This document shows positions 1 through 64,000 of a stretch of DNA of 64,000 nt, one piece after another. The stretch lies in the sequence record NC_054909.1. The stretch is one strand, 5' to 3'. The translations under genes and the position numbers were made by a program. The DNA comes from Escherichia phage EC121. The notes under the pieces are model-generated. The model did not search any database. It was not told the DNA's origin and saw only the letters and a list, made by a program, of their open reading frames with translations. Each line of letters begins with the position of its first letter. Positions within the stretch are counted from its first letter, which is position 1.

Positions 1-113
1 TTCCTAAGCATAGATTCAGTAACTATATGCTCTTCATTAGAAAAATTATTTCTCAGAATATATCGTTTTATTTCAGGAAAAGTTAATAGATGCTGTCCAG
101 TTGAATATTCCAT
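1..113 (-). CDS. hypothetical protein, N-terminal part only (gene runs off window start)
   Basis: ATG at 113..111 preceded by GGAGGA; frame open to position 1. Confidence 0.4.
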   Translation of the reverse strand, partial: MEYSTGQHLLTFPEIKRYILRNNFSNEEHIVTESMLR

Positions 114-168
114 GTTTTTCCTCCATAGAGATTATACTCTAATAAATTAAAGCATAATCTCTTATAAA

Positions 169-1851
169 TTAAACCATTACAGTAAATCGACCAACTTTCT
201 TCATTTGAAGATGCTGACCGTATTCTTGCGGGTCATGGTCTTTATGCGAAATTATAAAAACATTAGTGTTTTTCATTGAATTTATAATATTAGCTACACC
301 TTTAATACCTTCGGCATCAAATGACCCATCAAACACTTCATCGAGTATTAATGTACTAATACTAACACCAGATACAATAGAAGCAATATCACGCCAAGTA
401 AATAAAAGAGCAATATCAATTCTTGCTTTTTCACCTTCACTAAATGAAGCATAACTAAAATCTTCGCGACCACGGGATTTAATTGTCTCATTAAATTCTT
501 CATCTAATGTAAACACATAATCCGCTTCCATTATTTTAAGATAATGGTTAATCTGCTTATTAAATAATGGAATGTACTTTTTAATAATAGCACCTTTAAT
601 ACCAGAATCTTTGAGCATATCAGTCAAAATTCCTCGGTGGTATTTTTCCATTACTAAATTAGTTTTTGTCTTAACAATTTTATCAAGTTCTTCTTGAAGC
701 AGTGCTATTTCATCAGCATGGTCAATAAACTCAGAAGATGCTTTTTCTATAGCCGCTTTAACCTTTTTAGCTTTATCTACTGTCGTGATTAGAGATTGCT
801 TTTTATTGCGAATATCATTTGCCAACGACTGTTGGGTTTTAATATTATCTCGGTATTCATCAACAAGAACTTTTAAATTATCACGATGCGTTGAAAGCTG
901 CTCAAACGAATGCGTGCATTCAGAAACTTTATCTTTAATTTTAGAAACAACTTTATCACCGGAACTCAATTGTGACAAACAGGTTGGACATAATCCACCT
1001 TCGTGATACATATTAATGACTTTATTATACGAGTCAATTTTCGATTTAATTAAAAATGCTTCTTGGCCGATTTTATTAAATGCATCAGTCGGGTCTTCAT
1101 CCAAAACAATATTAACTAATCTTTCATTAGCTTCTTCTATTTCCGATTTTAGCGTTCTAGCTTCTTTTGCTAAATCATCATACATATTTTGCAGACGAGT
1201 AAGGTTGTCACCCGTTAATTTTTTCTGGCGTTCAACGTTATCATTATATATTTTAATTTGTTGGATAATATTATCTTTTTTAACATCAAGCACCTGGTTC
1301 TGCGAATTTAATTCACGTATTAGTGCTTTATTAAGCTTATCCATTTCAGCTAATGTTCCTACCTCAAGCAGGTCTTCCACAAGCTTTCTTCGCGCAGGGG
1401 TCGACAAACCCATGAAAGGGGTATACCCTGCTGTACCAAGGACAACAATCTGCTTGAAACTGGCATATGACATTCCGATAAGCTGTTCAAATTCTGCTTG
1501 GAAATCTTTACTGCTGGCAGATTCATTAAGACGTGTACCGTTAACGGTGATTTCGAAAACGTTTGGTTTTTGTCCTCTTTTGATATAGTACTTTTTCTCA
1601 TCATATTCCATCCACAGTTCAACTAAAAGTTCTTTCTTATTTGTGCTGTTTATTAATTGACCTTTCTTTACATCACGAAATGGCTTGCCAAAAAGCCCAA
1701 ATGTGATGGCTTCTAGCATAGTAGACTTACCACCGCCATTTCGTCCAGTAATAAGAGTTTTTTGAACCTTATCTAATTGAATGTCAACTCCATTTTGACC
1801 AACTGACATTATATTTTTATATTTTACTCTATTAAGTTTAAATGATTTCAT
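169..1851 (-). CDS. 46: recombination endonuclease subunit gp46 (Rad50/SbcC-like ATPase)
   Basis: 560 aa; Walker A GRNGGGKST near N-terminus, long coiled-coil, C-terminal ABC-type motifs; T4 gene order and length. Confidence 0.95.
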   Translation of the reverse strand: MKSFKLNRVKYKNIMSVGQNGVDIQLDKVQKTLITGRNGGGKSTMLEAITFGLFGKPFRDVKKGQLINSTNKKELLVELWMEYDEKKYYIKRGQKPNVFEITVNGTRLNESASSKDFQAEFEQLIGMSYASFKQIVVLGTAGYTPFMGLSTPARRKLVEDLLEVGTLAEMDKLNKALIRELNSQNQVLDVKKDNIIQQIKIYNDNVERQKKLTGDNLTRLQNMYDDLAKEARTLKSEIEEANERLVNIVLDEDPTDAFNKIGQEAFLIKSKIDSYNKVINMYHEGGLCPTCLSQLSSGDKVVSKIKDKVSECTHSFEQLSTHRDNLKVLVDEYRDNIKTQQSLANDIRNKKQSLITTVDKAKKVKAAIEKASSEFIDHADEIALLQEELDKIVKTKTNLVMEKYHRGILTDMLKDSGIKGAIIKKYIPLFNKQINHYLKIMEADYVFTLDEEFNETIKSRGREDFSYASFSEGEKARIDIALLFTWRDIASIVSGVSISTLILDEVFDGSFDAEGIKGVANIINSMKNTNVFIISHKDHDPQEYGQHLQMKKVGRFTVMV

Positions 1852-1866
1852 TTTGTATCCAATTGT

Positions 1867-2721
1867 TCACAATGAAGAAAATTCTTTAACTAAAGCCTGT
1901 AATGAAGCCTCTATTGGATATCCATTCTTAACTAACATTTTCCTAAACATTACATGTTTAGGACGATTATATGATATCCACAATTCATACAATTTATCTT
2001 TATTATCCCAATGATAGCCTTTTCGTCGAGATGCTATATGAGCTTTTCTAATCTCCGGATTTTTCCAACTAGCAGCTACTGAATTTGATATAGCTATTTT
2101 ATATTCAGGTTTTGATAAAGCAGCACGAACAGCCTTTTGGTGTTTAATTTTATTTTCTTCGTTATTAAACCATTCCCTTGAAGCCATTGAAATTTTTTGT
2201 TTTGTTTTAAAATTATTTAATCTTTCTTTATTATCTTTCCTATTTTTTGCTACTGAAAAATATTTTAATGCCCTTTCTCTAGCAGCATTTCTATTTTGCG
2301 GATTTGAATAATACTGTTGAAGCCTTTTTGATATTGTGTCACTTACATCTTGTTTTATAAAACTATATTCAGCAGCTATTAAATCAACTTCGGCTAAAGA
2401 TAAATTTTTATATGTTTTTCCTGACATCATTCTATTTAAAGCATTTAACATTTTTCCATTTTTACCTTTTGCTAATAAGAAGTGTGCTTTAAAATGATTA
2501 AAATGACTTAAATTAACTAAATTCCATGTAGATTTTAAATATTCAGGAAATATTGATTTAGGAAGCACGTGGTGTGCTTCCGTTTTACCTGGAGTTTTAA
2601 CAGTTGAATTCACAGAAATAAAATTAATGTAAGACTTGGCGTCTTCTTCACTCAACGCTAATTTTTCAACTAATTCCTTTATTAAAAATTCATCATTAAT
2701 GTCAAGTTTAAAATTCTTCAC
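1867..2721 (-). CDS. free-standing HNH-family homing endonuclease (mob-like)
   Basis: 284 aa; HH..N..H motif (AHHVLPKS...NLVNLSHFNHFKAH) followed by basic NUMOD-like repeats. Confidence 0.75.
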   Translation of the reverse strand: MKNFKLDINDEFLIKELVEKLALSEEDAKSYINFISVNSTVKTPGKTEAHHVLPKSIFPEYLKSTWNLVNLSHFNHFKAHFLLAKGKNGKMLNALNRMMSGKTYKNLSLAEVDLIAAEYSFIKQDVSDTISKRLQQYYSNPQNRNAARERALKYFSVAKNRKDNKERLNNFKTKQKISMASREWFNNEENKIKHQKAVRAALSKPEYKIAISNSVAASWKNPEIRKAHIASRRKGYHWDNKDKLYELWISYNRPKHVMFRKMLVKNGYPIEASLQALVKEFSSL

Positions 2722-2981
2722 AAAAGATTCCTTTTAATGTATCTTTTAGACCATTCTATCATATCATCATAATCTAAAAAGTATTCATCAAATTCAGCCA
2801 TGCAAACAACACCTTGTGCTGCTTTTGATGTGATATAAATTATTCCAACATATCTAGAATCTTCTTCGGTATAATCAATATTTGCTATGAATTCATCGTT
2901 AATGTCAAATGTCGAAAACTTCACAATATGCATCCTTAATACAAGATACAGCCATATCTTGTAATGATTTAGGTGTGTCAT
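2718..2981 (-). CDS. hypothetical small protein; true start probably internal
   Basis: ORF with stop overlapping HEG start; N-terminal segment shares DINDEF motif with the HEG. Confidence 0.45.
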   Translation of the reverse strand: MTHLNHYKIWLYLVLRMHIVKFSTFDINDEFIANIDYTEEDSRYVGIIYITSKAAQGVVCMAEFDEYFLDYDDMIEWSKRYIKRNLL

Positions 2982-3168
2982 TATCTAAAATGTTGAAGTT
3001 AAAAGATACAGCCCAGTCAGTGCAGACCGTAACCTTTTTAATACAATTATCTTCAACCTCTAGCGGTTCAAACCAATATTCAATAATTTCTTTATGCCCA
3101 ATATCATCTTTTACTTCGCATTCAAAATGCTGACTCATCATAACATTTTTAAATTCATCAAAAGTCAT
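2905..3168 (-). CDS. hypothetical protein (87 aa)
   Basis: ORF whose start overlaps gene 47 stop by 4 nt. Confidence 0.55.
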   Translation of the reverse strand: MTFDEFKNVMMSQHFECEVKDDIGHKEIIEYWFEPLEVEDNCIKKVTVCTDWAVSFNFNILDNDTPKSLQDMAVSCIKDAYCEVFDI

Positions 3169-4184
3169 TGTGTTGCCTCTACATATAGCTGATTCGCATA
3201 TTGAATAAGTGCTTCACGGTCAGAATCAGTGATGTCTGGAATTGCATTAATGTATTCTTCCATCAACGTCTGAAGAGATTGAACTTCAACTTCTTCACTG
3301 TCATCTGACTCGACAGAGTTATCAATCTTTGACACAACTCGTAACGAATGCACAACTTTTTCTAGTTCAGATTCGAACTTCGTCAGATTTTTGTCTACTT
3401 CAGTTACTATAACACGTACTGATAGATTTGTAAAATCTTTATAGTCAATTTTTCCCTTAAATGGATATTGAATTCGACGATGCCAGGTAGTGTTGTTTGG
3501 AATAAATTCCATTCGTTCTGTTTCTGTGTCAAACATCCAGAACCCACGAGGGTCATTCTCGTCACCTGCAGTTAGTGTCCATGGTGTCCCAATATATCTG
3601 ACGTTTGCAGCCTCAGAAATAGTATGGAAGTGACCAGACCACACTTCTTTATAAGTCTTAAGGAAATCAGGTTCAAGACCGTGAGATTTCATTCCTTTAT
3701 AAAAATAAAATCCATTCAGTTCCCAGTGACCAACACAAAAAGAAGCAGATGAAGTTTTGATGTGTTCAAGAATTTCACCAGTATTTTCTTCGCACATCCA
3801 AGGAATTAAATCAATCAAACACCCGTCAAAATCTACTGTTGTAGGCTTATCATATACTTTAACATTAGGATATTTAGCCAAAAGCTCAGTAGAGGCATTT
3901 GGATGCATTACATTTTTGTAGTGGAGATCGTGATTTCCTACAATAGTATGTAGGGTAATACCAGCACCATCAAGCATTTGAACTATTTCACGGGCAAACT
4001 CCATAGTTTTATGCGTGATCGCTTTTCGCACATCAAAAATATCACCGTATTGAATCCATACCGTAATTCCATTTTTCTTAGAATATTCTATCGCTTGCTT
4101 AATTCCATCAATTTGAATACCGCGAATCCACTCATCATCAGCTTTAACGCCTAAATGCCAATCACCTAAATTTAAAATTTTCAT
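3165..4184 (-). CDS. 47: recombination nuclease subunit gp47 (Mre11/SbcD-like phosphoesterase)
   Basis: 339 aa; calcineurin-like motifs GDWH, GDIFD, GNHD; adjacent to gene 46. Confidence 0.95.
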   Translation of the reverse strand: MKILNLGDWHLGVKADDEWIRGIQIDGIKQAIEYSKKNGITVWIQYGDIFDVRKAITHKTMEFAREIVQMLDGAGITLHTIVGNHDLHYKNVMHPNASTELLAKYPNVKVYDKPTTVDFDGCLIDLIPWMCEENTGEILEHIKTSSASFCVGHWELNGFYFYKGMKSHGLEPDFLKTYKEVWSGHFHTISEAANVRYIGTPWTLTAGDENDPRGFWMFDTETERMEFIPNNTTWHRRIQYPFKGKIDYKDFTNLSVRVIVTEVDKNLTKFESELEKVVHSLRVVSKIDNSVESDDSEEVEVQSLQTLMEEYINAIPDITDSDREALIQYANQLYVEATQ

Positions 4185-4345
4185 ATATCAAGAACCGTCA
4201 TTGAAATGCAAAATAAAATTATTGAAATAAATCCATCTGGAGTGCTAAAGAACCCAATCCAACATGCTCTAGTGAATAGATAAAATGCAAGAAAAAGTAT
4301 CACATATCCAAGAAATATCATTATATCAAACTCCGTATAAAGCTA

Positions 4346-4363
4346 AAGGGCCGAAGCCCTTTA
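4346..4363 (-). terminator. GC-rich hairpin (GGGCCGAAGCCC) at 3' end of a-gt
   Basis: perfect stem with CGAA-type loop overlapping stop codon; T-rich flank. Confidence 0.45.
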
Positions 4364-5563
4364 TTTTGTAATAATGTCAAACTGTTCTTTAAAGCAGAAG
4401 CTTGAATCTTGATGCTGATACAAAAATTCATAAGCTTTTTCACGTTCGCGGTCATAAAGAGTTCGGTCAGATGACAGTTCTTTAATACGTTCAAATGTTG
4501 ATTCCATGTCATTTTCATCAAACCAAACGATACCGCTATCATGAGAAATTAATGGAGTATTATCAACACGGAATTTTAAATTTTCGCCTGTAGATTTCCA
4601 AAATACCGGAATTGTTCCACATGCACCAAGCTCGAGATGAGTATATTCTAAAGAACGTTGTAGATATTTTTTATCCAACTTACTCAACTGATAACCAAAT
4701 CCGGATTTACTCATGCGTTCAAGCATTTCGCTATTTACATAACGGTCAAGAATTTGCGTTGGCAAATTAGGAGCAATTTTAATTTGGTCTACTTGATGAA
4801 GACGATAATACTCGTATGGAATTCCTTTTTCTTTAATAGGAATGAACGCTGGAGAACGTTCCAGACCTTCCATAATAGTACTTAGTCCTGCAGGTTTAAG
4901 ATGTTTTTCATGAAAATCAAACATCTGATAAAAACCTTTCCATGTAGTCGTACGACCAATCCAACGGTTAACATTCATGTTAACTTCAGAAACATCTTTC
5001 CAGTAGGTTGACCGAACCTTCGCAATATCCATAGGAGGCTGAAAGTTATATACGGTCGGTGCTTCTTCAATATCATCAAACAGAGAAACTGTTTCTGGAT
5101 ACCATTCTTTCATCAAAACTTTATTAAAATCGCCATTATCAGAATGACTAAAAATAACATCAGCTCGACGAACAGTTTCTTCTAATCCCAAATTTCGGCG
5201 CAAAGAAAGAGAAGAATGGTCATGTTGATAAACTACAACACGAACCGAAGGCTTAATGTTATCAATAATTTTTTTATAGTTATTAATAGTGTCTTCTTCG
5301 ACCGAAGTAGCAGGAACTGAATTGATAATTAGAATATCACAATCATTTACCAGCTTAAGTGTTTTATCGTATTCTTTTGCCAATAAAACCGGAATTGAAA
5401 ATGATTTATAATCATGCGCACAATTACGAGTAAATGATTTATCTTTAGCATAAACCAAAGTTACTTCATGACCATTTTTAATAAACCAATCACGTTGCTC
5501 AAGAGAAAATTTAGTTACACCACAACCTTCAAGACCTCGAGCCATAAAAATACATACTTTCAT
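4361..5563 (-). CDS. a-gt: DNA alpha-glucosyltransferase
   Basis: 400 aa, position after gene 47 as in T4; glycosyltransferase-like N-terminus. Confidence 0.8.
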   Translation of the reverse strand: MKVCIFMARGLEGCGVTKFSLEQRDWFIKNGHEVTLVYAKDKSFTRNCAHDYKSFSIPVLLAKEYDKTLKLVNDCDILIINSVPATSVEEDTINNYKKIIDNIKPSVRVVVYQHDHSSLSLRRNLGLEETVRRADVIFSHSDNGDFNKVLMKEWYPETVSLFDDIEEAPTVYNFQPPMDIAKVRSTYWKDVSEVNMNVNRWIGRTTTWKGFYQMFDFHEKHLKPAGLSTIMEGLERSPAFIPIKEKGIPYEYYRLHQVDQIKIAPNLPTQILDRYVNSEMLERMSKSGFGYQLSKLDKKYLQRSLEYTHLELGACGTIPVFWKSTGENLKFRVDNTPLISHDSGIVWFDENDMESTFERIKELSSDRTLYDREREKAYEFLYQHQDSSFCFKEQFDIITK

Positions 5564-5629
5564 TTAATATCCTCATTGTTTTGGTTTATTTTACCAAAAA
5601 TTTATAAAGCAATATAGGAGCCGAAGCTC

Positions 5630-5803
5630 CTATCCGCATAATACACCATACAGAGGCTCATTAGAGCTTCTAAATTTTATACGCTTATATGTTATAGTTC
5701 CTTCTGCTTTAGCTTTATCATGAGACTCTTTAAAGCGTCTCATCATTTCTGCTTTAGAGGAACGAATTTTATTATAATCTATTTCAGAAGTCTGGGTGTT
5801 CAT
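5630..5803 (-). CDS. small hypothetical protein (57 aa, below ORF-track cutoff)
   Basis: ATG 3 nt after stop of upstream gene; stop lies in hairpin 5615..5632. Confidence 0.3.
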   Translation of the reverse strand: MNTQTSEIDYNKIRSSKAEMMRRFKESHDKAKAEGTITYKRIKFRSSNEPLYGVLCG

Positions 5804-5806
5804 CTT

Positions 5807-6013
5807 TCACAGTTGCCACCATTTTTTGACTTGATAGGAATCAACCCACACTTTCATATTAGGGTCTGCTCTTACAATAGGAGGATTAACTTCTTTAATT
5901 GAACTATCATGGTATTCTTTTTCAGAAATTTTCACACAAAGATGACCGTTCAAAGATTCAGTAAATCCTGCATTAATTTTAAGACGCTTGAATTTTACGT
6001 TTGTAAGCATCAA
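5807..6013 (-). CDS. hypothetical protein (68 aa)
   Basis: minus-strand ORF in operon context. Confidence 0.45.
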   Translation of the reverse strand: MMLTNVKFKRLKINAGFTESLNGHLCVKISEKEYHDSSIKEVNPPIVRADPNMKVWVDSYQVKKWWQL

Positions 6014-6296
6014 TCATATCCTCAATCTGCGATCTAGTAGTCTTCCAAAGAATACTAATGAGTTCATCGTTATATGGCTGTTTTAGAATATCCCGACTTT
6101 TCTTGATAGCATATTCGTATTGAGCAAAATTATTGTTTTCAGCTGCAATCTGAGCGTGCTTATAAAGACGGTTCAGTTCGCGTTTGTTTTTAGACAATAA
6201 CTTATTTGCTTTTCTTTCTGCTTCAAGACGGTTCTTTTCTTCAATAGAAGAAATAAGCTTTTCCACTTCAGCATTAATTTCGGGTTTATCAGTCAT
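5979..6296 (-). CDS. hypothetical coiled-coil protein (105 aa)
   Basis: minus-strand ORF, lysine/glutamate-rich helical sequence. Confidence 0.55.
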   Translation of the reverse strand: MTDKPEINAEVEKLISSIEEKNRLEAERKANKLLSKNKRELNRLYKHAQIAAENNNFAQYEYAIKKSRDILKQPYNDELISILWKTTRSQIEDMIDAYKRKIQAS

Positions 6297-6297
6297 A

Positions 6298-6516
6298 TTA
6301 TTTCTCTAATATAAAATAAAAATCATCATCTGTTAAATGATACCGATAGTTTAATTCTACACCATTAGATTTAAAAGCGGTATCATACGGATTTTCTGGA
6401 TCAATATCAATGTCAAGAGCTAAAACTTCCCTGAGATACATTTTAAGTAAATAGGGAATAGCTTCAACTTCAGGTATTTCTTCCAGGAATCCGGAGAGGT
6501 TAATCGTTAGCCTCAT
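6298..6516 (-). CDS. hypothetical protein (72 aa)
   Basis: ORF immediately upstream of previous gene, overlaps gene 55 stop. Confidence 0.5.
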
Positions 6517-7057
6517 ATAAAAAATCCAAACTAGGAGAATCGTCTACAACACTTTTCTTTTCAGCCCCCGGTGTTCTATAGGTTGATTCTTCGTAATGCG
6601 TCATTTTATCGTAGATGTCTTGAATAAAAGTTTCATCTACTAACGCAACCATATCGTCGTCACGACTGTCATAGACATTGTGAACGAAGTAACTGTATTT
6701 CTTTGCAACTTCCTTACGTTCTTTTTTAATACGTTGGACGAATGCATTAAAACAAGCTTGAGTTATATATGCATGTGGGTTTTTATATTTCGTTTCATCA
6801 AAATTATGAAGCCCCTTAATAGAAGCTTCTATACCATCTGCAATCATTTCTTGTTTCCAGGATTGGGTGTATCCTGAAAAGTTGAAACGTTTAGATAAGC
6901 CTTCTGCAATAAGCATAATGGCTAATCCGATAGTATCATTCTGACGAACTACTTTATTTGGATCTTTATTATTTGCTAATTCTGTTTTCCAATCAATAAT
7001 AGCTTGTAAAAGCTCTTTATTGTTTACGTAATTATATTTAGGCTTAGTTTCTGACAT
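6500..7057 (-). CDS. 55: late-transcription sigma factor gp55
   Basis: 185 aa from ATG at 7057 with GAGGTG RBS; length and N-terminus MSETKPKY as T4 gp55. Confidence 0.9.
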
Positions 7058-7135
7058 TTTCACCTCTTAGCTCAATTCATAGATCTATTATATCATAATA
7101 TTTGAAGATCTATCTTAAAGCATAGAGGATATCAG

Positions 7136-7405
7136 TTATCTAAGTAAGCAGTATGCTTGGAACACTTTCTCCATCATCTTTTTAAATTCATGAATATCTA
7201 TGTAATGACTAGTTAAATCAGCGTGATATAAAAAGTCTAAAAACTTTTCATGCGTGCTAACATATTCACTTTCATTTAATTCAGAAACATGGCTTTCCCA
7301 ATATCCAACACCAGTCTTATTTGGGAAAAATGAAATTTTCATGTATTGATCAACATAGAAAATGCCATAATTTTCAATAGTAATAGAAATATTAATAAAT
7401 TTCAT
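7136..7405 (-). CDS. hypothetical protein (89 aa)
   Basis: ORF in tight minus-strand series. Confidence 0.55.
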   Translation of the reverse strand: MKFINISITIENYGIFYVDQYMKISFFPNKTGVGYWESHVSELNESEYVSTHEKFLDFLYHADLTSHYIDIHEFKKMMEKVFQAYCLLR

Positions 7406-7617
7406 ACATTCATCAACTTAGCCGCTTCAAGAGCTGCATCTAGTGAATCAAATTGGTCAACATATTCAATCAATTCGCCGTAATTAGCATATAACCACCA
7501 TTGGCTAAATTCATACTCAAGGATGAATCCGTTTCCTTCAATTTGAGTTAAACCAATGCCATTTGTATTTACTTCATATCCAGCAAGACGCAAATCGTTA
7601 ATAAGAGCTTCGTTCAT
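7402..7617 (-). CDS. hypothetical protein (71 aa)
   Basis: ORF with 4-nt start/stop overlap to neighbour. Confidence 0.55.
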   Translation of the reverse strand: MNEALINDLRLAGYEVNTNGIGLTQIEGNGFILEYEFSQWWLYANYGELIEYVDQFDSLDAALEAAKLMNV

Positions 7618-7619
7618 AA

Positions 7620-7946
7620 TTATACCTTAGTAATTTTCAGGTCTGCAAATTTTTTCTTGCGTTGATTTTTCATGCGACGAATAGTTTTATCGGAAATTTC
7701 ATGCTTTTGATAAGCTTTAGATTCTACACCAAAAGCTTTAACATCAAATTCTGACAAGATATATTGAACCAACAATTCACGGACAGTGTTGCGTCCAATC
7801 TTCTGATCATTCTGTTTCATCGTCTGATGAAGTTCTTTTTCCCATTTATCCAAAATTTGAGGAGTTACAATATCGCCTTTTTCTAGCAAAGAAACTACTT
7901 TATCATATGCGTAAGAATTGATGGCGTTTTTAATTTGAATAGTCAT
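7620..7946 (-). CDS. hypothetical protein (108 aa)
   Basis: ORF in tight minus-strand series. Confidence 0.55.
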   Translation of the reverse strand: MTIQIKNAINSYAYDKVVSLLEKGDIVTPQILDKWEKELHQTMKQNDQKIGRNTVRELLVQYILSEFDVKAFGVESKAYQKHEISDKTIRRMKNQRKKKFADLKITKV

Positions 7947-7980
7947 ACATTATCCTCAATTGCGTTAAAATTTTATTATC

Positions 7981-8000
7981 CAAAAAAGGGCCGAAGCCCT
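7981..8000 (-). terminator. intrinsic terminator hairpin (GGGCCGAAGCCC) with U-run
   Basis: A-run 7982..7986 then hairpin on plus strand = hairpin followed by T-run on minus. Confidence 0.5.
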
Positions 8001-8200
8001 TAGCTAAACTGTTTGGCACCCTTCCAGCCTTCGTACATCATTGCGGCTGATATTAATATTGCTCCTGAGCAACTTGAATATTTGTGATTCCAAAACCAGT
8101 TTAGAAAAACTTCGTCATCAATACCTTGAGCTATCATATTTTCAAAGAACTGACGACGAGCTTCAGCAATTCGTTGCGATAATTTAGATTCAGGATTCAT
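8000..8200 (-). CDS. hypothetical protein (66 aa)
   Basis: minus-strand ORF. Confidence 0.5.
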   Translation of the reverse strand: MNPESKLSQRIAEARRQFFENMIAQGIDDEVFLNWFWNHKYSSCSGAILISAAMMYEGWKGAKQFS

Positions 8201-8416
8201 TTAAATTTTCCAGTTACCATTTTCATCAATAAATTTAATCCAGTCATTTACTGACCACTTGGTCGTATCGCCCTTTGGAGCAACATTTAAAGTGTATAAT
8301 CCTTGTTTAAAAAGCATTCGTTTGATATTCATATTTTCCTCAGCTGTAACGATAGCACTCGTTTGATTTACGCTTAGCAACTCGTTGAGAAGTATTATAA
8401 TCAAAATCATCATCAA
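8201..8416 (-). CDS. hypothetical small protein; start uncertain (internal ATG near 8335 likely)
   Basis: ORF overlapping upstream gene by 77 nt unless internal start used. Confidence 0.35.
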   Translation of the reverse strand: MMMILIIILLNELLSVNQTSAIVTAEENMNIKRMLFKQGLYTLNVAPKGDTTKWSVNDWIKFIDENGNWKI

Positions 8417-8678
8417 TGTAAACTGATTTTTTCAACTTTCTTACTTCACCACGTAATTGGCGATTTAGCTCATCTTTAACTTCTGAATCAATGCCTTTCA
8501 TTCTACGCCATTTATCAGAGCGAAAAATGTTTTCGACAATATCTTTATGACTTACACCATCAGGAGCTTTACGCTTTCCGAAATAGTCATAATCACGAAC
8601 TTTCAAGTCTTTACGACGATACGTTTTACCCATGGAGTTTAATTTCCTTAGCAACTGAACTAAATACAGCACGGTCAC
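8340..8678 (-). CDS. hypothetical basic protein (about 100 aa)
   Basis: minus-strand ORF, lysine/arginine-rich. Confidence 0.5.
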   Translation of the reverse strand: MTVLYLVQLLRKLNSMGKTYRRKDLKVRDYDYFGKRKAPDGVSHKDIVENIFRSDKWRRMKGIDSEVKDELNRQLRGEVRKLKKSVYIDDDFDYNTSQRVAKRKSNECYRYS

Positions 8679-8814
8679 AAATCATCTGTTTATGTAACTT
8701 GAGTATAAGATAATAAACTTCAAAACCGTTTACATAAGTAACACGAACAACATTACCATTAATAAAATAATATTGTCCCTTTTTTAATTTCTTTATCAAC
8801 CACAACCATATCAA
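8626..8814 (-). CDS. hypothetical protein (62 aa)
   Basis: first ORF downstream of early promoter 8840..8868. Confidence 0.4.
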   Translation of the reverse strand: MIWLWLIKKLKKGQYYFINGNVVRVTYVNGFEVYYLILKLHKQMICDRAVFSSVAKEIKLHG

Positions 8815-8839
8815 ATCCTCAAAGGCAATTCATGTGTTA

Positions 8840-8868
8840 ATAATACCACAGTTTGAACTTCTTGTAAA
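8840..8868 (-). promoter_or_regulatory. sigma70-type early promoter (GTTTACA -35, 17-nt spacer, TATTAT -10)
   Basis: motif read on minus strand; upstream A/T-rich CACAAAGTTG element. Confidence 0.45.
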
Positions 8869-8933
8869 CAACTTTGTGAAAATTATTTTAGGGAATGATA
8901 AGAAGGGAACGATAATATACAGAATGTGAGAAA

Positions 8934-8951
8934 GAAAGGCCCAGAGGGCCC
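8934..8951 (-). terminator. intrinsic terminator hairpin downstream of nrdH-like gene
   Basis: GGCCC-AGA-GGGCC stem-loop preceded by A-rich run on plus strand. Confidence 0.5.
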
Positions 8952-8954
8952 GTC

Positions 8955-9278
8955 TTAGTCTTCTATGATATCTCTATCATATCCAAGTGAAATGAGAGTT
9001 TCTTTGAAGTGTTTAATGTTCTTTTGTCTAGAATCATTAATGAAAATGACTGGATAACGAATGTTAAGAGATGTAAATCCAGCGCGTTTAGCAAGAGATA
9101 CAATCAGTGGACGATCATACTCGATCTTACCATTATTTGTAAGAACTTTATAGAAAGTAAAAGGAGCATTGAGCTCCTTTAGAAGTTTTGTAACTGATTG
9201 ACATCCAGGACAACGACCAACTTCATCTGGAATTCCATAGACTTCAATCTTATTCTTTAAGTTCGAGTTTTGTTCCAC
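8955..9278 (-). CDS. NrdH/glutaredoxin-like redoxin (CPGC active site)
   Basis: thioredoxin-fold motif VYGIPDEVGRCPGCQ; no in-frame ATG after upstream stop, GTG at 9278 with AAGGAA RBS proposed. Confidence 0.55.
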   Translation of the reverse strand: MEQNSNLKNKIEVYGIPDEVGRCPGCQSVTKLLKELNAPFTFYKVLTNNGKIEYDRPLIVSLAKRAGFTSLNIRYPVIFINDSRQKNIKHFKETLISLGYDRDIIED

Positions 9279-9561
9279 GAGAAATAATTCCTTGATAAGC
9301 CCAATATGGCGGGTTAACAGAATCATCGCCAGAATTTTCTTCAGGAAAATAAACCTGGATAACAAATCCAGATTCATCAAAGGTAAAATAAACCGTAGGT
9401 AATTCACCTAACAATTCAGCACGATTATTAATTTCTTCGAGTTCTCGTTCACGTCCGGCCCAAAAACTAGGATTTAGACTACATTCATAGAAATAATAGT
9501 CATTACCGAACATATCAAAACCATTCCAACTCTCTACCACATACCGCTCAAAACTAATCAT
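9250..9561 (-). CDS. hypothetical acidic protein (103 aa)
   Basis: minus-strand ORF. Confidence 0.55.
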   Translation of the reverse strand: MISFERYVVESWNGFDMFGNDYYFYECSLNPSFWAGRERELEEINNRAELLGELPTVYFTFDESGFVIQVYFPEENSGDDSVNPPYWAYQGIISRGTKLELKE

Positions 9562-9563
9562 AA

Positions 9564-9779
9564 TTAAGCCTTTTTATCAAGAACAGCATTCAGTTTGCTA
9601 GTAATTTTATCCAGACGCTCATTGAACTCGCTAGAAGACAGTCCTTTTTCTGGAGAAATCAAACTAATCACGAAAAATATAGCAATAAAAGGAATAAGGA
9701 AAATAGCTCCAACTGCCATAAACAGAAAGAATGTTACAGTTGTAAGAAAATCAGCTAAACCTTTACGAAATTTATACAT
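9564..9779 (-). CDS. hypothetical small membrane protein (71 aa)
   Basis: single hydrophobic helix FLFMAVGAIFLIPFIAIFFVISLI. Confidence 0.55.
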   Translation of the reverse strand: MYKFRKGLADFLTTVTFFLFMAVGAIFLIPFIAIFFVISLISPEKGLSSSEFNERLDKITSKLNAVLDKKA

Positions 9780-9894
9780 ATTTTACCCTTAATTGATTAA
9801 CCAAGCATTGATAAGCACTAAACTATACTGTGAATAAAATTCTGGACCAAAATGAAAAATCATATCATTTATAGTATCCATAATATAATTCAAT

Positions 9895-10365
9895 TTAATC
9901 ATGTTTCCACACCCCATCGGTATTTGACCAAAGTCGCTGATTATCTGATCCTCGCCACAGCTTTTTAGTCGGAAGATTTTTCTCATACTTCCCATCAATA
10001 ATAACATCAACATATTTAAGCATTTCTAGTTGTTTAATATCTTCAAACTTATATCCTGTCCACAACCAAATGCTTTTATTTGGATAAAGATTTTTTACTG
10101 TTTGAACAATGCAATGAACAGCATCTCGGTTATCAGGATAGAGAGGGTCTCCTCCAGTTATAGTTAATCCTTCTATATAATCGTTATTCAAACATTCAAT
10201 TAATTGTTCCAGCGTTTCACCAGTGAATGGAACACCATTTCTAGCATTCCATGTTGATTTATTATAACACCCTTCGCATTTATGCAAACAACCTGTAACG
10301 AAAAGAACGACCCTGCAACCAGGGCCATTCACAAAGCAGCACGGGTATATTCTGTCATAATTCAT
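9895..10365 (-). CDS. nrdG: anaerobic ribonucleotide reductase activase NrdG (radical SAM)
   Basis: CxxxCxxC motif CLHKCEGC; 156 aa from ATG at 10365. Confidence 0.9.
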   Translation of the reverse strand: MNYDRIYPCCFVNGPGCRVVLFVTGCLHKCEGCYNKSTWNARNGVPFTGETLEQLIECLNNDYIEGLTITGGDPLYPDNRDAVHCIVQTVKNLYPNKSIWLWTGYKFEDIKQLEMLKYVDVIIDGKYEKNLPTKKLWRGSDNQRLWSNTDGVWKHD

Positions 10366-11192
10366 AATAATATCCAATTTTTCCAAGCTTCATCAGTAGA
10401 ATTACAGCGTTTTAGTATAAGATGTCTAGAAACTTTTATGGCATTTGAGCACTTTTTAATTGAATCATATTTAATACCGTCAACTGAAACGGTTTTGCTA
10501 GTTGGAGAAATTTTTCCATACATTGGATTTTTTGAACCAACTTGAAGTCCTTTTAAAGCTTTTGAAAGCTTTTGTCTAGATTCCAATGACATGGGAGAAT
10601 TCTTTTTACCTTCAATAATTCGCTTGCGATGAAGTTCGCGTTCTTCTTCACTCAAAGAATTGTAATATTTTTTAACACCGTTTGATATAGATAATTTATC
10701 TTTCTCAGACCGCTCTCCAGCTAATTTACTTCTAACATCTTTTCGCTTCATAGCTATGCTTACGGCTTTATTTAAATTTGCTTGATGCTCTGGCGTACGT
10801 TTATATTTCTTTAAAGCACGTGAAATAGCTATTTTAGTTTCTTCTGTTCTCTTTTTACCTTTATTTGCTAAACTATTTTTGCGGCGATGTTCAAGTGTCT
10901 GTTCATAGGCAGTTCCACCTTTTCCACCAGGTTTAATATTATATGTATTTTCTTTTAGACAATACTCTTCGGTTACAAGTTCAGCTTCTTTATCATACAT
11001 TTGTTTTTCATTATCAAAAACATGTAAAATTTCTTTATTAAAATTTTTTCTACCATATTTTAATAAAGCGGCACGAATCAATGTTCCTGACCCCATATAA
11101 CCGTCATTTATGTTATCGGTGCTATGCGCACCGATATATTCCTTTGAATTAATTATATTTGTTATTTTATAAATTATATAATACCTATGCAT
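10362..11192 (-). CDS. free-standing GIY-YIG homing endonuclease
   Basis: N-terminal YIIYKITN...KEYIGA GIY-YIG module, C-terminal NUMOD3-like basic repeats; overlaps nrdD stop and nrdG start. Confidence 0.8.
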   Translation of the reverse strand: MHRYYIIYKITNIINSKEYIGAHSTDNINDGYMGSGTLIRAALLKYGRKNFNKEILHVFDNEKQMYDKEAELVTEEYCLKENTYNIKPGGKGGTAYEQTLEHRRKNSLANKGKKRTEETKIAISRALKKYKRTPEHQANLNKAVSIAMKRKDVRSKLAGERSEKDKLSISNGVKKYYNSLSEEERELHRKRIIEGKKNSPMSLESRQKLSKALKGLQVGSKNPMYGKISPTSKTVSVDGIKYDSIKKCSNAIKVSRHLILKRCNSTDEAWKNWILL

Positions 11193-13002
11193 GTTTTACT
11201 CGTTTTACCATTTCTTTCATTTTACCTAAATTCCATGGAACAACGCTAGGAGTTCCAAGATATCCGCATGTTCTTCTTATTGTGTTCATCTTTTTAGGAT
11301 CAGTTTCTCCACAAATAGAACAAACAAACCCGTTTTCAGTAGGAGTCATTTCATGGGTACTTCCGCATGTAAAACACTTATCTACTGGCATGTTAACACC
11401 AAAATAATCTAAATGTTGTGCAGCATAATCCCACACGGCCTCAAGACCTTTTAAGTTATTTTTCATATCAGGAAGTTCAACATAAGAAATGTGACCACCT
11501 GTCGCAATGAAATGATATGGCGCTTCACGAGAAATCTTTTCAAACGGAGTAACATTTTCTTCTACTGAAACGTGGAAACTGTTAGTGTACCAGCCTTTAT
11601 CAGTAACATCCTTTACACTTCCATATTTTTCTGTATCAAGTTTACAGAAGCGATAGCAAAGGTTTTCAGCAGGAGTAGAATACAAGCTAAAAGCAAAACC
11701 AGTTCTTTCAGTCCACTGTTTAAGATGAGCATTCATTTTAGTTAAAATTTCTTGTCCAATATCACGACCGACAAGAATATTCAATTCGTGAATACCAATG
11801 TATCCCAAAGACACTGAACTTCTACCGTTTTTAAATAACTCAATTATGTCGTCATCAGGTTTAAGACGAACCCCAAATGCACCTTCTTGGTAAAGAATAG
11901 GAGCAACAGTAGCTTTAACTCCTTTTAAGGAACTAATTCTACACATCAAAGCTTCAAAACACAAATCCATTCGCTCATTGAATAATTCAGTAAATTTCTG
12001 TTCATTGAATTGTGTTCCAATATAAGAATCTAACGCAATACGAGGAAGATTCAGTGTTACAACACCAAGATTATTACGTCCATCAAGAATTTCATTACCA
12101 GTCGAATCTTTCCATACGCTCAAGAAACTACGGCAACCCATTGGAGAAACAGGAACAGATGAACCAGTGATAGCTTTATTGTTCTTAGCTGAAATAATAT
12201 CAGGATACATCCTTTTGCTTGCACACTCTAAAGCAAGCTGCTTAATATCATAGTTCGGATCGTCTTTATAAAGATTAACACCTTCTTCAACGAACATAAC
12301 AAGTTTAGGGAAAATAGGAGTTATCCCATCACGACCAAGACCTTTAATACGATTTTTCAGAATTGCTTTCTGAATCATTCGTTCAGTCCAGTCAGTTCCC
12401 GTACCAAATGTAATTGTTACAAAGGGTGTTTGTCCGTTTGAACTAAAGAGAGTATTTACTTCATATTCATAAGCTTGGAATGCATCGTATACATCTTTTT
12501 CTGTTTTAGATTGAGCATAATTCAATGCATCAGCGATTTGCCATTTTTCTGCATCCTCAATATGTTTTGCATAGGTGCGTTTAACATAAGGAGAAAGTAC
12601 TTTATCTACATTAGCAAAAGTCGTTCCGCCGTATTGGTGGGAAGCAACCTGTGCAGTAATTTGTGCCATAATTGCAGTAGCAACGCCAATTGATTTAGGA
12701 GTTTCAATCTGCGCATTACCTAGCTTAAATCCGTTCTCAAGCATTCCTTTTAAATCTACTAAACAACAATTAGTAAATGGAAGAGCAGGGGAATAATCAA
12801 TATCATGGAAATGAATAATTCCGCTTTCATGCGCTTTCATAATAAAAGACGGGACCATATTTTTGGCAATGTGTTTAGACACAATACCAGCCATAAGGTC
12901 CCGTTGAGTTGGAAAAACACGAGAATCTTTATTAGCATTCTCGTTCAAAAGGTCTTTATTAGTTTTATGAATCAATCCTTCAATTTCTTTTTCAATTGTC
13001 AT
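11185..13002 (-). CDS. nrdD: anaerobic ribonucleoside-triphosphate reductase NrdD (glycyl radical enzyme), uninterrupted
   Basis: 605 aa; C-terminal glycyl radical motif RRTCGYLG and Zn-ribbon CFTCG...CSIC. Confidence 0.95.
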   Translation of the reverse strand: MTIEKEIEGLIHKTNKDLLNENANKDSRVFPTQRDLMAGIVSKHIAKNMVPSFIMKAHESGIIHFHDIDYSPALPFTNCCLVDLKGMLENGFKLGNAQIETPKSIGVATAIMAQITAQVASHQYGGTTFANVDKVLSPYVKRTYAKHIEDAEKWQIADALNYAQSKTEKDVYDAFQAYEYEVNTLFSSNGQTPFVTITFGTGTDWTERMIQKAILKNRIKGLGRDGITPIFPKLVMFVEEGVNLYKDDPNYDIKQLALECASKRMYPDIISAKNNKAITGSSVPVSPMGCRSFLSVWKDSTGNEILDGRNNLGVVTLNLPRIALDSYIGTQFNEQKFTELFNERMDLCFEALMCRISSLKGVKATVAPILYQEGAFGVRLKPDDDIIELFKNGRSSVSLGYIGIHELNILVGRDIGQEILTKMNAHLKQWTERTGFAFSLYSTPAENLCYRFCKLDTEKYGSVKDVTDKGWYTNSFHVSVEENVTPFEKISREAPYHFIATGGHISYVELPDMKNNLKGLEAVWDYAAQHLDYFGVNMPVDKCFTCGSTHEMTPTENGFVCSICGETDPKKMNTIRRTCGYLGTPSVVPWNLGKMKEMVKRVKHA

Positions 13003-13472
13003 TTTAAACTCTTTCTAAGCTGCTTCTTGAATGAAGCTATTAATTGTGTTTTGGTGTCAGATTCATTATATTCAAATCCTCTTTGAAGCATCTCGGCCAT
13101 CATTTCCTCTTTTCCTAAACGAGAAAATTCCTTTGATTTATCTCCAACGAAGTTAGGGTGAATATTATTTTGGGTGTAATCGGATTTTAAATAAGTAAGT
13201 AAATTTTCTAACCATTCAAGATAATCAACACCTTGTCCCTTTAAGCCAGAACGATTAAATTTATGCTTCATTTGACCTTCTGCGGCATTGCAGAGATTAC
13301 AAAGCAATCCACGTACCTTTCCTGCTTTTGGTCCATTTAATTCATGGTCATGGTCGAGGTGATTAGCTTGAACGTCAGGATTTAGTTCTCGTTGGCAAAT
13401 TAAGCATTTACCATTTTGTGCATCATAAAATTTCTGTTTTTCTTCTTTGTATAATTTGCCAGTCAATAACAT
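12999..13472 (-). CDS. 49: recombination endonuclease VII (Holliday junction resolvase)
   Basis: 157 aa; Zn-binding CLIC...HLDHDHELNGPKAG...CNLCN. Confidence 0.9.
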   Translation of the reverse strand: MLLTGKLYKEEKQKFYDAQNGKCLICQRELNPDVQANHLDHDHELNGPKAGKVRGLLCNLCNAAEGQMKHKFNRSGLKGQGVDYLEWLENLLTYLKSDYTQNNIHPNFVGDKSKEFSRLGKEEMMAEMLQRGFEYNESDTKTQLIASFKKQLRKSLK

Positions 13473-13515
13473 AATAAAACCCTTACCTTAAATAGATAAG
13501 GGTATTTATTATTTT

Positions 13516-14019
13516 TCAAGTATTGTAAAACATTTGATGCAATCGCTTATATTGCTGAATCATTCGGTCAGAAAAAGAAATTTGAGTTTCAAGCCATTCA
13601 ATGTATTCTGCGGCAGCTTGCATCAGGTTACCTTCATAGCCATCGTTATTTTCTTGCGCAGCTAATTTAGCTAATGCGTATGAAATACGTTCACCTTGAA
13701 AATCGGCTTTAGGCTTCTGAACAACTTGATTAGTTCGCTCTACAACTTCTTCAATTTCGCCATTTTCGACTGATTCAGTATTCCATAAGCACCAATACGT
13801 AATTGACTTATCATAGATATTAATAATCTTTCCGTCGGAAAGTTCAATTTCAATAATTCCAGTATCAGGCTCTATATCATCTTCACATTCTTTTGCAAGT
13901 TCACGAACTTTAAAGACAGTACCTGCACTAAGTTCCGGCCAGTAATTACACAGCCCTGTATCAGCACGATTAATTCTAAACCACTTATCTACTGTAATCA
14001 TGTCCCATCTCCATATCAA
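13516..14019 (-). CDS. hypothetical protein (possibly Pin-like by position and length)
   Basis: 161-167 aa ORF following gene 49. Confidence 0.5.
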   Translation of the reverse strand: MIWRWDMITVDKWFRINRADTGLCNYWPELSAGTVFKVRELAKECEDDIEPDTGIIEIELSDGKIINIYDKSITYWCLWNTESVENGEIEEVVERTNQVVQKPKADFQGERISYALAKLAAQENNDGYEGNLMQAAAEYIEWLETQISFSDRMIQQYKRLHQMFYNT

Positions 14020-14124
14020 TTAAGTCATTTATCGTTGGTTCATTATATATTGTTTCTTCATCAGTGTAAACCGGTTCTTCCGGCTCTGGCTCTACAGTTT
14101 CCCATCTAGCCGCCCACCAAGGTT

Positions 14125-14445
14125 TTATAGCGTAATCCATTCTCGTACTGTCTGAGTTACTACACGTTCATGGGGCTCGACTAGTTCAACAGTCGGAACT
14201 GCATAATACCAGTCAGAATGATAAGAACCTGACCGAGATTCATTTACCGCTACATGTACGTTATGTTTTGGACTAAAATAAACACACTGACGATATTGAC
14301 ATTTGCCGTCTTGTACCCAGTCTTCTATTTCGACAGGTTTAAGATAATCGGAAAAATCGAAATCATAGTTTTCCGAAAATGCATCATGGTCTTCAATGAT
14401 TTCGCTCAGAACTGCATCAACATCTAATTTATTTTCAATAGTCAT
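14125..14445 (-). CDS. hypothetical acidic protein (106 aa)
   Basis: minus-strand ORF. Confidence 0.55.
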   Translation of the reverse strand: MTIENKLDVDAVLSEIIEDHDAFSENYDFDFSDYLKPVEIEDWVQDGKCQYRQCVYFSPKHNVHVAVNESRSGSYHSDWYYAVPTVELVEPHERVVTQTVREWITL

Positions 14446-14628
14446 TTTTCACCAATTAATTTCGCAATTTATTAAGTTCTTCATCATCAATCCAGGATTC
14501 TAGTCCTGATGGCAGGGCACATTCAATTTCCCAAAGAAGTTCTTCAATTTTCTGAAGACGTTCTAGTTCTTCGGCTGGAATAGCAACCATTGACGGAGCT
14601 CGTGATACATTAATATCGTAAATCATAT

Positions 14629-14844
14629 TTACCCCAATTTAACCACACAATCGCCGTATTTCCACTTAGAAATAGACTTTTCACCATTAGAATAATAAAC
14701 TTCGAGTTTAGCACGATTATTTTTAATTTGAATAACCTTTGCTGTCATCAAAGTTCCATACCCATAATAAACTGCAACTTCATCACCTACATATACCGCG
14801 CTTCCGCGGTAATCATGGATATAATCAGTTCCTTCGAGAATCAT
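14629..14844 (-). CDS. hypothetical protein (71 aa)
   Basis: ORF with start overlapping nrdC stop. Confidence 0.5.
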   Translation of the reverse strand: MILEGTDYIHDYRGSAVYVGDEVAVYYGYGTLMTAKVIQIKNNRAKLEVYYSNGEKSISKWKYGDCVVKLG

Positions 14845-15104
14845 TTAAAGTATTCCCGCAATTGGTCAAATCCACCAATATGACTTCCATCAGGAGCAAA
14901 TACCTGAGGCATCGTCAAACCAATTTGAGTATCACGACCTAGTTTCGTTAGAAGCTCAGCGATTTTCTCATCATCAAAAACACCTTTTTCCGGCATAATG
15001 TTGATAAATTCAAACGGCTGTTTCTTCACAGTCAAGAGACGTTTTGCATTATCGCAATACACACATTTATGGATGTTGCTATCATAACCATATACTTTAA
15101 ACAT
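14841..15104 (-). CDS. nrdC: thioredoxin/glutaredoxin NrdC
   Basis: 87 aa; CVYC redox motif. Confidence 0.9.
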   Translation of the reverse strand: MFKVYGYDSNIHKCVYCDNAKRLLTVKKQPFEFINIMPEKGVFDDEKIAELLTKLGRDTQIGLTMPQVFAPDGSHIGGFDQLREYFK

Positions 15105-15105
15105 A

Positions 15106-15348
15106 TTATTCCTTAATTCCTAGTACTTGTTTAAAAGTCTCGTCGTAATCAAGACTTTGACCTGTTTGTTCTTTATGTTTGTATATAATATCACTTACTT
15201 CTGATAGCATATTTTTATATGAACGAGTTAAAGCAGATTTAAGCACGCTGTATCTATCAGGAAATTTACCATGTTCATTATAATAAGCTATTGCTAATTC
15301 ACGGACTGCCTTTTCAGCAATCTCCATATATTCTTTACGCTTTGTCAT
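15106..15348 (-). CDS. hypothetical protein (80 aa from internal ATG)
   Basis: ATG at 15348 immediately after upstream stop. Confidence 0.45.
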
Positions 15349-15349
15349 T

Positions 15350-15739
15350 TTAATCCAAAATATTATTAGGCATTGGTTGAACACTCGCAAGTTCTTTAAA
15401 GAACTCAGTAGAGTCAGGTAATTTAACCATTTCCGGAGCATGCTTACTAAATTTATGTTTGCAATGACGGCATTTATATTCAAGTTCCGGTTTACGCCAG
15501 TTAATCAATTGAACTTGTTCAGTACCGCATTCAGGACAATTAGGAACGTTTTTAGAAGCCCTTTCGCGACGTTCAACCATAACCATAATAGCATCCCAGG
15601 CTGGAGGTTTAAAATCTAAATCATCACAACCATGAATCTTTCCGCGCATTTCCAGATCGTCTTCTTCACCAGCCATAATAATTTTAATTAGACTGGAATT
15701 ACTTGAAGCTGCAATATCTTCTAATAGACGCTTTTTCAT
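15350..15739 (-). CDS. hypothetical Zn-ribbon protein (129 aa)
   Basis: CPECG...CRHC four-cysteine motif. Confidence 0.55.
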
Positions 15740-16662
15740 TTCAATACCTCAATAGCATTACGTAAACCATTTGCTTTTGCATTAAGAGCTTTTAACAATT
15801 TAGTGTGTTCGGCAATCTGAGCTTCAACTTCAACCAGTCGAGATTTGAGATATTCACGTTCTTCACTCATGTTATCAATCTTTTCTACTTTAGGCTCTTT
15901 TACAACTGTCTTATATGTATTAGGATTCTTCAGTTTAATTAGAATACGTGAACTGTATAACATTGAACCATTATCTTCGATTTCGTCATACATTTCTACT
16001 ACGTCCATAATTTTTAACATCATGCGAAGTTTATAAGACAACGAACGAATAGTTTTGTTGTGCTTATTAATTTCTCTAGCTGTCATGGTGCCGAGATTAC
16101 GTGAGTAATAATAAGGAACCTGGATATTAATTAATACTGATGAACCACCTGGCTTGTGTGTTACTTCATCAGCAATAACCCAGTCCTTAACATGAACTGT
16201 ATTTGTACGGTCATCGCCTGCGGTAAATAGTTTGCGAGCATGCTTAAAAAGCATATTCACTTGGGTATTGAATTGACAAGCAAATTTATCAGCAAATTTA
16301 GTTTCAGGAATGGTAGATAACCAATCAGCTAAATGGGTCTTTTTAACATCGTTAACAATAGTAAATTCAACCAAATCGATTATAGATGTCGCAGATTTAA
16401 TGAAGCTTGGCTTCATAAAGTTTTTAATGTTATCGCGAGCTACAGTAGAAGATAACATACGAGAACGTTTAAACCATTCAAGCAAATTGCCTAACGAATG
16501 AGAATAAGCGTTTTGAGTATCTTTACAGATATGATTTTCCTGGCCAACATATTGAAGGAAATCACGAAGAATATTATTAATTACTGATCTGTGTCCGATC
16601 TGATAATTGCGGTGTTTAGTAATAAGACTGTCAAAATAATCAATATAATGTTTACGAGTCAT
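15736..16662 (-). CDS. hypothetical protein with C-terminal coiled coil (308 aa)
   Basis: ATG at 16662 with GAGG RBS, downstream of promoter 16691..16719. Confidence 0.6.
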   Translation of the reverse strand: MTRKHYIDYFDSLITKHRNYQIGHRSVINNILRDFLQYVGQENHICKDTQNAYSHSLGNLLEWFKRSRMLSSTVARDNIKNFMKPSFIKSATSIIDLVEFTIVNDVKKTHLADWLSTIPETKFADKFACQFNTQVNMLFKHARKLFTAGDDRTNTVHVKDWVIADEVTHKPGGSSVLINIQVPYYYSRNLGTMTAREINKHNKTIRSLSYKLRMMLKIMDVVEMYDEIEDNGSMLYSSRILIKLKNPNTYKTVVKEPKVEKIDNMSEEREYLKSRLVEVEAQIAEHTKLLKALNAKANGLRNAIEVLK

Positions 16663-16690
16663 ATTAATCTCCTCAGTAGAAAGTAAGAAC

Positions 16691-16719
16691 ATTATACCAC
16701 ATCCTTGTGGCGAAGTAAA
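16691..16719 (-). promoter_or_regulatory. sigma70-type early promoter
   Basis: GTTTACT -35 and TATAAT -10 with 17-nt spacer on minus strand. Confidence 0.45.
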
Positions 16720-17739
16720 CTAGTTTAGTGCATTTAGTGCATTGTTCAGTTTAGAACGTTGCTTCGTGAGATTTTTGACTTTTTCTTGAGCTTTTTCTAG
16801 CATCTTTTCAGCTTCTAACACTTCATTAGTTGCTTTAACGAGTTCATCATCTACTGCCTTAAGGGACTTCTCAATCGCATCCGCGTGCCATTTTTCAACA
16901 GGTTTAAGACTCGGATTTTCAACAGGAAGAAAATTCGCTTTATTGAATTTCCATGCATCCTTATTACCTGAACTATACATCCAAAATTTAGGATCGTTTG
17001 ATGAGTAATTGGATAAATTTAAGATATCTTGCACTTCCTGCTTTTTCTCTTGCGGGATTTCGTCCTTTCTCAAAAAATCGTATTTAAATGAAACGATCAT
17101 ATCAAGTTCATATATTGTTGTGTCTAATTTAAATCGCTCAAAACGAGGTAAAATCTTAGACTGAACAGCGGCAACAACATCCATATACTTAAATGCTTCT
17201 GCCAACTGCGATTTAAGGCATTCGCAAATTGAAAGAGAATTTTTTGTATTAGGTTTAAAGCTAATTCGTGCAGTTCTGTTATTTTCTTTTAATGGTCTTA
17301 CTTCCATCTGAAGAGTATAACCATCAAATTTCAGGTTCTTTAAGTTAATGTCAGAACCTTTTAATCGACTAGCCGTCGACAAAATTTGCTTTAATTGTTT
17401 ACGGAATAGAGCAATAAATCTCCATTCAATACGATAATGATTTGGATTAAAAAATCCAGATGATAAATCGACCTTACTCTGACCAACGCCTTGAACAAAT
17501 AGAGGATTTTTATAATCAATAGTTTTACAGAAATCGGTGAGCTGCTCACGAGCCGTCATTTGTGTAATATACCCCGCTTTACTAAAATGACGTAACCATT
17601 CACTGCTATTCATATATTTAAAGTGAATATCACGATTAACTTTATCAGGGTCTAAATTATTTTGGCACAAAAATGTCATAACATCACGAGTATAGCTGGC
17701 ATTACGAACCATATCTTCAATTTGAGAACGAGTTTTCAT
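16720..17739 (-). CDS. hypothetical protein with C-terminal coiled coil (339 aa)
   Basis: ATG with TAAGGAA RBS; heptad-like C-terminus. Confidence 0.6.
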   Translation of the reverse strand: MKTRSQIEDMVRNASYTRDVMTFLCQNNLDPDKVNRDIHFKYMNSSEWLRHFSKAGYITQMTAREQLTDFCKTIDYKNPLFVQGVGQSKVDLSSGFFNPNHYRIEWRFIALFRKQLKQILSTASRLKGSDINLKNLKFDGYTLQMEVRPLKENNRTARISFKPNTKNSLSICECLKSQLAEAFKYMDVVAAVQSKILPRFERFKLDTTIYELDMIVSFKYDFLRKDEIPQEKKQEVQDILNLSNYSSNDPKFWMYSSGNKDAWKFNKANFLPVENPSLKPVEKWHADAIEKSLKAVDDELVKATNEVLEAEKMLEKAQEKVKNLTKQRSKLNNALNALN

Positions 17740-17747
17740 GGTGTTCC

Positions 17748-18671
17748 TTAAGATTTAAGTAAATCGACAATTTTAATTAACTTTTCACGCTCAGATTTAG
17801 CTTTACTACTCAGTCCAGATAGTCTGAAAATTTCATCATCATATTGTTGAATAGAAATATTCAGCTCTTCAATCTGTTTATTAAAATAATCAATTTGTTC
17901 AGAATGTTTTTCGTTACTACGAACTGGTACAGGTTTCGTAGGCAATTTAGTTAAACTGGATTCATCCGGGCGATAAATTAAAATACAACTTGAACCAATC
18001 GGGCATTTTGCACCAGATGAATATTCTAATGTTCCAGCTTCTTTTAAAACTTCAAAAGCTAAACAGAGATGATGCCCCATATTAACATAATCTGTAGAGC
18101 GAGCTCTGATGTAATAATCATCTCCGCGAATACTAAATTTAAAGCATTTAAGGTCTTCTGTATTATTGGTCTTAAAAATCATTTGTTTATCTAGACCTTT
18201 AGCTAATCGAGCGCCTAATGCTAATAATCGTCGTTGATTTTTCCACAAATCCGCAATCATTTGATCGAATGATAATTTTGGCATTAGTCGACCATAAAGG
18301 TCATATCCTTTATTATAATTACGAAGGATTTCACTCGCATTAATGCGAGACAACGCTCCAATTTTATTAAGGGCTTTCATGATACGATTAGATAAACTCA
18401 TTCCAGACCCGTTTGTTCGCTGTAGATGTTTTTCTAATCCAAATCCAATATCAACTTTAAACTTATCTAAAATTTCTGCATGAACATCTTTGTCGATAAC
18501 ATTCAAATCCAAAGTTGGGTTAAATCTATGAAAAAATTTATCTGGCTCTCCACGGCGAAGTACAGTCCATTCATTCAATTTTTTATTAACTAAAGATTTA
18601 ATTACTGCATTGACATTATTAATTACTACTGACATATTTTCCTCACTCATTTTCAATTTTACTAAATACAC
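17748..18671 (-). CDS. hypothetical protein with C-terminal coiled coil (307 aa)
   Basis: minus-strand ORF. Confidence 0.6.
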   Translation of the reverse strand: MYLVKLKMSEENMSVVINNVNAVIKSLVNKKLNEWTVLRRGEPDKFFHRFNPTLDLNVIDKDVHAEILDKFKVDIGFGLEKHLQRTNGSGMSLSNRIMKALNKIGALSRINASEILRNYNKGYDLYGRLMPKLSFDQMIADLWKNQRRLLALGARLAKGLDKQMIFKTNNTEDLKCFKFSIRGDDYYIRARSTDYVNMGHHLCLAFEVLKEAGTLEYSSGAKCPIGSSCILIYRPDESSLTKLPTKPVPVRSNEKHSEQIDYFNKQIEELNISIQQYDDEIFRLSGLSSKAKSEREKLIKIVDLLKS

Positions 18672-19050
18672 AGAATATGATTGAACAGACTACATAAGCA
18701 CCACACACAGATTGAACTAATACCATTCCAAAGAACCAGACAATATTATCAAACCATGTCTGTTTTACGTCGAAAGGACGTAAACTTACAGTAATATTAT
18801 CACCTTTTTCTATTGAAGAATACATCTCTGGGGAAATATATTCACTAAATCTATAACCGTCTTTGAGTTCATATACAGCAATAAACGATAAACTAGACCC
18901 CTTTCCTTGAGTTCCTGTAAGGGTATTAACTACAGTAACATCATAATCTTTATAATGCATATAATCATTAATAGCATAATAACCATATGCAATTGCTATA
19001 CATAAACAACATATCAATAAATTCAATCTTTTAATTATCAACTGTTTCAT
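18643..19050 (-). CDS. hypothetical membrane protein (135 aa)
   Basis: N- and C-terminal hydrophobic helices. Confidence 0.5.
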   Translation of the reverse strand: MKQLIIKRLNLLICCLCIAIAYGYYAINDYMHYKDYDVTVVNTLTGTQGKGSSLSFIAVYELKDGYRFSEYISPEMYSSIEKGDNITVSLRPFDVKQTWFDNIVWFFGMVLVQSVCGAYVVCSIIFCVFSKIENE

Positions 19051-19105
19051 AATAATCTCAATTAAAAGGGCTTAGAACCATTATACCATCCTTGGTATAA
19101 AGCGG

Positions 19106-19633
19106 TTATGCGAGTACCGTCTTTAACCGTTCTTCAAACTTCCGAAGAGTATTTTGGCGTTCAGCTCTTTGCTTTTTGTAAGTTTCAATACGCTCTGAAA
19201 TGAGAGTGTATCGTTCATTTACTGATTCTTTCATAAAATCAGGAATTTCACGAGAAGCTTTAATCTCGTCAAATTTATCAATAACAGCTTGCTCTTCAGC
19301 AATTAAGTTATCATACATTAAAATATCTTTCTTGATGAACTCAATATCTTCTTGAGTTACACGAGATAATTTAGATGCTTTATCCTTTTTGTACTGTTCG
19401 TTAGTATCACGAGACCAGTGTAATGTACGATTTTTATTCGTATTTTTGTAAATTTCTACAATACCGATCTCATCAATAATAACGATCCAATTCCAACGCG
19501 ATTTGTAAATTTGTCCTCCATCAACAGTGATTTCACCTCCGATTGAGATGTCATTAAAGAACTTGCTTTGTGCTTCTGATTTAAATTTACCATCGTTGTA
19601 ATTTACCAGGTTGAAAATATCTTTAGCGTTCAT
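19106..19633 (-). CDS. hypothetical protein (175 aa)
   Basis: ATG with GGAGG RBS downstream of promoter 19662..19690. Confidence 0.6.
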   Translation of the reverse strand: MNAKDIFNLVNYNDGKFKSEAQSKFFNDISIGGEITVDGGQIYKSRWNWIVIIDEIGIVEIYKNTNKNRTLHWSRDTNEQYKKDKASKLSRVTQEDIEFIKKDILMYDNLIAEEQAVIDKFDEIKASREIPDFMKESVNERYTLISERIETYKKQRAERQNTLRKFEERLKTVLA

Positions 19634-19661
19634 TTTGTGTTCCTCCGTAGTTGATAGGGTA

Positions 19662-19690
19662 ATAATACCACAGAGGAACAGTCTTGTAAA
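19662..19690 (-). promoter_or_regulatory. sigma70-type early promoter
   Basis: GTTTACA -35, 17-nt spacer, TATTAT -10, conserved CTATCAACT box downstream. Confidence 0.45.
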
Positions 19691-19693
19691 CCA

Positions 19694-20008
19694 CTAAAAG
19701 AAACTTCTTTCACAATTTTTTCCACTGAACCATGCGCTCACTGCTTTCTTAGTCTCAGGAGCAGTGTTATCCATAAACCATTCAAAGGCAGCCTTTTTAT
19801 GATTCTGGAGGGCTTCTCGGGCTTTAATCTGCTCACGGTCTATTAACACTAACATATGAGCCTTTCTTGTCACCATGGGCTTCTTATGATTTTTTGAATA
19901 CTCCCAATCATTTGTCCATCGCATTGTTGTTGCGAACTGAAATACTGCTTCTTTAATTTTAGTTTCGTAAATTTCACGAGCCTTTGAGTATAACATCACT
20001 ACCTCCAT
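19694..20008 (-). CDS. hypothetical protein (104 aa)
   Basis: minus-strand ORF. Confidence 0.55.
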   Translation of the reverse strand: MEVVMLYSKAREIYETKIKEAVFQFATTMRWTNDWEYSKNHKKPMVTRKAHMLVLIDREQIKAREALQNHKKAAFEWFMDNTAPETKKAVSAWFSGKNCERSFF

Positions 20009-20097
20009 TCACCAGTTTAATTCTAGTCATCTTTTTAATGGCAGTCCATATAATCTATTTCTGAACTGCCTTTTTGTCATAGAAGTCCTCTTATGAA

Positions 20098-20841
20098 TTA
20101 TTTCAGAAGAGTAACCTCAGCGATTTCTTCCCAACCGTTTTTGTCGGTCATAATAAAGTCAGCAAGATAAAGAGCAGTACGCAGTGAAACATTGCGTAAA
20201 CGATTAACATTGACTTTCATCCATGATAATGCTTTATAAGTTTCTTCATCAGAAAGACCGCGCTTTTGCATCATGTCAGTTGAAAGAATAACATCTTCAA
20301 CCCTGACCATAATTTCTTCATTAGTGTGAACACCCAAATCCAAATAAACTGAGCGGGACACTAATGCTTGTAAATGTGGAGCAAGTTTAGTACCACGGTC
20401 TAATTCGCGGTCAATATCAACGTTTGTGATAAAAACAATAGTTCCTTTAAATTCAAACTCGCGCTCAATGCCTTTTTCTTCTAAGTAAGAAGATGCAGTG
20501 CTCCAGCAGACTTTACGGGTCTCTCCAGTGTCCAGAGCAGCTTTTAGAAGATTAAGAATGTCCATATCAGAGAAAACATCCACATCATCAATCAAAAGGA
20601 CAGAATTCTCTTCACGATTATTCCAAAGCTGTTCATAAAGACCAATACCAGAGATTTTACCATTAATGCTTTTATACTCAATGTATCCAATATCATTTGC
20701 TTTATTTAAAGCTTTATCTAAAGAATACGTTTTACCAATACCTGCTGCTCCCGAGATAATTAATGAACGAATGTTTCCGTTAATAATACCATTCGTCATC
20801 ATTCCCATAACATTAAATCTTTTATTAATGCGGGTTTTCAT
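20098..20841 (-). CDS. P-loop (AAA-like) ATPase, function unknown
   Basis: Walker A GAAGIGKT and Walker B LLIDDVD. Confidence 0.65.
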   Translation of the reverse strand: MKTRINKRFNVMGMMTNGIINGNIRSLIISGAAGIGKTYSLDKALNKANDIGYIEYKSINGKISGIGLYEQLWNNREENSVLLIDDVDVFSDMDILNLLKAALDTGETRKVCWSTASSYLEEKGIEREFEFKGTIVFITNVDIDRELDRGTKLAPHLQALVSRSVYLDLGVHTNEEIMVRVEDVILSTDMMQKRGLSDEETYKALSWMKVNVNRLRNVSLRTALYLADFIMTDKNGWEEIAEVTLLK

Positions 20842-21102
20842 ATCTTCATACGATTCTTTAACTTCTTCAACTTTTACACCATCATATGAAATGTCTGATT
20901 TGTAAACCCAAACACCGCGACGCTTACCGTCAATTTCAACAAAAACTTTACCATCTCCTTGTGCATCTACCGGAGCATTATCTGGGAACCATTCGCCTAA
21001 GAGTTCAAAAGTTCCAGAGATTTCTTTACCGAAGTAGATACCCTCTTATTGATAGTTACAGTTTTCATTTTATTCTCCAAATCTATATCAGTTGATAGTT
21101 GT

Positions 21103-21131
21103 ATAGTACCATAAAGCTTTATGCTTGTAAA
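21103..21131 (-). promoter_or_regulatory. sigma70-type early promoter
   Basis: GTTTACA -35, 17-nt spacer, TACTAT -10 on minus strand. Confidence 0.45.
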
Positions 21132-21154
21132 CAGTTTTGTGAAAAATTTTTGAA

Positions 21155-21180
21155 ATAAAAAAGGGAGCCCGAAGGCTCCC
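21155..21180 (-). terminator. intrinsic terminator downstream of nucleotidyltransferase-like gene
   Basis: hairpin GGGAGCC-CGAA-GGCTCCC followed by T-run on minus strand. Confidence 0.55.
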
Positions 21181-21182
21181 TA

Positions 21183-22196
21183 TCATTTATAATAACTTCT
21201 GTGGTTTTCAAGATAGACCTTCTCAAGGAAGTCATCCCAGAAACTCATGTCTACTGTTTTAGGCATACCGTTCTTAGAAGCTTCAGTAGATGCTGCTTCT
21301 ACTTGATCGACCACATCTTCTAAAAACTCTTGAACCGTTTTAAATGGATGCTTACCCAACTTCACGTCGAGAATAAATGGAGCGTCTTGAAGTGGATAAA
21401 TCAAGTCGCCAGTTTTGTAAATTTCCAATAGTTGGAGTCCACCACGACAAGCATGACTTAGTGCTTTCCAATCAATACCTTCATTAGCTTCGGCTTTACG
21501 AGCACGTTCACCATATTCAGCATCTAATTTGTTCAGTGACTGCTTAAGCTCAATAAGAGAAAGCGTTGTCTGATATTTACGACCCAGCACTGTATAGAAC
21601 GTTTGTGGACCTGTTTTCTCATGATTATGGAACACCCATTCACAGAATTCGTTCTCTGGAAGACGATGCTTAATATCTTCAATTTTAGTGCGACGTTGTC
21701 CTTGTGTTCCATCTTCTCGGTAAACATTCCGTTGATCAGGAATTTGATTAACTACTTTCAATACATCACGTAATGCAGCCAAACGAGAACCTTTAACACC
21801 ATATTTAGAGGCTTGTTTACGAACATATCCTAAATAGGATTTCATGTTAGTCGTATAAAAACGAGAACGGTTGTCTTGAATAAACTTCCACACATCAGGC
21901 AAATCAGATTTAACCACTAGTTCAGGTGGAGTGTGAAGCATATCCAATGCTACAGTTTCACCATCTGCTGCTAATTTAAAGAAATATTTAAGACTGTATA
22001 GTTCATGGTCAATATCATCTTTAGTGTTTTTAGATGATGTGTTGTTAGTGTTTTTACTCATGTGCTCTTTGACATTTCCGATAAGAATATCGCGAGCAGG
22101 AGGAACAAAGATTTCTTTAAAATCTACATCAGATTCTGGGGTAGAAGTTCCATAAAGATGACTACCGAAATAGCTTTTCATTACTGTTTTCATCAT
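21183..22196 (-). CDS. Pol-beta-superfamily nucleotidyltransferase-fold protein, function unknown
   Basis: N-terminal GS-x10-DVD motif (YFGSHLYGTSTPESDVDF). Confidence 0.6.
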   Translation of the reverse strand: MMKTVMKSYFGSHLYGTSTPESDVDFKEIFVPPARDILIGNVKEHMSKNTNNTSSKNTKDDIDHELYSLKYFFKLAADGETVALDMLHTPPELVVKSDLPDVWKFIQDNRSRFYTTNMKSYLGYVRKQASKYGVKGSRLAALRDVLKVVNQIPDQRNVYREDGTQGQRRTKIEDIKHRLPENEFCEWVFHNHEKTGPQTFYTVLGRKYQTTLSLIELKQSLNKLDAEYGERARKAEANEGIDWKALSHACRGGLQLLEIYKTGDLIYPLQDAPFILDVKLGKHPFKTVQEFLEDVVDQVEAASTEASKNGMPKTVDMSFWDDFLEKVYLENHRSYYK

Positions 22197-22654
22197 TCAG
22201 CCTTATATTCAATAACAGGACATACTTTAGCTTTACGAGCTTTTAAAAATTCAACGATAATCGATTTCTTGGGTTGAATAAGAGGTAAACCTTTATTTTT
22301 CCTATCAATGTTTTCTACGTGTAAAGCATAATCCTTTTTCCATTTATAATCTTTATATTTTTCACGCAAATGTACAGGAATAACAAATGAACCAATAATA
22401 AGTAAAACAACCAAAAGCGCAAGTATAAATGCTGATGGAAGCAAAGTCCATAAACTACCAAAAATAAGCCAGCGCTGTAAACTTTCTGCACAAATAATTG
22501 TCAGCCCTACGAGTATAGCACACCCAAAAATAGAAACGAAAAATGTAGGGATAACAATAGACCAAAAGTATGCACATAGCGTCTTAGGTCGTTGCCATTC
22601 GTCGTTAAACAATTTGAATAATTTATAATGCCAAGAGTTTTCATTAATAATCAT
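22193..22654 (-). CDS. hypothetical membrane protein (153 aa)
   Basis: two long hydrophobic segments. Confidence 0.55.
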   Translation of the reverse strand: MIINENSWHYKLFKLFNDEWQRPKTLCAYFWSIVIPTFFVSIFGCAILVGLTIICAESLQRWLIFGSLWTLLPSAFILALLVVLLIIGSFVIPVHLREKYKDYKWKKDYALHVENIDRKNKGLPLIQPKKSIIVEFLKARKAKVCPVIEYKAE

Positions 22655-22656
22655 AA

Positions 22657-23178
22657 TTATCCTTTCATTGGAGGCGTAACGGTTGTTAAATACTTAATCA
22701 TAGCTTCAGCTTCTGATTTTGATAATGAAATTTCTTCATTGTTTTGACGAATAGAAATAAAATCCGGATGACGGTCACCACCAGCTTTTAAAACACACAT
22801 ATAAGTATCAACTTCGCCTTCAATATTTGAAATGATTGAAGCAGTTCCACATGAATGCGGTTTTTGATAAATCAATACAGCTTTTCTTCCACCGTTTGAC
22901 TGTTCATAGGCTTTTAATACATCAAGCAAATCAGTTCTTTTATCAATAGCTAAAATATTATTTTCATCTTCAATGTTAAATCCTTCGGATACTTCATAAA
23001 GCGTTACCCATAAATCACCGATGTCAATAACAGCATTTACTTTTCCACGGCTTTCAAGAGTATGACAAATTTTCTTGATTTCGTCATAACTCATTTTAAT
23101 AATATCATCTCCTTGACTAAGAAAGATGTCATTTTTAAATTCAACACGAATTAAACCGCTTCCACTTGAAATAAACAT
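22657..23178 (-). CDS. hypothetical protein (173 aa), paralog of next gene
   Basis: shared C-terminal motif EAEAMIKYLTTVTPPM. Confidence 0.6.
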   Translation of the reverse strand: MFISSGSGLIRVEFKNDIFLSQGDDIIKMSYDEIKKICHTLESRGKVNAVIDIGDLWVTLYEVSEGFNIEDENNILAIDKRTDLLDVLKAYEQSNGGRKAVLIYQKPHSCGTASIISNIEGEVDTYMCVLKAGGDRHPDFISIRQNNEEISLSKSEAEAMIKYLTTVTPPMKG

Positions 23179-23184
23179 ATTTCC

Positions 23185-23739
23185 TCACTTTGAAATCATA
23201 GTTGGAATGACAGAATCAAGATAAGTCTTTAGTGCAATAGCTTCATCTTTGGTAAATGTGACAATATGTGCTCGAGAATCATCAATTTGGCGAACAAGTA
23301 CGACATCGCCATCTTCATAAGAAGTCTTGACATCCAAAGTCGTAGTATAATTTGCAGCTACTGGATTAATAATGCTAGCACCGCGATCTTTAGCCCATTG
23401 AAGTTTAGCCTTTTCGGGTGTTTCGATTGTTTCAGATTCCAAGAATTCTTTCACCTTGGTAACGAATGTTGCCCAATTGTTGATAGAAAGACACATAAAT
23501 TCAGTTTCAATATTACCGCCGTAAAGGCCACGATAAAAACGAACTTGGAGGTCGCCTGTAATATTAGTTACACCGGTAACTCCTGAGGGAGCATAAGATA
23601 AAATCGCAGCCAGTTCCATAGGAAGAATAGTAATATTATCGTCTTCCTGCGTCAGAACGTATACATTATCACGTTTTTCGATAACCAGGTCACCGAACAA
23701 ATCAGTTGTTTCAATTACAGCTTTCATATTATTTACCAA
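23185..23739 (-). CDS. hypothetical protein (184 aa), paralog of previous gene
   Basis: shared C-terminal motif DEAIALKTYLDSVIPTM. Confidence 0.6.
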   Translation of the reverse strand: MVNNMKAVIETTDLFGDLVIEKRDNVYVLTQEDDNITILPMELAAILSYAPSGVTGVTNITGDLQVRFYRGLYGGNIETEFMCLSINNWATFVTKVKEFLESETIETPEKAKLQWAKDRGASIINPVAANYTTTLDVKTSYEDGDVVLVRQIDDSRAHIVTFTKDEAIALKTYLDSVIPTMISK

Positions 23740-23914
23740 TTAAAGTTTCAATATAAGAATCAAGATTTACTTTAGCTTCTTCCATAAGAGTTTTGTATTT
23801 AATCTTGTTAGCATGTCCGGAGAAAGCTGATTCATCAATAATTGTTGATGTATGAACAGCTCTACTATACGTCTCAATTAATTCTCTTAATTTAAAAGCC
23901 TGCTCACTTGTCAT
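23729..23914 (-). CDS. small helical protein (61 aa), S/T-x-EQ family
   Basis: N-terminal MTSEQAFKL, C-terminal YIETL. Confidence 0.5.
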   Translation of the reverse strand: MTSEQAFKLRELIETYSRAVHTSTIIDESAFSGHANKIKYKTLMEEAKVNLDSYIETLIGK

Positions 23915-24046
23915 TACATACTCCTTTGAATAATATCAATAATGTTGTTCACCAAATTATACGTAAACATTGGGTAATTATATTGAATCATCACATACAC
24001 AACAAACAAAACTTTCATTCTCTTCTCCTTGGCAGTTGACAAGATT

Positions 24047-24075
24047 ACTATACCATAACCTTGCCAACTTGTAAA
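24047..24075 (-). promoter_or_regulatory. sigma70-type early promoter
   Basis: GTTTACA -35 and TATAGT -10, 17-nt spacer. Confidence 0.4.
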
Positions 24076-24078
24076 CCA

Positions 24079-24252
24079 TTAAATGACGTTTTCGATAAAA
24101 TTCTGAAGCTTTGTATGAGCATCAACCATGATTTTCATTTCTTCCTTTGCGAAAGCTGTGCCTCTTTCACGAGAAGAACATTCATAGTCAGAAACTGCAT
24201 TAGCATATTCTTCAATTAGCTTCATTAAAAACATCTGCTTTTCAGTTTTCAT
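24079..24252 (-). CDS. small helical protein (57 aa, below ORF-track cutoff), S/T-x-EQ family
   Basis: MKTEKQMFL... ending NFIENVI; ATG overlaps upstream stop region. Confidence 0.4.
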   Translation of the reverse strand: MKTEKQMFLMKLIEEYANAVSDYECSSRERGTAFAKEEMKIMVDAHTKLQNFIENVI

Positions 24253-24436
24253 TATTCCACCTAATCATTTCAAGATATTGAACTAACTTAGCTTTGGATT
24301 TATCCAAATCCTTTTTAGCTGTTTCTATACCGTCGTATGAATATCCTTCACAATGCTCAACTGCTAATTGATATGAATCTATTTCAACATCACGTGCTAA
24401 TTTAATGATTTTTTCAAACTGTTCGTGTGTTAGCAT
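24242..24436 (-). CDS. small helical protein (64 aa), S/T-x-EQ family
   Basis: N-terminal MLTHEQFEKI, C-terminal YLEMI. Confidence 0.5.
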   Translation of the reverse strand: MLTHEQFEKIIKLARDVEIDSYQLAVEHCEGYSYDGIETAKKDLDKSKAKLVQYLEMIRWNNEN

Positions 24437-24438
24437 AC

Positions 24439-24642
24439 TTAAACTCTCGTATTATGATCGATAATTTCATCAAGAAACATATCTAACGCTTCTAAAGCAT
24501 TATCAACTTTAGTTTCAAAGTCTTTAATGCCTTTATTCGAAATACCCGATGAATACCAAGCAAAGTCAATCAGCTCTTCATCTGCTTTACGAATTGAAGC
24601 CACTAATTCCTTGATTTTATCTGCTTGCTCTATACTAATCAT
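24439..24642 (-). CDS. small helical protein (67 aa from internal ATG), S/T-x-EQ family
   Basis: [10 protein letters not shown]; ATG overlaps upstream stop by 1 nt. Confidence 0.5.
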   Translation of the reverse strand: MISIEQADKIKELVASIRKADEELIDFAWYSSGISNKGIKDFETKVDNALEALDMFLDEIIDHNTRV

Positions 24643-24830
24643 TATTCCACCACATATGACAGAGAGAATATTGCACACGCCATGTGAGTTGCAACTTCAT
24701 CACACATATTATAACGTTTCTTAAGAAGTTCTACCAGTTCTTCACTAGTAACTTCATCCATGTCGACGAAAAAATCACCATTAATGATGACGTAGATATT
24801 TCCTTCTTGATTGAGTGCTTCAATTTTCAT
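24642..24830 (-). CDS. hypothetical protein (62 aa from internal ATG)
   Basis: ATG at 24830 with GGAG RBS downstream of promoter 24859..24887. Confidence 0.5.
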
Positions 24831-24858
24831 GATGTTCTCCTCTTTATCCGATAGTTGT

Positions 24859-24887
24859 ATAGTATCACAGCTCAAACGGAAAGTAAA
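24859..24887 (-). promoter_or_regulatory. sigma70-type early promoter
   Basis: GTTTACT -35, TACTAT -10, conserved CTATC box downstream. Confidence 0.45.
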
Positions 24888-24898
24888 CCGGTAAAATG

Positions 24899-24920
24899 AA
24901 AAAAGTCTCCCGAAGGAGAC
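24899..24920 (-). terminator. intrinsic terminator downstream of 24926..25312 gene
   Basis: hairpin GTCTCC-CGAA-GGAGAC followed by T-run on minus strand. Confidence 0.5.
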
Positions 24921-24925
24921 TAATG

Positions 24926-25312
24926 TTATTCGAGGGAAAGAAGATACTTACTCTGGTAAAACATCCCAGTAATATCATCTATCGTGCTTTGAATGGCTGG
25001 AGGCATTTCTTTATAAATGCTGTTAGATTGGTCTAGTATGCGATCAATCATTTTAATTGTGTCGGTAGGAAGTTTACTGGCATCTGGAATTGAAGGTGTG
25101 TATTTTCTACCAGAATACCCCAAATATTGCTCACCAAATTTATCAATCAAATCTGGCAATTCGGAGAAAATAAAATCGTATGCTTTGTGTCTAGCATAAC
25201 TTTTAGTTTCAAAATGTGCAGAATGAAAATAAGCTTGTGCAGCCATTAATAAACCTAAGTATTCATCTGCCTTTGAAGGTTTTCCACTTTGTGAAAAGTC
25301 GCTGAATTTCAT
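24926..25312 (-). CDS. hypothetical protein (128 aa)
   Basis: ORF whose start overlaps rI stop. Confidence 0.6.
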
Positions 25313-25602
25313 TCAGTCTCCAATTTAATGTTCATAATTCTAGCGTATGATTGTGCCATCTCCGCGCCTCGTTCTATACATTCGAAATCAGAAGAGCACG
25401 GGTCATTTTTATAGGTCGTTCTCATAAAACTATAGAATTGTTCAGATGATTCTACGCTTTTATTTTCAAAAAGCATATAAACATGTCTAATACCAGATTC
25501 CATAAATTTATCAAAATGAGGATCGACATTCGCTTCAATCGATGGAGATAAAACAAATGACAATCCTAGCATGGCAAATAGTGCCGTTGCTTTTAAGGCC
25601 AT
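25309..25602 (-). CDS. rI: lysis inhibition regulator rI (membrane-anchored periplasmic protein)
   Basis: 97 aa, N-terminal signal anchor, location beside tk as in T4. Confidence 0.8.
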   Translation of the reverse strand: MALKATALFAMLGLSFVLSPSIEANVDPHFDKFMESGIRHVYMLFENKSVESSEQFYSFMRTTYKNDPCSSDFECIERGAEMAQSYARIMNIKLETE

Positions 25603-25614
25603 AAAGGCCTCCTA

Positions 25615-25827
25615 TCATTTTTGTCCTGTATTTACTTTATGCCGATGCACGGCCTTAACTTTATCAAGGTATTTTTCAAAATTTCGCAATCTAGTATAGT
25701 CTGCCGGAGATTGGTTGAGTGATACTTCTCGACGCAAAGCTGAAATGATATTTCCAACTTCCCTACGAATTTCATCTAATTGAAGCACAGTAAGATTGCG
25801 AAGTTGCTTTTCAGTTAATTGTAGCAT
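25615..25827 (-). CDS. small helical protein (70 aa)
   Basis: [12 protein letters not shown]..., resembles S/T-x-EQ family. Confidence 0.5.
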
Positions 25828-25869
25828 ATATACCCCTTTAGTTAGATAAACCTATTTATAACTTTTGCA

Positions 25870-26451
25870 CTAACCGAGCTTTTTAGTTAATTCGTTCCAG
25901 TGTTTTCTACACAAAGAAACATAAATTTCATCACCAATACAGATTTGATTACCTTCTTTAACTGGTGTTCCATCTTCCATTAATCGAGCTGTCATAATCG
26001 CTTTTTTGCCGCAATGACAAACTGCCTTTAGTTCAATAAGTTTATCTGCAATCGCTAAAAGTTCTTTAGAACCTTCAAACAATTTTCCAGCGAAATCAGT
26101 CCTTAATCCATAAGCCATAACAGGAACATTATATGTATCAACAATTCGGCTTAATTGGTGCACCTGTTCAGTTTTTAAAAACTGAGCTTCATCTACAAAT
26201 ACGCAATGAATATCTTTTTGTGCTTCAGCCCATTTATAGAACTCGAAAATATCCATATCATCTGTAATAATATTCGCTTCCTGTTTAATTCCAATGCGAG
26301 AAACGACTTCGCAGACAGAATCGCGAGTATCAATAGCAGGCTTAAGAACTAATACACCCATTCCACGTTCTTTATAATTATGTGCAGCAGTCAAAAGAGA
26401 AGCAGATTTTCCAGCATTCATTGCTGCATAAGTAAAAATTAAACTCGCCAT
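25870..26451 (-). CDS. tk: thymidine kinase
   Basis: 193 aa; P-loop MNAGKS, VDEAQF, Zn-finger CHCG...C..C. Confidence 0.95.
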   Translation of the reverse strand: MASLIFTYAAMNAGKSASLLTAAHNYKERGMGVLVLKPAIDTRDSVCEVVSRIGIKQEANIITDDMDIFEFYKWAEAQKDIHCVFVDEAQFLKTEQVHQLSRIVDTYNVPVMAYGLRTDFAGKLFEGSKELLAIADKLIELKAVCHCGKKAIMTARLMEDGTPVKEGNQICIGDEIYVSLCRKHWNELTKKLG

Positions 26452-26452
26452 C

Positions 26453-26641
26453 TTAGTCCTTAGTTAAATTTTCTAAATATGTTTCTAAATCATTTTCAGC
26501 TTTATCGATAGATTTTACTAATTCGTAATATGTTTCGGCATCTCCATATTCAGAAGATATTTCAAAAGACAAATCCTTTTCTAAACTAACAATTTCACTA
26601 ACTAAAAATAATATTTCGTTCTTTTGTTCGCGAGTAATCAT
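26453..26641 (-). CDS. small helical protein (62 aa), S/T-x-EQ family
   Basis: MITREQKNEI, C-terminal YLENL. Confidence 0.5.
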   Translation of the reverse strand: MITREQKNEILFLVSEIVSLEKDLSFEISSEYGDAETYYELVKSIDKAENDLETYLENLTKD

Positions 26642-26823
26642 AATGAATTTATATAATCAATGAGTTCTTGTTCTTTATTATCGAATTCTTTAGAAAGTTC
26701 TTCGTACTCGTTTGCACTAAAAGGACCGCATTCATTACAAACTTTTTCCAATTCGCTATTTTTATCCATAACTTCGTGGATAAGAGAAAAGAGTTTGTCT
26801 TTTTGTTCTTTACTCAGACTCAT
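26638..26823 (-). CDS. small helical protein (61 aa), S/T-x-EQ family
   Basis: MSLSKEQKDKL, C-terminal YINSL. Confidence 0.5.
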   Translation of the reverse strand: MSLSKEQKDKLFSLIHEVMDKNSELEKVCNECGPFSANEYEELSKEFDNKEQELIDYINSL

Positions 26824-26993
26824 ATATTAAATCCTAGAAGTTTTAAGATAATTCGCTTTTGCTTAAATATTTCCATCGTTAAATGATCAGTATCTTTTTG
26901 ACCAATTCCAATAGCAAAACCCTTATTTACGGCAAGTTCAATTAAATTATCAATATTGCGTAAAACTTCATAGCGTAACTCAAAATTATTCAT
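26820..26993 (-). CDS. small hypothetical protein (57 aa, below ORF-track cutoff)
   Basis: ATGA start/stop overlaps at both ends link it into the gene chain. Confidence 0.4.
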   Translation of the reverse strand: MNNFELRYEVLRNIDNLIELAVNKGFAIGIGQKDTDHLTMEIFKQKRIILKLLGFNI

Positions 26994-27217
26994 TTTGGTT
27001 CACCTTCTTTAACGAAATCCGGATAAGGATTAAATCCAGAATAAAATCCTTCACCTTTATGATTGCTACAACCCTTGTTCGAGCAATAGCACCAATAATC
27101 GAAATCACAAGCCATTTCATCGTTGCATAAAGCAAAAACAACCGGCCACTTACACTTTTCACAGTGGGCATTTTTAAGAATACTAGTTTGGCTCATAACC
27201 ATGTAACCTTTAAGCAA
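26990..27217 (-). CDS. hypothetical Cys-rich protein (75 aa)
   Basis: ten cysteines incl. CEKC, CSNKGC. Confidence 0.5.
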   Translation of the reverse strand: MLKGYMVMSQTSILKNAHCEKCKWPVVFALCNDEMACDFDYWCYCSNKGCSNHKGEGFYSGFNPYPDFVKEGEPK

Positions 27218-27405
27218 TATTCTTCTACATGTTGTTTACGACCTTTCTTATCAATAAAGGTATATTCAACGAATGTTCCAATGTAGTCTTTATCTACATC
27301 ATGTGGACTATTAATTGGACATTTAGTACGGCAAATGCGTTCCCATTGACGAATAATTACTGCTTTGTTTTTAGGATCAAACGGATGCGGGTAATGTACT
27401 TTCAT
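27193..27405 (-). CDS. hypothetical protein (70 aa)
   Basis: minus-strand ORF. Confidence 0.45.
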   Translation of the reverse strand: MKVHYPHPFDPKNKAVIIRQWERICRTKCPINSPHDVDKDYIGTFVEYTFIDKKGRKQHVEEYCLKVTWL

Positions 27406-27856
27406 AATCCACCACTATTAAATCAATATCAGGAGTAAACATGTCGATTAATTTAGAAACCTTATCCCAATCGCCGCCAGCAATACCACAACCTATACGC
27501 GGAATGTAAATTACTGGTTTAAACAAAAGGGTTTCTGCCTGTAGATTTAATTCTATCATGCAGTTTACTAAAGCACCATAATCAAGATTAGGACCTGGTT
27601 CGTATTGCGTATACAGGTTATAGCATATGCCAAAACCATTAGGTTTATGTTTAAAAACAATAGACATATCGCCTAATTTATCACGAGAACCGTACTCAGT
27701 AGTGGTTTTATCTATTTCTAAAATTTTGGGATAGGCTCTTGCTAATTGACCCGCTACGCCTGAACCCATAGTATGAAAACAATTGCACCCGTGCGCAATA
27801 ATATTACCTTGAAGAAATAGGGCGACAATATCGCCCTTGATATATTTTACAATCAT
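27377..27856 (-). CDS. macro-domain-like protein (putative ADP-ribose binding/hydrolase)
   Basis: GDIV...IAHGCNC...MGSGVAGQLARAY and IPRIGCGIAGGD resemble macro-domain signature blocks. Confidence 0.6.
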   Translation of the reverse strand: MIVKYIKGDIVALFLQGNIIAHGCNCFHTMGSGVAGQLARAYPKILEIDKTTTEYGSRDKLGDMSIVFKHKPNGFGICYNLYTQYEPGPNLDYGALVNCMIELNLQAETLLFKPVIYIPRIGCGIAGGDWDKVSKLIDMFTPDIDLIVVDYESTLPASV

Positions 27857-28200
27857 CTAGTACTCAATCCTCGATTATAAGAATCTACTAAACGGTCAAC
27901 CATTGAATGACAAGCGGCTTTATCTTTCTCCTCCGCAACTGAACATTCTAAGGTATTCCACTTTTTAGCATATCGTTTTAACAATGTATCATTTTTGTAT
28001 CTGCTTGATTTATCTCTTTCTCCGTCTTTATATGCATATATTAATTTCTGCGCAAATTCAGCTTGGCATGCTTTATTTTTCCCACAATAATCCGCGGCAG
28101 TACGGTTTACATACTCTCTAATTTCAGTATATGATGTATCTGCTGATGCAGAAGCAGAAAATGAAATTAATCCTATACATAAAACCAAAATTTTAGTCAT
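27853..28200 (-). CDS. hypothetical secreted protein (115 aa)
   Basis: N-terminal signal peptide MTKILVLCIGLISFSASASA. Confidence 0.55.
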   Translation of the reverse strand: MTKILVLCIGLISFSASASADTSYTEIREYVNRTAADYCGKNKACQAEFAQKLIYAYKDGERDKSSRYKNDTLLKRYAKKWNTLECSVAEEKDKAACHSMVDRLVDSYNRGLSTR

Positions 28201-28738
28201 TTACTATTTCCAAAAGTTTATTATTTTTAAGGTAATTAGCCTTTTCTAGGACTTCAGAAGCATATTTAGAACCTGCTTTAACATTCCATCCCGAATTATA
28301 AGAGGATATCGCCTTTCTTATATCGCCCTTATGTATATTTAACCAATAAGAAAGTTCAATGTACGCCCAGGAAGCTGAATTGGACCGTTTATTCAACATT
28401 CTTTTTATTTCAGCATCGGTCATATTATAACCAAGTTCCTTAACTCTTGCTCGCATGGTCGGCAAATAATTTTGGAACATTCCATAGGCATGATGCTTTG
28501 GTTTAGATTTTAAATTAACTCCGGCAGAGCTTTCTTGCCATAAAATAGCAGCCATTATATGACCCAATCCGCTCTTGTGGATATTTTTGTGTGTTTTATA
28601 TTTTCCATCCTTAGAAAATTGTTCCCCGAATTGATATGCGTAACGCATGTTATCGAGTTGGACATTACTGAAAGTATGCTCGGAGCTATGTGCCATCATT
28701 GAAATGGCCAATAGACCAGCGAGTAGTGCTTTTCTCAT
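28193..28738 (-). CDS. secreted lytic transglycosylase-like protein
   Basis: signal peptide plus SLT-type motifs WQESSAG and YGMFQ. Confidence 0.6.
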   Translation of the reverse strand: MRKALLAGLLAISMMAHSSEHTFSNVQLDNMRYAYQFGEQFSKDGKYKTHKNIHKSGLGHIMAAILWQESSAGVNLKSKPKHHAYGMFQNYLPTMRARVKELGYNMTDAEIKRMLNKRSNSASWAYIELSYWLNIHKGDIRKAISSYNSGWNVKAGSKYASEVLEKANYLKNNKLLEIVND

Positions 28739-28745
28739 GCTTACC

Positions 28746-29207
28746 TCATTGAGTTTTAATTACTGCTTTAGAAGCCTTTCCTGGTAAACGACGACTGTTG
28801 ATAATTGCCATCCTGCACTGAAGCGACGGGTCTTTGAACTTTGCATTAGGTTTACAAACTGTAAATCCAAGCCAAAGATTTCCATCTGTGATTTCTAAAC
28901 GCCCAGGGCGATATTCAACCCCATCAATAAAATCCTCATCAATGTCAGGACGCGGAGGCATACTCAGGAATTCATTAACTTCTAAAACATGGTCTTTTAT
29001 TTTGTGGAATAATTCAAAAACATATGTCTCATCAATCTCCCGTTGAATTGCACGATCAAGAAGATGCTGAGAATATTTTAGATGAAACGATGAGACTCCT
29101 GCTGCTTTTGATGCCTCACGAATCTCATTGTTAATTTGACGAAACTCCGACTCAAAGTGACGACGGAGCTTATTTCGACGGATAAAAACTTCTGTGTTGA
29201 TAGTCAT
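28746..29207 (-). CDS. regB: RegB-like sequence-specific endoribonuclease
   Basis: 153 aa, position between tk/vs region and internal protein genes, matches recalled T4 RegB. Confidence 0.7.
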   Translation of the reverse strand: MTINTEVFIRRNKLRRHFESEFRQINNEIREASKAAGVSSFHLKYSQHLLDRAIQREIDETYVFELFHKIKDHVLEVNEFLSMPPRPDIDEDFIDGVEYRPGRLEITDGNLWLGFTVCKPNAKFKDPSLQCRMAIINSRRLPGKASKAVIKTQ

Positions 29208-29234
29208 GTTATTCTCCTCTTAACTGATAGAAAA

Positions 29235-29263
29235 ATTATACCACAGTCAAGAGGAAAAGTAAA
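29235..29263 (-). promoter_or_regulatory. sigma70-type early promoter upstream of regB
   Basis: GTTTACT -35, 17-nt spacer, TATAAT -10. Confidence 0.45.
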
Positions 29264-29266
29264 CAG

Positions 29267-29545
29267 TTATTCTTTAAATCTAATCAATTTATTCATAGAC
29301 TTTGAAACTTCTTCACGAACCTCATGTAGATTTTTAAGCTGTTCAAGACGCTGCTCATAGTAAGCAATTTCATCTTCTTCGAGACAGTCCTGTGAATCTT
29401 CTTTAAGATAACGTGCGTAGTCCTGGAAAGCTTTACGGACTACTTCTTGGAAGTCATCAAGACTTTGAATTTTCTTAGGAGCAACAGATACACGACGAGG
29501 GGCAGTATAATACTCGTAACCAAACCCTGCGCTTAATTGAGCCAT
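29267..29545 (-). CDS. hypothetical protein (about 92 aa)
   Basis: internal ATG abutting upstream stop. Confidence 0.5.
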
Positions 29546-29847
29546 TAATATTTTTCCTCTGGTTGGAACACTGCGCGACAAGCCCACATACTAGCTTCTT
29601 TGAGTTTCGTTTTAGCAATAGTTAACTGATCGAGGCTTTCAGCATAATTCTTCGCGAGTTCATCATCTTCACAGCTATCGAATGCTTCCCAGAATTCATC
29701 GTATAAAGCATCAAAGATAAGTCCTAAACGAACTTCAGCGTCTTTGATAGCATTCACTTTACCGATTTTCTCTTCAGTATGCGGCTTATAACCTTTAATG
29801 TCTTCAATCATATTTGACTTCCTCACCAGTACATAAATCATATTCAA
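29545..29847 (-). CDS. hypothetical acidic helical protein (start uncertain)
   Basis: minus-strand ORF. Confidence 0.5.
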
Positions 29848-30025
29848 CTAAACGAATAGGTTCATGAATGCCATATCCTTGAACAGAAATTTCTGTCGTA
29901 GGATAAATTCCATCAATATCACCCATATTCCAGGCTTCATTAAATTGTTGTTCGCCTGAATTACTAAACCACTCGGCGAAAGCATTTAGCACATCTTTAG
30001 AACCTTCAATAATTATCTTTGCCAT
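29804..30025 (-). CDS. hypothetical protein (73 aa)
   Basis: ATG overlaps stop of GrcA-like gene. Confidence 0.5.
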   Translation of the reverse strand: MAKIIIEGSKDVLNAFAEWFSNSGEQQFNEAWNMGDIDGIYPTTEISVQGYGIHEPIRLVEYDLCTGEEVKYD

Positions 30026-30387
30026 TACAAACTCTCAGTAAAGGTACGAGCGATAACGTCGCGCTGCTGTTCCGGAGTCAGAGAGTTAAAGCGAACTGCA
30101 TAACCGGATACACGGATGGTCAGCTGCGGATATTTTTCCGGATGCTTAACTGCATCTTCCAGAGTTTCACGACGCAGAACGTTTACGTTCAGGTGTTGAC
30201 CACCTTCAATTTTAACTGTAGGTTGTGTTTCAATTTCAATTTCACGGGCATGCAAACCGTAGAAAATTTCTGGGTCTACAAAAGAGTCCTCTTTAAAGGT
30301 TTTAGAGACAATAATTCGTGCTTGAATACCATCTTCAAAATAAATAGTACCTTTATGTGTGCCTTCAAGAATTTGATATGCTTTCAT
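30025..30387 (-). CDS. autonomous glycyl radical cofactor (GrcA/YfiD-like)
   Basis: C-terminal 60 aa incl. glycyl radical motif RVSGYAVRF and ending TFTESL as recalled for E. coli GrcA; N-terminus MKAYQILEG. Confidence 0.8.
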
Positions 30388-30394
30388 ATAAACC

Positions 30395-30724
30395 TCAATT
30401 AGAAAATAAATTTATCCAAGATTGTTCTTTAATTAAAAATGGCTCAGAATCATATGCCATTAAACTTTGGGTGATTAGTCCTTTAAAAGGTCCATCAATA
30501 AATTCCATGGTAAAATATGGAATTTTATTCATTAACTGCGCGTTAGGAGCAGTGCACAAAACTCTGCATCCTTTGAATACGCCTTTTTGTAATTTGTATT
30601 GCTTGGGATAAAATTCGCTCAAAATGTTATTATTTGCCAAAATTTCAAAATGATTCACCAATTTATTTTTAATAGTTTTTGGCGAAAAATAAAGATATTC
30701 GAAAAGCTGTGTGTCTGTCATCAT
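30395..30724 (-). CDS. hypothetical protein (109 aa)
   Basis: minus-strand ORF. Confidence 0.5.
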
Positions 30725-31311
30725 TGCATTCCAATCACAAAAAATTGAGGACGAACTGTTTCACCTGTTTCAGCATTATAGCTTCGACAACAGTGTTGTA
30801 CCGTTTTAATATGGATATTGTAAATCTTATCCATATCAGGAGCTTTAATAGGTTCGTCAATTATGTACAAGATACGAGAAAGCGATAACCCACGGAATTT
30901 ATGACCTTCATTACCGATAAAACTACGGACAGAATCAGTAAATAAACGGAATCGAATATCATCATTAGAATAACGCGAAAATTCCTTTTTAATGTTATTT
31001 GCAGAAATTTTAGCGTAAGCTGAAGTATTAGAAAGAACAATAACTGTTCCGCCATCATACAACCAATTAGCAGCAAAGTTAGTCACAGCAATTGATTTAC
31101 CGGATTGACGTCCACCATCTAGTCGAAGTGTACAATACTGTTTAAGTAAGTCTTCAAATGGCGGGATATATTCGTTTTTACAAATTTCTTCTACTCTAGC
31201 ATCAGAATGGTGTGTAAAAGCATTCATCAGGGATAGATAAGGACCGGTTAAAAATGTTCTCATTTTATTCTCTCTAAGTTTGGGCCATTCCGTGGCGCAT
31301 GAATTGTCCAT
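30721..31311 (-). CDS. P-loop NTPase-like protein (196 aa)
   Basis: Walker A GGRQSGKS and Walker B ILYIIDEP. Confidence 0.55.
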   Translation of the reverse strand: MDNSCATEWPKLRENKMRTFLTGPYLSLMNAFTHHSDARVEEICKNEYIPPFEDLLKQYCTLRLDGGRQSGKSIAVTNFAANWLYDGGTVIVLSNTSAYAKISANNIKKEFSRYSNDDIRFRLFTDSVRSFIGNEGHKFRGLSLSRILYIIDEPIKAPDMDKIYNIHIKTVQHCCRSYNAETGETVRPQFFVIGMQ

Positions 31312-31404
31312 TTCTGCATTTACCCATTACCGCACTTGGGCTCGACCTTATCACAGGTTGGCGGGAATCCCTCACAGAATCATGAGGTCCAGGTTGTTCC
31401 CATA

Positions 31405-31878
31405 TTATTTGAACGATTTAACGTACTGAATAGAACCCTTACTATTCACGAAAGCGATTTTACCATTTTTGTTATACATGGTAGCAGTACGTTGATAACC
31501 ATAAGTTTGTTTACCAGATTGATAACCAACTAATGCAAAATTATCTTCACCCATTTTATTCTGCTTAGCGCGAATGCGTTCATGGCCATGTGCCATAAGA
31601 ACCTTAGCATCACCCGTTGCAATGGATCTACGAGTTTTTTCATCTTCAACTGTATTAACAAAGTCGTCAAATGAATCAAATTTAGCATGAGATTTATTAT
31701 ACAGTTTTCCATCTACTGCATAATTATATCCTTGTACATCCATCTCAACTTCTGTACCGTCATCCAATACAGCAGTGATTTTCTGTCCTTTTTTAAATTT
31801 CAAAAGATCAGTAAAAGATTCAGCAATAATTTGAGAATTAATAGCTGCTTCAGTAATAAATTCTTGATATGTTTTCAT
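31405..31878 (-). CDS. capsid internal protein (IPIII-like)
   Basis: N-terminal capsid targeting sequence MKTYQEFITE. Confidence 0.65.
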   Translation of the reverse strand: MKTYQEFITEAAINSQIIAESFTDLLKFKKGQKITAVLDDGTEVEMDVQGYNYAVDGKLYNKSHAKFDSFDDFVNTVEDEKTRRSIATGDAKVLMAHGHERIRAKQNKMGEDNFALVGYQSGKQTYGYQRTATMYNKNGKIAFVNSKGSIQYVKSFK

Positions 31879-31894
31879 GTGTATCCTTTAATTT

Positions 31895-32212
31895 TTATTC
31901 TTTAGGGAAGTTTTTAGAATATGCATCATAAAGCTTATTTCCAATACGGCGGAAAACTCTAGCCGCAAAACGATTTTCTGGGTTTTTAATCATGATTTGC
32001 ATCATATAAGTACCCGCGTCAGAAAGAGCTTCTTCATAGTACCCGTTAATTTCTTTAAGAGTCCTACGTTTACCACCAGGACCATCAACAGTGATTTTCC
32101 ATTTACCTGTAGAAGTGCGACTTGGCGGCTCAACTTGTTCAATCCAGATATAACCGCCTTCTACACGTTGTCCTGCAGCAGATTCTGCAATAAATTCTTT
32201 ATACGTTTTCAT
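31895..32212 (-). CDS. capsid internal protein (IPII-like)
   Basis: N-terminal capsid targeting sequence MKTYKEFIAE. Confidence 0.65.
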   Translation of the reverse strand: MKTYKEFIAESAAGQRVEGGYIWIEQVEPPSRTSTGKWKITVDGPGGKRRTLKEINGYYEEALSDAGTYMMQIMIKNPENRFAARVFRRIGNKLYDAYSKNFPKE

Positions 32213-32249
32213 GTGTTTCCTTTAAATATTTTAATTAGTAACTGTGAAT

Positions 32250-32278
32250 ATACTATCACAGTTCTAGGAGAAAGTAAA
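32250..32278 (-). promoter_or_regulatory. sigma70-type early promoter
   Basis: GTTTACT -35, TAGTAT -10. Confidence 0.4.
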
Positions 32279-32283
32279 CAACT

Positions 32284-32814
<531 letters not shown>

Positions 32815-33270
32815 TTAAAAGAGGTTGTTCATTATTCGGTAAAGTGAAGGACCCATCACATATTGCCACTGAGTGCGAGGAATAAGAGCAAAAGCATCCA
32901 TCTCTGGAATCATAACGCCATCTTTATTTTCAAAATAAGACTCGCAATGGCAATTTCTGAACATCTCATGCTCTACTGGAATCGTATAATAAAACAACTG
33001 TAGGTCTTTATTACTAGAATATTTAAATACACCTAGGTCTTCTAGAAGGTCTGGATTATAATTGCTAAAACCGGTCTCTTCTAAGCATTCTCTTCGTGCT
33101 GCATCTAATGCGCTTAAATCAGAATTTTCTACACGGCCCTTTGGAATATCCCAACGATGTGCCATCATTCCAGGCTTACGAGAACCAGTAACCCGACCCA
33201 TAAATAAATCTTTATCTTCTGTCATAAAAATAATACCAGCTGATAATGTTTTCATTTTAATTTCCTGCAT
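32815..33270 (-). CDS. nudE: Nudix hydrolase NudE
   Basis: Nudix box GRVENSDLSALDAARRECLEETGF. Confidence 0.85.
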   Translation of the reverse strand: MQEIKMKTLSAGIIFMTEDKDLFMGRVTGSRKPGMMAHRWDIPKGRVENSDLSALDAARRECLEETGFSNYNPDLLEDLGVFKYSSNKDLQLFYYTIPVEHEMFRNCHCESYFENKDGVMIPEMDAFALIPRTQWQYVMGPSLYRIMNNLF

Positions 33271-33740
33271 TCAGTGATAAAGTTATTTAAATTTTGAGTA
33301 TATTTCTTTTCATCAAAAATCTTTTGCTGCCTACGTAACCGCCATGGCATTTCAATGAACACGCACCATATTCCTGATAGTACTGCTGCTGTAAAAATAT
33401 TAACAAGTATAATTAAAAGAATCCAATCTTCCGTTCTGCCTACTGGACTTTCTCCAAAGAAGCAAAATACAAATGATGTCACAGGAAAACTAATAATATA
33501 CCACAGAATAACCTTCTTATCTGTGAACCAATCAGCGTTCGTTAACTTAGCACGACCATTTTGAATACACACGAATTTATCATCTGTTACAGTAGATGGC
33601 TTAACTGCTTGATATCCCATTCTAAACTCCCTAATTAATCGTTTCTTTGTATCTTCAGAACAGCCGCTCCAGTCAACTCTATCGACTGAAATGCCATCGT
33701 CCCCATCATCTAAATCATACCAGCGAGTTTTTAAAATCAT
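33252..33740 (-). CDS. membrane protein, FVxxCRK-tail family member 1
   Basis: two hydrophobic helices, C-terminal NFITECRKLK. Confidence 0.55.
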   Translation of the reverse strand: MILKTRWYDLDDGDDGISVDRVDWSGCSEDTKKRLIREFRMGYQAVKPSTVTDDKFVCIQNGRAKLTNADWFTDKKVILWYIISFPVTSFVFCFFGESPVGRTEDWILLIILVNIFTAAVLSGIWCVFIEMPWRLRRQQKIFDEKKYTQNLNNFITECRKLK

Positions 33741-34111
33741 TTGATTTTCCTACAATCATTCACGAATTCTTTCATTGATTCATTTTCAATATAAGACATG
33801 TAGTTATTATATTCTTTTAATTGTATTTTGTAATCCTTTTTTCTTTGCCAATTTATTTTAAAATTATCATAATGAAAATATAAAATGATACTAAAGAATG
33901 AAAATAATGAAATTGCTATAGTATAATGAAGTTCACTCCAAACTTCTATTATATCTACTATACCGCTGACGTTACTGCGGATGTTTAAAATAATACAGTC
34001 AATCATTAATCCAATAAGACTACCAGCAAGAGCTGCAGCCAACGCCACAGCAAAAATTAAAAATGACTCAGAAAAAGAATATTTGACTTTATTTAGTTTT
34101 GGCTTTTGCAT
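33737..34111 (-). CDS. membrane protein, FVxxCRK-tail family member 2
   Basis: two hydrophobic helices, C-terminal EFVNDCRKIK. Confidence 0.55.
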   Translation of the reverse strand: MQKPKLNKVKYSFSESFLIFAVALAAALAGSLIGLMIDCIILNIRSNVSGIVDIIEVWSELHYTIAISLFSFFSIILYFHYDNFKINWQRKKDYKIQLKEYNNYMSYIENESMKEFVNDCRKIK

Positions 34112-34506
34112 CGTGATTCCTTAACAAATTTCATAATTTCATTAAATTCATACATATTTAGTTTAAGCTGGTGTTCCTTTTTAATCTTTTTACACTGAGC
34201 TTTCCATTCGCGTACGCGTTTACGATAATGTCTTCCTTGATACCAGTATCCTACCCAATTTACAGGTACTAATAAAAGTGGAACTATTAATGGAAGAATT
34301 AGCATTAACACAAGTATTTCGCCAGAATCAATATCAGTCATAACATCTAAAACACCTCCAATAATCAATAGAATTACAAATGATATAAGTATAACAGGAC
34401 CTATTAATACATCAGTAGAAATTATCTGACGCTTTAATTCATACTTCAAAGGTTTACTTGGAAGGTATAGTGATGGCTTTGACATATTCTCTACATTCCT
34501 TAACAA
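34093..34506 (-). CDS. membrane protein, FVxxCRK-tail family member 3
   Basis: two hydrophobic helices, C-terminal KFVKESRCK. Confidence 0.55.
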   Translation of the reverse strand: MLRNVENMSKPSLYLPSKPLKYELKRQIISTDVLIGPVILISFVILLIIGGVLDVMTDIDSGEILVLMLILPLIVPLLLVPVNWVGYWYQGRHYRKRVREWKAQCKKIKKEHQLKLNMYEFNEIMKFVKESRCKSQN

Positions 34507-35062
34507 ATTTTTCTAGTAATAAATCGCTTTCAAAATTGGGATTTTCCACTAATTTATCAAAAAGATCATCAACAATAGTCAAAATATTCTTTTTACTAAG
34601 AATACGCTTATTTTCATGCTTCGTTTCAGAATCAACTATAAGAGTAAAGAAATATTTCTTTCCCTGAAATTTTACCGTAGTATCAATATAGAATAAATTT
34701 GACTTTTGTAAATTACGTTTAAACCATGCGTCACTTAAACTATAAACACCGAGATAATCAAAATCGTCGTTTAAATAACAAACTGACCATTCAGGAGAAA
34801 TGAAATCAGTAAATTCAACATCAAAATCACATGTCAATGAATAAATTGATTCAATATTGTTAATAAGTATTCCAGGACGTATTAAAGACTTTTTACCTCT
34901 AGAAAATCTTCCAGAAAGACTTTCATCAGTTTCATATGAAGAACCCCAATAATAATTACGTCCTTCTGCCATACGTTTAAGAGCATTTAATAATTGGTCT
35001 GGAACATCAACTTGTCTTTGGAATTCTTCAAACATTGAATTGAAATCACTTTGCATTTTCAT
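34454..35062 (-). CDS. hypothetical soluble protein with FVxxCRE tail (202 aa)
   Basis: C-terminal EKFVKECREYVK. Confidence 0.55.
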   Translation of the reverse strand: MKMQSDFNSMFEEFQRQVDVPDQLLNALKRMAEGRNYYWGSSYETDESLSGRFSRGKKSLIRPGILINNIESIYSLTCDFDVEFTDFISPEWSVCYLNDDFDYLGVYSLSDAWFKRNLQKSNLFYIDTTVKFQGKKYFFTLIVDSETKHENKRILSKKNILTIVDDLFDKLVENPNFESDLLLEKFVKECREYVKAITIPSK

Positions 35063-35082
35063 TCCTATTTACTCCAAGTAAT

Positions 35083-35098
35083 AGGGGCCGAAGCCCCT
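35083..35098. terminator. GC hairpin (GGGGCCGAAGCCCC), terminator-like, orientation unclear
   Basis: perfect 5-bp GC stem with CGAA loop between two minus-strand genes. Confidence 0.35.
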
Positions 35099-35104
35099 TT
35101 ATCA

Positions 35105-35698
35105 TTATTTCAGAGAATTAATGTATTCCTGAACATCAGCAGAGGTAGTTTCAACCCCAGAAATATTGCCATTAAAGGTTTCAACTCGGGCAAGAGTATC
35201 TTCAATATCAACCTTAGTCAGCGCTGCAATTTCAACTACATCATCAGCAGTACTAATTCCGAGGGCATTCGCGGCGCGAGTTTCACGGATATATTCCAAT
35301 TTAACTGCAAGTTCTTGGCGAGCATCATCTAACTCAACTACTTTCTTGGCGATTTCAATTCGCATTTCAGCATAACCATCAGCTTTAGTAGTCAACTGCT
35401 CAGCTGTTCGACGATATAGTAAACCAAGTTTAGCATGCATTGTTACATCTTGACCTTCCGAAAGAAGCTTGCGAATTTCACGCTCTTTTGATTCGGCCTG
35501 CTTATTCTTTTCGACAATAAGTTCACGAATACGTTTTTCTTCATTAATAGATTTAATAGAAGCAGTTTTTAGATCTTTAATTTTATCAAGTAGTTTTGCT
35601 GCTGCGGCAGTATACTGTTCTTCAACAGATAGATTTTTAGCCATAGCAGAACCAAGTTTAGTGCGAATAAACTCAACAATTTTCTTCAGTGTGTTCAT
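35105..35698 (-). CDS. coiled-coil protein (197 aa), PspA-like architecture (tentative)
   Basis: continuous helical heptad pattern; no catalytic motif. Confidence 0.55.
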
Positions 35699-35805
35699 AG
35701 TATTTCCTTAGGTTGATTAAGATTTAAAATCCGTGAGAGTATTAGTATTATACTCTATCTTCAAGTTATGGGCTCATAATATCTCAATCATGAGCCTATG
35801 TAAAC

Positions 35806-36081
35806 TTATTTCATATTATTGAAATATTCTTCTGCGATTTCGTCGTTATCATGGTAAACTTTAGAAGACAATTTAACATAACCTTCAGCAGTGAACATGT
35901 TAATCACAACCTTTACAGTATACCACTGACCGTCTTCATTGCCCATTACCGCATAAGTTTCAAACATCGGATGATCAGGACCGATAACTTTAATATCATT
36001 CACTGTACGACCGAAATCTTCTGAAACACATTTCATAAAGAAGTTGAACAGTTCGCCGTAATTATCCATTTCGTTCTCCAA
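35806..36081 (-). CDS. hypothetical acidic protein (91 aa)
   Basis: ORF downstream of promoter 36113..36141. Confidence 0.55.
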   Translation of the reverse strand: MENEMDNYGELFNFFMKCVSEDFGRTVNDIKVIGPDHPMFETYAVMGNEDGQWYTVKVVINMFTAEGYVKLSSKVYHDNDEIAEEYFNNMK

Positions 36082-36112
36082 GTTGTTTTCTGTATCAGTA
36101 GTTGATAGTTGT

Positions 36113-36141
36113 ATAGTACCATGGAAGAACAGGGATGTAAA
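36113..36141 (-). promoter_or_regulatory. sigma70-type early promoter
   Basis: GTTTACA -35, 17-nt spacer, TACTAT -10, CTATCAACT box. Confidence 0.45.
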
Positions 36142-36273
36142 CAGTTTTGTGAAAAAATTTTTAAAAAGTTTTGGGGAATTCTAGGGCAGGGAGGGGAAAT
36201 CAAAGGATAGGATAATATATTATAAAGGGTAGAAACTAAATGATGTCTAGAGAGGCCTGGAAAGGCCTAGATA

Positions 36274-36303
36274 CCAAAAAGCCCCAACCTTTCGGCTGGG
36301 GCT
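36274..36303 (-). terminator. intrinsic terminator downstream of 36311..36784 gene
   Basis: hairpin AGCCCCAACC..GGCTGGGGCT followed by TTTTTGG on minus strand. Confidence 0.55.
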
Positions 36304-36310
36304 AAGAATG

Positions 36311-36784
36311 TTATTTGATTTGTTTAGCAGACCAAATGCGGTCTTTAATAATTTTTTGGATGTCTTCAACATACCCAAGAGAGTGAGCATGTGGGTTATC
36401 TTTGAAACTATAAGCACGAGCCAGTTTTTGGCCTTCAGTTTTGATTACTAAAAGCTCTTTAAGAATAGCTTCATATTTGGAGATAATTCCTTTAACAATA
36501 TTTTTCTCTTGTGCGACTTTAGGATCTGCTTTAGGAGCAGGTTTACCTGAAGCCTTTGCAAAAGCAGCGCCAGTAGCAACTAAACTTTTCCAGGCCATAC
36601 TAACTGCATTTCCCGTAAATCCTTCCGCTTTCATGTCGCGTGCGAACTGGAATCGCGATTCATCAGAAGCATCTTTGTAAGAATATTTACCCGCTGCAAT
36701 GGCTGCTTTTGCGACAGCTTGAATTTCGGTGCTAGATGCTTCATTTAACACCGCTTCATTTAAAAATTGAGTATATGATTTCAT
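36311..36784 (-). CDS. putative capsid-targeted internal protein (157 aa)
   Basis: N-terminus MKSYTQFLNE resembles capsid targeting sequence with LxE cleavage motif; own late promoter. Confidence 0.6.
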   Translation of the reverse strand: MKSYTQFLNEAVLNEASSTEIQAVAKAAIAAGKYSYKDASDESRFQFARDMKAEGFTGNAVSMAWKSLVATGAAFAKASGKPAPKADPKVAQEKNIVKGIISKYEAILKELLVIKTEGQKLARAYSFKDNPHAHSLGYVEDIQKIIKDRIWSAKQIK

Positions 36785-36824
36785 CTTATTTCCTGTTTTA
36801 ATTCGTGGTTTTAATATACTACTA

Positions 36825-36832
36825 TATTTATA
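36825..36832 (-). promoter_or_regulatory. late promoter box TATAAATA
   Basis: plus-strand TATTTATA about 40 nt upstream of ATG at 36784. Confidence 0.45.
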
Positions 36833-36862
36833 CCAAAAAGCCCCAACCTTTCAGTCGGGGCT
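36833..36862 (-). terminator. intrinsic terminator, near-identical copy of 36274..36303
   Basis: hairpin GCCCCAACC..GTCGGGGC followed by TTTTTGG on minus strand. Confidence 0.55.
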
Positions 36863-37169
36863 AAGCCTTGCGGCAACCTTGTCGGGGTTCCACCTGCTAA
36901 GGCAAGTGTTTGTACGAAACGCCGGGATTCGAACCCGGTTATTAAGCAGTTGACGCTACTCAATATTTTTAAAAGGCCATATCTCGACCATATCCGAACG
37001 TTCCGTCAAAAACGCTACTCGGTTTACGGCAAAGATATTTCCTCGAATCGATAATTCGGTGCGCCGTTTCTGCTGTGATAGTAAAGAGCCAGAACACAGT
37101 AAAACTGTGGGAGGAAACTATACTCCAGGGAACATCAGTCCGACGACTTACCGGTAGCGACCCGGTTTC

Positions 37170-37520
37170 TTAGTATTCTTTTAAAGCATCAACCTGTTCA
37201 CGACGTTTACGCCATAAATCAATTACTTCATACGCAGATTCAGCATTTCGAATTGGACGGCATTTATATAAAGACTTGTGATTTTGATATTGTGTAGATA
37301 ACGGAATTTTATCTAAAAGGTCTTTACGTTCAAAATATTCGTAACCATCTAAACCAAATGAACGATTTTTGAGAAATTGCCAATGACCAAATTCGTTTTC
37401 GACATAAACATAATCTGCATGCTGATAAAGCAAATTAATTACACGTTCAGAAATAACAGTATCATTATGATTAAAATAGAATGTTAAATCATGAACTACT
37501 AAATAAACATTACCTTTCAT
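37170..37520 (-). CDS. hypothetical protein (116 aa) inside tRNA region
   Basis: ATG 18 nt downstream of tRNA-Arg with GAGG RBS. Confidence 0.55.
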   Translation of the reverse strand: MKGNVYLVVHDLTFYFNHNDTVISERVINLLYQHADYVYVENEFGHWQFLKNRSFGLDGYEYFERKDLLDKIPLSTQYQNHKSLYKCRPIRNAESAYEVIDLWRKRREQVDALKEY

Positions 37521-37538
37521 ATTTTCCTCACTTATAAT

Positions 37539-37614
37539 TGGTCGAGGCAGTAGGGATCGAACCTACGACCCAGGACTTAGAAGGTCCTTGCTCTTCCTTC
37601 TGAGCTATGCCCCG
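37539..37614 (-). tRNA. tRNA-Arg (anticodon TCT), CCA encoded
   Basis: manual cloverleaf: acceptor CGGGGCA/TGCCTCG, anticodon loop CTTCTAA, T-arm GTAGG-TTCGATC-CCTAC. Confidence 0.75.
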
Positions 37615-37618
37615 TAAT

Positions 37619-37694
37619 TGGGGTGACCGATGGGAGTCGAACCCATGACTACGAGAATCACAATCTCGAGTTCTACCAACTGAACTACGGCCAC
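37619..37694 (-). tRNA. tRNA-His (anticodon GTG), CCA encoded, no encoded G-1
   Basis: acceptor GTGGCCG/CGGTCAC, discriminator C, anticodon stem CGAGA/TCTCG loop TTGTGAT. Confidence 0.65.
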
Positions 37695-37808
37695 ATTAAT
37701 ACCTACTCCAACAATCATGATGTCTTCACACGAAATTAAGAGAAGAGTGATCAGTTCAACCCCTATAATCGCGTCAAGTAGATATTAATGTGACAGTTGT
37801 CACAAATT

Positions 37809-37883
37809 TGGCGGACGTGATAGGATTCGAACCTATAACCAATCGCTTAACAGGCGATCGCTCTGCCATTGAGCTACACATCC
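37809..37883 (-). tRNA. tRNA-Asn (anticodon GTT), CCA encoded
   Basis: acceptor GGATGTG/CACGTCC, anticodon loop CTGTTAA, T-loop TTCGAAT. Confidence 0.7.
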
Positions 37884-37887
37884 AAAT

Positions 37888-37974
37888 TGGTGGGGAGTGA
37901 TGGAGTCGAACCACCCGAGTCGCAATGACAATGAATTTACAGTCCACACCGCTACCTCTACGGGATAACTCCCC
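37888..37974 (-). tRNA. tRNA-Tyr (anticodon GTA), long variable arm, CCA encoded
   Basis: acceptor GGGGAGT/ACTCCCC, anticodon loop CTGTAAA, 87 nt type II. Confidence 0.6.
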
Positions 37975-37981
37975 CTTAATT

Positions 37982-38056
37982 TGGTGGCCCTGGGTGGAAT
38001 TGAACCACCATCTGGCGATTATGAGTCGCTTGCTTGAACCTTCCAGCTACAGGGCC
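37982..38056 (-). tRNA. tRNA with CAT anticodon (Ile-lysidine type or Met), CCA encoded
   Basis: acceptor GGCCCTG/CAGGGCC, anticodon arm CGACTCATAATCGC as in Ile2-type tRNAs. Confidence 0.7.
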
Positions 38057-38057
38057 T

Positions 38058-38133
38058 TGGTGCTGATTGACGGAATCGAACCGCCGACATCCTCATTACA
38101 AGTGAGGTGCTCTACCTACTGAGCTAAATCAGC
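38058..38133 (-). tRNA. tRNA-Thr (anticodon TGT), CCA encoded
   Basis: acceptor GCTGATT/AATCAGC, anticodon stem CCTCA/TGAGG loop CTTGTAA. Confidence 0.75.
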
Positions 38134-38138
38134 AAAAC

Positions 38139-38228
38139 TGGCGGAGGCGATAGGATTTGAACCTATGAGTCGCCGGAGCGACTGCCGGTTTTCAAGACCG
38201 GTGCATTAAACCACTCTGCCACGCCTCC
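38139..38228 (-). tRNA. tRNA-Ser (anticodon TGA), long variable arm, CCA encoded
   Basis: acceptor GGAGGCG/CGCCTCC, anticodon stem CCGGT/ACCGG loop CTTGAAA, 90 nt. Confidence 0.75.
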
Positions 38229-38230
38229 AG

Positions 38231-38304
38231 TCTCCATACAAGGATTTGAACCTACGACATTCTGCTCCCAAAGCAGACGCTCTACCAAACTGAGCTACAC
38301 GGAG
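38231..38304 (-). tRNA. tRNA-Pro (anticodon TGG), no encoded CCA, 2 nt from tRNA-Ser
   Basis: anticodon stem TCTGC/GCAGA loop TTTGGGA; acceptor CTCCGTG/TATGGAG with wobble pairs. Confidence 0.65.
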
Positions 38305-38314
38305 TAAATTAAAT

Positions 38315-38388
<74 letters not shown>

Positions 38389-38393
38389 AAATT

Positions 38394-38480
38394 TGGTGCG
38401 AGAAGTGGGACTCGAACCCACAAGGAAATAATTCCGCAGCATTTTAAGTGCTGTGCCTTTACCAATTTGACCATTCTCGC
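38394..38480 (-). tRNA. tRNA-Leu (anticodon TAA), long variable arm, CCA encoded
   Basis: acceptor GCGAGAA/TTCTCGC, anticodon stem CAGCA/TGCTG loop CTTAAAA. Confidence 0.75.
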
Positions 38481-38481
38481 G

Positions 38482-38554
38482 CTGGGAATAAAGGACTCGA
38501 ACCTTTGCATCTAGCAGTCAAAGTGCTATGCCTTACCAACTTGGCTAATTCCCA
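38482..38554 (-). tRNA. tRNA-Gln (anticodon TTG), no encoded CCA, 1 nt from tRNA-Leu
   Basis: acceptor TGGGAAT/ATTCCCA, anticodon stem TAGCA/TGCTA loop CTTTGAC. Confidence 0.7.
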
Positions 38555-38651
38555 ATTATTAACAAAGGCTCTCTAACAAGAACCCTTGATGATAGAGGGT
38601 ATTAATCAGTGCGGTATGAGTTAATAATAACAAATAATTCTTAAAGCATAT

Positions 38652-38939
38652 TTACCATTTATGATAATACATATTTACGATGCATTCAAGGCCCAAAGGA
38701 TTCTTGAAAATATCATATTCAAGAGGACCTTTTTCTGTTTCAATAAAGAAATCAAAATTTACTGTATTAAATTTACGGTCTTCCTTCACTAATTTAACTT
38801 GAGAAGATGAACGGTCAACATAAACCTTTTCAACTTCAAAACATGTTAAAACGCCATAATCATCAATCAAGGCTTTAGCTGCTTCTTGATCATATTTATA
38901 TCCATTTTCAATGGATGATACTTTCGCATAAAGAATCAT
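38652..38939 (-). CDS. hypothetical protein (95 aa)
   Basis: ORF in variable ipI-locus. Confidence 0.5.
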   Translation of the reverse strand: MILYAKVSSIENGYKYDQEAAKALIDDYGVLTCFEVEKVYVDRSSSQVKLVKEDRKFNTVNFDFFIETEKGPLEYDIFKNPLGLECIVNMYYHKW

Positions 38940-38941
38940 TA

Positions 38942-39346
38942 TTAACCTTTATCAACAATAGTATGTGTATGGGCATTTACGATTTGCCACCAGTCAAAAC
39001 TATCGCCAAATCGTTTTGATTTATTGTCTTCAATAATTTGGCGTAATTCATCTTCTGTTTCAGCATACGCAATCAAATCATCATATCCACCGCAAGGATA
39101 GTAATTATCGCCTGCGAACAAAAGAAAATTTACTTTAGATGGGTCTACATAATAATGCTCTTTAGGATATTTAGTTCCTTTCCAATCAGTTACTTCAACA
39201 TAACAATAAGAAAATCCATTTTTACTTTCAACCCAACTCCACGCTTCAAAAGGAGTATTAAAAACTCTATCAGGTATTAAATTACCTTCAAAATGAGAAG
39301 GATTTGCATAATCCCCAGCATAAACATAATATTCGTTAATATTCAT
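38942..39346 (-). CDS. hypothetical aromatic-rich protein (134 aa)
   Basis: ORF in variable ipI-locus. Confidence 0.55.
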   Translation of the reverse strand: MNINEYYVYAGDYANPSHFEGNLIPDRVFNTPFEAWSWVESKNGFSYCYVEVTDWKGTKYPKEHYYVDPSKVNFLLFAGDNYYPCGGYDDLIAYAETEDELRQIIEDNKSKRFGDSFDWWQIVNAHTHTIVDKG

Positions 39347-39532
39347 TTATTCACCTTTAGAAATTTTATCCATAACAATAGCGATTAAACCAATTAAAAA
39401 TGCTACTACAAGTGAAAAAACATTTTCTGCTGTAGTCAATAATCCGCATATAAATCCAACAAACATTGAAAAACTAAATGCAGAAGCAGAAATTGCAATA
39501 GCAACATTTCGAATTAATTCACAGCGTTTCAT
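39347..39532 (-). CDS. hypothetical small membrane protein (61 aa)
   Basis: two hydrophobic helices; downstream of promoter 39561..39589. Confidence 0.5.
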   Translation of the reverse strand: MKRCELIRNVAIAISASAFSFSMFVGFICGLLTTAENVFSLVVAFLIGLIAIVMDKISKGE

Positions 39533-39560
39533 TTTATTCTCCTCAGTAGTTGATAGGGTA

Positions 39561-39589
39561 ATAGTATCACAACTAAAACCCTATGTAAA
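39561..39589 (-). promoter_or_regulatory. sigma70-type early promoter
   Basis: GTTTACA -35, 17-nt spacer, TACTAT -10, CTATCAACT box. Confidence 0.45.
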
Positions 39590-39608
39590 CAACTTTGTGA
39601 AAAATTTA

Positions 39609-39893
39609 TTACAAAAGATTTTTAGCAATAATTTTAAGCTGAGCTACTGAAATATGCTTGGCTTTAAACAAAGCAGTTTCTTCAGCAGGGGAGATAATGA
39701 TTGTGGCACCATCTTTCTTAGCGGACCATCCATCACCCAGGTAAACAGTACCTTTAACTTCTTCACCATCAACCAGGCTAATCATCGGTTTACCTTCACG
39801 TCCTTTGTTTGCTTTAATAACTTCAGAAGTAAGGGTCGCTTCAGTCAAAGTAGAAGCGTTAGTGGTTGAAGTGAATTCTTGATAAGTTTTCAT
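39609..39893 (-). CDS. ipI: internal protein I (capsid-packaged, injected)
   Basis: 94 aa; capsid targeting sequence MKTYQEF; position between tRNAs and 57B as in T4. Confidence 0.75.
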   Translation of the reverse strand: MKTYQEFTSTTNASTLTEATLTSEVIKANKGREGKPMISLVDGEEVKGTVYLGDGWSAKKDGATIIISPAEETALFKAKHISVAQLKIIAKNLL

Positions 39894-39923
39894 TTTATTT
39901 TCCTAATTAATTTTGACGAGGTA

Positions 39924-39952
39924 ATAGTATCACTACCTCATCAGCATGTAAA
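39924..39952 (-). promoter_or_regulatory. sigma70-type early promoter upstream of ipI
   Basis: GTTTACA -35, 17-nt spacer, TACTAT -10. Confidence 0.45.
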
Positions 39953-39965
39953 CAACTTTGTGAAA

Positions 39966-40662
<697 letters not shown>

Positions 40663-40663
<1 letters not shown>

Positions 40664-41376
40664 TATAGTACCTTTAGTGTATTTTTAATTTTAGAAAAAA
40701 GTTCTTCAAGAGAACCATCGTTTGTAATTACTAAATCGCCATCACGAATTGGCAATCCAGCTTCTGTAATATGTGTATCATTGGATTTTTGACCAGGACG
40801 AACTACATGAATTACTGTAGCACCCATCGCCCTAGCCGCATCCATTTCATGATCTTGACGGGTATCAGGAACGATATAATAATCATAACCTGAGTTAAAT
40901 TTATCAAGATAATCTAAAGCAAATAATTTTACCCAGTACATGCGGTCGAAGTTATTAACAATCAAATCCGTACCTAGGGCTTGCATCAGACGACGGACTG
41001 ACCATTGATCTTCAATATTATTTATAACGTCAGCAATCTTGTTAAATGCTACGAAATTAACTGCGTCATCAAAAACAAACACACCTTTAATTGGGCTTTT
41101 ACTATTAAGATAGCAAAATGCTTGTTCCATAATCGTAATTACTTCTAATTTAGTCAGATTTAAATTAGTCTCACGATCATAGTCAATTCCTTCAAACTCT
41201 TTACGAGTTAAGCAAGGATAGTCAGTGTTTGCTGCAAATACACCCCATGCATAAGCCAATGCATCCTTAATAGGACCAGCAAGTTGATATTTAACTGCAG
41301 AATAATTATTCATAATAAAATCTGCAGTAGTATCTTTTCCACTACGCTTTACACCACTTAAAAAGATTAGTTTCAT
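40663..41376 (-). CDS. 1: deoxynucleoside monophosphate kinase gp1
   Basis: P-loop GVKRSGKDT; 237 aa; T4 gene order 57A-1-3-2-4. Confidence 0.9.
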
Positions 41377-41425
41377 ATGTTTCTCCTCAAATTTAGTTAA
41401 GATTATAACACATGAAACTGAAGCA

Positions 41426-41956
41426 TTAAACTTCTGCTATAATTTTGCCATCTTTTTCTACTTGAAAATACGTATAAGGAATCGTTGCTGTGCATACTAA
41501 GGCTGGGTCTGAATCTTCCGTGTAGCTAAATTCTACTTCAGACAGGTCAGAAACCCAAGGCTTATAAAAATTTATTGACATCACGATTTCAGTTTTACTA
41601 TTATCTAAAATGTAAAGCGTAATGTATTCAGGACCTGTTTTTTGGGCAGTATTTTCGCCTGTAAGATAGTTACTAGTTCCTAGCATCCATTCATACATTC
41701 CTATCCACGACTTAAGCTCTTCATCAACTATAAATCTCACGATGAGTGGGTCGTACTCAAATGTAACACCTGGACGTTGCGCTCGGCCTAGTCCAAATGG
41801 CCCAGTCACGGTATCAGTAACAGGTATTCTAATTCCTGGAATAGGAACTGACTGAGCATTTAAAGTAAAAGCAGATGTAGTATTACTATGTGGTATTGAT
41901 ACTACAAAGTTAGTTGTATTTGCTTGGTTAAAAATTTGTTGCAGAGCTTGCGACAT
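41426..41956 (-). CDS. 3: tail sheath stabiliser / tail completion protein gp3
   Basis: 176 aa from ATG at 41956; gene order. Confidence 0.8.
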   Translation of the reverse strand: MSQALQQIFNQANTTNFVVSIPHSNTTSAFTLNAQSVPIPGIRIPVTDTVTGPFGLGRAQRPGVTFEYDPLIVRFIVDEELKSWIGMYEWMLGTSNYLTGENTAQKTGPEYITLYILDNSKTEIVMSINFYKPWVSDLSEVEFSYTEDSDPALVCTATIPYTYFQVEKDGKIIAEV

Positions 41957-42062
41957 ATATTCCTCATAATGCTTTATAGCTGTTGGTGGTATAATGGGTC
42001 TAAGTCCCTTCCATTCAATTCCATTTAGAACAAACAACAGAAAAGAATGGAAGATAATAGAA

Positions 42063-42887
42063 TTAGATATTTGACCAGACTTTGTTTGCAGAGAAACGTT
42101 TTCCTTTTGAAACGAACTGCTGAAGTGGCATTAACACAACGTTCGCCCAGTCTTTCGGGGCGATTTCAACTAGGCTACCCATAATATTACCAGGTATATA
42201 TGCCTTAATCATTTGGTCTGCACCCCTAAATCCTTTCACTTGACTCCAATCAATTTTTAATTTCGTTTTATTAGTAATAGTAGGTGTATTTGCATATTGC
42301 TTTAAAAGCTCTTCTAGAAATTGCTGACGAGCTTTAGGTGGAATATAGTGCAAGTTTAATCCGTACATTAAATTATGCTTACCTAAACCAAGGTAAATTA
42401 TCAAAGGAAATTTATCCCAATAAGGAAGAGTTTCTTTGTGTTTAGCATCGTAAGCAAAAGCATATATTCGTCCCGGCTGAGGGCGAACAACTTTATGTCC
42501 TTTTACTTGCTTAATAGTTTCAGCAAACCATTTTCTGGTTTTATTATTAATTGCTGCACCTTCATTACGAATTTTATCGCGCAATGTTTGTCTGAATGAA
42601 TTTATCATAAGCAGTTGTCTTTCTTGCTTATTGAGCTTATTCATTGGTTTTGATTCAAGCTTTTGAATCTTTTCAGCTGTTTTAATTCCTGAAGCATATT
42701 TTGACATTGCCGAAGTAAACGTAGAGTATTTGATTCCTCTTTCTTCAGCAAATTGTTTTCCTGTCATTCCTTTTGCTTTGGCCTTTTTATATTCAAGACC
42801 TATTTGAATCCATTTCTTTTCGTTTAATGATTGCTTAACCTTTGGAACTTGGGGAGTGCTTTCATTAATTATTTGAAAAATAGCCAT
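42063..42887 (-). CDS. 2: DNA end-protector protein gp2
   Basis: 274 aa; gene order and length. Confidence 0.85.
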
Positions 42888-43339
42888 TATGCCCCCTTAA
42901 AGCCAAGAGCTCGTAATCCATCTTCTGTTAGAATTCTAAATTTTATTCCACGCTTTTCAGCTAAAGATTGTGCTGCTTTCCATTTGTCAGTGTTCACAGA
43001 CCAGGTATAAATTTCATTCATAAATCTTTTCTTCGCTGCGGTTGTTAGATGTGCTGGTTTAACTGGTGGTTGTGTTTCTTTTTTAGGTTTTATTTCAATA
43101 AAAAATTCTTGTCCAGAAGAATCTTTCATCCAAATATCCATGAAGTATCTACGTTTTTTCCCTTCTGCATTACAAAAATAAGGAATTACTGCTGTTTCAC
43201 TACCCCATGCAATAATTTCTGGATTTTTATCTAACCATTCAAAAAAGAATTTTTCCCAATTTGATCTATACGTAATTTTTTTAGGGTCACCTCTATATTT
43301 TGATATATTTTTAGGAACCCATTTTCCAGAATATGCCAT
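42887..43339 (-). CDS. 4: head completion protein gp4
   Basis: 150 aa; gene order and length; late promoter upstream. Confidence 0.85.
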
Positions 43340-43350
43340 TGGATTCTCCT

Positions 43351-43358
43351 TATAAATA
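43351..43358 (+). promoter_or_regulatory. late promoter box TATAAATA for gene 53
   Basis: exact TATAAATA 29 nt upstream of gp53 ATG. Confidence 0.55.
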
Positions 43359-43365
43359 GATAATA

Positions 43366-43373
43366 TATTTATA
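43366..43373 (-). promoter_or_regulatory. late promoter box TATAAATA for gene 4
   Basis: exact TATAAATA on minus strand 27 nt upstream of gp4 ATG. Confidence 0.55.
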
Positions 43374-43386
43374 AACAGGAGGGCCC

Positions 43387-43977
43387 ATGCTCTTTACATT
43401 TTTTGATCCGATTGAATATGCGGCCAAAACGGTGAATAAAAACGCGCCGACTATTCCTATGACAGATATTTTTAGAAACTATAAAGACTATTTTAAACGC
43501 GCTCTTGCGGGATACCGCTTACGTACTTATTATATTAAAGGTTCACCACGCCCGGAAGAATTAGCAAATACTATATATGGAAATCCGCAGTTGTATTGGG
43601 TTTTATTGATGTGTAATGATAATTATGACCCGTACTATGGATGGATTACTTCGCAAGAAGCTGCTTATCAAGCATCTATACAAAAATACAAAAACGTAGG
43701 TGGAGACCAAATAGTATATCATGTGAATGAGAACGGTGAAAAATTTTATAATTTAATATCATACGATGATAATCCATATGTTTGGTATGACAAAGGCGAT
43801 AAAGCTAGAAAATATCCTCAATATGAAGGAGCGCTTGCTGCGGTCGATACGTATGAAGCTGCTGTTCTTGAAAATGAAAAACTTCGTCAAATAAAAATAA
43901 TAGCAAAATCAGACATCAATTCATTTATGAACGACCTTATACGTATAATGGAGAAATCTTATGGAAATGATAAGTAA
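43387..43977 (+). CDS. 53: baseplate wedge protein gp53
   Basis: 196 aa; GGAGGG RBS; gene order. Confidence 0.85.
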   Translation: MLFTFFDPIEYAAKTVNKNAPTIPMTDIFRNYKDYFKRALAGYRLRTYYIKGSPRPEELANTIYGNPQLYWVLLMCNDNYDPYYGWITSQEAAYQASIQKYKNVGGDQIVYHVNENGEKFYNLISYDDNPYVWYDKGDKARKYPQYEGALAAVDTYEAAVLENEKLRQIKIIAKSDINSFMNDLIRIMEKSYGNDK

Positions 43978-45688
43978 TAACCTTAATTGGTTTGTTGGTG
44001 TTGTTGAAGATAGAATGGACCCATTAAAATTAGGTCGTGTTCGTGTTCGTGTGGTTGGTCTGCATCCACCCCAAAGAGCGCAAGGCGATGTAATGGGTAT
44101 TCCAACCGATAAATTACCATGGATGTCAGTTATTCAACCTATAACTTCTGCAGCAATGTCTGGAATTGGAGGTTCTGTTACAGGACCAGTAGAAGGAACT
44201 AGAGTTTATGGTCATTTTTTAGACAAATGGAAAACTAACGGAATTGTCCTTGGCACGTATGGTGGGATAGTTCGCGAAAAACCTAATAGACTTGAAGGAT
44301 TTTCTGACCCAACTGGGCAGTATCCTAGACGTTTAGGAAATGATACTAACGTATTAAACCAAGGCGGAGAAGTAGGATATGATTCGTCTTCTAATATTAT
44401 CCAAGATAGCAATCTAGACACTGCGATAAATCCTGATGATAGACCGCTATCAGAGATTCCAACCGATGATAATCCAAATATGTCAATGGCTGAAATGCTT
44501 CGCCGTGATGAAGGATTAAGACTAAAAGTTTATTGGGATACCGAAGGATATCCGACAATTGGTATTGGTCATCTTATCATGAAGCAGCCAGTTCGTGATA
44601 TGACCCAAATTAATAAAGTTTTATCAAAACAAGTTGGTCGTGAAATTACAGGAAATCCAGGTTCTATTACAATGGAAGAGGCGACGACTTTATTTGAGCG
44701 TGATTTGGCTGATATGCAACGTGACATTAAATCACATTCTAAAGTTGGCCCAGTTTGGCAAGCAGTTAATCGTTCTCGTCAAATGGCGTTAGAAAATATG
44801 GCATTCCAAATGGGCGTTGGTGGCGTAGCTAAATTTAACACAATGTTAACTGCTATGTTAGCAGGAGATTGGGAAAAAGCATATAAAGCCGGTCGTGATT
44901 CATTGTGGTATCAACAAACAAAAGGCCGTGCATCCCGTGTTACCATGATTATTCTTACGGGGAATTTGGAATCATATGGTGTTGAAGTGAAAACACCGGC
45001 TAGGTCTTTGTCAGCAATGGCTGCTACTGTGGCGAAGTCTTCTGACCCAGCTGATCCTCCTATTCCGAATGATTCGAGAATTTTATTTAAAGAACCTGTT
45101 TCTTCATATAAAGGCGAATATCCATATGTTCACACAATGGAAACTGAAAGCGGTCATATTCAGGAATTTGATGATACCCCAGGGCAAGAACGATACAGAT
45201 TAGTTCATCCGACTGGAACATATGAGGAAGTGTCACCATCAGGAAGAAGAACAAGAAAAACTGTTGATAATTTGTATGATATAACAAATGCTGATGGTAA
45301 TTTTTTGGTTGCTGGAGATAAAAAGACCAATGTTGGCGGATCTGAAATTTATTACAACATGGATAATCGTCTCCACCAAATAGATGGAAGCAATACGATA
45401 TTTGTTCGAGGCGATGAAACTAAGACGGTTGAAGGTAATGGAACTATCCTAGTCAAAGGTAATGTTACTATTGTAGTTGAAGGTAATGCTGACATTACAG
45501 TTAAAGGAGATGCTACCACTTTAGTTGAAGGAAATCAAACTAATACAGTAAATGGAAATCTTTCTTGGAAAGTTGCTGGGACAGTTGATTGGGACGTTGG
45601 CGGTGATTGGACAGAAAAAATGGCATCTATGAGTTCTATTTCATCTGGTCAATACACAATTGATGGATCGAGGATTGACATTGGCTAA
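43961..45688 (+). CDS. 5: baseplate hub / tail lysozyme gp5
   Basis: 575 aa; central lysozyme domain (MLRRDEGLRLKVYWDTEGYPTIGIGH) and C-terminal VxGxxxV beta-helix repeats. Confidence 0.95.
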   Translation: MEMISNNLNWFVGVVEDRMDPLKLGRVRVRVVGLHPPQRAQGDVMGIPTDKLPWMSVIQPITSAAMSGIGGSVTGPVEGTRVYGHFLDKWKTNGIVLGTYGGIVREKPNRLEGFSDPTGQYPRRLGNDTNVLNQGGEVGYDSSSNIIQDSNLDTAINPDDRPLSEIPTDDNPNMSMAEMLRRDEGLRLKVYWDTEGYPTIGIGHLIMKQPVRDMTQINKVLSKQVGREITGNPGSITMEEATTLFERDLADMQRDIKSHSKVGPVWQAVNRSRQMALENMAFQMGVGGVAKFNTMLTAMLAGDWEKAYKAGRDSLWYQQTKGRASRVTMIILTGNLESYGVEVKTPARSLSAMAATVAKSSDPADPPIPNDSRILFKEPVSSYKGEYPYVHTMETESGHIQEFDDTPGQERYRLVHPTGTYEEVSPSGRRTRKTVDNLYDITNADGNFLVAGDKKTNVGGSEIYYNMDNRLHQIDGSNTIFVRGDETKTVEGNGTILVKGNVTIVVEGNADITVKGDATTLVEGNQTNTVNGNLSWKVAGTVDWDVGGDWTEKMASMSSISSGQYTIDGSRIDIG

Positions 45689-45698
45689 TATACTTCCA

Positions 45699-46217
45699 AT
45701 GAGCGCTGATTTAGGAGAATCCATGGAAGGTTCTTCTATCGACGTCACCTTTACCGCTCAATTAGAAACAGGTGAAACGTTAGTATCTATAAATATAACT
45801 AGTTACGAAGAAACTCCTGGGGTTTTAGTAGAAGAAAGTCGCTTATACGGAACATATGAATCTGTGTTTGGATTTGGAAATGACGCGTTGAAATATCGTT
45901 TAGGTGATGAATTTAAAACTGCTGCTTCATGGGAAGAACTTCCTACTGATTCTGACACTCAGTTGTATTTGTGGAAAGCTCCTCAGAATCTCCAGAAGAC
46001 ATTCACTTACGAAGTAACATTAATATATGACTACCAAGAACAAAGTGAATCTGGAGGTTCTGGCAGTAATTCTAGGTCATCTTCTGATACTACTGAACCG
46101 ACAGATCCTCCTGCTCCAGTAAGAAAAACTCTCGTTAAAAATTATACTAAAACTATAGTTGGAAATTGGAGTCGTTGGGCTAATAAATTAAGAAGCTATG
46201 TGTATGAGAGGTCATAG
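45699..46217 (+). CDS. 5.1: baseplate-associated protein gp5.1 (start uncertain)
   Basis: ORF between genes 5 and 5.4. Confidence 0.5.
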
Positions 46218-46511
46218 ATGTCAGGATTAAGTTATGATAAATGTGTTACTGCTGGTCATGAAGCATGGCCTCCAACAGTTGTGAATGCTACACAAAGTAA
46301 AGTATTCACTGGAGGAATTGCTGTTCTCGTAGCAGGTGATCCAATTACAGAACATACAGAAATTAAAAAGCCATATGAAACACATGGCGGAGTGACACAA
46401 CCTAGAACTTCTAAGGTATATGTCACAGGAAAGAAAGCTGTCCAAATGGCTGATCCAATATCATGCGGTGATACTGTGGCTCAGGCATCATCTAAAGTAT
46501 TCATTAAATAG
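46218..46511 (+). CDS. 5.4: PAAR-repeat spike tip protein gp5.4
   Basis: 97 aa; PAAR-like motifs. Confidence 0.8.
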
Positions 46512-46519
46512 GATTTAAA

Positions 46520-48502
46520 ATGGCAAATACCCCTGTAAATTATCAATTAACAAGAACAGCAAATGCTATTCCCGAGATATTCGTCGGGGGTACGTTTGCT
46601 GAAATAAAACAAAACCTCATTGAATGGCTTAATGGCCAAAATGAATTTTTGGATTATGATTTTGAAGGCTCAAGATTAAACGTTCTGTGCGACCTTTTAG
46701 CTTATAATACATTGTACATTCAGCAGTTTGGTAATGCTGCCGTGTATGAAAGCTTTATGCGTACTGCTAACTTACGAAGTTCAGTTGTTCAGGCTGCACA
46801 AGATAATGGATATTTACCTACTTCAAAATCCGCTGCACAGACCGAAATTATGTTAACGTGTACAGATGCATTGAATAGAAATTACATTACTATTCCTCGC
46901 GGTACTCGCTTTTTAGCATATGCAAAGGATACTTCTGTTAATCCATATAACTTCGTTTCTACCGAAGACGTTATTGCTATTCGTGATAAAAATAACCAAT
47001 ATTTTCCACGATTAAAATTAGCCCAGGGACGTATAGTAAGAACTGAAATCATTTATGATAAATTAACACCTATTATCATTTATGACAAAAACATAGATAG
47101 AAACCAAGTTAAACTATACGTTGATGGAGCAGAATGGATTAACTGGACAAGAAAGTCAATGGTTCATGCTGGTTCTACATCAACAATTTACTACATGCGT
47201 GAAACTATTGATGGAAACACTGAATTCTATTTTGGCGAAGGTGAAATTTCTGTTAATGCGGCAGAAGGAGCTCTAACTGCTAACTATATTGGAGGTCTTA
47301 AACCTACCCAGAACTCTACTATTGTTATTGAGTACATCAGTACTAACGGTGCAGATGCGAACGGTGCAGTCGGATTTTCATACGCAGATACATTAACAAA
47401 TATAACTGTCATCAATATTAACGAAAATCCAAATGATGACCCAGATTTTGTTGGGGCAGATGGCGGTGGCGATCCAGAAGATATTGAGCGTATTCGCGAA
47501 TTGGGTACTATTAAACGCGAAACCCAGCAACGCTGCGTAACTGCGACCGACTATGATACATTCGTTTCAGAGAGATTTGGTTCTATTATTCAAGCTGTGC
47601 AGACTTTCACTGATTCTACTAAACCTGGGTATGCATTTATTGCTGCTAAACCTAAATCAGGATTGTATTTAACTACTGTGCAACGTGAAGATATTAAAAA
47701 TTATCTCAAAGACTATAATTTAGCGCCTATTACACCGTCAATTATTTCTCCTAATTATCTTTTTATTAAGACTAATTTAAAAGTCACATATGCTTTAAAT
47801 AAACTACAAGAATCCGAACAGTGGCTTGAAGGTCAAATAATTGATAAAATTGATCGCTATTATACCGAAGATGTAGAAATTTTTAACTCATCTTTTGCCA
47901 AGTCTAAGATGTTAACTTACGTAGATGATGCAGATCATTCTATCATTGGTTCATCAGCGACTATTCAAATTGTTCGTGAAGTACAAAACTTCTATAAAAC
48001 GCCTGAAGCAGGTATTAAATACAATAATCAAATAAAAGATCGTTCTATGGAATCTAATACGTTTTCATTTAATTCTGGACGAAAGGTTGTAAATCCTGAT
48101 ACCGGTTTAGAAGAAGATGTATTATATGACGTTCGTATAGTATCAACAGACCGAGATTCTAAAGGAATTGGTAAAGTTATTATTGGTCCATTTGCTTCTG
48201 GCGATGTTACAGAAAATGAAAACATTCAGCCGTATACAGGCAACGATTTTAACAAATTAGCAAATTCTGATGGACGCGACAAATACTATGTTATCGGTGA
48301 AATAAATTATCCAGCTGACATGATTTATTGGAATATCGCTAAAATTAATTTAACATCTGAAAAATTTGAAGTTCAGACTATTGAATTATATTCTGACCCA
48401 ACCGATGATGTTATCTTTACTCGCGATGGTTCACTGATTGTATTTGAAAATGACTTACGTCCACAATACTTAACTATCGATTTGGAGCCTATATCACAAT
48501 GA
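46520..48502 (+). CDS. 6: baseplate wedge protein gp6
   Basis: 660 aa; gene order and length. Confidence 0.9.
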   Translation: MANTPVNYQLTRTANAIPEIFVGGTFAEIKQNLIEWLNGQNEFLDYDFEGSRLNVLCDLLAYNTLYIQQFGNAAVYESFMRTANLRSSVVQAAQDNGYLPTSKSAAQTEIMLTCTDALNRNYITIPRGTRFLAYAKDTSVNPYNFVSTEDVIAIRDKNNQYFPRLKLAQGRIVRTEIIYDKLTPIIIYDKNIDRNQVKLYVDGAEWINWTRKSMVHAGSTSTIYYMRETIDGNTEFYFGEGEISVNAAEGALTANYIGGLKPTQNSTIVIEYISTNGADANGAVGFSYADTLTNITVININENPNDDPDFVGADGGGDPEDIERIRELGTIKRETQQRCVTATDYDTFVSERFGSIIQAVQTFTDSTKPGYAFIAAKPKSGLYLTTVQREDIKNYLKDYNLAPITPSIISPNYLFIKTNLKVTYALNKLQESEQWLEGQIIDKIDRYYTEDVEIFNSSFAKSKMLTYVDDADHSIIGSSATIQIVREVQNFYKTPEAGIKYNNQIKDRSMESNTFSFNSGRKVVNPDTGLEEDVLYDVRIVSTDRDSKGIGKVIIGPFASGDVTENENIQPYTGNDFNKLANSDGRDKYYVIGEINYPADMIYWNIAKINLTSEKFEVQTIELYSDPTDDVIFTRDGSLIVFENDLRPQYLTIDLEPISQ

Positions 48503-51500
48503 CAGTAAAAGCACCTTCAGTCACTAGTCTCAGAATTTCCAAGTTATCCGCTAATCAGGTGCAAGTACGCTGGGATGACGTTGGTGCTAATTTCTACTAT
48601 TTTGTAGAAATCGCTGAGACAAAATCAAACTCGGGAAAAAATCTCCCGAGTAATCAATATCGTTGGATTAATTTAGGATATACAGCAAATAATAGTTTCT
48701 TTTTTGATGATGCTGATCCATTGACATCATATGTTATTAGAGTAGCTACAGCTGCACAAGATTTTGAGCAGTCTGATTGGATTTATACCGAAGAGTTTGA
48801 AACTTTTGCTACAAATGCTTATACATTTCAAAACATGATTGAAATGCAATTAGCTAATAAATTCATTCAGGAAAAATTTACTCTTAATAATTCTAACTAT
48901 GTTAATTTTAATAATGACACTATAATGGCTGCATTGATGAATGAATCGTTCCAATTCAGCCCATCATACGTTGACGTTTCATCAATAAGTAATTTTATTA
49001 TTGGTGAAAATGAATATCATGAAATACAAGGTTCTATTCAGCAAGTATGTAAGGATATTAACCGAGTTTATTTGATGGAATCAGAAGGGATTCTATATCT
49101 TTTTGAGCGCTATCAGCCTGTAGTTAAAGTATCCAATGATAAAGGACAAACATGGAAAGCTGTAAAGCTCTTCAATGACCGCGTAGGATATCCTTTATCT
49201 AAGACGGTATATTACCAATCTGCAAACACAACATACGTTCTAGGATACGATAAGATTTTCTATGGCCGTAAATCGACTGATGTTAGATGGTCAGCAGATG
49301 ATGTCAGATTCAGTTCACAGGATATAACATTTGCTAAATTAGGAGACCAACTTCATTTAGGATTCGATGTTGAAATCTTCGCTACTTATGCGACTTTACC
49401 AGCGAATGTATATCGTATAGCTGAAGCCATTACTTGTACGGATGATTATATCTATGTTGTTGCCAGAGATAAAGTTAGATATATAAAAACGAGTAATGCA
49501 CCTATAGATTCTGACCCGTTATCACCAACATACTCGGAAAGACTTTTTGAACCTGACACAATGACTATAACCGGAAATCCTAAAGCAGTATGCTATAAAA
49601 TGGATTCTGTTGGTGATAAAGTTTTTGCTCTTATTATTGGTGAAGTTGAAACATTAAATGCTAATCCTAGAACTTCAAAAATAATTGATTCTGCTGATAA
49701 AGGAATATATGTTTTAAATCATGACACAAAAACATGGAAAAGAGTTTTTGGCAACACTGAAGAAGAAAGAAGACGTATTCAACCGGGGTATGCGAATATG
49801 TCAACTGATGGTAAATTAGTTTCGCTATCTTCGAGTAATTTTAAATTTTTAAGTGATAATATTGTTAATGACTCTGAAACTGCAGCAAAGTATCAGTTAA
49901 TTGGTGCCGTTAAATATGAATTTCCTCGTGAATGGTTAGCTGATAAGCATTATCATATGATGGCATTTATAGCAGATGAAAAATCTGATTGGGAAACTTT
50001 TACGCCTCAGCCAATAAAATACTATGCAGAACCATTCTTTAACTGGTCTAAAAAATCTAACACACGATGTTGGATAAACAACTCTGATAGAGCTGTAGTG
50101 GTTTATGCTGATTTAAAATACACTAAAGTTATTGAAAATTTTCCAGAAACATCTCCAGACAGATTAGTTCATGAATACTGGGATGACGGCGATTGCACTA
50201 TAGTAATGCCAAATGTTAAATTCACTGGATTTAAAAAATATGCATCTGGGATGCTTTTTTATAAATCCTCCGGTGAAATAATTTCTTACTATGATTTTAA
50301 TTATCGTGTTAGAGATACAGTAGAAATTATTTGGAAGCCAACTGGAGTATTTTTAAAGGCATTTTTACAAAACCAAGAACATGAAACTCCTTGGTCGCCT
50401 GAAGAAGAGCGTGGATTAGCTGACCCTGATTTAAGACCATTAATTGGCACAATGATGCCTGATTCTTATTTGTTGCAGGATTCGAATTTTGAAGCATTTT
50501 GCGAAGCATATATTCAATATCTTTCTGATGGATATGGAACTCAGTATAACAATTTACGAAATTTAATTCGTAACAAATATCCACGAGAAGAGCATGCGTG
50601 GGAGTATTTGTGGTCAGAGATATATAAAAGAAACATTTATTTAAATGCTGACAAACGTGATGCTGTTGCAAGATTTTTCGAATCACGTAGCTATGATTTT
50701 TATTCTACTAAAGGAATTGAAGCATCATACAAATTTCTTTTTAAAGTTCTTTATAATGAAGAAGTTGAAATTGAAATTGAATCTGGGGCTGGTACTGAAT
50801 ATGACATAATCGTTCAATCTGATTCTTTGACTGAAGATTTAGTAGGACAAACGATTTATACAGCCACAGGAAGATGTAATGTTACTTATATAGAAAGAAG
50901 TTATTCTAATGGTAAATTGCAATGGACCGTAACTATTCATAATCTTTTGGGAAGATTGATTGCCGGTCAAGAAGTTAAAGCAGAAAGACTTCCTAGTTTT
51001 GAAGGCGAAATTATTCGTGGGGTTAAAGGAAAGGATTTGCTTCAAAATAATATAGACTATATTAATAGAAGTCGATCATATTATGTAATGAAAATTAAAT
51101 CCAATTTACCTTCTTCCCGCTGGAAATCTGACGTTATTCGTTTTGTTCATCCAGTAGGATTTGGATTTATAGCAATTACCCTTTTAACTATGTTTATTAA
51201 TGTTGGTTTAACTCTTAAACATACAGAGACCATAATTAATAAATACAAAAACTACAAATGGGATTCTGGATTGCCTACTGAATATGCTGATAGAGTAGCT
51301 AAATTGACTCCGACTGGTGAAATTGAGCATGATTCGGTAACAGGCGAAGCAATTTATGAACCTGGCCCAATGGCTGGCGTAGAATATCCTCTTCCTGATG
51401 ACTATAATACTGAAAATAACAATTCAATATTTCAAGGTCAATTGCCGTCTGAACGACGCAAATTAATGAGTCCTCTATTTGATGCATCTGGAACAACATT

Positions 51501-51597
51501 TGCACAATTTAGGGATTTAGTTAATAAACGTCTAAAAGATAATATAGGAAATCCAAGAGACCCTGAAAATCCAACACAGGTTAAAATAGATGAATGA
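48499..51597 (+). CDS. 7: baseplate wedge protein gp7
   Basis: 1032 aa; gene order and length. Confidence 0.9.
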   Translation: MTVKAPSVTSLRISKLSANQVQVRWDDVGANFYYFVEIAETKSNSGKNLPSNQYRWINLGYTANNSFFFDDADPLTSYVIRVATAAQDFEQSDWIYTEEFETFATNAYTFQNMIEMQLANKFIQEKFTLNNSNYVNFNNDTIMAALMNESFQFSPSYVDVSSISNFIIGENEYHEIQGSIQQVCKDINRVYLMESEGILYLFERYQPVVKVSNDKGQTWKAVKLFNDRVGYPLSKTVYYQSANTTYVLGYDKIFYGRKSTDVRWSADDVRFSSQDITFAKLGDQLHLGFDVEIFATYATLPANVYRIAEAITCTDDYIYVVARDKVRYIKTSNAPIDSDPLSPTYSERLFEPDTMTITGNPKAVCYKMDSVGDKVFALIIGEVETLNANPRTSKIIDSADKGIYVLNHDTKTWKRVFGNTEEERRRIQPGYANMSTDGKLVSLSSSNFKFLSDNIVNDSETAAKYQLIGAVKYEFPREWLADKHYHMMAFIADEKSDWETFTPQPIKYYAEPFFNWSKKSNTRCWINNSDRAVVVYADLKYTKVIENFPETSPDRLVHEYWDDGDCTIVMPNVKFTGFKKYASGMLFYKSSGEIISYYDFNYRVRDTVEIIWKPTGVFLKAFLQNQEHETPWSPEEERGLADPDLRPLIGTMMPDSYLLQDSNFEAFCEAYIQYLSDGYGTQYNNLRNLIRNKYPREEHAWEYLWSEIYKRNIYLNADKRDAVARFFESRSYDFYSTKGIEASYKFLFKVLYNEEVEIEIESGAGTEYDIIVQSDSLTEDLVGQTIYTATGRCNVTYIERSYSNGKLQWTVTIHNLLGRLIAGQEVKAERLPSFEGEIIRGVKGKDLLQNNIDYINRSRSYYVMKIKSNLPSSRWKSDVIRFVHPVGFGFIAITLLTMFINVGLTLKHTETIINKYKNYKWDSGLPTEYADRVAKLTPTGEIEHDSVTGEAIYEPGPMAGVEYPLPDDYNTENNNSIFQGQLPSERRKLMSPLFDASGTTFAQFRDLVNKRLKDNIGNPRDPENPTQVKIDE

Positions 51598-52594
51598 TTC
51601 AAGTGTTATCTATCGTGCGATAGTTACTTCAAAATTTAGAACAGAAAAAATGTTGAATTTTTATAATTCAATTGGAAGTGGTCCGGATAAAAACACTATC
51701 TTTATCACATTTGGAAGATCAGAACCGTGGTCATCAAATGAAAATGAGGTGGGCTTTGCTCCACCTTATCCAACTGATTCTGTATTGGGTGTAACTGACA
51801 TGTGGACTCATATGATGGGAACTGTAAAGGTTCTTCCATCTATGCTTGATGCAGTTATTCCTCGTAGAGATTGGGGAGATACTAGATATCCGGATCCATA
51901 CACATTTAGAATTAACGATATTGTAGTGTGTAACTCAGCTCCTTACAATGCTACTGAATCAGGCGCAGGCTGGTTAGTATATCGTTGTTTAGATGTTCCT
52001 GATACCGGAACGTGTTCAATAGCATCTTTAACTAATAAGGATGAATGTCTTAAGTTAGGTGGAAAATGGACTCCTTCTGTTAGGTCAATGACTCCTCCTG
52101 AAGGTCGAGGAGACGCTGAAGGAACAATCGAACCCGGCGACGGTTATGTTTGGGAATATCTTTTTGAGATTCCGCCTGATGTATCTATAAATAGATGCAC
52201 GAATGAATATATCGTAGTTCCTTGGCCTGAGGAATTAAAAGAAGACCCTGCTAGATGGGGGTATGAAGATAATCTCACTTGGCAACAAGATGATTTTGGA
52301 TTAATTTACCGTGTTAAGGCAAATACTATCCGTTTTAAAGCATATTTAGATTCAGTTTACTTTCCTGATGCTGCATTACCGGGAAATAAAGGATTTAGAC
52401 AAATATCAATAATCACCAATCCTCTTGAAGCTAAAGTTCATCCAAATGACCCAAACGTTAAAGCTGAAAAGGATTATTATGATCCGGAAGATTTAATGAG
52501 GCATTCGGGCGAAATGATTTATATGGAAAATAGGCCACCTATTATCATGGCAATGGATCAAACAGAAGAAATCAATATTCTGTTTACATTTTAA
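51590..52594 (+). CDS. 8: baseplate wedge protein gp8
   Basis: 334 aa; gene order and length. Confidence 0.9.
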   Translation: MNDSSVIYRAIVTSKFRTEKMLNFYNSIGSGPDKNTIFITFGRSEPWSSNENEVGFAPPYPTDSVLGVTDMWTHMMGTVKVLPSMLDAVIPRRDWGDTRYPDPYTFRINDIVVCNSAPYNATESGAGWLVYRCLDVPDTGTCSIASLTNKDECLKLGGKWTPSVRSMTPPEGRGDAEGTIEPGDGYVWEYLFEIPPDVSINRCTNEYIVVPWPEELKEDPARWGYEDNLTWQQDDFGLIYRVKANTIRFKAYLDSVYFPDAALPGNKGFRQISIITNPLEAKVHPNDPNVKAEKDYYDPEDLMRHSGEMIYMENRPPIIMAMDQTEEINILFTF

Positions 52595-52597
52595 ATT

Positions 52598-52625
52598 AAG
52601 GGAGCCCATGGGCTCCCTTTTTCTT
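52598..52625 (+). terminator. intrinsic terminator after gene 8
   Basis: hairpin GGGAGCC-CATG-GGCTCCC followed by TTTTTCTTT. Confidence 0.6.
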
Positions 52626-52633
52626 TATAAATA
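52626..52633 (+). promoter_or_regulatory. late promoter box TATAAATA for gene 9
   Basis: exact TATAAATA 25 nt upstream of gp9 ATG. Confidence 0.55.
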
Positions 52634-52657
52634 CTATAAACTCATAAGGAAACCGCT

Positions 52658-53524
52658 ATGTTCATTCAAGAACCAAAGAAATTGATTGATACCGGCGAAA
52701 TTGGTAACGCTTCTACTGGTGATATCTTATTCGACGGTGGTAATAAAATTAATAGTGATTTTAACGCAATTTATAATGCGTTTGGCGATCAGCGCAAAAT
52801 GGCAGTAGCAAATGGCACTGGAGCAGATGGCCAAATTATTCATGCTACTGGATATTATCAAAAACACTCTATTGCAGAGTACGCAACTCCAGTAAAAGTT
52901 GGCACTAGGCATGATATTGATACCTCTACTGTAGGTGTTAAAGTTATCATTGAAAGAGGCGAACTTGGTGACTGCGTTGAATTTATTAACTCAAATGGAT
53001 CTATATCAGTTACTAATCCTTTAACGATTCAAGCAATTGATTCAATTAAAGGTGTTTCAGGCAATTTAGTAGTAACTAGCCCATATAGTAAAGTAACTTT
53101 ACGCTGTATTTCATCTGATAATTCTACATCGGTTTGGAATTATTCTATTGAAAGTATGTTTGGACAAAAGGAATCACCAGCTGAAGGTACATGGAATATT
53201 TCTACATCCGGATCAGTTGATATTCCATTATTTCATCGTACTGAATACAATATGGCTAAATTGCTAGTTACATGCCAGTCAGTAGATGGAAGAAAAATTA
53301 AAACAGCAGAAATAAATATTCTTGTGGATACTGTTAATTCAGAGGTCATTTCTTCTGAATATGCTGTCATGCGAGTTGGGAATGAAACCGAAGAAGACGA
53401 AATCGCTAATATTGCATTTAGTGTTAAAGAAAATTATGTAACGGCGACTATAAGTTCTTCAACTGTCGGTATGAGAGCAGCAGTTAAAGTTATCGCTACG
53501 CAGAAAATCGGGGTGGCTCAATAA
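52658..53524 (+). CDS. 9: baseplate protein gp9 (long tail fibre socket)
   Basis: 288 aa; gene order and length. Confidence 0.9.
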   Translation: MFIQEPKKLIDTGEIGNASTGDILFDGGNKINSDFNAIYNAFGDQRKMAVANGTGADGQIIHATGYYQKHSIAEYATPVKVGTRHDIDTSTVGVKVIIERGELGDCVEFINSNGSISVTNPLTIQAIDSIKGVSGNLVVTSPYSKVTLRCISSDNSTSVWNYSIESMFGQKESPAEGTWNISTSGSVDIPLFHRTEYNMAKLLVTCQSVDGRKIKTAEINILVDTVNSEVISSEYAVMRVGNETEEDEIANIAFSVKENYVTATISSSTVGMRAAVKVIATQKIGVAQ

Positions 53525-55329
53525 TGAAACAAAATATTAATATCGGTAATGTTGTAGATGATGGTACCGGTGACTACCTGCGTAAAGGTGGTATAAAAAT
53601 AAATGAAAACTTTGATGAGCTTTATTATGAACTCGGTGATGGTAATGTTCCATATTCAGCCGGTGCTTGGAAAACTTATAATGCTTCATCTGGGCAAACA
53701 TTAAAAGCTGAATGGGGAAAATCATACGCTATTAATACTTCGTCTGGAAGAGTAACACTGCAACTTCCTAAAGGAACTGTTAATGATTATAATAAAGTAA
53801 TTAGAGCTAGGGATGTATTTGCAACATGGAATGTTAATCCAGTTACTTTAGTAGCCGCTTCTGGTGATACTATCAAAGGATCATCGTCATCGGTTGAAAT
53901 TAACGTTCAATTTAGTGATTTAGAGCTAGTTTATTGCGCTCCGGGCCGTTGGGAATATGTCAAAAATAAACAAATTGACAAAATTATTAGTTCAGACATT
54001 AGCAATGTAGCTCGTAAAGAATTTTTAGTCGAAGTTCAAGGACAAACAGACTTTTTAGATATTTTCCGTGGAACTAGTTATAATGTTAATAACATCAGAG
54101 TAAAACACCGCGGTAATGAATTGTATTACGGCGATGTTTTTAGCGAAAATAGCGACTTTGGTTCTCCTGGAGAAAATGAAGGCGAATTAGTTCCTCTTGA
54201 TGGATTTAATATTCGATTAAGACAGCCTTGTAATATTGGTGACACTGTTCAAATTGAAACATTTATGGATGGTGTATCACAATGGAGAAGTTCATATACA
54301 AGACGCCAAATAAAAGTACTGGATTCAAAACTAACATCAAAGACTTCTTTAGAAGGAAGTATTTACGTTACTGATTTATCGACGATGAAATCAATTCCAT
54401 TTTCCGCATTTGGATTAATTCCAGGAGAACCTATTAATCCTAATTCTCTTGAAGTTCGTTTTAATGGAATTTTACAACAACAAGCTGGAACAGCTGGATA
54501 TCCTCTGTTTTTGTGTGAAGGCGCTAGTTCAGATACGCAAGAAGGATGTATATCTCTTGGTGGTGAATGGAAAGAATCAAACACAGATTATTCTATAGAA
54601 TATGAAGATGGAAAACCTACCAGTCTTTTATTTGATAGAAAATTTGAATCAGGCGATATAATCGTTATAACGTGGTTCAATAATGATTTAGGAACTCTTT
54701 TAGAAAAAGATGACATCATTGAATTGACTGATGACCGTTATGTTAGCAAAGGATCATCTACCGAAGTTACTGGTGATGTAGCCTTAACAGATTTTGATAA
54801 AATCGGTTGGCCAAATGTTGAAAAAGTTGATTCTTATACTAGAACGTATAATTCAATATCATCTATTTTCGATAGCATTTATCCTGTAGGTTCAATTTAT
54901 GAAAATGCTATAAACCCAAATAATCCAGTAACTTATATGGGATTTGGTTCATGGAAATTATTTGGTAAAGGGCAGGTTTTAGTAGGATGGAATGATGATG
55001 TCACAGATCCAAACTTTGCATTAAACAATAATGATTTAGATTCTAGCGGAAATCCTTCACATACCGCCGGTGGAACAGTTGGTACAACATCAGTAACGCT
55101 TGAAAACGCAAATCTTCCTGCGACTAAAACTGATGAAAGAGTTTTAATTGAAGACGAAAATGGATCAGTTATTATTGGAGGATGTCAATATGACCCAGAC
55201 GAAACTGGTCCTATATATACAAAATATCGTGAAGACTACGCAACAACAAACTCTTCACATACTCCTCCTGCTAATATTAGTAATATTCAACCGTCTATTA
55301 CTGTATACCGTTGGATAAGGATTGCATAA
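53524..55329 (+). CDS. 10: baseplate wedge protein gp10
   Basis: 601 aa; gene order and length. Confidence 0.9.
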
Positions 55330-55988
55330 TGAGTTTACTTAATAATAAAGCGGGAGTTATTTCCCGCTTAGCAGATTTTCTTGGTTTTAGAACTAAGAAA
55401 AATGATATTTCGGTTATGAATAATCAGCCAGTAGGTGCTGTAACAATTTCACAAATAGCAAAAGGTTTTTATGACCCAAATGTAGAATCTGCTATCAATG
55501 ATGTTAGAAATATGGCAGAGCAACAGGTTGGAGCTGTATTAGTTAATATAAGTGGCGTATCTCCTACTGGCGTGCAGCAAACAGACTATTGGTCATTTGA
55601 AGGAACTGTTACTGATACTTCAGCCAAACCAGGTGACACAGTTATTGTTAATATGTTTGGCATTCCTGTTAAAGCTACTAATGGAATGACTTCAATCGAA
55701 TTTACCAGTGCCGTTAGAACAGCTCTGCAGGAAATGGTTGCAAAATTTATTGCAATTGATTCATTTGAAGACCATCCTACCATAGGAAATAAAATACAAG
55801 TTAAGTATTTAGATAACCAAGAACATATCTTAGAACAATACTCTGATAAAGGAATTACTTTCAAACAAGAAATAATTTCTCCTTCTAAACCTGGATACGG
55901 AACTTGGCAATTATTAGGTGCGCAAACTGTCACGCTAGATAGTCACACACAACCTACGGTATTTTATTATTTTGAGAGAATAGCATGA
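55329..55988 (+). CDS. 11: baseplate wedge protein gp11 (short tail fibre attachment)
   Basis: 219 aa from ATG overlapping gp10 stop (TAATG). Confidence 0.85.
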
Positions 55989-57541
55989 GTAACAATACAT
56001 ATCAGCACGTATCAAATGAATCAAAATATGTTAAATTCGATCCAGTAGGATCGAATTTTCCTGACACTGTCACGACAGTGCAGTCTGCATTATCAAAAAT
56101 AAGTAATATCGGCGTAAATGGTATTCCTGATGCAACTATGGAAGTTAAAGGAATAGCAATGATTGCGTCAGAGCAAGAGGTTTTAGATGGAACTAATAAT
56201 TCTAAAATCGTTACACCAGCTACATTAGCAACAAGATTATTGTATCCAAATGCTACTGAAACTAAGTATGGTTTAACGCGCTATTCAACAAATGAAGAAA
56301 CATTAGAAGGCTCAGATAATAATTCATCAATAACGCCGCAAAAACTGAAATACCATACTGACGATGTGTTCCAAAATAGATATTCGTCTGAGTCATCAAA
56401 CGGGGTTATTAAAATATCATCTACACCTGCAGCTTTAGCTGGAGTTGATGATACTACGGCAATGACTCCATTAAAAACGCAAAAACTTGCAATAAAATTA
56501 ATTTCACAAATAGCTCCTTCCGAAGATACTGCATCAGAATCTGTGAGAGGTGTAGTTCAATTATCTACTGTTGCGCAAACTCGTCAAGGAACTCTCCGCG
56601 AAGGATATGCAATTTCTCCGTATACCTTTATGAATTCTGTTGCAACACAAGAATATAAGGGTGTTATACGTTTAGGAACACAATCGGAAATTAACAGTAA
56701 TTTGGGAGATGTTGCAGTAACGGGTGAAACGCTAAATGGTCGAGGAGCTACTGGTTCTATGCGTGGAGTAGTTAAATTAACGACGCAAGCCGGTATTGCC
56801 CCTGAAGGTGATAGCTCTGGTGCATTAGCATGGAACGCAGATGTAATTAATACTCGTGGTGGACAAACTATTAATGGTTCTTTAAATTTAGACCATCTTA
56901 CAGCAAACGGAATTTGGTCGCGCGGCGGAATGTGGAAAAATGGCGATCAACCTGTTGCCACTGAAAGATACGCGTCCGAAAGGGTTCCAGTTGGAACTAT
57001 TATGATGTTTGCTGGAGATTCAGCACCTCCGGGTTGGATTATGTGCCACGGCGGAACCGTGTCAGGAGATCAATATCCTGATTATAGAAACACAGTTGGA
57101 ACGAGATTTGGTGGCGATTGGAATAATCCTGGCATTCCTGATATGCGAGGTCTTTTTGTTAGAGGAGCGGGCACCGGCGGTCATATTTTAAATCAACGAG
57201 GACAAGATGGTTATGGGAAGGATAGACTTGGTGTAGGATGTGATGGAATGCATGTTGGTGGTGTTCAAGCACAACAAATATCATACCATAAACATGCTGG
57301 TGCCTGGGGGGAAAATGGAAATAACAGAGGTTATGCACCGTTTGGCGCATCTAATGGCAATGGATATTTGGGCAATGGTAAAAGCGCCGACTGGGACAAC
57401 CATTTGTTCTTTACTAATGACGGATTTGAAATGGGTGGTCCTCGTGACTCGTTTGGCACGTTAAATCGCGAAGGATTAATTGGTTATGAAACTAGACCAT
57501 GGAATATATCATTAAACTATATTATTAAAATTCATTACTAA
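55985..57541 (+). CDS. 12: short tail fibre protein gp12
   Basis: 518 aa; gene order. Confidence 0.9.
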
Positions 57542-57550
57542 GGATTACAA

Positions 57551-59008
57551 ATGATTGAATTAAAAGAGTTACCTTTTGTTGATAGCGTTCCTGGCGAAGG
57601 TCAGGAACGTATTTCATGGATTAAAAATGGTGAAGAAATACTAGGAGCTAGTACTAAGTATGGAAACGATGGATCAATGAATAGACCAACTGTTTCCGTG
57701 TTTAAAAACGTCGAAGTTCTTGATGAAAATGTGGGAATTCTTAAAACTGCTGTTGAAACATCACAGGAAGATATTAAAACAATTCAAGGCATTTTAGATG
57801 TATCAGGAGATATAGAAGCGCTATCACAAATCAGCGTTAATAAAAATGACATATCAAATTTAAAAACGCTTACGAGTGAACATACTGATATATTAAATGG
57901 TACAAATACTACGGTTGATAATATTCTTTCTGATATTGGTCCATTTAATTCGCAAGCAAATTCAGTTTATAGAACGATTAGAAATGATTTGTTATGGATT
58001 AAAAGGGAATTAGGACAATATGCTGGGCAAGATATTAATGGTCTTCCTGTTGTAGGAAATAGCAGCACGGGGATGAAGCACCGTATCATTAATAATACAG
58101 ATGCTATAACTTCCCAAGGAATACGTCTAAGTGATTTGGAAGAAAAATTTATTGAATCTGATGTAGGTTCACTGACAATTGAAGTCGGAAATCTTAGACA
58201 AGAACTTGGACAAAGACCATCTTCATTTAGTGAAAGCATATATTCACGTGTGCATAATTTAGATCAATCACAGATTAATCTTAGTTCCGAAATTAAATCT
58301 ATCAAAACTTCTATTGGATATCCAGGAAATACTTCAATAATCACAGATGTCAATGTCAACAGTCAAGAAATTTCAGCTTTAAATGATGAACTAAATAAAA
58401 GTGGCGGCGTTAAACAGCGATTAACTGTTATTGAAACATCGATTGGTTCAGATGATATTCCTTCTAGTATTAAAGGTCAAATTAAAGATAATACCACTTC
58501 TATTGAATCTTTAAATGGAATTGTAGGTGAAAACACCTCGTCCGGTTTAAGAGCTAACGTTTCATGGCTAAATCAGATAGTTGGAACTGATTCTAGCGGA
58601 GGTCAACCTTCTCCTCCGGGGTCTCTTTTAAATAGAGTTTCAACTGTTGAAACCTCTGTTAATAGACTTAACAATGATGTTCAAAACTTACAGGTTGAAA
58701 TTGGTAATAACAGTTCCGGAATTAAAGGGCAAGTTGTAACACTAAATAAATTAGTAAGTGGAACAAATCCGAATGGTTCAACTGTCGAAGAACGCGGATT
58801 GACTAATTCAATAAAAGCTAATGAGACTAACATTTCTTCAATTAATCAAGAGATTCGTAGTATTAAAGGTAATGTGTCCTCATTGCAGAGGGATGTCCAG
58901 ACTTTACAAGAAGCTGGTTATATTCCTGAAGCTCCAAAAGATGGTCAAGCTTACGTTCGTAAAGACGGCGAATGGGTATTGCTTTCTACCTTTTTATCAC
59001 CAGCATAA
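57551..59008 (+). CDS. wac: fibritin (whisker antigen control)
   Basis: 485 aa coiled-coil with C-terminal foldon [27 protein letters not shown]. Confidence 0.95.
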
Positions 59009-59012
59009 CATG

Positions 59013-59026
59013 GGGCCGCAAGGCCC
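59013..59026 (+). terminator. GC hairpin after wac (weak terminator candidate)
   Basis: GGGCC-GCAA-GGCCC stem-loop; no strong T-run. Confidence 0.4.
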
Positions 59027-59039
59027 TAAAGGATTTTAA

Positions 59040-60741
<1,702 letters not shown>

Positions 60742-60748
60742 TAAATAC

Positions 60749-60756
60749 TATAAATT
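60749..60756 (+). promoter_or_regulatory. late-promoter-like box TATAAATT upstream of gene 15
   Basis: 7/8 match to TATAAATA. Confidence 0.3.
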
Positions 60757-60782
60757 AATTAAAGCCCAGATTAGGAGAAATC

Positions 60783-63920
<3,138 letters not shown>

Positions 63921-63951
63921 ATATATTAAAGCATATTAAAGAGGATTAAAA

Positions 63952-64000
63952 ATGACTTTATTATCTCCGGGCATTGAGCTCAAAGAAACTACGGTTCAAA
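63952..64000 (+). CDS. 18: tail sheath protein gp18, first 16 codons only
   Basis: GAGGA RBS then MTLLSPGIELKETTVQ; runs off window end. Confidence 0.8.
   Translation, partial: MTLLSPGIELKETTVQ

Follow-up and report, generated by a model that had tools for sequence, protein, structure and literature searches.

The e.5 to e.2 array and its surroundings

The window, that is, the whole stretch of 64,000 nucleotides that was analysed, belongs to a Tequatrovirus, and four consecutive minus-strand genes in it correspond to T4 e.2, e.3, e.4 and e.5. Their ORFs overlap one another by 4 to 32 nt and leave no intergenic space. Immediately upstream of these genes lies e.6 (Y06Q, phrog_1203; 35105..35698, minus strand), whose product of 197 aa is predicted to be Vipp1/PspA/ESCRT-III-like. 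The first gene after e.6 is e.5 (T4 Y06P family, PF26876; 34454..35062, minus strand), identified with T4 e.5 by synteny and 97% identity; it encodes a soluble protein of 202 aa (phrog_2607) that bears a C-terminal tail and ends in ...KFVKECREYVKAITIPSK. It is followed by e.4 (Y06O, PF26873; 34093..34485, minus strand), which shares 32 nt with e.5 and 19 nt with e.3 and whose protein (130 aa from the ATG, phrog_2604) has two transmembrane helices and then a long basic, presumably cytoplasmic tail ending in ...KFVKESRCKSQN. The e.3 protein (Y06N, phrog_2330; 33737..34111, minus strand; 124 aa) consists of two transmembrane helices and a tail that ends in EFVNDCRKIK. In e.2 (Y06M, PF26896, phrog_2203; 33252..33740, minus strand; 162 aa) a soluble domain takes up roughly the first 75 aa, followed by two transmembrane helices and a tail that ends in NFITECRKLK. 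By hydropathy, e.2, e.3 and e.4 have two hydrophobic helices apiece and e.5 has none, in agreement with the initial annotation, which had described three small membrane proteins and a soluble fourth.

Directly downstream of e.2 lies nudE (Nudix hydrolase, PF00293, E=9.6e-14; 32815..33255, minus strand), with which the run of translationally overlapping genes ends; it has no tail and its tail score is at background. The sole hairpin of the array, a UUCG-loop hairpin (AGGGGC-TTCG-GCCCCT; 35083..35098, minus strand) that is annotated as a terminator in close relatives, separates the stop of e.6 from the start of e.5. At 37539-38554 there are 11 clustered tRNA genes. The array had been placed in a variable zone between nudE and the tRNA genes; the position is right, but the array is tied to e.6 and is not free-standing.

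Scans of e.2 to e.5 against Pfam, NCBIfam and PHROG returned only families of unknown function, and a literature search for e.2 to e.5 or Y06M to Y06P gave nothing relevant. A phmmer search of e.5 against 1.84 billion representatives gave six matches (Tequatrovirus, Mosigvirus, fragments and one spurious repeat protein) without a functional lead. It may be noted that NCBI names some e.3 and e.4 clusters rhodanese/sulfurtransferase. This name was rejected, no rhodanese or sulfurtransferase model in Pfam-A or NCBIfam being matched; a rhodanese is defined by a domain with a C-R-x-G-x-[RT] active-site loop, and e.3 and e.4 are two-helix membrane proteins of 124-130 aa.

The C-terminal tail in the window and across Straboviridae

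The C-termini of e.2, e.3, e.4 and e.5 all carry F-[VI]-x-[ED]-[C/S]-R. The motif reads FVKECR in e.5 (34490..34507, minus strand; TTT GTT AAG GAA TGT AGA), FVNDCR in e.3 (33749..33766, minus strand) and FITECR in e.2 (33264..33281, minus strand), and e.4 has a degenerate member, FVKESR followed by CK (34111..34128, minus strand). In the six frames of the 64-kb window F[VI].[ED]CR occurs 3 times, always within array genes, and 4 of the 7 occurrences of F[VI]..[CS]R are the array tails. With a position matrix whose training set left out all Tequatrovirus and Mosigvirus tails, e.2, e.5 and e.3 take ranks 1, 2 and 4 among 37,591 window positions. When each protein was shuffled in 20,000 trials, the observed tail score was reached 0 times for e.2, 4 times for e.3 and 2 times for e.5. 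For e.4 the shuffle p is 0.1; it is the weakest member because its Cys is displaced by two residues, with Ser at the Cys position itself, and its orthologues in other genera have I, V or M there. The tail motif is neither chance nor composition. The initial annotation had claimed a common C-terminal motif in four genes, with which the ORFs, six-frame counts, matrix and shuffles agree; low-complexity composition as its cause is excluded by the matrix and shuffle tests, whereas a shared Cys at the motif position holds for e.2, e.3 and e.5 and fails for e.4.

The motif is recovered in relatives. A core hydrophobic-x-x-F-[IV]-x-x-C-[RK] is present near the C-terminus of orthologues and paralogues in 13 Straboviridae genera and is borne by small two-helix membrane proteins and by soluble proteins; two-helix membrane proteins are found beside e.6 also in all other genera sampled. 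With leave-one-genus-out matrices, the tails top all six-frame positions in every genus. The e.5 family covers 11 genera, and outside Mosigvirus its members are only 11-21% identical to the window e.5, the sole invariant columns among 13 sequences being F186 and C190 of the motif. Without the tail, the homology of the e.5 body is weak, yet above all decoys. Between Tequatrovirus and Mosigvirus the identity is 88% for e.6 as against 46% for e.5, 53% for e.4, 36% for e.3 and 27% for e.2, and the tails are retained despite this divergence. Within a genus F, C and R of the tail are invariant: the e.2 motif is the same in 43 cluster representatives, and for e.3 a set of 39 cluster representatives has the three residues fixed and the x position variable. 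After the motif, e.5-like proteins have 5 to 26 variable residues. Most genomes have two to five Cys-bearing tails, and RB43, EBPL and SW69-9 have a single tail-bearing gene each.

The codons of the tails vary. F is encoded by TTT or TTC, C by TGT or TGC, I/V by ATT, ATC, ATA, GTT, GTG or GTA and R by AGA, AGG, CGT, CGA or CGC, and the distance from the Cys codon to the next ATG ranges from 5 to 71 nt, some tail genes then being followed by a gap. These varied codons and distances show that the motif is selected at the level of the protein. As to conformation, the AF2 model of e.5 from its single sequence (pLDDT 39.5) is unusable for a fold search and places a helix at 180-196 with low confidence; the hydrophobic moment of the 12-residue core indicates moderate amphipathicity (shuffle p 0.02-0.36). 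The tail is probably helical and, by the positive-inside rule, probably cytoplasmic. From the second transmembrane helix to the motif there are about 21, 35 and 43 residues in e.2, e.3 and e.4, and no common geometry emerges from such unequal distances.

The e.6 protein and the genes downstream of it

The AF2 model of e.6, also from a single sequence, has a pLDDT of 74.7 (above 90 across residues 40-130) and shows a helical hairpin (H2-80 and H86-145). On Foldseek its ten best PDB matches are all Vipp1 (E 3.4e-4 to 1.3e-2), with full-length alignments at a TM of about 0.5. At the sequence level e.6 gives weak colinear matches to Vipp1 and PF04012; phmmer of e.6 against PDB found no match, and hhalign of the e.6 family with E. 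coli PspA was not significant. The predicted fold of e.6 is Vipp1/PspA-like, and homology of phrog_1203 to PspA has been reported (Gendre et al. 2022, PMC9409062). The C-terminus of e.6 itself, VQEYINSLK, has the same spacing as the tails but is not counted as a member of the class (shuffle p=0.16 in the tail matrix).

In 34 of 36 IMG/VR loci the first ORF after e.6 bears the strict motif; in the remaining two this ORF is a truncated e.5, with a frameshift in one of them (L027). In the same loci the motif is present in 87 of 322 ORFs downstream of e.6 and in 0 of 264 upstream, so in the loci examined only genes downstream of e.6 carry it. Because these loci are not independent of one another, part of this synteny could be due to shared ancestry. 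The e.6/e.5 pair is nevertheless intact in differing neighbourhoods, near nrdD in RB43, EBPL and SW69-9 and also in ZPAH1.

A variant of the arrangement is found in Ackermannviridae (three named genera and XDRKpn-1), where two or three membrane proteins come after the e.6 homologue and share I-[VI]-x-x-A-R near their C-termini; for aagejoakim and XDRKpn-1, the one pair that was aligned, the overall identity of these proteins is 26-31%. On this sequence evidence the variant appears to be an independent replicate of a shared tail downstream of e.6. The Cys position is thus occupied by Ala in Ackermannviridae and by V, M, I or S in e.4-like proteins, and thiol chemistry may therefore be irrelevant or lineage-specific. 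It may also be noted that the e.6 protein has no Cys, so a disulfide to e.6 cannot explain the strong preference for Cys in the tails.

Possible roles of the tail and comparison with known systems

Being family-wide and always just downstream of e.6, the tail is probably the common docking handle of an undescribed membrane module. The initial annotation had offered a common partner or a processing signal; the common partner appears the best supported, given the signs of protein-level selection, the unrelated folds that carry the motif and its restriction to genes downstream of e.6, and nothing backs the processing signal. The most likely partner would be e.6, as we tentatively suggest on the model of PspC binding PspA. 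The genes e.5, e.4, e.3 and e.2 would then form a module behind the Vipp1/PspA-like e.6 throughout the T4 family (Straboviridae). The tail would be a short cytoplasmic helix, hydrophobic(-3)-x-x-F(0)-[IV](+1)-x-x-C(+4)-[RK](+5) and then basic residues, through which exchangeable small two-helix inner-membrane proteins and the soluble e.5 bind one common partner. During infection the module may direct an ESCRT-III-like polymer of the phage to the inner membrane of the host.

Some of the similarity does belong to the DNA, since the K-E and R-K codons are the Shine-Dalgarno or the start of the overlapping next gene, a point that the initial annotation had missed. A Shine-Dalgarno lies inside all four window tails. 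In e.5 the AAG GAA of K-E is the Shine-Dalgarno 11 nt upstream of the e.4 ATG; in e.4 the same AAGGAA serves e.3, and CG-ATG-C contains the e.3 start codon. After the e.3 motif AGG AAA ATC AAA TGA, and after the e.2 motif AGG AAA TTA AAA TGA, combine a Shine-Dalgarno at working distance with an ATGA stop/start overlap with e.2 and nudE, respectively, so that the codons for the CRK[LI]K ends of these two proteins contain both signals, and AAR GAR is found at both x positions in about a quarter of all tails. Even so, it is very improbable that the whole similarity is a nucleotide by-product of the next gene's Shine-Dalgarno and start or of another signal in the RNA, for instance a RegA site. The codons for F, I/V, C and R vary widely among synonyms, the Shine-Dalgarno occupies different motif positions in different genes, and an embedded ribosome-binding site was rejected as the motif's cause because the residues are not fixed at a constant distance from the next start; such signals cover the x positions, which vary, and the last residues of e.2 and e.3, but leave the core unexplained. 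The RegA operator, AAAAUUGUUAUGUAA, resembles AAATTTGTTAAGGAA in e.4 and e.5, and that reading was dropped as the codons are not kept between genera. Recombination, too, makes use of the tail DNA, as an in-frame joint. The e.2 body is present in 440 of 504 Tequatrovirus records and missing in about 64 (cleanly absent from PP01, PST, UFV-AREG1 and others, and disrupted in T4 itself). In the best 25 listed records, each of them a single BLAST piece, the e.3 tail is a hybrid CRKLK that leads directly into nudE, the crossover falling within TGCAGGAAA with the frame and ribosome-binding site intact. Lineages differ in the gene that comes after e.3, which can be e.2, nudE or a phrog_899 gene. We find it hardly credible, however, that the DNA is kept mainly as a linker for in-frame swap or loss of cassettes, as a coding analogue of PeSLs. 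The tail DNA identity is about 9 nt and is lost from one genus to another although the peptide is retained, a PeSL is a promoter and stem-loop unit lying between genes (PMC2839356) whereas the array junctions have no intergenic space, and the use in recombination looks like a consequence rather than a cause.

Among the readings at the protein level, one holds that the tails bind each other and not e.6, e.5 and the membrane proteins forming a small helical bundle with a core layer of Cys as a metal site or redox-sensitive contact. The hydrophobic residues at -3, 0, +1, +4 and +7 have an a/d-like spacing, Cys is invariant in the e.5 family beside a basic residue, and most genomes have several Cys-bearing tails. 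We nevertheless consider it unlikely in view of the genomes with one tail-bearing gene, the Ala in place of Cys in Ackermannviridae, the very different distances from motif to membrane and a hydrophobic stretch of just two to three helical turns. There is also a slim chance that the tail is a targeting, processing or turnover signal for a host or phage enzyme, either a ClpX-type basic degron or an I-x-E site as for the T4 prohead protease. The tails are C-terminal and basic (CRKLK, CRKIK, CRRARK) and may resemble known degrons, and the tail matrix cross-matches the N-terminal capsid-targeting MKTY[KQ]EFI[TA]E of internal proteins. But Glu at +3 is missing in many members (FINYCR, FIQGCR, FISRCR), the motif of e.5-like proteins is followed by residues that vary in number and kind, and membrane proteins are unlikely as capsid cargo. 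Mere inheritance, in which tandem paralogues (a two-helix membrane module with its tail) have diverged and the tail is the slowest-decaying remnant without a role, is quite improbable as well, although profile comparisons put the best local alignment on the tail in 5 of 6 pairs (P 2e-4 to 0.13). With hhalign of e.2, e.3 and e.4 the tail alone aligns, or the tail and the juxtamembrane part for e.3/e.4 (33 columns, P=6e-4); e.3 weakly matches the e.4 family phrog_2604 (E=0.006), a Mosigvirus protein of 101 aa weakly matches the C-terminal part of e.2 (E=0.0019), and a natural e.4/e.2 chimera exists, which fits such a descent. Against a remnant without a role, the motif persists while the remainder drops to 11-27% identity, which requires purifying selection on the motif; it is also found on soluble proteins that differ in size and predicted secondary structure, and another phage family has a parallel variant. 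The docking explanation does not conflict with a common origin of the membrane module.

The analysis groups five T4 genes, which like many others in T4 are still without a function after decades of work, as one conserved PspA/Vipp1-like protein (e.6) and variable partners with a six-residue handle (e.2 to e.5). If docking to e.6 holds, phages would carry their own membrane-maintenance machinery with interchangeable adaptors, which would bear on how the host membrane is kept energised against abortive-infection systems, and the range of PspA/ESCRT-III partners would widen. The motif is a practical marker for annotating dozens of orphan genes in Straboviridae genomes. A wider proposal, which we put forward as a rather doubtful possibility, is that T4-like phages and, independently, Ackermannviridae encode their own ESCRT-III/PspA-type system, in which a Vipp1-like e.6 polymer is brought to the host inner membrane by a quickly evolving, exchangeable set of small membrane adaptors and the soluble e.5, all plugging in by a lineage-specific docking helix (F-I-x-x-C-R in Straboviridae, I-V-x-x-A-R in Ackermannviridae). 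Such a system would bring a new class of partners for PspA and, for viral proteins of the ESCRT-III-like kind, the first adaptor code, and it may protect membrane energisation against depolarising defence systems or superinfection.

The closest likeness is to the Psp and Lia systems (PspA with PspB/PspC; LiaH with LiaI), where, as here, a gene of the PspA/Vipp1 fold adjoins genes of small inner-membrane proteins; PSP systems recurrently couple PspA with small transmembrane partners (PMC11237479). The array differs in being phage-encoded, in having several interchangeable partners and a soluble one, in a common C-terminal motif that is undescribed for Psp partners and in having no regulator such as PspF or LiaRS, and no PspB, PspC, LiaI/LiaF or PspM model was matched by e.2 to e.4 when Pfam-A and NCBIfam were scanned up to E=1. 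The window e.6 falls into phrog_1203, the PHROG treated by Gendre et al. 2022 (PMC9409062). In the parts of that paper concerned with it, the PspA homology comes from HHpred and an anti-abortive-infection role is proposed; these parts deal with one Kuttervirus gene and are silent on downstream genes or a shared tail. PeSL cassettes are short repeats at gene boundaries in hyperplastic regions, where insertions, deletions and replacements occur (2010, PMC2839356). The array resembles them in that recombination between its repeats yields gene gain and loss, but PeSLs are non-coding and lie between genes, whereas the array repeat is coding, about 9 nt long and kept as a peptide. PeSLs are defined by an intergenic sigma-70-like early promoter with a stem-loop terminator; the array was not classed with them, as its genes overlap and its sole hairpin lies ahead of e.5. 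The T4 capsid targeting sequence MKTYQEFIAE is also one short peptide on highly diverse proteins of the same region, with a local likeness of EFI[AT]E to the tail [NR]FI[AT]EC. It stands at the N-terminus, from which the prohead protease cleaves it after the Glu of an (L/I)-x-E site; homology was rejected since the tails stand at the C-terminus, chiefly of membrane proteins, and often lack Glu at +3. By analogy, the tail may be likened to the MIMs of ESCRT-III, which lie on the ESCRT-III protein and bind MIT domains: both would be a terminal helix of two to three turns with few fixed hydrophobic positions that links proteins to a polymer of the ESCRT-III type, but the array motif sits on the putative partners and not on the ESCRT-III-like e.6.

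Genes of the region and the tail motif

The window belongs to a Tequatrovirus; region 33000-35300 is 97.4% identical to Escherichia phage vB_EcoM_G29, with 504 matching phage records. Using synteny with T4 (NC_000866) and ime09, we named the four minus-strand genes e.2 (33252-33740, 162 aa; Pfam Y06M), e.3 (33737-34111, 124 aa), e.4 (34093-34485, 130 aa counted from ATG; Pfam Y06O) and e.5 (34454-35062, 202 aa; Pfam Y06P), with nudE (32815-33255, minus strand) downstream of e.2, e.6 (35105-35698, minus strand; family phrog_1203) upstream of e.5, and 11 tRNA genes at 37539-38554. The Pfam labels for e.2, e.4 and e.5 merely echo uncharacterised T4 proteins, and PHROGs, Pfam-A and NCBIfam gave no functional assignment for e.2-e.5. 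NCBI and several phage records label e.3/e.4 'sulfurtransferase' (protein clusters P0026, P0048-P0050, P0112, P0130), a name that no Pfam or NCBIfam model supports. For e.6, the labels 'host specificity protein' and 'tail completion protein' are found in other records; they clash with the Vipp1-like model described below. Between the stop codon of e.6 and the ribosome-binding site of e.5 there is a GC-rich hairpin (35083-35098) whose loop is UUCG; it is an annotated terminator in close relatives, and the coding strand has no T-run after it.

The C-termini of e.2-e.5 read exactly as in the initial annotation, and hydropathy gave two hydrophobic helices apiece in e.2-e.4, whereas e.5 has none. 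A search of the window in all six reading frames found F[VI].[ED]CR 3 times, only in the tail genes, and F[VI]..[CS]R 7 times, 4 of these being the e.2-e.5 tails. A position matrix trained on other genera only, leaving out Tequatrovirus and Mosigvirus tails, ranked e.2 1st, e.5 2nd and e.3 4th among 37,591 positions in the window, and shuffles reached at least the observed score 0 (e.2), 4 (e.3) and 2 (e.5) times in 20,000 trials each. The observation of a shared tail stands, its weak member being e.4 (shuffle p 0.1), which has Ser where the others have Cys.

Conservation across phages

In the regions fetched around e.6 homologues of other phages, the motif was recovered beyond Tequatrovirus in Mosigvirus, Dhakavirus, Kanagawavirus, Jiaodavirus, Moonvirus, Karamvirus, Kagamiyamavirus, Pseudotevenvirus, Biquartavirus, Ishigurovirus, Roskildevirus and Muldoonvirus. 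Between one and six genes of each genome have its core, [polar]-F/W-[IV]-x-x-[C, less often V/M/I/L/S]-[RK], at most ~30 residues from the C-terminus, the carriers being two-helix membrane proteins, the soluble protein in the e.5 position and small soluble proteins; with leave-one-genus-out matrices the tails were the top matches in every genus. Among Tequatrovirus cluster representatives F, C and R are invariant and the x positions vary. Between Tequatrovirus and Mosigvirus the identity is 88% for e.6 and 46, 53, 36 and 27% for e.5, e.4, e.3 and e.2, and the tails are kept. A hydrophobic residue is also common at -3 (F being 0), and the hydrophobic spacing (-3, 0, +1, +4, sometimes +7) is compatible with residues along a single side of a short helix; the core has only a moderate hydrophobic moment, and an AF2 model of e.5, of poor quality, has a helix at 180-196. 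The tail matrix also cross-matches the N-terminal capsid targeting sequence (score 15.9 in Jiaodavirus), a resemblance that is probably coincidental; this sequence, MKTY[QK]EFI[AT]E or MKSYTQFLNEA, opens several internal-protein-like genes (31405-31878, 31895-32212 and 36311-36784, minus strand, in the window; 8961-9263 in fetched locus L013).

Proteins in the e.5 position are joined through a chain of full-length BLAST matches. With a body profile built after removing tails and leaving out Tequatrovirus and Mosigvirus, every e.5 outranked all 1,900 six-frame decoys, at weak E-values (0.002-0.03). In a 13-sequence alignment the non-Mosigvirus members are 11-21% identical to the window e.5, and F186 and C190 are the sole invariant columns. 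A frameshift splits e.5 into two ORFs in Yersinia phage ZN18-type contigs (L008 3495-4110, the same as L027) and the first ORF after e.6 in L054 is a truncated 79-aa fragment; therefore e.5 seems dispensable in some lineages. In Mosigvirus BEU50 (L004 3501-3983) a conserved 229-aa protein, found elsewhere in the region in other genera (L014 9164-9853), supplies the C-terminal end (...RNTDRVKKITNEIRVNAQVYLEFPMEGW) to which the first ~100 e.5 residues are joined, and the next gene is directly an e.2-like one with the tail RFITECRNLR.

Ackermannviridae also carry e.6 homologues (~29% identity in aagejoakim and XDRKpn-1). In all four examined, namely Kuttervirus aagejoakim, Klebsiella phage XDRKpn-1, Agtrevirus Gloob and Nezavisimistyvirus Bue1, two or three membrane proteins come after e.6 and have in common a near-C-terminal I-[VI]-x-x-A-R (L022 4632-5374, L023 4637-5367, L063 3652-4373, L062 3693-5217), for example ESIVYRAR, LQIVDKARKRRSK, SIIKQARSRTRQ, GIIEQARK and KIVEQARKEQ. 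The one pair aligned, aagejoakim and XDRKpn-1, keeps it at 26-31% protein identity. This variant was spotted by eye and is looser than the Straboviridae motif, and we weigh it as supporting evidence only. It would be the counterpart, in this lineage, of the tail seen in Straboviridae, and suggests that what the Cys position requires is a small residue, and not a thiol in every lineage.

The e.6 gene and the reading of the tail

Gendre et al. (2022, PMC9409062) reported homology of phrog_1203 to PspA by HHpred. The e.6 sequence gave colinear matches to Vipp1, weak at E 0.3-1.9, one family member matched PF04012 at 3.7e-4, and hhalign of the family against a PspA sequence gave no significant match. 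The single-sequence AF2 model of e.6 (mean pLDDT 74.7) has a confident hairpin (H2-80 and H86-145), and each of its best ten PDB matches is to Vipp1 and spans the full length (E 3.4e-4 to 1.3e-2), with CdvB and CHMP1B ranked lower; e.6 is, on this model, a predicted Vipp1/PspA/ESCRT-III-like protein. At its extreme C-terminus, Y192, S195, L196 and K197 show little or no variation across 11 genera. On collecting 36 IMG/VR loci with an e.6 profile, we found [FWY][IV]xxC[RK] within the last 32 residues of the first ORF after e.6 in 34; the 2 exceptions are truncated e.5 ORFs (L027 being the frameshifted contig). Within 3.5 kb either side of e.6 in these loci, 87 of 322 downstream and 0 of 264 upstream ORFs bear the motif, which are counts and carry no probability as the loci are related. 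The e.6/e.5 adjacency is kept despite a different neighbourhood, the pair lying near nrdD in RB43, EBPL and SW69-9, and in ZPAH1 e.6 is followed by three soluble tail-bearing genes.

The overlaps along the gene run are 32, 19, 4 and 4 nt, and therefore each tail takes in the region where translation of the following gene starts. The K-E codons of e.5 and e.4, AAG GAA, are a Shine-Dalgarno sequence (the e.5 copy 11 nt ahead of the e.4 ATG, the e.4 copy 5 nt ahead of the e.3 ATG), the R-C codons of e.4, CGA TGC, contain the e.3 start codon, and the e.3/e.2 ends, TGY AGG AAA NTN AAA TGA, combine a Shine-Dalgarno sequence with an ATGA stop/start overlap. The tail similarity is thus partly nucleotide-driven, namely in the residues K-E and R-K and in the CRK[LI]K ends, which are identical. 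Across phages, the fixed motif residues draw on every codon family, the distance from the Cys codon to the following ATG ranges from 5 to 71 nt, and the position of the motif relative to the Shine-Dalgarno sequence differs from gene to gene. These comparisons show that the motif core is selected at the protein level; the reading of the tail as a ribosome-binding-site by-product is very improbable.

The N-termini and tails of e.2-e.4 are basic and the loop between their membrane helices is acidic, from which, by the positive-inside rule, we infer that the tails are on the cytoplasmic side. As a short motif at the protein level, the tail occurs on unrelated proteins that are always encoded after a Vipp1/PspA-like gene, so that the most economical reading is a docking helix toward one common partner; we hold this tentatively, at somewhat below even confidence, and infer that the partner would most likely be e.6. 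Assembly of the tails with one another, which the helical face could also serve in genomes with several carriers and which single-carrier genomes do not favour, is unlikely. The initial annotation had offered a processing signal beside a common partner; turnover or processing would suit a basic C-terminal position, and we consider it less likely still. Retention by inheritance alone is equally improbable. Least probable of all is a linker kept for recombination. The genes themselves and the PspA-likeness of phrog_1203 are already on record, and in the searchable literature we found no description of the shared tail, its family-wide conservation or its tie to e.6; we regard the genes as a PSP-like module of phages in which the class of partners and the motif are new, the binding being putative.

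Recombination at the tails

The e.2 body was found in 440 of the 504 Tequatrovirus records, and in ~13% of records a clean deletion has removed e.2 and left e.3 with a hybrid tail, CRKLK. In the best 25 records listed (PP01, PST, UFV-AREG1 and others) this tail leads directly into nudE within a single BLAST piece, the crossover lying inside TGCAGGAAA, which is common to the e.3 and e.2 tails. The gene after e.3 varies by lineage, being e.2, nudE or a phrog_899 gene, and in UFV05-type phages e.2 is fused to the N-terminus of e.4, the joint of this chimera being at the first membrane helix. Overall e.2 is polymorphic among Tequatroviruses, intact in the window (33252-33740) and disrupted in T4 (L001 2473-2961), with further states at L008 4777-4815 and L021 3001-3321.

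Small soluble paralogues (phrog_899 and phrog_4882) form another tandem array, which adjoins the tail-bearing genes in several genera (L003 4790-5584, L011 6522-7766, L012 6716-8330, L014 7078-7846, L015 6249-6829, L018 1963-2518) and is absent from this Tequatrovirus window. Its C-terminal signature is G-x-W-[VIF]-[ST]-S-S-x-x-C-COOH, with ends such as WVSSSALC, WVASSHTC, WVSSSYSC, WFTSSMSC and WYPSSC.

Compared with PeSL-mediated shuffling (PMC2839356), recombination at the tails is alike in outcome but unlike in anatomy.

Follow-up and report, generated by a model that had tools for sequence, protein, structure and literature searches.

In this study, we found that gp130 of Escherichia phage EC121 is probably, judging from its sequence and genomic setting, an undescribed injected protein encoded at a third, polymorphic internal-protein (Ip) locus of T4-like phages. 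The chain of events up to packaging, in which gp130 is expressed late, directed by a capsid targeting sequence (CTS) and packaged into the capsid, appears to us rather likely. The window denotes throughout the whole 64,000-nucleotide stretch of EC121 DNA that was analysed (NC_054909.1). It comes from a Tequatrovirus (T4-like) genome, and the sequences of RB51 and RB68 share 98.8% identity with the 661 bases around the cassette described here.

The gp130 gene (36311..36784, minus strand) encodes a protein of 157 residues with a mass of 17.2 kDa, a pI of 9.5, 21 Lys and 4 Arg, which starts with MKSYTQFLNEAVLNEASSTE, its first ten residues being MKSYTQFLNE. It belongs to phrog_2280, labelled by PHROG as function unknown, and its ortholog in RB51 is RB32ORF132c. 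The gene order of the window on the minus strand is as in T4, namely 57B, ipI, trna.4-.2, the tRNA cluster, rnaD, rnaC, e.8, e.6, e.5 ... e and the ipII/III-type genes, with the gp130 gene sitting between e.8 and rnaC. About 750 nt separate it from the 11-gene tRNA cluster (37539-38554), and this interval holds rnaC (36913-37051; 97.8% identity to T4), rnaD (37058-37170; 79% identity) and a 116-residue ORF (37170..37520, minus strand; phrog_3355) between rnaD and tRNA-Arg, which resembles RB51ncORF141c and RB69ORF150c. As Rfam holds no model for either rnaC or rnaD, both were mapped by BLASTN to T4. The distance from the gp130 gene is 4.1 kb to the ipII/ipIII-type locus (31405-32212) and 2.8 kb to the true ipI (39609-39893). 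Thus the initial annotation, made from the letters of the window, was right in placing the gene beside the tRNA cluster and away from both the ipII/ipIII-like genes and ipI, and in reading a product of 157 residues that begins with MKSYTQFLNE and has an L-x-E motif, here L-N-E at residues 8–10, ending at residue 10.

At both ends of the gene lies a copy of a 36-nt direct repeat, and the two copies are 92% identical. Both were scored as minus-strand intrinsic terminators, in which a G+C-rich stem of 10 bp is capped by a GAAA loop and followed by a T run; two matches to their shared 28-nt core were obtained in no shuffle of the window. The upstream copy (36830..36865, stem 36862..36839, –17.7 kcal/mol) is the intrinsic terminator of the tRNA-rnaD-rnaC transcription unit. 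The downstream copy (36271..36306, stem 36303..36280, –20.6 kcal/mol) starts 5 nt past the stop codon and ends the cassette. Directly abutting the T run of the upstream terminator is the octamer TATAAATA (36825..36832, minus strand), which corresponds to the T4 late-promoter consensus; the last three bases of the terminator, TAT, are also the first three of this late box, and the box ends 40 nt ahead of the ATG. The intervening 5' leader (36785..36824, minus strand) is A/T-rich and unstructured, with a folding energy of 0 kcal/mol, and carries the Shine-Dalgarno sequence AGGAAA at 36789..36794. In the A+T-rich window the octamer shows no enrichment (12 occurrences against 10.5 expected), so that TATAAATA alone proves nothing; what gives this putative promoter weight is where it lies and that it is conserved among relatives. 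A search for a sigma-70-type promoter upstream of the gene on the minus strand found none. A candidate MotA-type middle promoter, formed by GCTTT in the terminator tail followed by TATAGT, appears doubtful, its spacing being too short by eye. In T4 and in the window, the canonical ip genes lie directly behind early promoters and have no TATAAATA within 90 nt; the predicted regulation of the gp130 gene therefore differs from that of the type members.

The same layout was found in other phages. Among 12 related loci, the order of terminator, late box, about 40 nt, ATG and terminator recurs in most, from Tequatrovirus through Mosigvirus to Jiaodavirus. A perfect TATAAATA occupies the same position in 8 of the 12, including the Klebsiella Jiaodavirus locus, where the terminator sequence differs, and a variant matching 7 of the 8 bases (AATAAATA or CATAAATA) was seen in three more; the locus of Yersinia phage fHe-Yen9-01 has no late box. 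The initial annotation had described two near-identical 30-nt terminators bracketing a self-contained, late-promoter-driven gene with its own late box at 36825..36832. The box is indeed there on the minus strand, and the self-contained cassette is borne out by the recurrence of the layout in other genera and by the search for sigma-70-type promoters; both minus-strand terminators were likewise confirmed, their length being corrected slightly upward, to 36 nt at 92% identity. The repeats themselves had already been noted in the GenBank record of RB51 ("flanked by 34 bp imperfect direct repeat"), in which the product is called hypothetical.

Comparison of the locus across T4-like genomes, which the initial annotation had suggested, revealed that the cassette is absent from T2, T4 and T6. 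In all three the empty site is precise, a single terminator copy lying between the same left and right flanks as in the window; in T4, no gene separates e.8 from rnaC. In the T4 gap, positions 5-236 correspond to 36074-36305 of the window and positions 202-284 to 36830-36912; the 35-nt overlap (202-236) is the repeat, which maps to both copies. Given this overlap, T4 and the window differ by exactly one 559-bp unit comprising the late box, the leader, the gene and one terminator copy. Such a one-unit difference would be the footprint expected of homologous recombination between the repeats. As T2, T4 and T6 have an exact empty site, the gp130 gene is not a universal ordinary early gene. The fraction of carriers was estimated roughly, from 466 full-length protein matches against 595-754 records holding the neighbouring locus. 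Counting empty sites with a 221-bp T4 junction query was uninformative, the pieces being joined across the 559-bp insertion.

In ZN18, HP3, U115, D5505 and others, about 670 extra bases between the gp130-type gene and e.8 make up a second cassette, which was found in 165 phage records. On a contig of the Yersinia phage ZN18 type it spans positions 3044-3700 (contig L007), corresponding to about 36240-36270 of the window. Its protein of 187 residues starts with MKTYAEFLTEAAK (MKTYAEFLTE), and the gene has a AATAAATA box before it and its own terminator after it. This protein falls into the same PHROG as gp130 (2e-53), and BLASTP aligns it to gp130 in the leader only. Depending on the phage, the site downstream of rnaC thus carries no CTS-tagged, putatively late cassette, one or two of them, and it behaves as a third Ip locus; two Ip loci are described in the literature (PMC12373910).

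The N-terminus of gp130 agrees with what is known of capsid targeting in T4. In the CTS of IPIII, targeting is set by residues 4 and 7 (Y4 and F7) and processing by residues 8 and 10; the protease gp21 cuts after L/I-x-E, and Asp at position 10 prevents cleavage (reviewed in PMC9026906). At the level of sequence, gp130 has suitable residues at all four mapped positions (Y4, F7, L8 and E10). Codons 1-15 (36740..36784, minus strand) encode a predicted propeptide, MKSYTQFLNE/AVLNE/A, in which residues 1-10 form the CTS and two gp21-type L-x-E sites are present: L8-N9-E10 followed by A11, and L13-N14-E15 followed by A16. Given the second L-N-E site, mature gp130 may begin after E15 instead of E10. 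Mature gp130 is predicted to start with AVLNEASSTEIQAVAK if cut after E10, or with ASSTEIQAVAK if cut after E15.

For an unbiased ranking, every Met-started frame of the window with 40 codons or more (604 in total) was scored by matching its first ten residues to MKTYQEFIAE. The gp130 N-terminus ranks fourth of the 604 with a score of 30 (mean –1.8, sd 7.3), and the next frame scores 20. The three frames ranked above it are the three canonical Ip-locus genes of the window: 31895..32212 (MKTYKEFIAE) and 31405..31878 (MKTYQEFITE; DUF7412/Ip4), each with a score of 47, and 39609..39893 (MKTYQEFTST; score 37), the true IPI (PF11634). The gp130 leader is identical to the T4 CTS at only 5 of 10 residues, and 20-22 of the 30 nucleotides encoding it match the Ip genes at 31878 and 32212. 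The frame at 31895..32212 on the minus strand, within the ipII/ipIII locus, is an ORF of 105 residues with a perfect-type CTS (MKTYKEFIAES), assigned to phrog_3966 with 'unknown function' and to none of the Pfam families; probably it, too, is an internal protein that has been under-annotated. The IPI gene at 39609..39893, also on the minus strand, matches PF11634 at E = 3.5e-51 and has an early promoter directly upstream. The window has a true IPI; a classical GmrSD inhibitor therefore coexists there with the Ip4-type gene (DUF7412, 31405..31878) and gp130.

Profile searches of gp130 against Pfam, NCBIfam and PDB yielded only noise-level matches. In particular, it matched neither PF11634 nor DUF7412, to which the IPI and Ip4 genes of the window match at 3.5e-51 and 5.7e-96, respectively. 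When 5.8 billion proteins were searched by word index and 1.84 billion representatives were scanned exhaustively with HMMER, the only relatives of gp130 came from T4-like phages. The HMMER list also contained three large repeat proteins (P0017-P0019), which were discarded as spurious, matching only through a repeated AAGSYSYKA-like motif. In the phage collection, a homolog is present in 510 records, full-length in 466 of them; homologs from Mosigvirus share about 75% identity with gp130, and those from Klebsiella Jiaodavirus about 50% over the N-terminal half. Pairwise dN/dS values of gp130 against four homologs range from 0.04 to 0.11, and the gene is under purifying selection.

Sequence comparison within the family revealed that the leader is kept across genera, down to about 40% identity and despite exchange of the C-terminal module. 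Family leaders include MKSYAQFLNE, MKTYNEFLNE, MKTYNEFLMTE, MKSYAEFLTE, MLEYSEFLKE, MKFKEFLAE, MLKFNEFLAE and MITFNDILAE. CTS positions 4, 7, 8 and 10 are kept in the family while neighbouring positions vary, and either L-x-E or L-x-x-E is kept in every homolog examined. Moreover, a Klebsiella protein annotated as an internal virion protein (Ip4-type) starts with MKTYQEFLNES, which is identical at 10 of 11 residues to the family leader MKTYNEFLNES.

Some members of the family are truncated. One from Shigella phage SfPhi01 (P0006, 111 residues) and another of 108 residues (P0014) diverge after ...AQEK at an A run, equivalent to about 36495-36510 of the window, and share one out-of-frame tail (...SPNMKLxLKSF); both look like frameshift pseudogenes. 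Since such frameshifted, truncated copies exist, the gp130 gene is dispensable in some lineages.

In the AlphaFold model of gp130 (pLDDT 76.7), the leader is loosely ordered, residues 18-71 form a three-helix bundle, and a disordered linker leads to a long helical hairpin (residues 88-154). The corresponding segments of the gene are as follows. The N-terminal three-helix, HTH-like domain (residues 16-78; 36551..36739, minus strand), modelled with a pLDDT of 94, is the conserved part common to all family members. It is joined by a disordered Lys/Pro/Ala-rich linker, SGKPAPKADPKVAQEK (residues 79-93; 36506..36550, minus strand; pLDDT about 54), to the C-terminal helical hairpin (residues 94-157; 36314..36505, minus strand), an exchangeable module: in the Klebsiella and Yersinia homologs, the C-terminal half is unrelated to that of gp130. 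Comparing the folds gave only generic helical and HTH-like matches, and nothing among them points to anti-defence activity. The predicted mature gp130 has a pI of 9.6, and the other Ips of the window have values of 9.0-9.6.

Evidence from virions is available for a close relative. The region of Yersinia phage fD1 is 97.4% identical to the window, and the ortholog g140 was detected as particle-associated by LC-MS/MS at the strict threshold (PMC8309999, Table S3). The same preparation yielded 113-137 phage proteins, including lysozyme, DenV, NudE, e.5 and e.6, together with 672 host proteins (PMC8309999). Because these proteins also scored, the fD1 proteome is weak evidence for a location in the capsid. 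It establishes that the gp130 ortholog is translated and co-purifies with particles, and thereby speaks for its expression more than for its location.

On the basis of these features, we propose a putative model for the gp130 cassette. The 559-bp unit would form an autonomous cassette for a late gene, placed within the terminator at the end of the tRNA-rnaD-rnaC unit. Its upstream terminator would shield the gp130 gene from early and tRNA transcription, and the gp55-dependent late promoter TATAAATA would drive the gene during prohead construction. MKSYTQFLNE, acting as a CTS, would dock gp130 onto the scaffolding core of the prohead. Afterwards, the prohead protease gp21 would cut after E10 and probably after E15, yielding a mature protein of about 15.4 kDa that is basic and rich in Lys. 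This protein would stay with the packaged DNA and enter the next host together with it. There it would most likely neutralise a host defence acting on the incoming DNA, by analogy with Ip1, Ip2 and Ip3. The duplicated 36-nt terminators, in turn, would supply the homology for precise loss of the unit, as in T2, T4 and T6, or for its gain. The anti-defence role is proposed on the strength of the Ip1-3 analogy and the arms-race-like distribution of the gene, and we hold it tentatively, at somewhat less than an even chance.

Packaging of gp130 by means of its CTS might instead serve an end other than anti-defence. The protein could be a histone-like structural component that offsets the charge of the DNA or helps in packaging and ejection, or a minor constituent of the prohead core that is degraded and not injected. 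The basic, Lys-rich composition of gp130, its Lys/Pro/Ala-rich linker and its HTH-like domain would all suit such a role; contact with packaged DNA has been seen only for the lysines of internal proteins (PMC3012670), and similarity to known inhibitors was not found in the Pfam, NCBIfam and PDB searches. However, T2, T4 and T6 do without the gene and some phages carry it with a frameshift, so gp130 cannot be needed for head function. Its polymorphic, cassette-borne distribution and the swapping of its C-terminal module are rather the pattern expected of arms-race genes like Ip1-3, and we regard a purely structural role as unlikely.

It is also conceivable that gp130 is an ordinary late cytoplasmic protein whose CTS-like N-terminus has ceased to direct packaging. 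The leader would then be either a relic of recombination, its conserved DNA having linked shuffled genes, or a region that favours the initiation of translation. Exchange of leaders at the DNA level is plausible, given the 20-22 of 30 nucleotides shared with other ip genes, and the modest identity to the T4 CTS (5 of 10 residues), the non-specific fD1 proteome and a regulation unlike that of canonical ip genes would fit such an origin. A relic would be expected to decay, yet positions 4, 7, 8 and 10 have been kept across genera, down to about 40% identity; the low dN/dS and the even closer CTS of the adjacent cassette in relatives also argue against it, and we consider this explanation improbable. 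That the gene is a spurious ORF which came by chance to lie between duplicated terminators, a reading in line with the lack of enrichment of TATAAATA in the window, is refuted by the approximately 470 records of full-length homologs, the dN/dS of 0.04-0.11, the detection of ortholog peptides and the N-domain pLDDT of 94, which leave it a negligible probability. Our preferred reading hence remains that of a CTS-directed, packaged protein encoded by a late cassette.

Compared with the internal proteins of T4, namely IPII and IPIII (CTS MKTYQEFIAE) and IPI (MKTFKEFTST...TE), gp130 shares Y/F at position 4, F7 and L/I-x-E at positions 8-10, followed by Ala. It is likewise predicted to be a small basic mature protein, encoded by a non-essential gene that is polymorphic among close relatives, and its mature part is unrelated to those of other Ips. 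In contrast, the gp130 gene is located downstream of rnaC, not beside e/denV or 57B as the known Ip loci are, and has a late box only, with no adjacent early promoter. The position of the known loci describes these members and is not demanded by the mechanism. The leader differs too, being 5/10 identical and carrying a duplicated cleavage site, and packaging, cleavage and injection are here predictions from sequence. The structure of IPI* was reportedly described by Rifat et al. in 2008. IPI* adopts a two-sheet fold (PMC3012670), whereas the gp130 model consists of a three-helix bundle and a helical hairpin.

Ip1, Ip2 and Ip3 each block a specific GmrSD type IV restriction enzyme (Silas et al. 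2025, PMC12373910). By analogy, gp130 would be expected to follow the same logic, that of a pre-made protein delivered with the DNA ahead of phage expression and diversified by host-phage conflict. The supplements of Silas et al. contain no sequence matching gp130.

The arrangement of the cassette is reminiscent of the PeSL cassettes of RB49 and phi1 (Arbiol, Comeau and Krisch 2010, PMC2839356), in which an accessory ORF also lies between repeated regulatory elements with a GGGG...CCCC stem-loop terminator. In both cases the empty site of a sibling, here T2, T4 and T6, holds a single element, implying that homologous recombination between the repeats has excised or inserted the unit. The two differ in that PeSLs carry a strong sigma-70-like early promoter and repeats of about 100 nt, versus the late TATAAATA box and the 36-nt repeat found here. 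Similarly, the 'morons' of lambdoid phages, units of promoter, gene and terminator, are autonomous accessory genes inserted between two conserved genes. Unlike in morons, the flanking repeats of the gp130 cassette can themselves mediate gain or loss, and its product is apparently addressed to the virion instead of being expressed from a prophage. One may go further and picture the site downstream of rnaC as an integron-like Ip hotspot, in which terminator and late-promoter modules act as linkers for the shuffling of CTS-tagged cassettes and the phrog_2280 proteins are injected inhibitors of a defence other than GmrSD variants; this extended scheme is doubtful at present.

To our knowledge, only the internal proteins among those of T4 are already in the host when expression of phage genes begins. 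If gp130 is packaged and injected, it would represent a new Ip family, and there would be a third locus in which anti-defence functions can be sought. T4, which lacks the gp130 gene and could receive it, provides a natural test, and the late-promoter and terminator modules would, if the model is true, be portable borders of cassettes. Carriers of the gene include therapy isolates and phages from O157 hosts (RB51, AR1, PP01, HP3 and fD1). Hundreds of genomes already list the gene as hypothetical, and its repeats had been noted by the annotators of RB51. The family probably stayed "hypothetical" because it is absent from the laboratory phages T2, T4 and T6. A literature search, which did not cover Repoila et al. 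1994 (PMC395341), found no paper that recognises a CTS tag in the gp130 family or treats the site as an Ip locus; searches on RB32ORF132c and on Ip4/Ip5 likewise found nothing.

Several further observations concern the neighbourhood of the cassette. A protein of 94 residues encoded on a 2.9-kb metagenome contig (P0013) is chimeric: its N-terminal part resembles the trna.3-like ORF of the window (38942..39346; LLFAGDNYYP.GGY.DLIA), and its last 31 residues equal the C-terminus of the gp130 family (NPHAHSLEYVEDIQKIIKDRIWSAKQIK; 36311..36400 of the window). This chimera suggests that some phage has deleted the whole tRNA/rnaC-D region. At the site of the 116-residue ORF, the window contrasts with T4, in which rnaD directly abuts tRNA-Arg. 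The tRNA cluster itself (37539..38554, minus strand), with its 11 genes, includes tRNAs for His, Asn, Tyr and Met beyond the T4 set and lacks segB, and a stretch of 114 nt (37695..37808) between tRNA-His and tRNA-Asn carries no tRNA call.

Follow-up and report, generated by a model that had tools for sequence, protein, structure and literature searches.

The species 1 and species 2 RNAs of phage T4 have been known from the 1970s onward, and RNase III and RNase P share in the maturation of these RNAs (i.e. rnaC and rnaD). In the T4 reference genome (NC_000866), rnaC is annotated as 'species 1 RNA' (70908–71046) and rnaD as 'species 2 RNA' (71053–71171). The T4 tRNA cluster gives rise to a single primary transcript, about 1.75 kb long, that terminates downstream of the species I gene and from which the eight tRNAs and both RNAs derive (PMC2330249). 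In T4-infected cells RNAC has been seen by Northern blot as a discrete, stable species of about 140 nt, and RNAC and RNAD are classed as late-accumulating, the tRNAs as early (PMC9697503). Their function was stated to be unknown in 2010 (PMC3014915), 2022 (PMC9697503) and 2025 (PMC12685909).

We compared with these systems a 64,000-nt stretch of the genome of Escherichia phage EC121 (NC_054909.1; hereafter the window), in which an earlier note, made from the sequence alone, had pointed to a non-coding stretch of roughly 300 nt after the tRNAs (36866–37169) as a candidate for a T4-type small stable RNA. A 1-kb probe over this interval matches 908 phage records, and the best matches (99–99.8%) are the Escherichia Tequatrovirus phages ECP52, KMB23 and G4507. 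By these matches the phage is therefore identified, at the level of sequence, as T4-like, and it is assigned here to Tequatrovirus with a T2L-type tRNA region. All features treated below (i.e. tRNAs, rnaD, rnaC, trailer and terminator) lie on the minus strand. The interval is indeed downstream of the tRNAs, which form a cluster of 11 genes according to ARAGORN, with which Rfam agrees. The gene order is that of T2L and not that of T4: tRNA-Arg is followed by an ORF of 116 codons, rnaD and rnaC. The T2L record (AJ880101) has the identical order, and its trna.2 CDS overlaps the start of rnaD. Primers #24 and #25, which were made for the T2L trna.2 ORF (PMC2330249), match both ends of the 116-aa ORF in the window. 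The rnaC region occupies a T4-type position, i.e. after the tRNA cluster, on the same strand, and followed by a trailer and a terminator upstream of e.8. The window also contains an extra 157-aa ORF past the terminator, which T4 does not have.

The minus-strand RNA of the interval aligns with T4 rnaD and rnaC; against T4, RB59 and Kha5h, rnaC and the two ends of rnaD align with hardly a difference. Both genes are annotated at the homologous stretch in T4, RB59, Kha5h and T2L. The window copy of rnaC is identical to that of T4 at 136 of 139 positions (three substitutions), and rnaD adjoins it upstream across a 6-nt spacer. A covariance model (R1) built from 21 rnaC homologues, none of them from Tequatro- or Mosigvirus, has a single full-length hit in the window, at 36913–37051(−) (130.8 bits, E = 1.6e-30, model positions 1–140). 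These comparisons make it very probable that the interval holds orthologues of the T4-type rnaD (species 2 RNA) and rnaC (species 1 RNA), with a structured trailer and then the tRNA-operon terminator downstream of them. The proposal of a T4-type stable RNA was thus well placed, and the stretch is non-coding as described. It is not one element, however, but comprises two RNAs and a trailer, and rnaD extends about 4 nt (to about 37173) beyond the upstream limit of the stretch. The further GC hairpins mentioned in the earlier note correspond to the three small hairpins and the terminator of the trailer, and to the 5' hairpin of rnaD. Since rnaC and rnaD are already annotated in the T4 reference genome, the find is a rediscovery of known RNAs. 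Coordinates were transferred by RNA-strand alignment and pairwise comparison with T4, and are listed in the table; rnaC positions (nt n) correspond to window coordinate 37052 − n.

Table. Positions in the window of the putative rnaD–rnaC locus and its neighbours, with predicted RNA structural elements
Feature	Position	Strand	Details
tRNA cluster, 11 genes	37539–38554	minus	ARAGORN; Rfam agrees
116-aa ORF (351 nt)	37520–37170	minus	between tRNA-Arg and rnaD
rnaD homologue	37058–37173	minus	about 116 nt; 5' end by homology only
rnaD 5' hairpin, ACCGG / GUCGCUA (7-nt loop) / CCGGU	37150–37166	minus	RNAalifold and single-sequence fold
rnaD hypervariable centre, ~49 nt, apical half of long stem-loop	37079–37127	minus	mean pairwise identity 63%, minimum 27%
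Spacer GAAUUA, 6 nt, between rnaD and rnaC	37052–37057	minus	sequence and T4 annotation
rnaC homologue	36913–37051	minus	139 nt by T4 annotation; ends at 37050 and 36911 by T2L record
Terminal (acceptor-like) stem, 5' strand, nt 2–8, CGAUUCG	37044–37050	minus	pairs with 36915–36921
Long composite arm, nt 9–78	36974–37043	minus	helices 9–11/76–78, 15–18/69–72, 23–27/60–64, 30–34/54–58, 38–42/49–53
Apical hexaloop UUGACG, nt 43–48	37004–37009	minus	invariant save in Marfavirus (UUGGCG)
Hairpin nt 87–112, 10-bp stem	36940–36965	minus	at class II tRNA variable-arm position; hexaloop CGUCAA at 36950–36955
T-arm nt 114–130, CCGGG UUCGAAU CCCGG	36922–36938	minus	unique in window
Terminal stem, 3' strand, nt 131–137, CGUUUCG	36915–36921	minus	then tail U-A(-C-A-A) at 36914–36910
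3' trailer, three small hairpins, then terminator	36834–36912	minus	terminator scan; fold z = −3.0
Intrinsic terminator stem, then U-tract	36862–36839	minus	terminator scan
e.8 homologue, phrog_2678	35806–36081		beyond rnaC trailer and terminator, as in T4-type layout

We then analysed the secondary structure of rnaC. Homologues were drawn from a phage collection, viral contigs and metagenomes and comprise 38 distinct sequences from at least nine phage genera (alignment A5, with members from Tequatro-, Mosig-, Karam-, Kanagawa-, Moon-, Winkler-, Gelderland- and Marfavirus and unclassified Straboviridae). For the first 31 sequences, RNAalifold predicts (i) a terminal stem in which nt 2–4 and 7–8 pair with nt 131–132 and 135–137; (ii) a composite arm (nt 9–78); (iii) a 10-bp hairpin (nt 87–112); and (iv) a T-arm (nt 114–130), with compensatory changes in 26 of the 43 predicted pairs. 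In the 38-sequence MAFFT alignment, which was made without structure information, 96.1% of cells pair, compared with 38–49% when the partners are slid by 1–3 columns, and 28 of 48 pairs have changes on both sides. Among 500 shuffles, the observed value was reached by none for four of five measures and by two for the fifth. Model R1 and the pair counts agree on the same four elements as the family structure, and the window rnaC alone folds alike (MFE −50.2 kcal/mol, z = −3.97; none of 200 shuffles folds as well).

The terminal stem and the T-arm together resemble half a tRNA. The ends of rnaC form a stem of seven positions, in which the pair A4–U135 switches to G–C (17 A–U and 21 G–C among the 38 homologues) while the two mismatches U5·U134 and U6·U133 are invariant; this stem abuts a GGUUCGAAUCC-type T-loop arm with zero spacer, as in tRNA. 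The earlier note had described the T-arm correctly: its 17-mer CCGGGTTCGAATCCCGG has its sole match in the 64 kb at 36922–36938(−), even with two mismatches allowed, and does not occur in 100 shuffles. Its statement that no matching acceptor stem exists was mistaken, as 37050–37044 pairs with 36921–36915 directly beside that arm. The middle pair of the T-stem varies among homologues (G–C in 19, U–A in 17, A–U in 1 and U–G in 1). In the MY742 and Kc304 lineages the T-loop is non-canonical (UGCAUGC or UGCAUUC), which weakens any model that requires a strict T-loop. Compensatory changes occur in most pairs of the composite arm (RNAalifold and pair counts) and in 9 of 10 pairs of the hairpin at nt 87–112. 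The 70-nt composite arm replaces the D-arm plus the anticodon arm.

The rnaC ends differ between records, i.e. 139 nt from U1 to ...GUA in T4 and 140 nt from C2 to ...GUACA in T2L, and the true ends are uncertain by 1–2 nt. The ends in the T2L record would give a stem of seven positions with a 4-nt 3' overhang, which is the exact tRNA geometry. After the terminal stem, the tail reads U-A-C-A-A in the window and U-C-C-A-A in five Marfavirus sequences, i.e. a tRNA-type NCCA, whereas most genera encode ACA and not CCA. Karamvirus and Gelderlandvirus have rnaC between tRNA-Trp and tRNA-Gly, set off from each by a spacer of 5–6 nt, like another tRNA gene, and in other genera the unit immediately upstream of rnaC is also a tRNA, with a CCA end. 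Because the terminal stem and T-arm are present while the rival internal acceptor stem is unsupported (see below), rnaC is a non-decoding, tRNA-shaped RNA: it has the acceptor/T-arm half, yet it is no tRNA.

The two hexaloops of rnaC, UUGACG (37009–37004) and CGUCAA (36955–36950), are fully complementary in all 38 sequences. In five Marfavirus sequences both loops change together (UUGGCG/CGCCAA), so that A46–U99 becomes G–C. The stems below the first loop are wholly different by lineage (CGUUU/AAACG, GUAG/CUGC, GCAU/AUGC and CACGU/ACGUG), but the loop is kept. Full complementarity of two given hexaloops has a chance probability of P = 0.00024, and their duplex would contribute about −5.5 kcal/mol. 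From these sequence patterns, the hexaloops probably pair with each other as kissing loops, within one molecule or between two. Their covariation comes from one clade and represents one evolutionary event, and covariation of this kind does not distinguish an intramolecular contact from a dimer. Alternatively, the conservation of the hexaloops could be due to their being read by a protein.

rnaC is present in about 760–810 phage records, all of them Tevenvirinae of Enterobacterales. The VPA32, PEi26, Marfavirus and Melville forms, used as search seeds, led neither to a lineage beyond this group nor to a second independent event of loop covariation. A structure-anchored motif scan for cellular homologues in the genomes of about 186,000 species gave two chance matches in coding sequence, both without a T-arm, and none of 5,426 complete E. 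coli genomes was matched by BLAST.

The rnaD homologues are more restricted and more variable: the 21 distinct sequences (alignment A4) all come from Tequatro- or Mosigvirus. The 5' 47 nt and the 3' 21 nt are conserved at 95–96%, and the hypervariable centre lies between them. The centre in the window is unrelated to that of T4 and equals the T2L type; rnaC in the same Tequatro- and Mosigvirus loci is 97.8–99.3% identical to the window copy. Five unrelated centre types give one architecture, i.e. a 5' hairpin plus a long stem-loop. The closing pair of the 5' hairpin changes from A–U to G–C in five sequences, which provides one compensatory pair, and compensatory changes are also seen in the helix that closes the variable part. 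In the outer helix (GUCGUCG/CGGCG-CAC), which is invariant, no covariation signal is possible. The fold of the window rnaD is no more stable than those of shuffles (z = −0.28). At its 5' end, rnaD overlaps the stop codon (37172–37170) of the upstream ORF. As in T2L, this ORF separates it from tRNA-Arg, and the 5' end must therefore form otherwise than in T4. The T2L record itself labels rnaD as 'putative; predicted by 5'- and 3'-end homology'. We also considered rnaD as a degenerate tRNA, with its 3' ...CACC(A) end and a real tRNA in the same slot in other genera, and rejected this reading, as no acceptor-type end pairing was found.

A hypervariable apical half between otherwise near-identical phages suggests, as a pattern of sequence divergence, that rnaD may engage in a host-specific interaction. 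One convergent SNP in rnaD has been reported for the T4-like phage BW-1: it arose in every line adapted to host ECOR34, with an increase of the virulence index from 0.17 to 0.98 (PMC12685909). This SNP is the only genetic lead on function.

By analogy with the work on T4, rnaD and rnaC of EC121 would form the 3' end of a long minus-strand precursor that also contains the 11 tRNAs, and host RNases would excise them from it as discrete stable RNAs that accumulate late. The spacer between them (AAUUA) is presumably the RNase E cut site of a dimeric precursor, and we infer that both RNAs are matured by the tRNA-processing enzymes of the host. A late promoter upstream of rnaD was looked for in the window and in T4 and T2L, and none was found; the sole perfect TATAAATA in the scanned region (36200–38800) lies downstream of the terminator. 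Greater stability is therefore the simpler explanation of late accumulation.

What rnaC does can be proposed in graded terms. Judging by its shape, and because it has no anticodon, we tentatively favour a role as mimic or decoy over one in decoding; the acceptor/T-arm module may serve as a protein ligand. The module would bind proteins that read this half of a tRNA (e.g. processing, end-repair or modification enzymes, or tRNA-targeting toxins of host defence). A fuller proposal, which we consider unlikely as a whole, is that rnaC is a tRNA mimic, shaped or dimerised by six-base-pair kissing of its hexaloops, that as decoy or sponge draws off host factors attacking or processing the acceptor/T-arm half (e.g. 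defence toxins that act on tRNA ends), and that the rnaD hairpin is a second, host-strain-specific counter-defence determinant. If this were true, species 1 and species 2 RNA, known for 50 years, would turn out to be anti-defence factors made of RNA and conserved across the enterobacterial T-even phages.

Both RNAs have also been termed 'small regulatory RNAs' (PMC9697503), and the fast evolution of the rnaD apical hairpin and the effect of the rnaD SNP on host-specific virulence (PMC12685909) would fit antisense pairing with phage or host mRNAs. Complementarity within the 64 kb searched does not exceed that of shuffles, however (best 22.3 bits versus shuffle means of 23–24), and the complete E. 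coli genomes searched have no match, although short seed pairings would escape BLAST. In rnaC, moreover, almost every base is paired, and the conserved hexamers left unpaired complement one another. We thus regard a regulatory sRNA function of rnaC and rnaD as quite improbable.

Another explanation is that the two RNAs have no function and are by-products, i.e. decayed tRNA genes, or structured spacer or 3' UTR that survives the processing of the tRNA operon, perhaps by giving protection against 3' exonucleases. Since the 1970s no function has come to light for these RNAs, and T4 can do without its tRNA region in laboratory hosts. The non-essential nature of the region is also documented (PMC2330249). 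Dhakavirus-like phages match the ends of the interval only, so rnaC and rnaD may be dispensable in some lineages, and the thermodynamic signal of rnaD is weak. Set against this, at least nine genera maintain 28 compensatory pairs and share invariant loops, mismatches and linker residues, which indicates purifying selection on rnaC. Its position inside the tRNA array of Karamvirus and Gelderlandvirus argues against a simple 3' protective cap, and the convergent adaptive SNP in rnaD (PMC12685909) also counts against a by-product. On balance, a functionless origin has a low probability in our estimate.

Several annotations and program calls suggest that rnaC is an additional tRNA gene of unusual form, the twelfth, which would be specific for Lys, Met, Phe or Sec and contain an intron or a long extra arm. 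The G4507 record has a 94-nt tRNA-Lys(ttt) at the homologous spot, the corresponding feature is 'tRNA-Lys' in phage 55 and 'tRNA-OTHER' in G9062, ARAGORN reports a tRNA-Met(cat) and a tRNA-Phe(gaa) in one rnaC homologue each (L017 and L057), and cmscan gives a weak tRNA-Sec hit via an internal 8-bp stem (ACGGAACG/CGUUUCGU). The supposed anticodon, however, varies by caller (Lys, Met, Phe or Sec), and the supposed anticodon loop falls in a single-stranded, variable linker of the supported structure. The tRNA-Sec hit has 16.6 bits versus a threshold of 47 bits (E = 2). The internal acceptor stem (nt 46–53 with nt 131–138) has zero compensatory changes and is broken at one pair in 12 of 31 sequences; it is the terminal stem, and not the internal one, that covaries. 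At the interval itself, ARAGORN calls no tRNA and the Rfam tRNA model (RF00005) has no hit. More broadly, no Rfam 15 family reaches its gathering threshold in 36700–37300, where the 4,227 families give only chance-level hits at E ≤ 10, and no tmRNA is found in the window by ARAGORN or among the Rfam hits. We therefore reject a twelfth tRNA or a tRNA-Sec, given the broken, non-covarying internal stem and the inconsistent anticodon calls, and consider a tRNA gene here very improbable. The earlier note had come to the same conclusion, which holds despite its wrong argument on the acceptor stem because it is independent of that argument. The 'tRNA-Lys/Met/Phe' annotations of rnaC are artefacts, presumably based on the internal stem. 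That the interval encodes small proteins is practically excluded: many GenBank records have one to four 'hypothetical protein' CDSs over the homologous stretch, and mechanical ORFs of 32–50 aa are present, but these short ORFs overlap one another on both strands and lack conservation, rnaC homologues vary by single-base indels (138–142 nt), and substitutions track base-pair covariation and not codon structure, in line with the earlier note, which had seen no credible ORF.

As a discovery the result is modest, since the RNAs are known and EC121 carries their T2L-type version. What we contribute are (i) boundaries by homology; (ii) a covariation-supported structure of rnaC with an acceptor-like stem; and (iii) the pattern of conserved ends and variable centre in rnaD. 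The features of note are the acceptor-like stem with its U·U mismatches, the covarying hexaloops, the CCA of Marfavirus, and the rnaD centre together with the published SNP. Hundreds of T4-like genomes are blank at this locus or carry spurious features (i.e. 'hypothetical protein' ORFs, tRNA-Lys or tRNA-OTHER). Rfam has no family for rnaC, and a covariation-supported model would fix the annotation. The structure also makes the long-standing question of the function of these abundant late RNAs experimentally concrete.

The closest known systems are the RNAs of T4 and T2L. T4 rnaC shares with the window rnaC its strand, its terminal position in the tRNA operon, the trailer, the terminator and the predicted structure. 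T4 rnaD has the same ends and 6-nt spacer as the window rnaD, but its centre differs and it directly follows tRNA-Arg. T2L rnaD shares the centre, the spacer and the layout after ORF trna.2.

Class II tRNAs resemble rnaC in several respects: its terminal stem of seven positions abuts a 5-bp T-stem with a UUCGAAU loop, its hairpin one nucleotide before the T-arm stands at the site of the long variable arm, and it occurs inside tRNA arrays with tRNA-like spacing and, in Marfavirus, with an encoded NCCA. Unlike them, rnaC has no D-arm, anticodon arm or conserved anticodon, is 139 nt long, contains the two invariant U·U mismatches in the stem and fails tRNA models. In the tRNA-like domain of tmRNA, the two ends of a longer RNA form an acceptor stem and T-arm. 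The ends of rnaC likewise form an acceptor-like stem and T-arm, with the interior replaced by other structure; in contrast to tmRNA, rnaC is about 2.5 times shorter and, on inspection of the sequence, has no tag reading frame, pseudoknot set or G·U at the third acceptor pair.

Other non-decoding tRNA mimics are the bacterial Y-RNA-like YrlA and the tRNA-like structures of plant viruses, and large structured RNAs associated with phages assemble via loop–loop contacts. rnaC differs from all of these in size and topology, and has no Rfam match beyond weak chance hits. By resemblance only, it is like them in its tRNA-shaped module without decoding, its association with tRNA genes in phages and its possible kissing-loop architecture.

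The T-loop of rnaC (species 1 RNA) reads UGCAUGC or UGCAUUC rather than UUCGAAU in the homologues of the MY742 type (loci L005 and L026) and of Kc304 (L048), while the T-stem is retained; the canonical T-loop is thus not strictly required. In the Klebsiella Marfavirus homologues (L046, L052 and L058–L060), the 3' tail is U-CCA-A where the others have U-ACA-A, so that a tRNA-type end is encoded, and these loci are also the sole carriers of the covarying hexaloop change. Within the window's rnaC, a 9-nt direct repeat occurs in two copies, with one copy running into each hexaloop hairpin. This repeat hints at an internal duplication in rnaC of the Tequatro/Karam type.

The setting of rnaC differs among phages. 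In Edwardsiella phages PEi26 and PEi20 (L008 and L016), a plain hairpin (AAUGCCUA...UAGGCAUU) precedes rnaC, with neither a tRNA nor rnaD (species 2 RNA) there, so the rnaC 5' end must form without an upstream tRNA. Recognition of the RNA's own terminal stem would be compatible with this layout. In the Dhakavirus-like records dhabil, UP19 and MN01 (H85–H87), the 336-nt query is matched at its two ends only (∼34% coverage), which suggests that most of rnaC/rnaD is absent or replaced in them.

Features in and around the tRNA and rnaC/rnaD region (window coordinates)
Feature	Position	Strand	Remarks
116-aa ORF	37170-37520	-	between tRNA-Arg and rnaD; T2L 'trna.2' homologue; phrog_3355
157-aa ORF	36784-36311	-	phrog_2280
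Intrinsic terminators	36862-36839; 36303-36280	-	near-identical
T4 late-promoter box	36832-36825	-	TATAAATA, perfect
9-nt repeat in rnaC	37012-37020; 36953-36961	-	GAGUAGCGU; nt 32-40 and 91-99
tRNA-His to tRNA-Asn gap	37695-37808		114 nt
Terminator-like site	37150-37166	+	antisense to the rnaD 5' hairpin

The inferred rnaD 5' end is overlapped by the stop codon of the 116-aa ORF. The terminator-like site on the plus strand mirrors the rnaD 5' hairpin in antisense, with a T-rich run after it, and no plus-strand gene terminates there. In the gap between tRNA-His and tRNA-Asn, ARAGORN made no call and Rfam gave no match at E ≤ 1.

Among GenBank records homologous to window 36840-37175, many either leave rnaC/rnaD without annotation, place one to four 'hypothetical protein' CDSs across them or label rnaC as a tRNA ('tRNA-Lys' in G4507 and phage 55, 'tRNA-OTHER' in G9062). 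ARAGORN calls rnaC homologues tRNA-Met (L017, 8491-8585) or tRNA-Phe (L057, 7816-7911).

Downstream, the two terminators flank the 157-aa ORF on both sides and the late-promoter box lies ahead of it. The interval 36280-36862 (-) looks like a cassette that would have entered through recombination between duplicated terminators. T4 is without a counterpart of this ORF; it also lacks the 116-aa ORF between tRNA-Arg and rnaD and instead carries the homing endonuclease gene segB upstream of tRNA-Arg.

Follow-up and report, generated by a model that had tools for sequence, protein, structure and literature searches.

A conserved accessory gene of T2-type T-even phages between the tRNA genes and the stable RNAs rnaD and rnaC, with a possible counter-defence role

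What is the open reading frame (ORF) that follows the last tRNA gene of Escherichia phage EC121, and what might its product do? T-even phages serve as the reference system of phage biology, and many of their small accessory genes are still without a known function. We analysed a stretch of 64,000 nucleotides (nt) of record NC_054909.1 (hereafter the window), a Tequatrovirus (T4-like) segment whose nearest relatives are Escherichia phages ECP52 and vB_EcoM_G4507 (~98% identity over 2.5 kb) and not T2L. An earlier sequence-only reading had pointed to an uncharacterised 116-aa gene within the tRNA region, and the position of tRNA-Arg(tct) and the program-made ORF list agree with it: the 116 codons run on the minus strand from an ATG at 37520 to a TAA at 37170–37172 (Table 1). 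The 18-nt distance from tRNA-Arg and the GAGG ribosome binding site that it described also hold in coordinates and in sequence. Exactly 18 nt separate the encoded CCA end of the tRNA from the start codon, and this leader, AUUAUAAGUGAGGAAAAU, is unpaired in the centroid fold. The leader with its Shine-Dalgarno sequence is kept in RB68 and in Mosigvirus JK42, and the Shine-Dalgarno sequence and the 18-nt spacing recur in all six full-length Tequatrovirus and Mosigvirus loci checked (RB68, JK42, and four IMG/VR contigs).

Table 1. Coordinates of the ORF, its signals, and the surrounding RNA genes in the window, and of related gene strings in other sequences (labelled L)
Feature	Position	Strand	Basis and remarks
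116-aa ORF	37170..37520	-	ORF list; ortholog of T2L trna.2 (CAI54242.1), PHROG 3355 member
Shine-Dalgarno GAGG	37526..37529	-	5 nt before the ATG, within the 18-nt leader 37521-37538
tRNA-Arg(UCU), encoded CCA	37539..37614	-	ARAGORN; Rfam tRNA 63.9 bits; last tRNA of the cluster
11-tRNA cluster	37539-38554	-	order Gln, Leu, Gly, Pro, Ser, Thr, Met(CAU), Tyr, Asn, His, Arg
rnaD (species 2 RNA) homolog	37058..37173 (about)	-	alignment to T4, RB68, JK42, T2L
rnaC (species 1 RNA) homolog	36913..37051 (about)	-	~98% identical to T4 rnaC
Intrinsic-terminator-like hairpin and T run	36839..36862	-	terminator scan; end of the tRNA/ORF/rnaD/rnaC unit
MotA-box-like middle-promoter match	38624..38648	-	directly upstream of tRNA-Gln; candidate promoter for the unit including the ORF
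Homolog/adfN gene strings	L019 321-1589; L020 2149-3417; L005 2783-4007; L014 3001-4125		

Judged by its sequence, the ORF is a gene already on record, trna.2 of phage T2L (CAI54242.1, EMBL AJ880101). It belongs to PHROG 3355, a family without an assigned function (E=9.5e-55, covering residues 1–115 of 116), and the database copies examined all bear the name 'hypothetical protein'. The T2L gene is of the same family and stands in the same order (tRNA-Arg, 18 nt, ORF, rnaD), and with an identity to T2 of ~96% there is no substantive difference between the two. Brok-Volchanskaya 2008 (PMC2330249) lists primers #24 and #25 as a probe for the 'T2L trna.2 ORF', described there as of unknown function; they map to 37490–37518 and 37178–37202, respectively, with one mismatch each. 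In the T4 x T2L crosses of the same study, a T2L segment of ~1250 bp that holds tRNA-Met, Tyr, Asn, and Arg together with trna.1 and trna.2 was almost completely excluded from the progeny, and this exclusion required segB. Among the literature on SegB/T2L, T6 Septu, HIDEN-SEQ, accessory-gene screens, and DRT1, only the 2008 paper mentions the ORF; the literature searched contains no direct evidence of its expression or of a phenotype, and no report that it inhibits a defence system.

The name invites confusion, as T2L trna.2 is unrelated to the gene called trna.2 in T4, which encodes 95 aa upstream of tRNA-Gln. The window carries an ortholog of the T4-type gene as well (38652–38939, minus strand), for which Pfam has no family. 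In a 2026 paper, a pull-down with DRT1 enriched only two T4 proteins, of which T4 Trna.2 is one; that protein is the product of the unrelated T4 gene, and we reject its identification with the ORF studied here.

By its substitution pattern the ORF is a real gene under purifying selection and not a chance frame. A tblastn search found it full-length and intact in 424 of 50,697 phage records at identities of 30–100%: 100% in vB_EcoM_G4507, 95.7% in T2, 85–100% across T2, RB68, AR1, and Shfl2, ~68% in Mosigvirus, 39% in Winklervirus, and 31% in Mosugukvirus. Tequatrovirus and Mosigvirus copies are separated by dS >1.3. Comparisons between these genera and within a Mosigvirus pair (dS 0.65 to ~2) gave dN/dS values of 0.05–0.14, and close Tequatrovirus pairs gave values of about 0.1–0.4 (Nei-Gojobori in both cases). 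Seven loci of the family were found in IMG/VR, and a search of the family profile against all six-frame ORFs returned no paralog in the window.

The gene is dispensable, as it is absent from both T4 and T6, whereas T2 has it. In T4, a single nucleotide lies between tRNA-Arg and rnaD, and the slot of the ORF is empty. With T4 sequence spanning tRNA-Arg and the start of rnaD as a probe, 64 of the 528 matching records showed this direct junction; about 410 records of the E. coli group carry the ORF, so T4 represents the minority state. Most rnaD-bearing T-even genomes, T2 among them, carry the gene. That the model phages T4 and T6 do not is the probable reason why nobody has studied it. Presence and absence are polymorphic even among very close relatives. 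The synteny comparison that the sequence-only reading had recommended returned the same layout of tRNA-Arg, ORF, and rnaD in AJ880101, RB68, and JK42, and the stop codon abuts rnaD in the Tequatrovirus and Mosigvirus loci examined, with a single exception. Shigella phage SP18 (Gaprivervirus) has an unrelated ORF of 79 aa there, with its start 15 nt behind tRNA-Arg (L018 13962–14201, minus strand), so different accessory genes make use of the slot immediately 3' of the last tRNA.

Placing the ORF between the tRNAs and a non-coding stretch, as had been done from the letters alone, is right as to position; the stretch itself corresponds to the stable-RNA pair rnaD and rnaC, and it touches the stop codon. 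The next coding sequence on this side (lower coordinates) is met only at 36784. At its predicted 5' end, rnaD shares sequence with the TAA stop of the ORF and with the sense codon before it. Where the T4 junction reads ...ACCA-A-AUGAGAAACCGGG, the window reads ...UAC-UAA-GAAACCGGG, so that the equivalent of the T4 rnaD 5' end is the third base of the terminal Tyr codon, which puts the stop codon inside the predicted rnaD. Similarly, rnaD overlaps the trna.2 coding sequence by 4 nt in the T2L record AJ880101. A consensus structure from seven rnaD homologs contains eight compensatory pairs and leaves the stop-codon region single-stranded.

The two RNAs differ in how far they have diverged. The central segment of the rnaD homolog is very different from that of T4 and is the T2L variant, and the long stem is still kept. 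In phage BW1, which likewise has the 116-aa ORF directly upstream of rnaD, a 2025 paper describes a convergent adaptive SNP in this RNA gene. rnaC is 97–99% identical between Tequatrovirus and Mosigvirus, despite the dS of the adjacent ORF given above, and still 82–85% identical in EcS1 and Serratia phage LC53. Part of rnaC is labelled 'tRNA-Lys' or 'tRNA-Stop' by tRNA finders and annotators, which reflects its tRNA-like 3' half.

The signals around these genes suggest a single transcription unit of promoter, tRNAs, ORF, rnaD, rnaC, and terminator. Matches to a MotA-box-like pattern (TGCTTYA-N11-13-TANNNT) occur 16 times in the window against 2.2 expected (~7-fold enriched), one of them directly upstream of the first tRNA gene. 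The ORF is on the same strand as the tRNAs, and the 18-nt gap between them holds neither a terminator nor a strong promoter. On the minus strand, terminator-like sites are found only after rnaC and after the next gene, and the annotation of G4507 places a putative terminator at the site equivalent to the strong terminator-like hairpin behind rnaC. The late-promoter motif TATAAATA appears only past this terminator, before the next gene. A further MotA-like site inside the ORF (37407–37432, minus strand), a possible driver of rnaD and rnaC, is not kept in Mosigvirus and is probably due to chance, and weak promoter-like matches near the ORF were likewise judged to be chance. The next gene is a 157-aa ORF (36311–36784, minus strand) without a Pfam family, preceded by TATAAATA at 36825–36832 (minus strand). 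It is present in RB68 and G4507 and absent from T4 and T2L, and this indel is therefore independent of that of the 116-aa ORF.

The encoded protein has 14.2 kDa, a pI of 6.5, and 16% aromatic residues. It has no Pfam family above threshold, no NCBIfam match, and no sequence relative in the PDB, and these resources, PHROG, and the profile searches returned none of the homology to a characterised housekeeping protein that the sequence-only reading had named as evidence against it. A word-indexed search returned 7 and then 13 proteins, and an exhaustive HMM profile search of 1.84 billion representative proteins only 8. Of the eight, P0011 (650 aa) is a spurious match, a repeat protein aligned only along the basic C-terminal helix; three are short fragments, and the rest are full-length at 112–122 aa. 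Those of the full-length matches that were traced belong to Tevenvirinae phages (PM2, EcS1) or to a T4-like metagenomic contig. The profile search that had been proposed thus yielded relatives of the family and no characterised homolog. A resemblance to DUF2654 (PF10849) is also spurious, at 16 bits over 25 residues against a gathering threshold of 25 bits. The genuine DUF2654 member of the window (5979–6296, minus strand, 145 bits) is an unrelated helical protein, which the profile of the ORF family hits only with E=0.004 (541 ORFs).

AlphaFold2, run with a 13-sequence alignment, predicted a compact structure with moderate confidence (pLDDT 74.8, pTM 0.70). The model consists of beta strands 4–9, 12–17, 37–41, and 47–52, which form two hairpins around helix 25–34, followed by two short helices and a long C-terminal helix (93–115). 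A Foldseek search of BFVD matched only uncharacterised Straboviridae proteins (from X20, EcS1, KPV15, Cronus, CIP9, SP18, and Vibrio phages). The protein is thus without a known domain or fold, and its fold is apparently new. Fifteen residues are invariant in the family (Y6, L31, N42, W47, F49, K51, R53, Y62, F63, L68, L69, L84, I90, W103, and R107), and T13, D36, H46, D67, I72, P73, and L74 are nearly so. They include a conserved basic and aromatic cluster, in which a catalytic motif is not recognisable. H46, W47, K51, R53, W103, and R107, invariant or close to it, would suit binding of RNA or nucleotides as well as of protein. The protein is not acidic, and we therefore reject a DNA mimic.

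T4 carries the homing endonuclease SegB in this neighbourhood, and the claim made from the letters that the ORF has no GIY-YIG or HNH motif stands: Pfam is null for both, hhalign against T4 SegB gives a probability of 0.2%, and we reject a homing endonuclease. Specifically, the protein contains no GIY-X10-11-YIG domain (PF01541) with the conserved Arg and Glu and no HNH beta-beta-alpha-metal finger; nor does it contain a NUMOD3 or helix-turn-helix DNA-binding module, the model being a single compact domain with a long helix and no Pfam match. An N-terminal 'GNVY...FYF' recalls GIY-YIG, but the Arg that follows (R26) is not kept in distant homologs. Like the ORF, SegB is free-standing, dispensable, and placed among tRNA genes in the same direction of transcription. 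SegB, in contrast, has 221 aa with GIY-YIG and NUMOD3 and lies upstream of tRNA-Arg, whereas the ORF lies downstream. The two genes do not exclude each other, since one IMG/VR contig (L007) carries both, with a SegB 84% identical to that of T4 between tRNA-Met and tRNA-Arg.

The surroundings of the gene weakly favour, by association, a role in counter-defence or host takeover. Next to its operon lie the genes of IPI, of the anti-GmrSD family PF11634 (39609–39893), and of the anti-CBASS protein Acb1/57B, PF23474 (39966–40424). The homolog also stays in the tRNA region in more distant lineages (EcS1, NM4.3, LC53, PM2, and two metagenomic contigs), where a Phage_30_3 gene lies 0.2–1.3 kb away and start and stop codons sometimes overlap. 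This gene encodes gp30.3, the NADAR enzyme AdfN, which acts against DarTG1 (bioRxiv 10.1101/2024.07.11.602962). In Tevenvirinae of the non-Escherichia type, the homolog, one or two uncharacterised ORFs of 70–85 aa, and adfN form a tight, partly overlapping string; in Tequatrovirus and Mosigvirus, adfN is located elsewhere. Phage tRNAs themselves counter tRNA-cleaving defences, and the tRNA-Tyr of T6 counters Septu (PMC13096335). T5-like phages have anti-retron genes in a tRNA-rich region (bioRxiv 10.1101/2023.03.15.532788). Rad, ORF71-73 of these phages, and AdfN are, like the ORF, small accessory genes amid or adjoining phage tRNA genes, and AdfN is a near neighbour of the ORF family in five lineages; no resemblance of these to the ORF was detected in sequence or fold, and Rad is a 189-aa Toprim-like protein and AdfN a NADAR enzyme. 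The same is true of the known counter-defence proteins compared, which have solved structures or Pfam families (Acb1, IPI, AdfN/NADAR, nucleotide sponges, and Ocr-like mimics); none was similar to the ORF in sequence or fold. The argument from neighbourhood is weak because the region is generally hyperplastic and the adfN-linked genera are related to each other. The earlier suggestion that genes in such places serve tRNA processing or anti-defence is plausible only by association.

We consider it possible, with a probability of about 0.4, that the product of the ORF is a small protein without enzymatic activity that is expressed from the tRNA operon and serves counter-defence or host takeover. 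It would be a soluble 14-kDa accessory protein of T2-type T-even phages and the sole protein-coding cistron of a tRNA and stable-RNA operon that runs from a middle or early promoter through the 11 tRNAs, the ORF, rnaD, and rnaC to the terminator. Its translation would start from the 18-nt leader immediately 3' of tRNA-Arg. The protein would act early or mid-infection, and would bind and neutralise a host factor, most plausibly a component of an anti-phage defence.

The closest contender, which we regard as unlikely, is a factor for RNA or tRNA. Its partner would be the phage tRNAs, rnaD and rnaC, or a host enzyme of tRNA processing, and the protein would thereby affect how the RNAs of its own transcript mature, how stable they are, or how they are protected. 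Room for this reading is left by the overlap of the stop codon with rnaD and by the conserved basic and aromatic residues, but the linkage to the two RNAs is not conserved: EcS1 and LC53 have rnaC in the middle of the tRNA cluster, away from the homolog, and T4 and T6 make rnaD and rnaC without the protein. An obligate partnership with rnaD and rnaC is rejected on these grounds, that is, the RNAs of T4 and the position of the homolog in EcS1 and LC53. That the frame is a chance or decaying one with no protein function has almost nothing left to commend it. There is no experimental evidence for the protein, and T4 and T6 manage without the gene; dN/dS of about 0.1 at dS >1.3 nevertheless effectively refutes this reading, and full-length conservation down to 30% identity across genera, the conserved Shine-Dalgarno sequence, and the compact model of moderate confidence also argue against it.

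A role in competition between phages, or as a selfish cassette, for example in guarding the T2-type tRNA cassette from Seg-type homing or in excluding co-infecting relatives, is improbable. The segment excluded in the segB-dependent T4 x T2L crosses bears the ORF (PMC2330249), the tRNA region is a hotspot of homing-endonuclease traffic, and the gene comes and goes among very close relatives. The ORF did not prevent exclusion by T4 SegB in those crosses, however, in which the T2L markers were almost completely lost (PMC2330249), and one genome has it together with a segB of 84% identity. The protein lacks a nuclease motif and is not homologous to SegB, and the fixed 18-nt boundary at its 5' side and the stop at rnaD in all loci but one, despite dS >1.3, look vertical rather than mobile. 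The remaining probability belongs to something outside these explanations.

A bolder form of the counter-defence reading, which we hold only tentatively and think rather unlikely, is that the ORF is the founding member of a Tevenvirinae family with a new fold, acting in counter-defence or as a partner of tRNAs or small RNAs, whose expression is hard-wired to the processing of the tRNA precursor. In the thrU-tyrU-glyT-thrT-tufB operon of E. coli, tRNAs are co-transcribed with a distal protein gene, and its mRNA is released by tRNA processing. The phage locus would share with this operon the combination of tRNAs and a distal protein gene, provided that the genes are co-transcribed as their layout suggests; it would differ in that the ORF cistron is followed by two processed stable RNAs, the first of which overlaps the stop codon. 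The mRNA would then start at the trailer of tRNA-Arg and have its stop codon inside the 5' end of rnaD. Because of this position of the stop codon, excising rnaD would leave a non-stop message, and the locus would contain a built-in switch between protein synthesis and stable-RNA production. If the overlap matters, it would open a first functional approach to the species 1 and species 2 RNAs, whose role has been obscure for decades.

As it stands, the ORF is an ordinary conserved hypothetical phage gene. Its place amid proven counter-defence genes and tRNAs that counter tRNA-cleaving defences makes it a reasonable and cheap candidate for screening, and the natural polymorphism between T2 and T4/T6 offers ready-made controls.

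The tRNA cluster has one more segment with a structural signal. The 114-nt spacer between tRNA-Asn and tRNA-His (37695–37808, minus strand) has no match in Rfam and folds at -32.7 kcal/mol (z=-3.7). About 190 phage records match it at an identity of at least 95%, and the records among the matches listed annotate only the flanking tRNAs there. This spacer could be a degenerate tRNA, or else one more small structured RNA belonging to the cluster.
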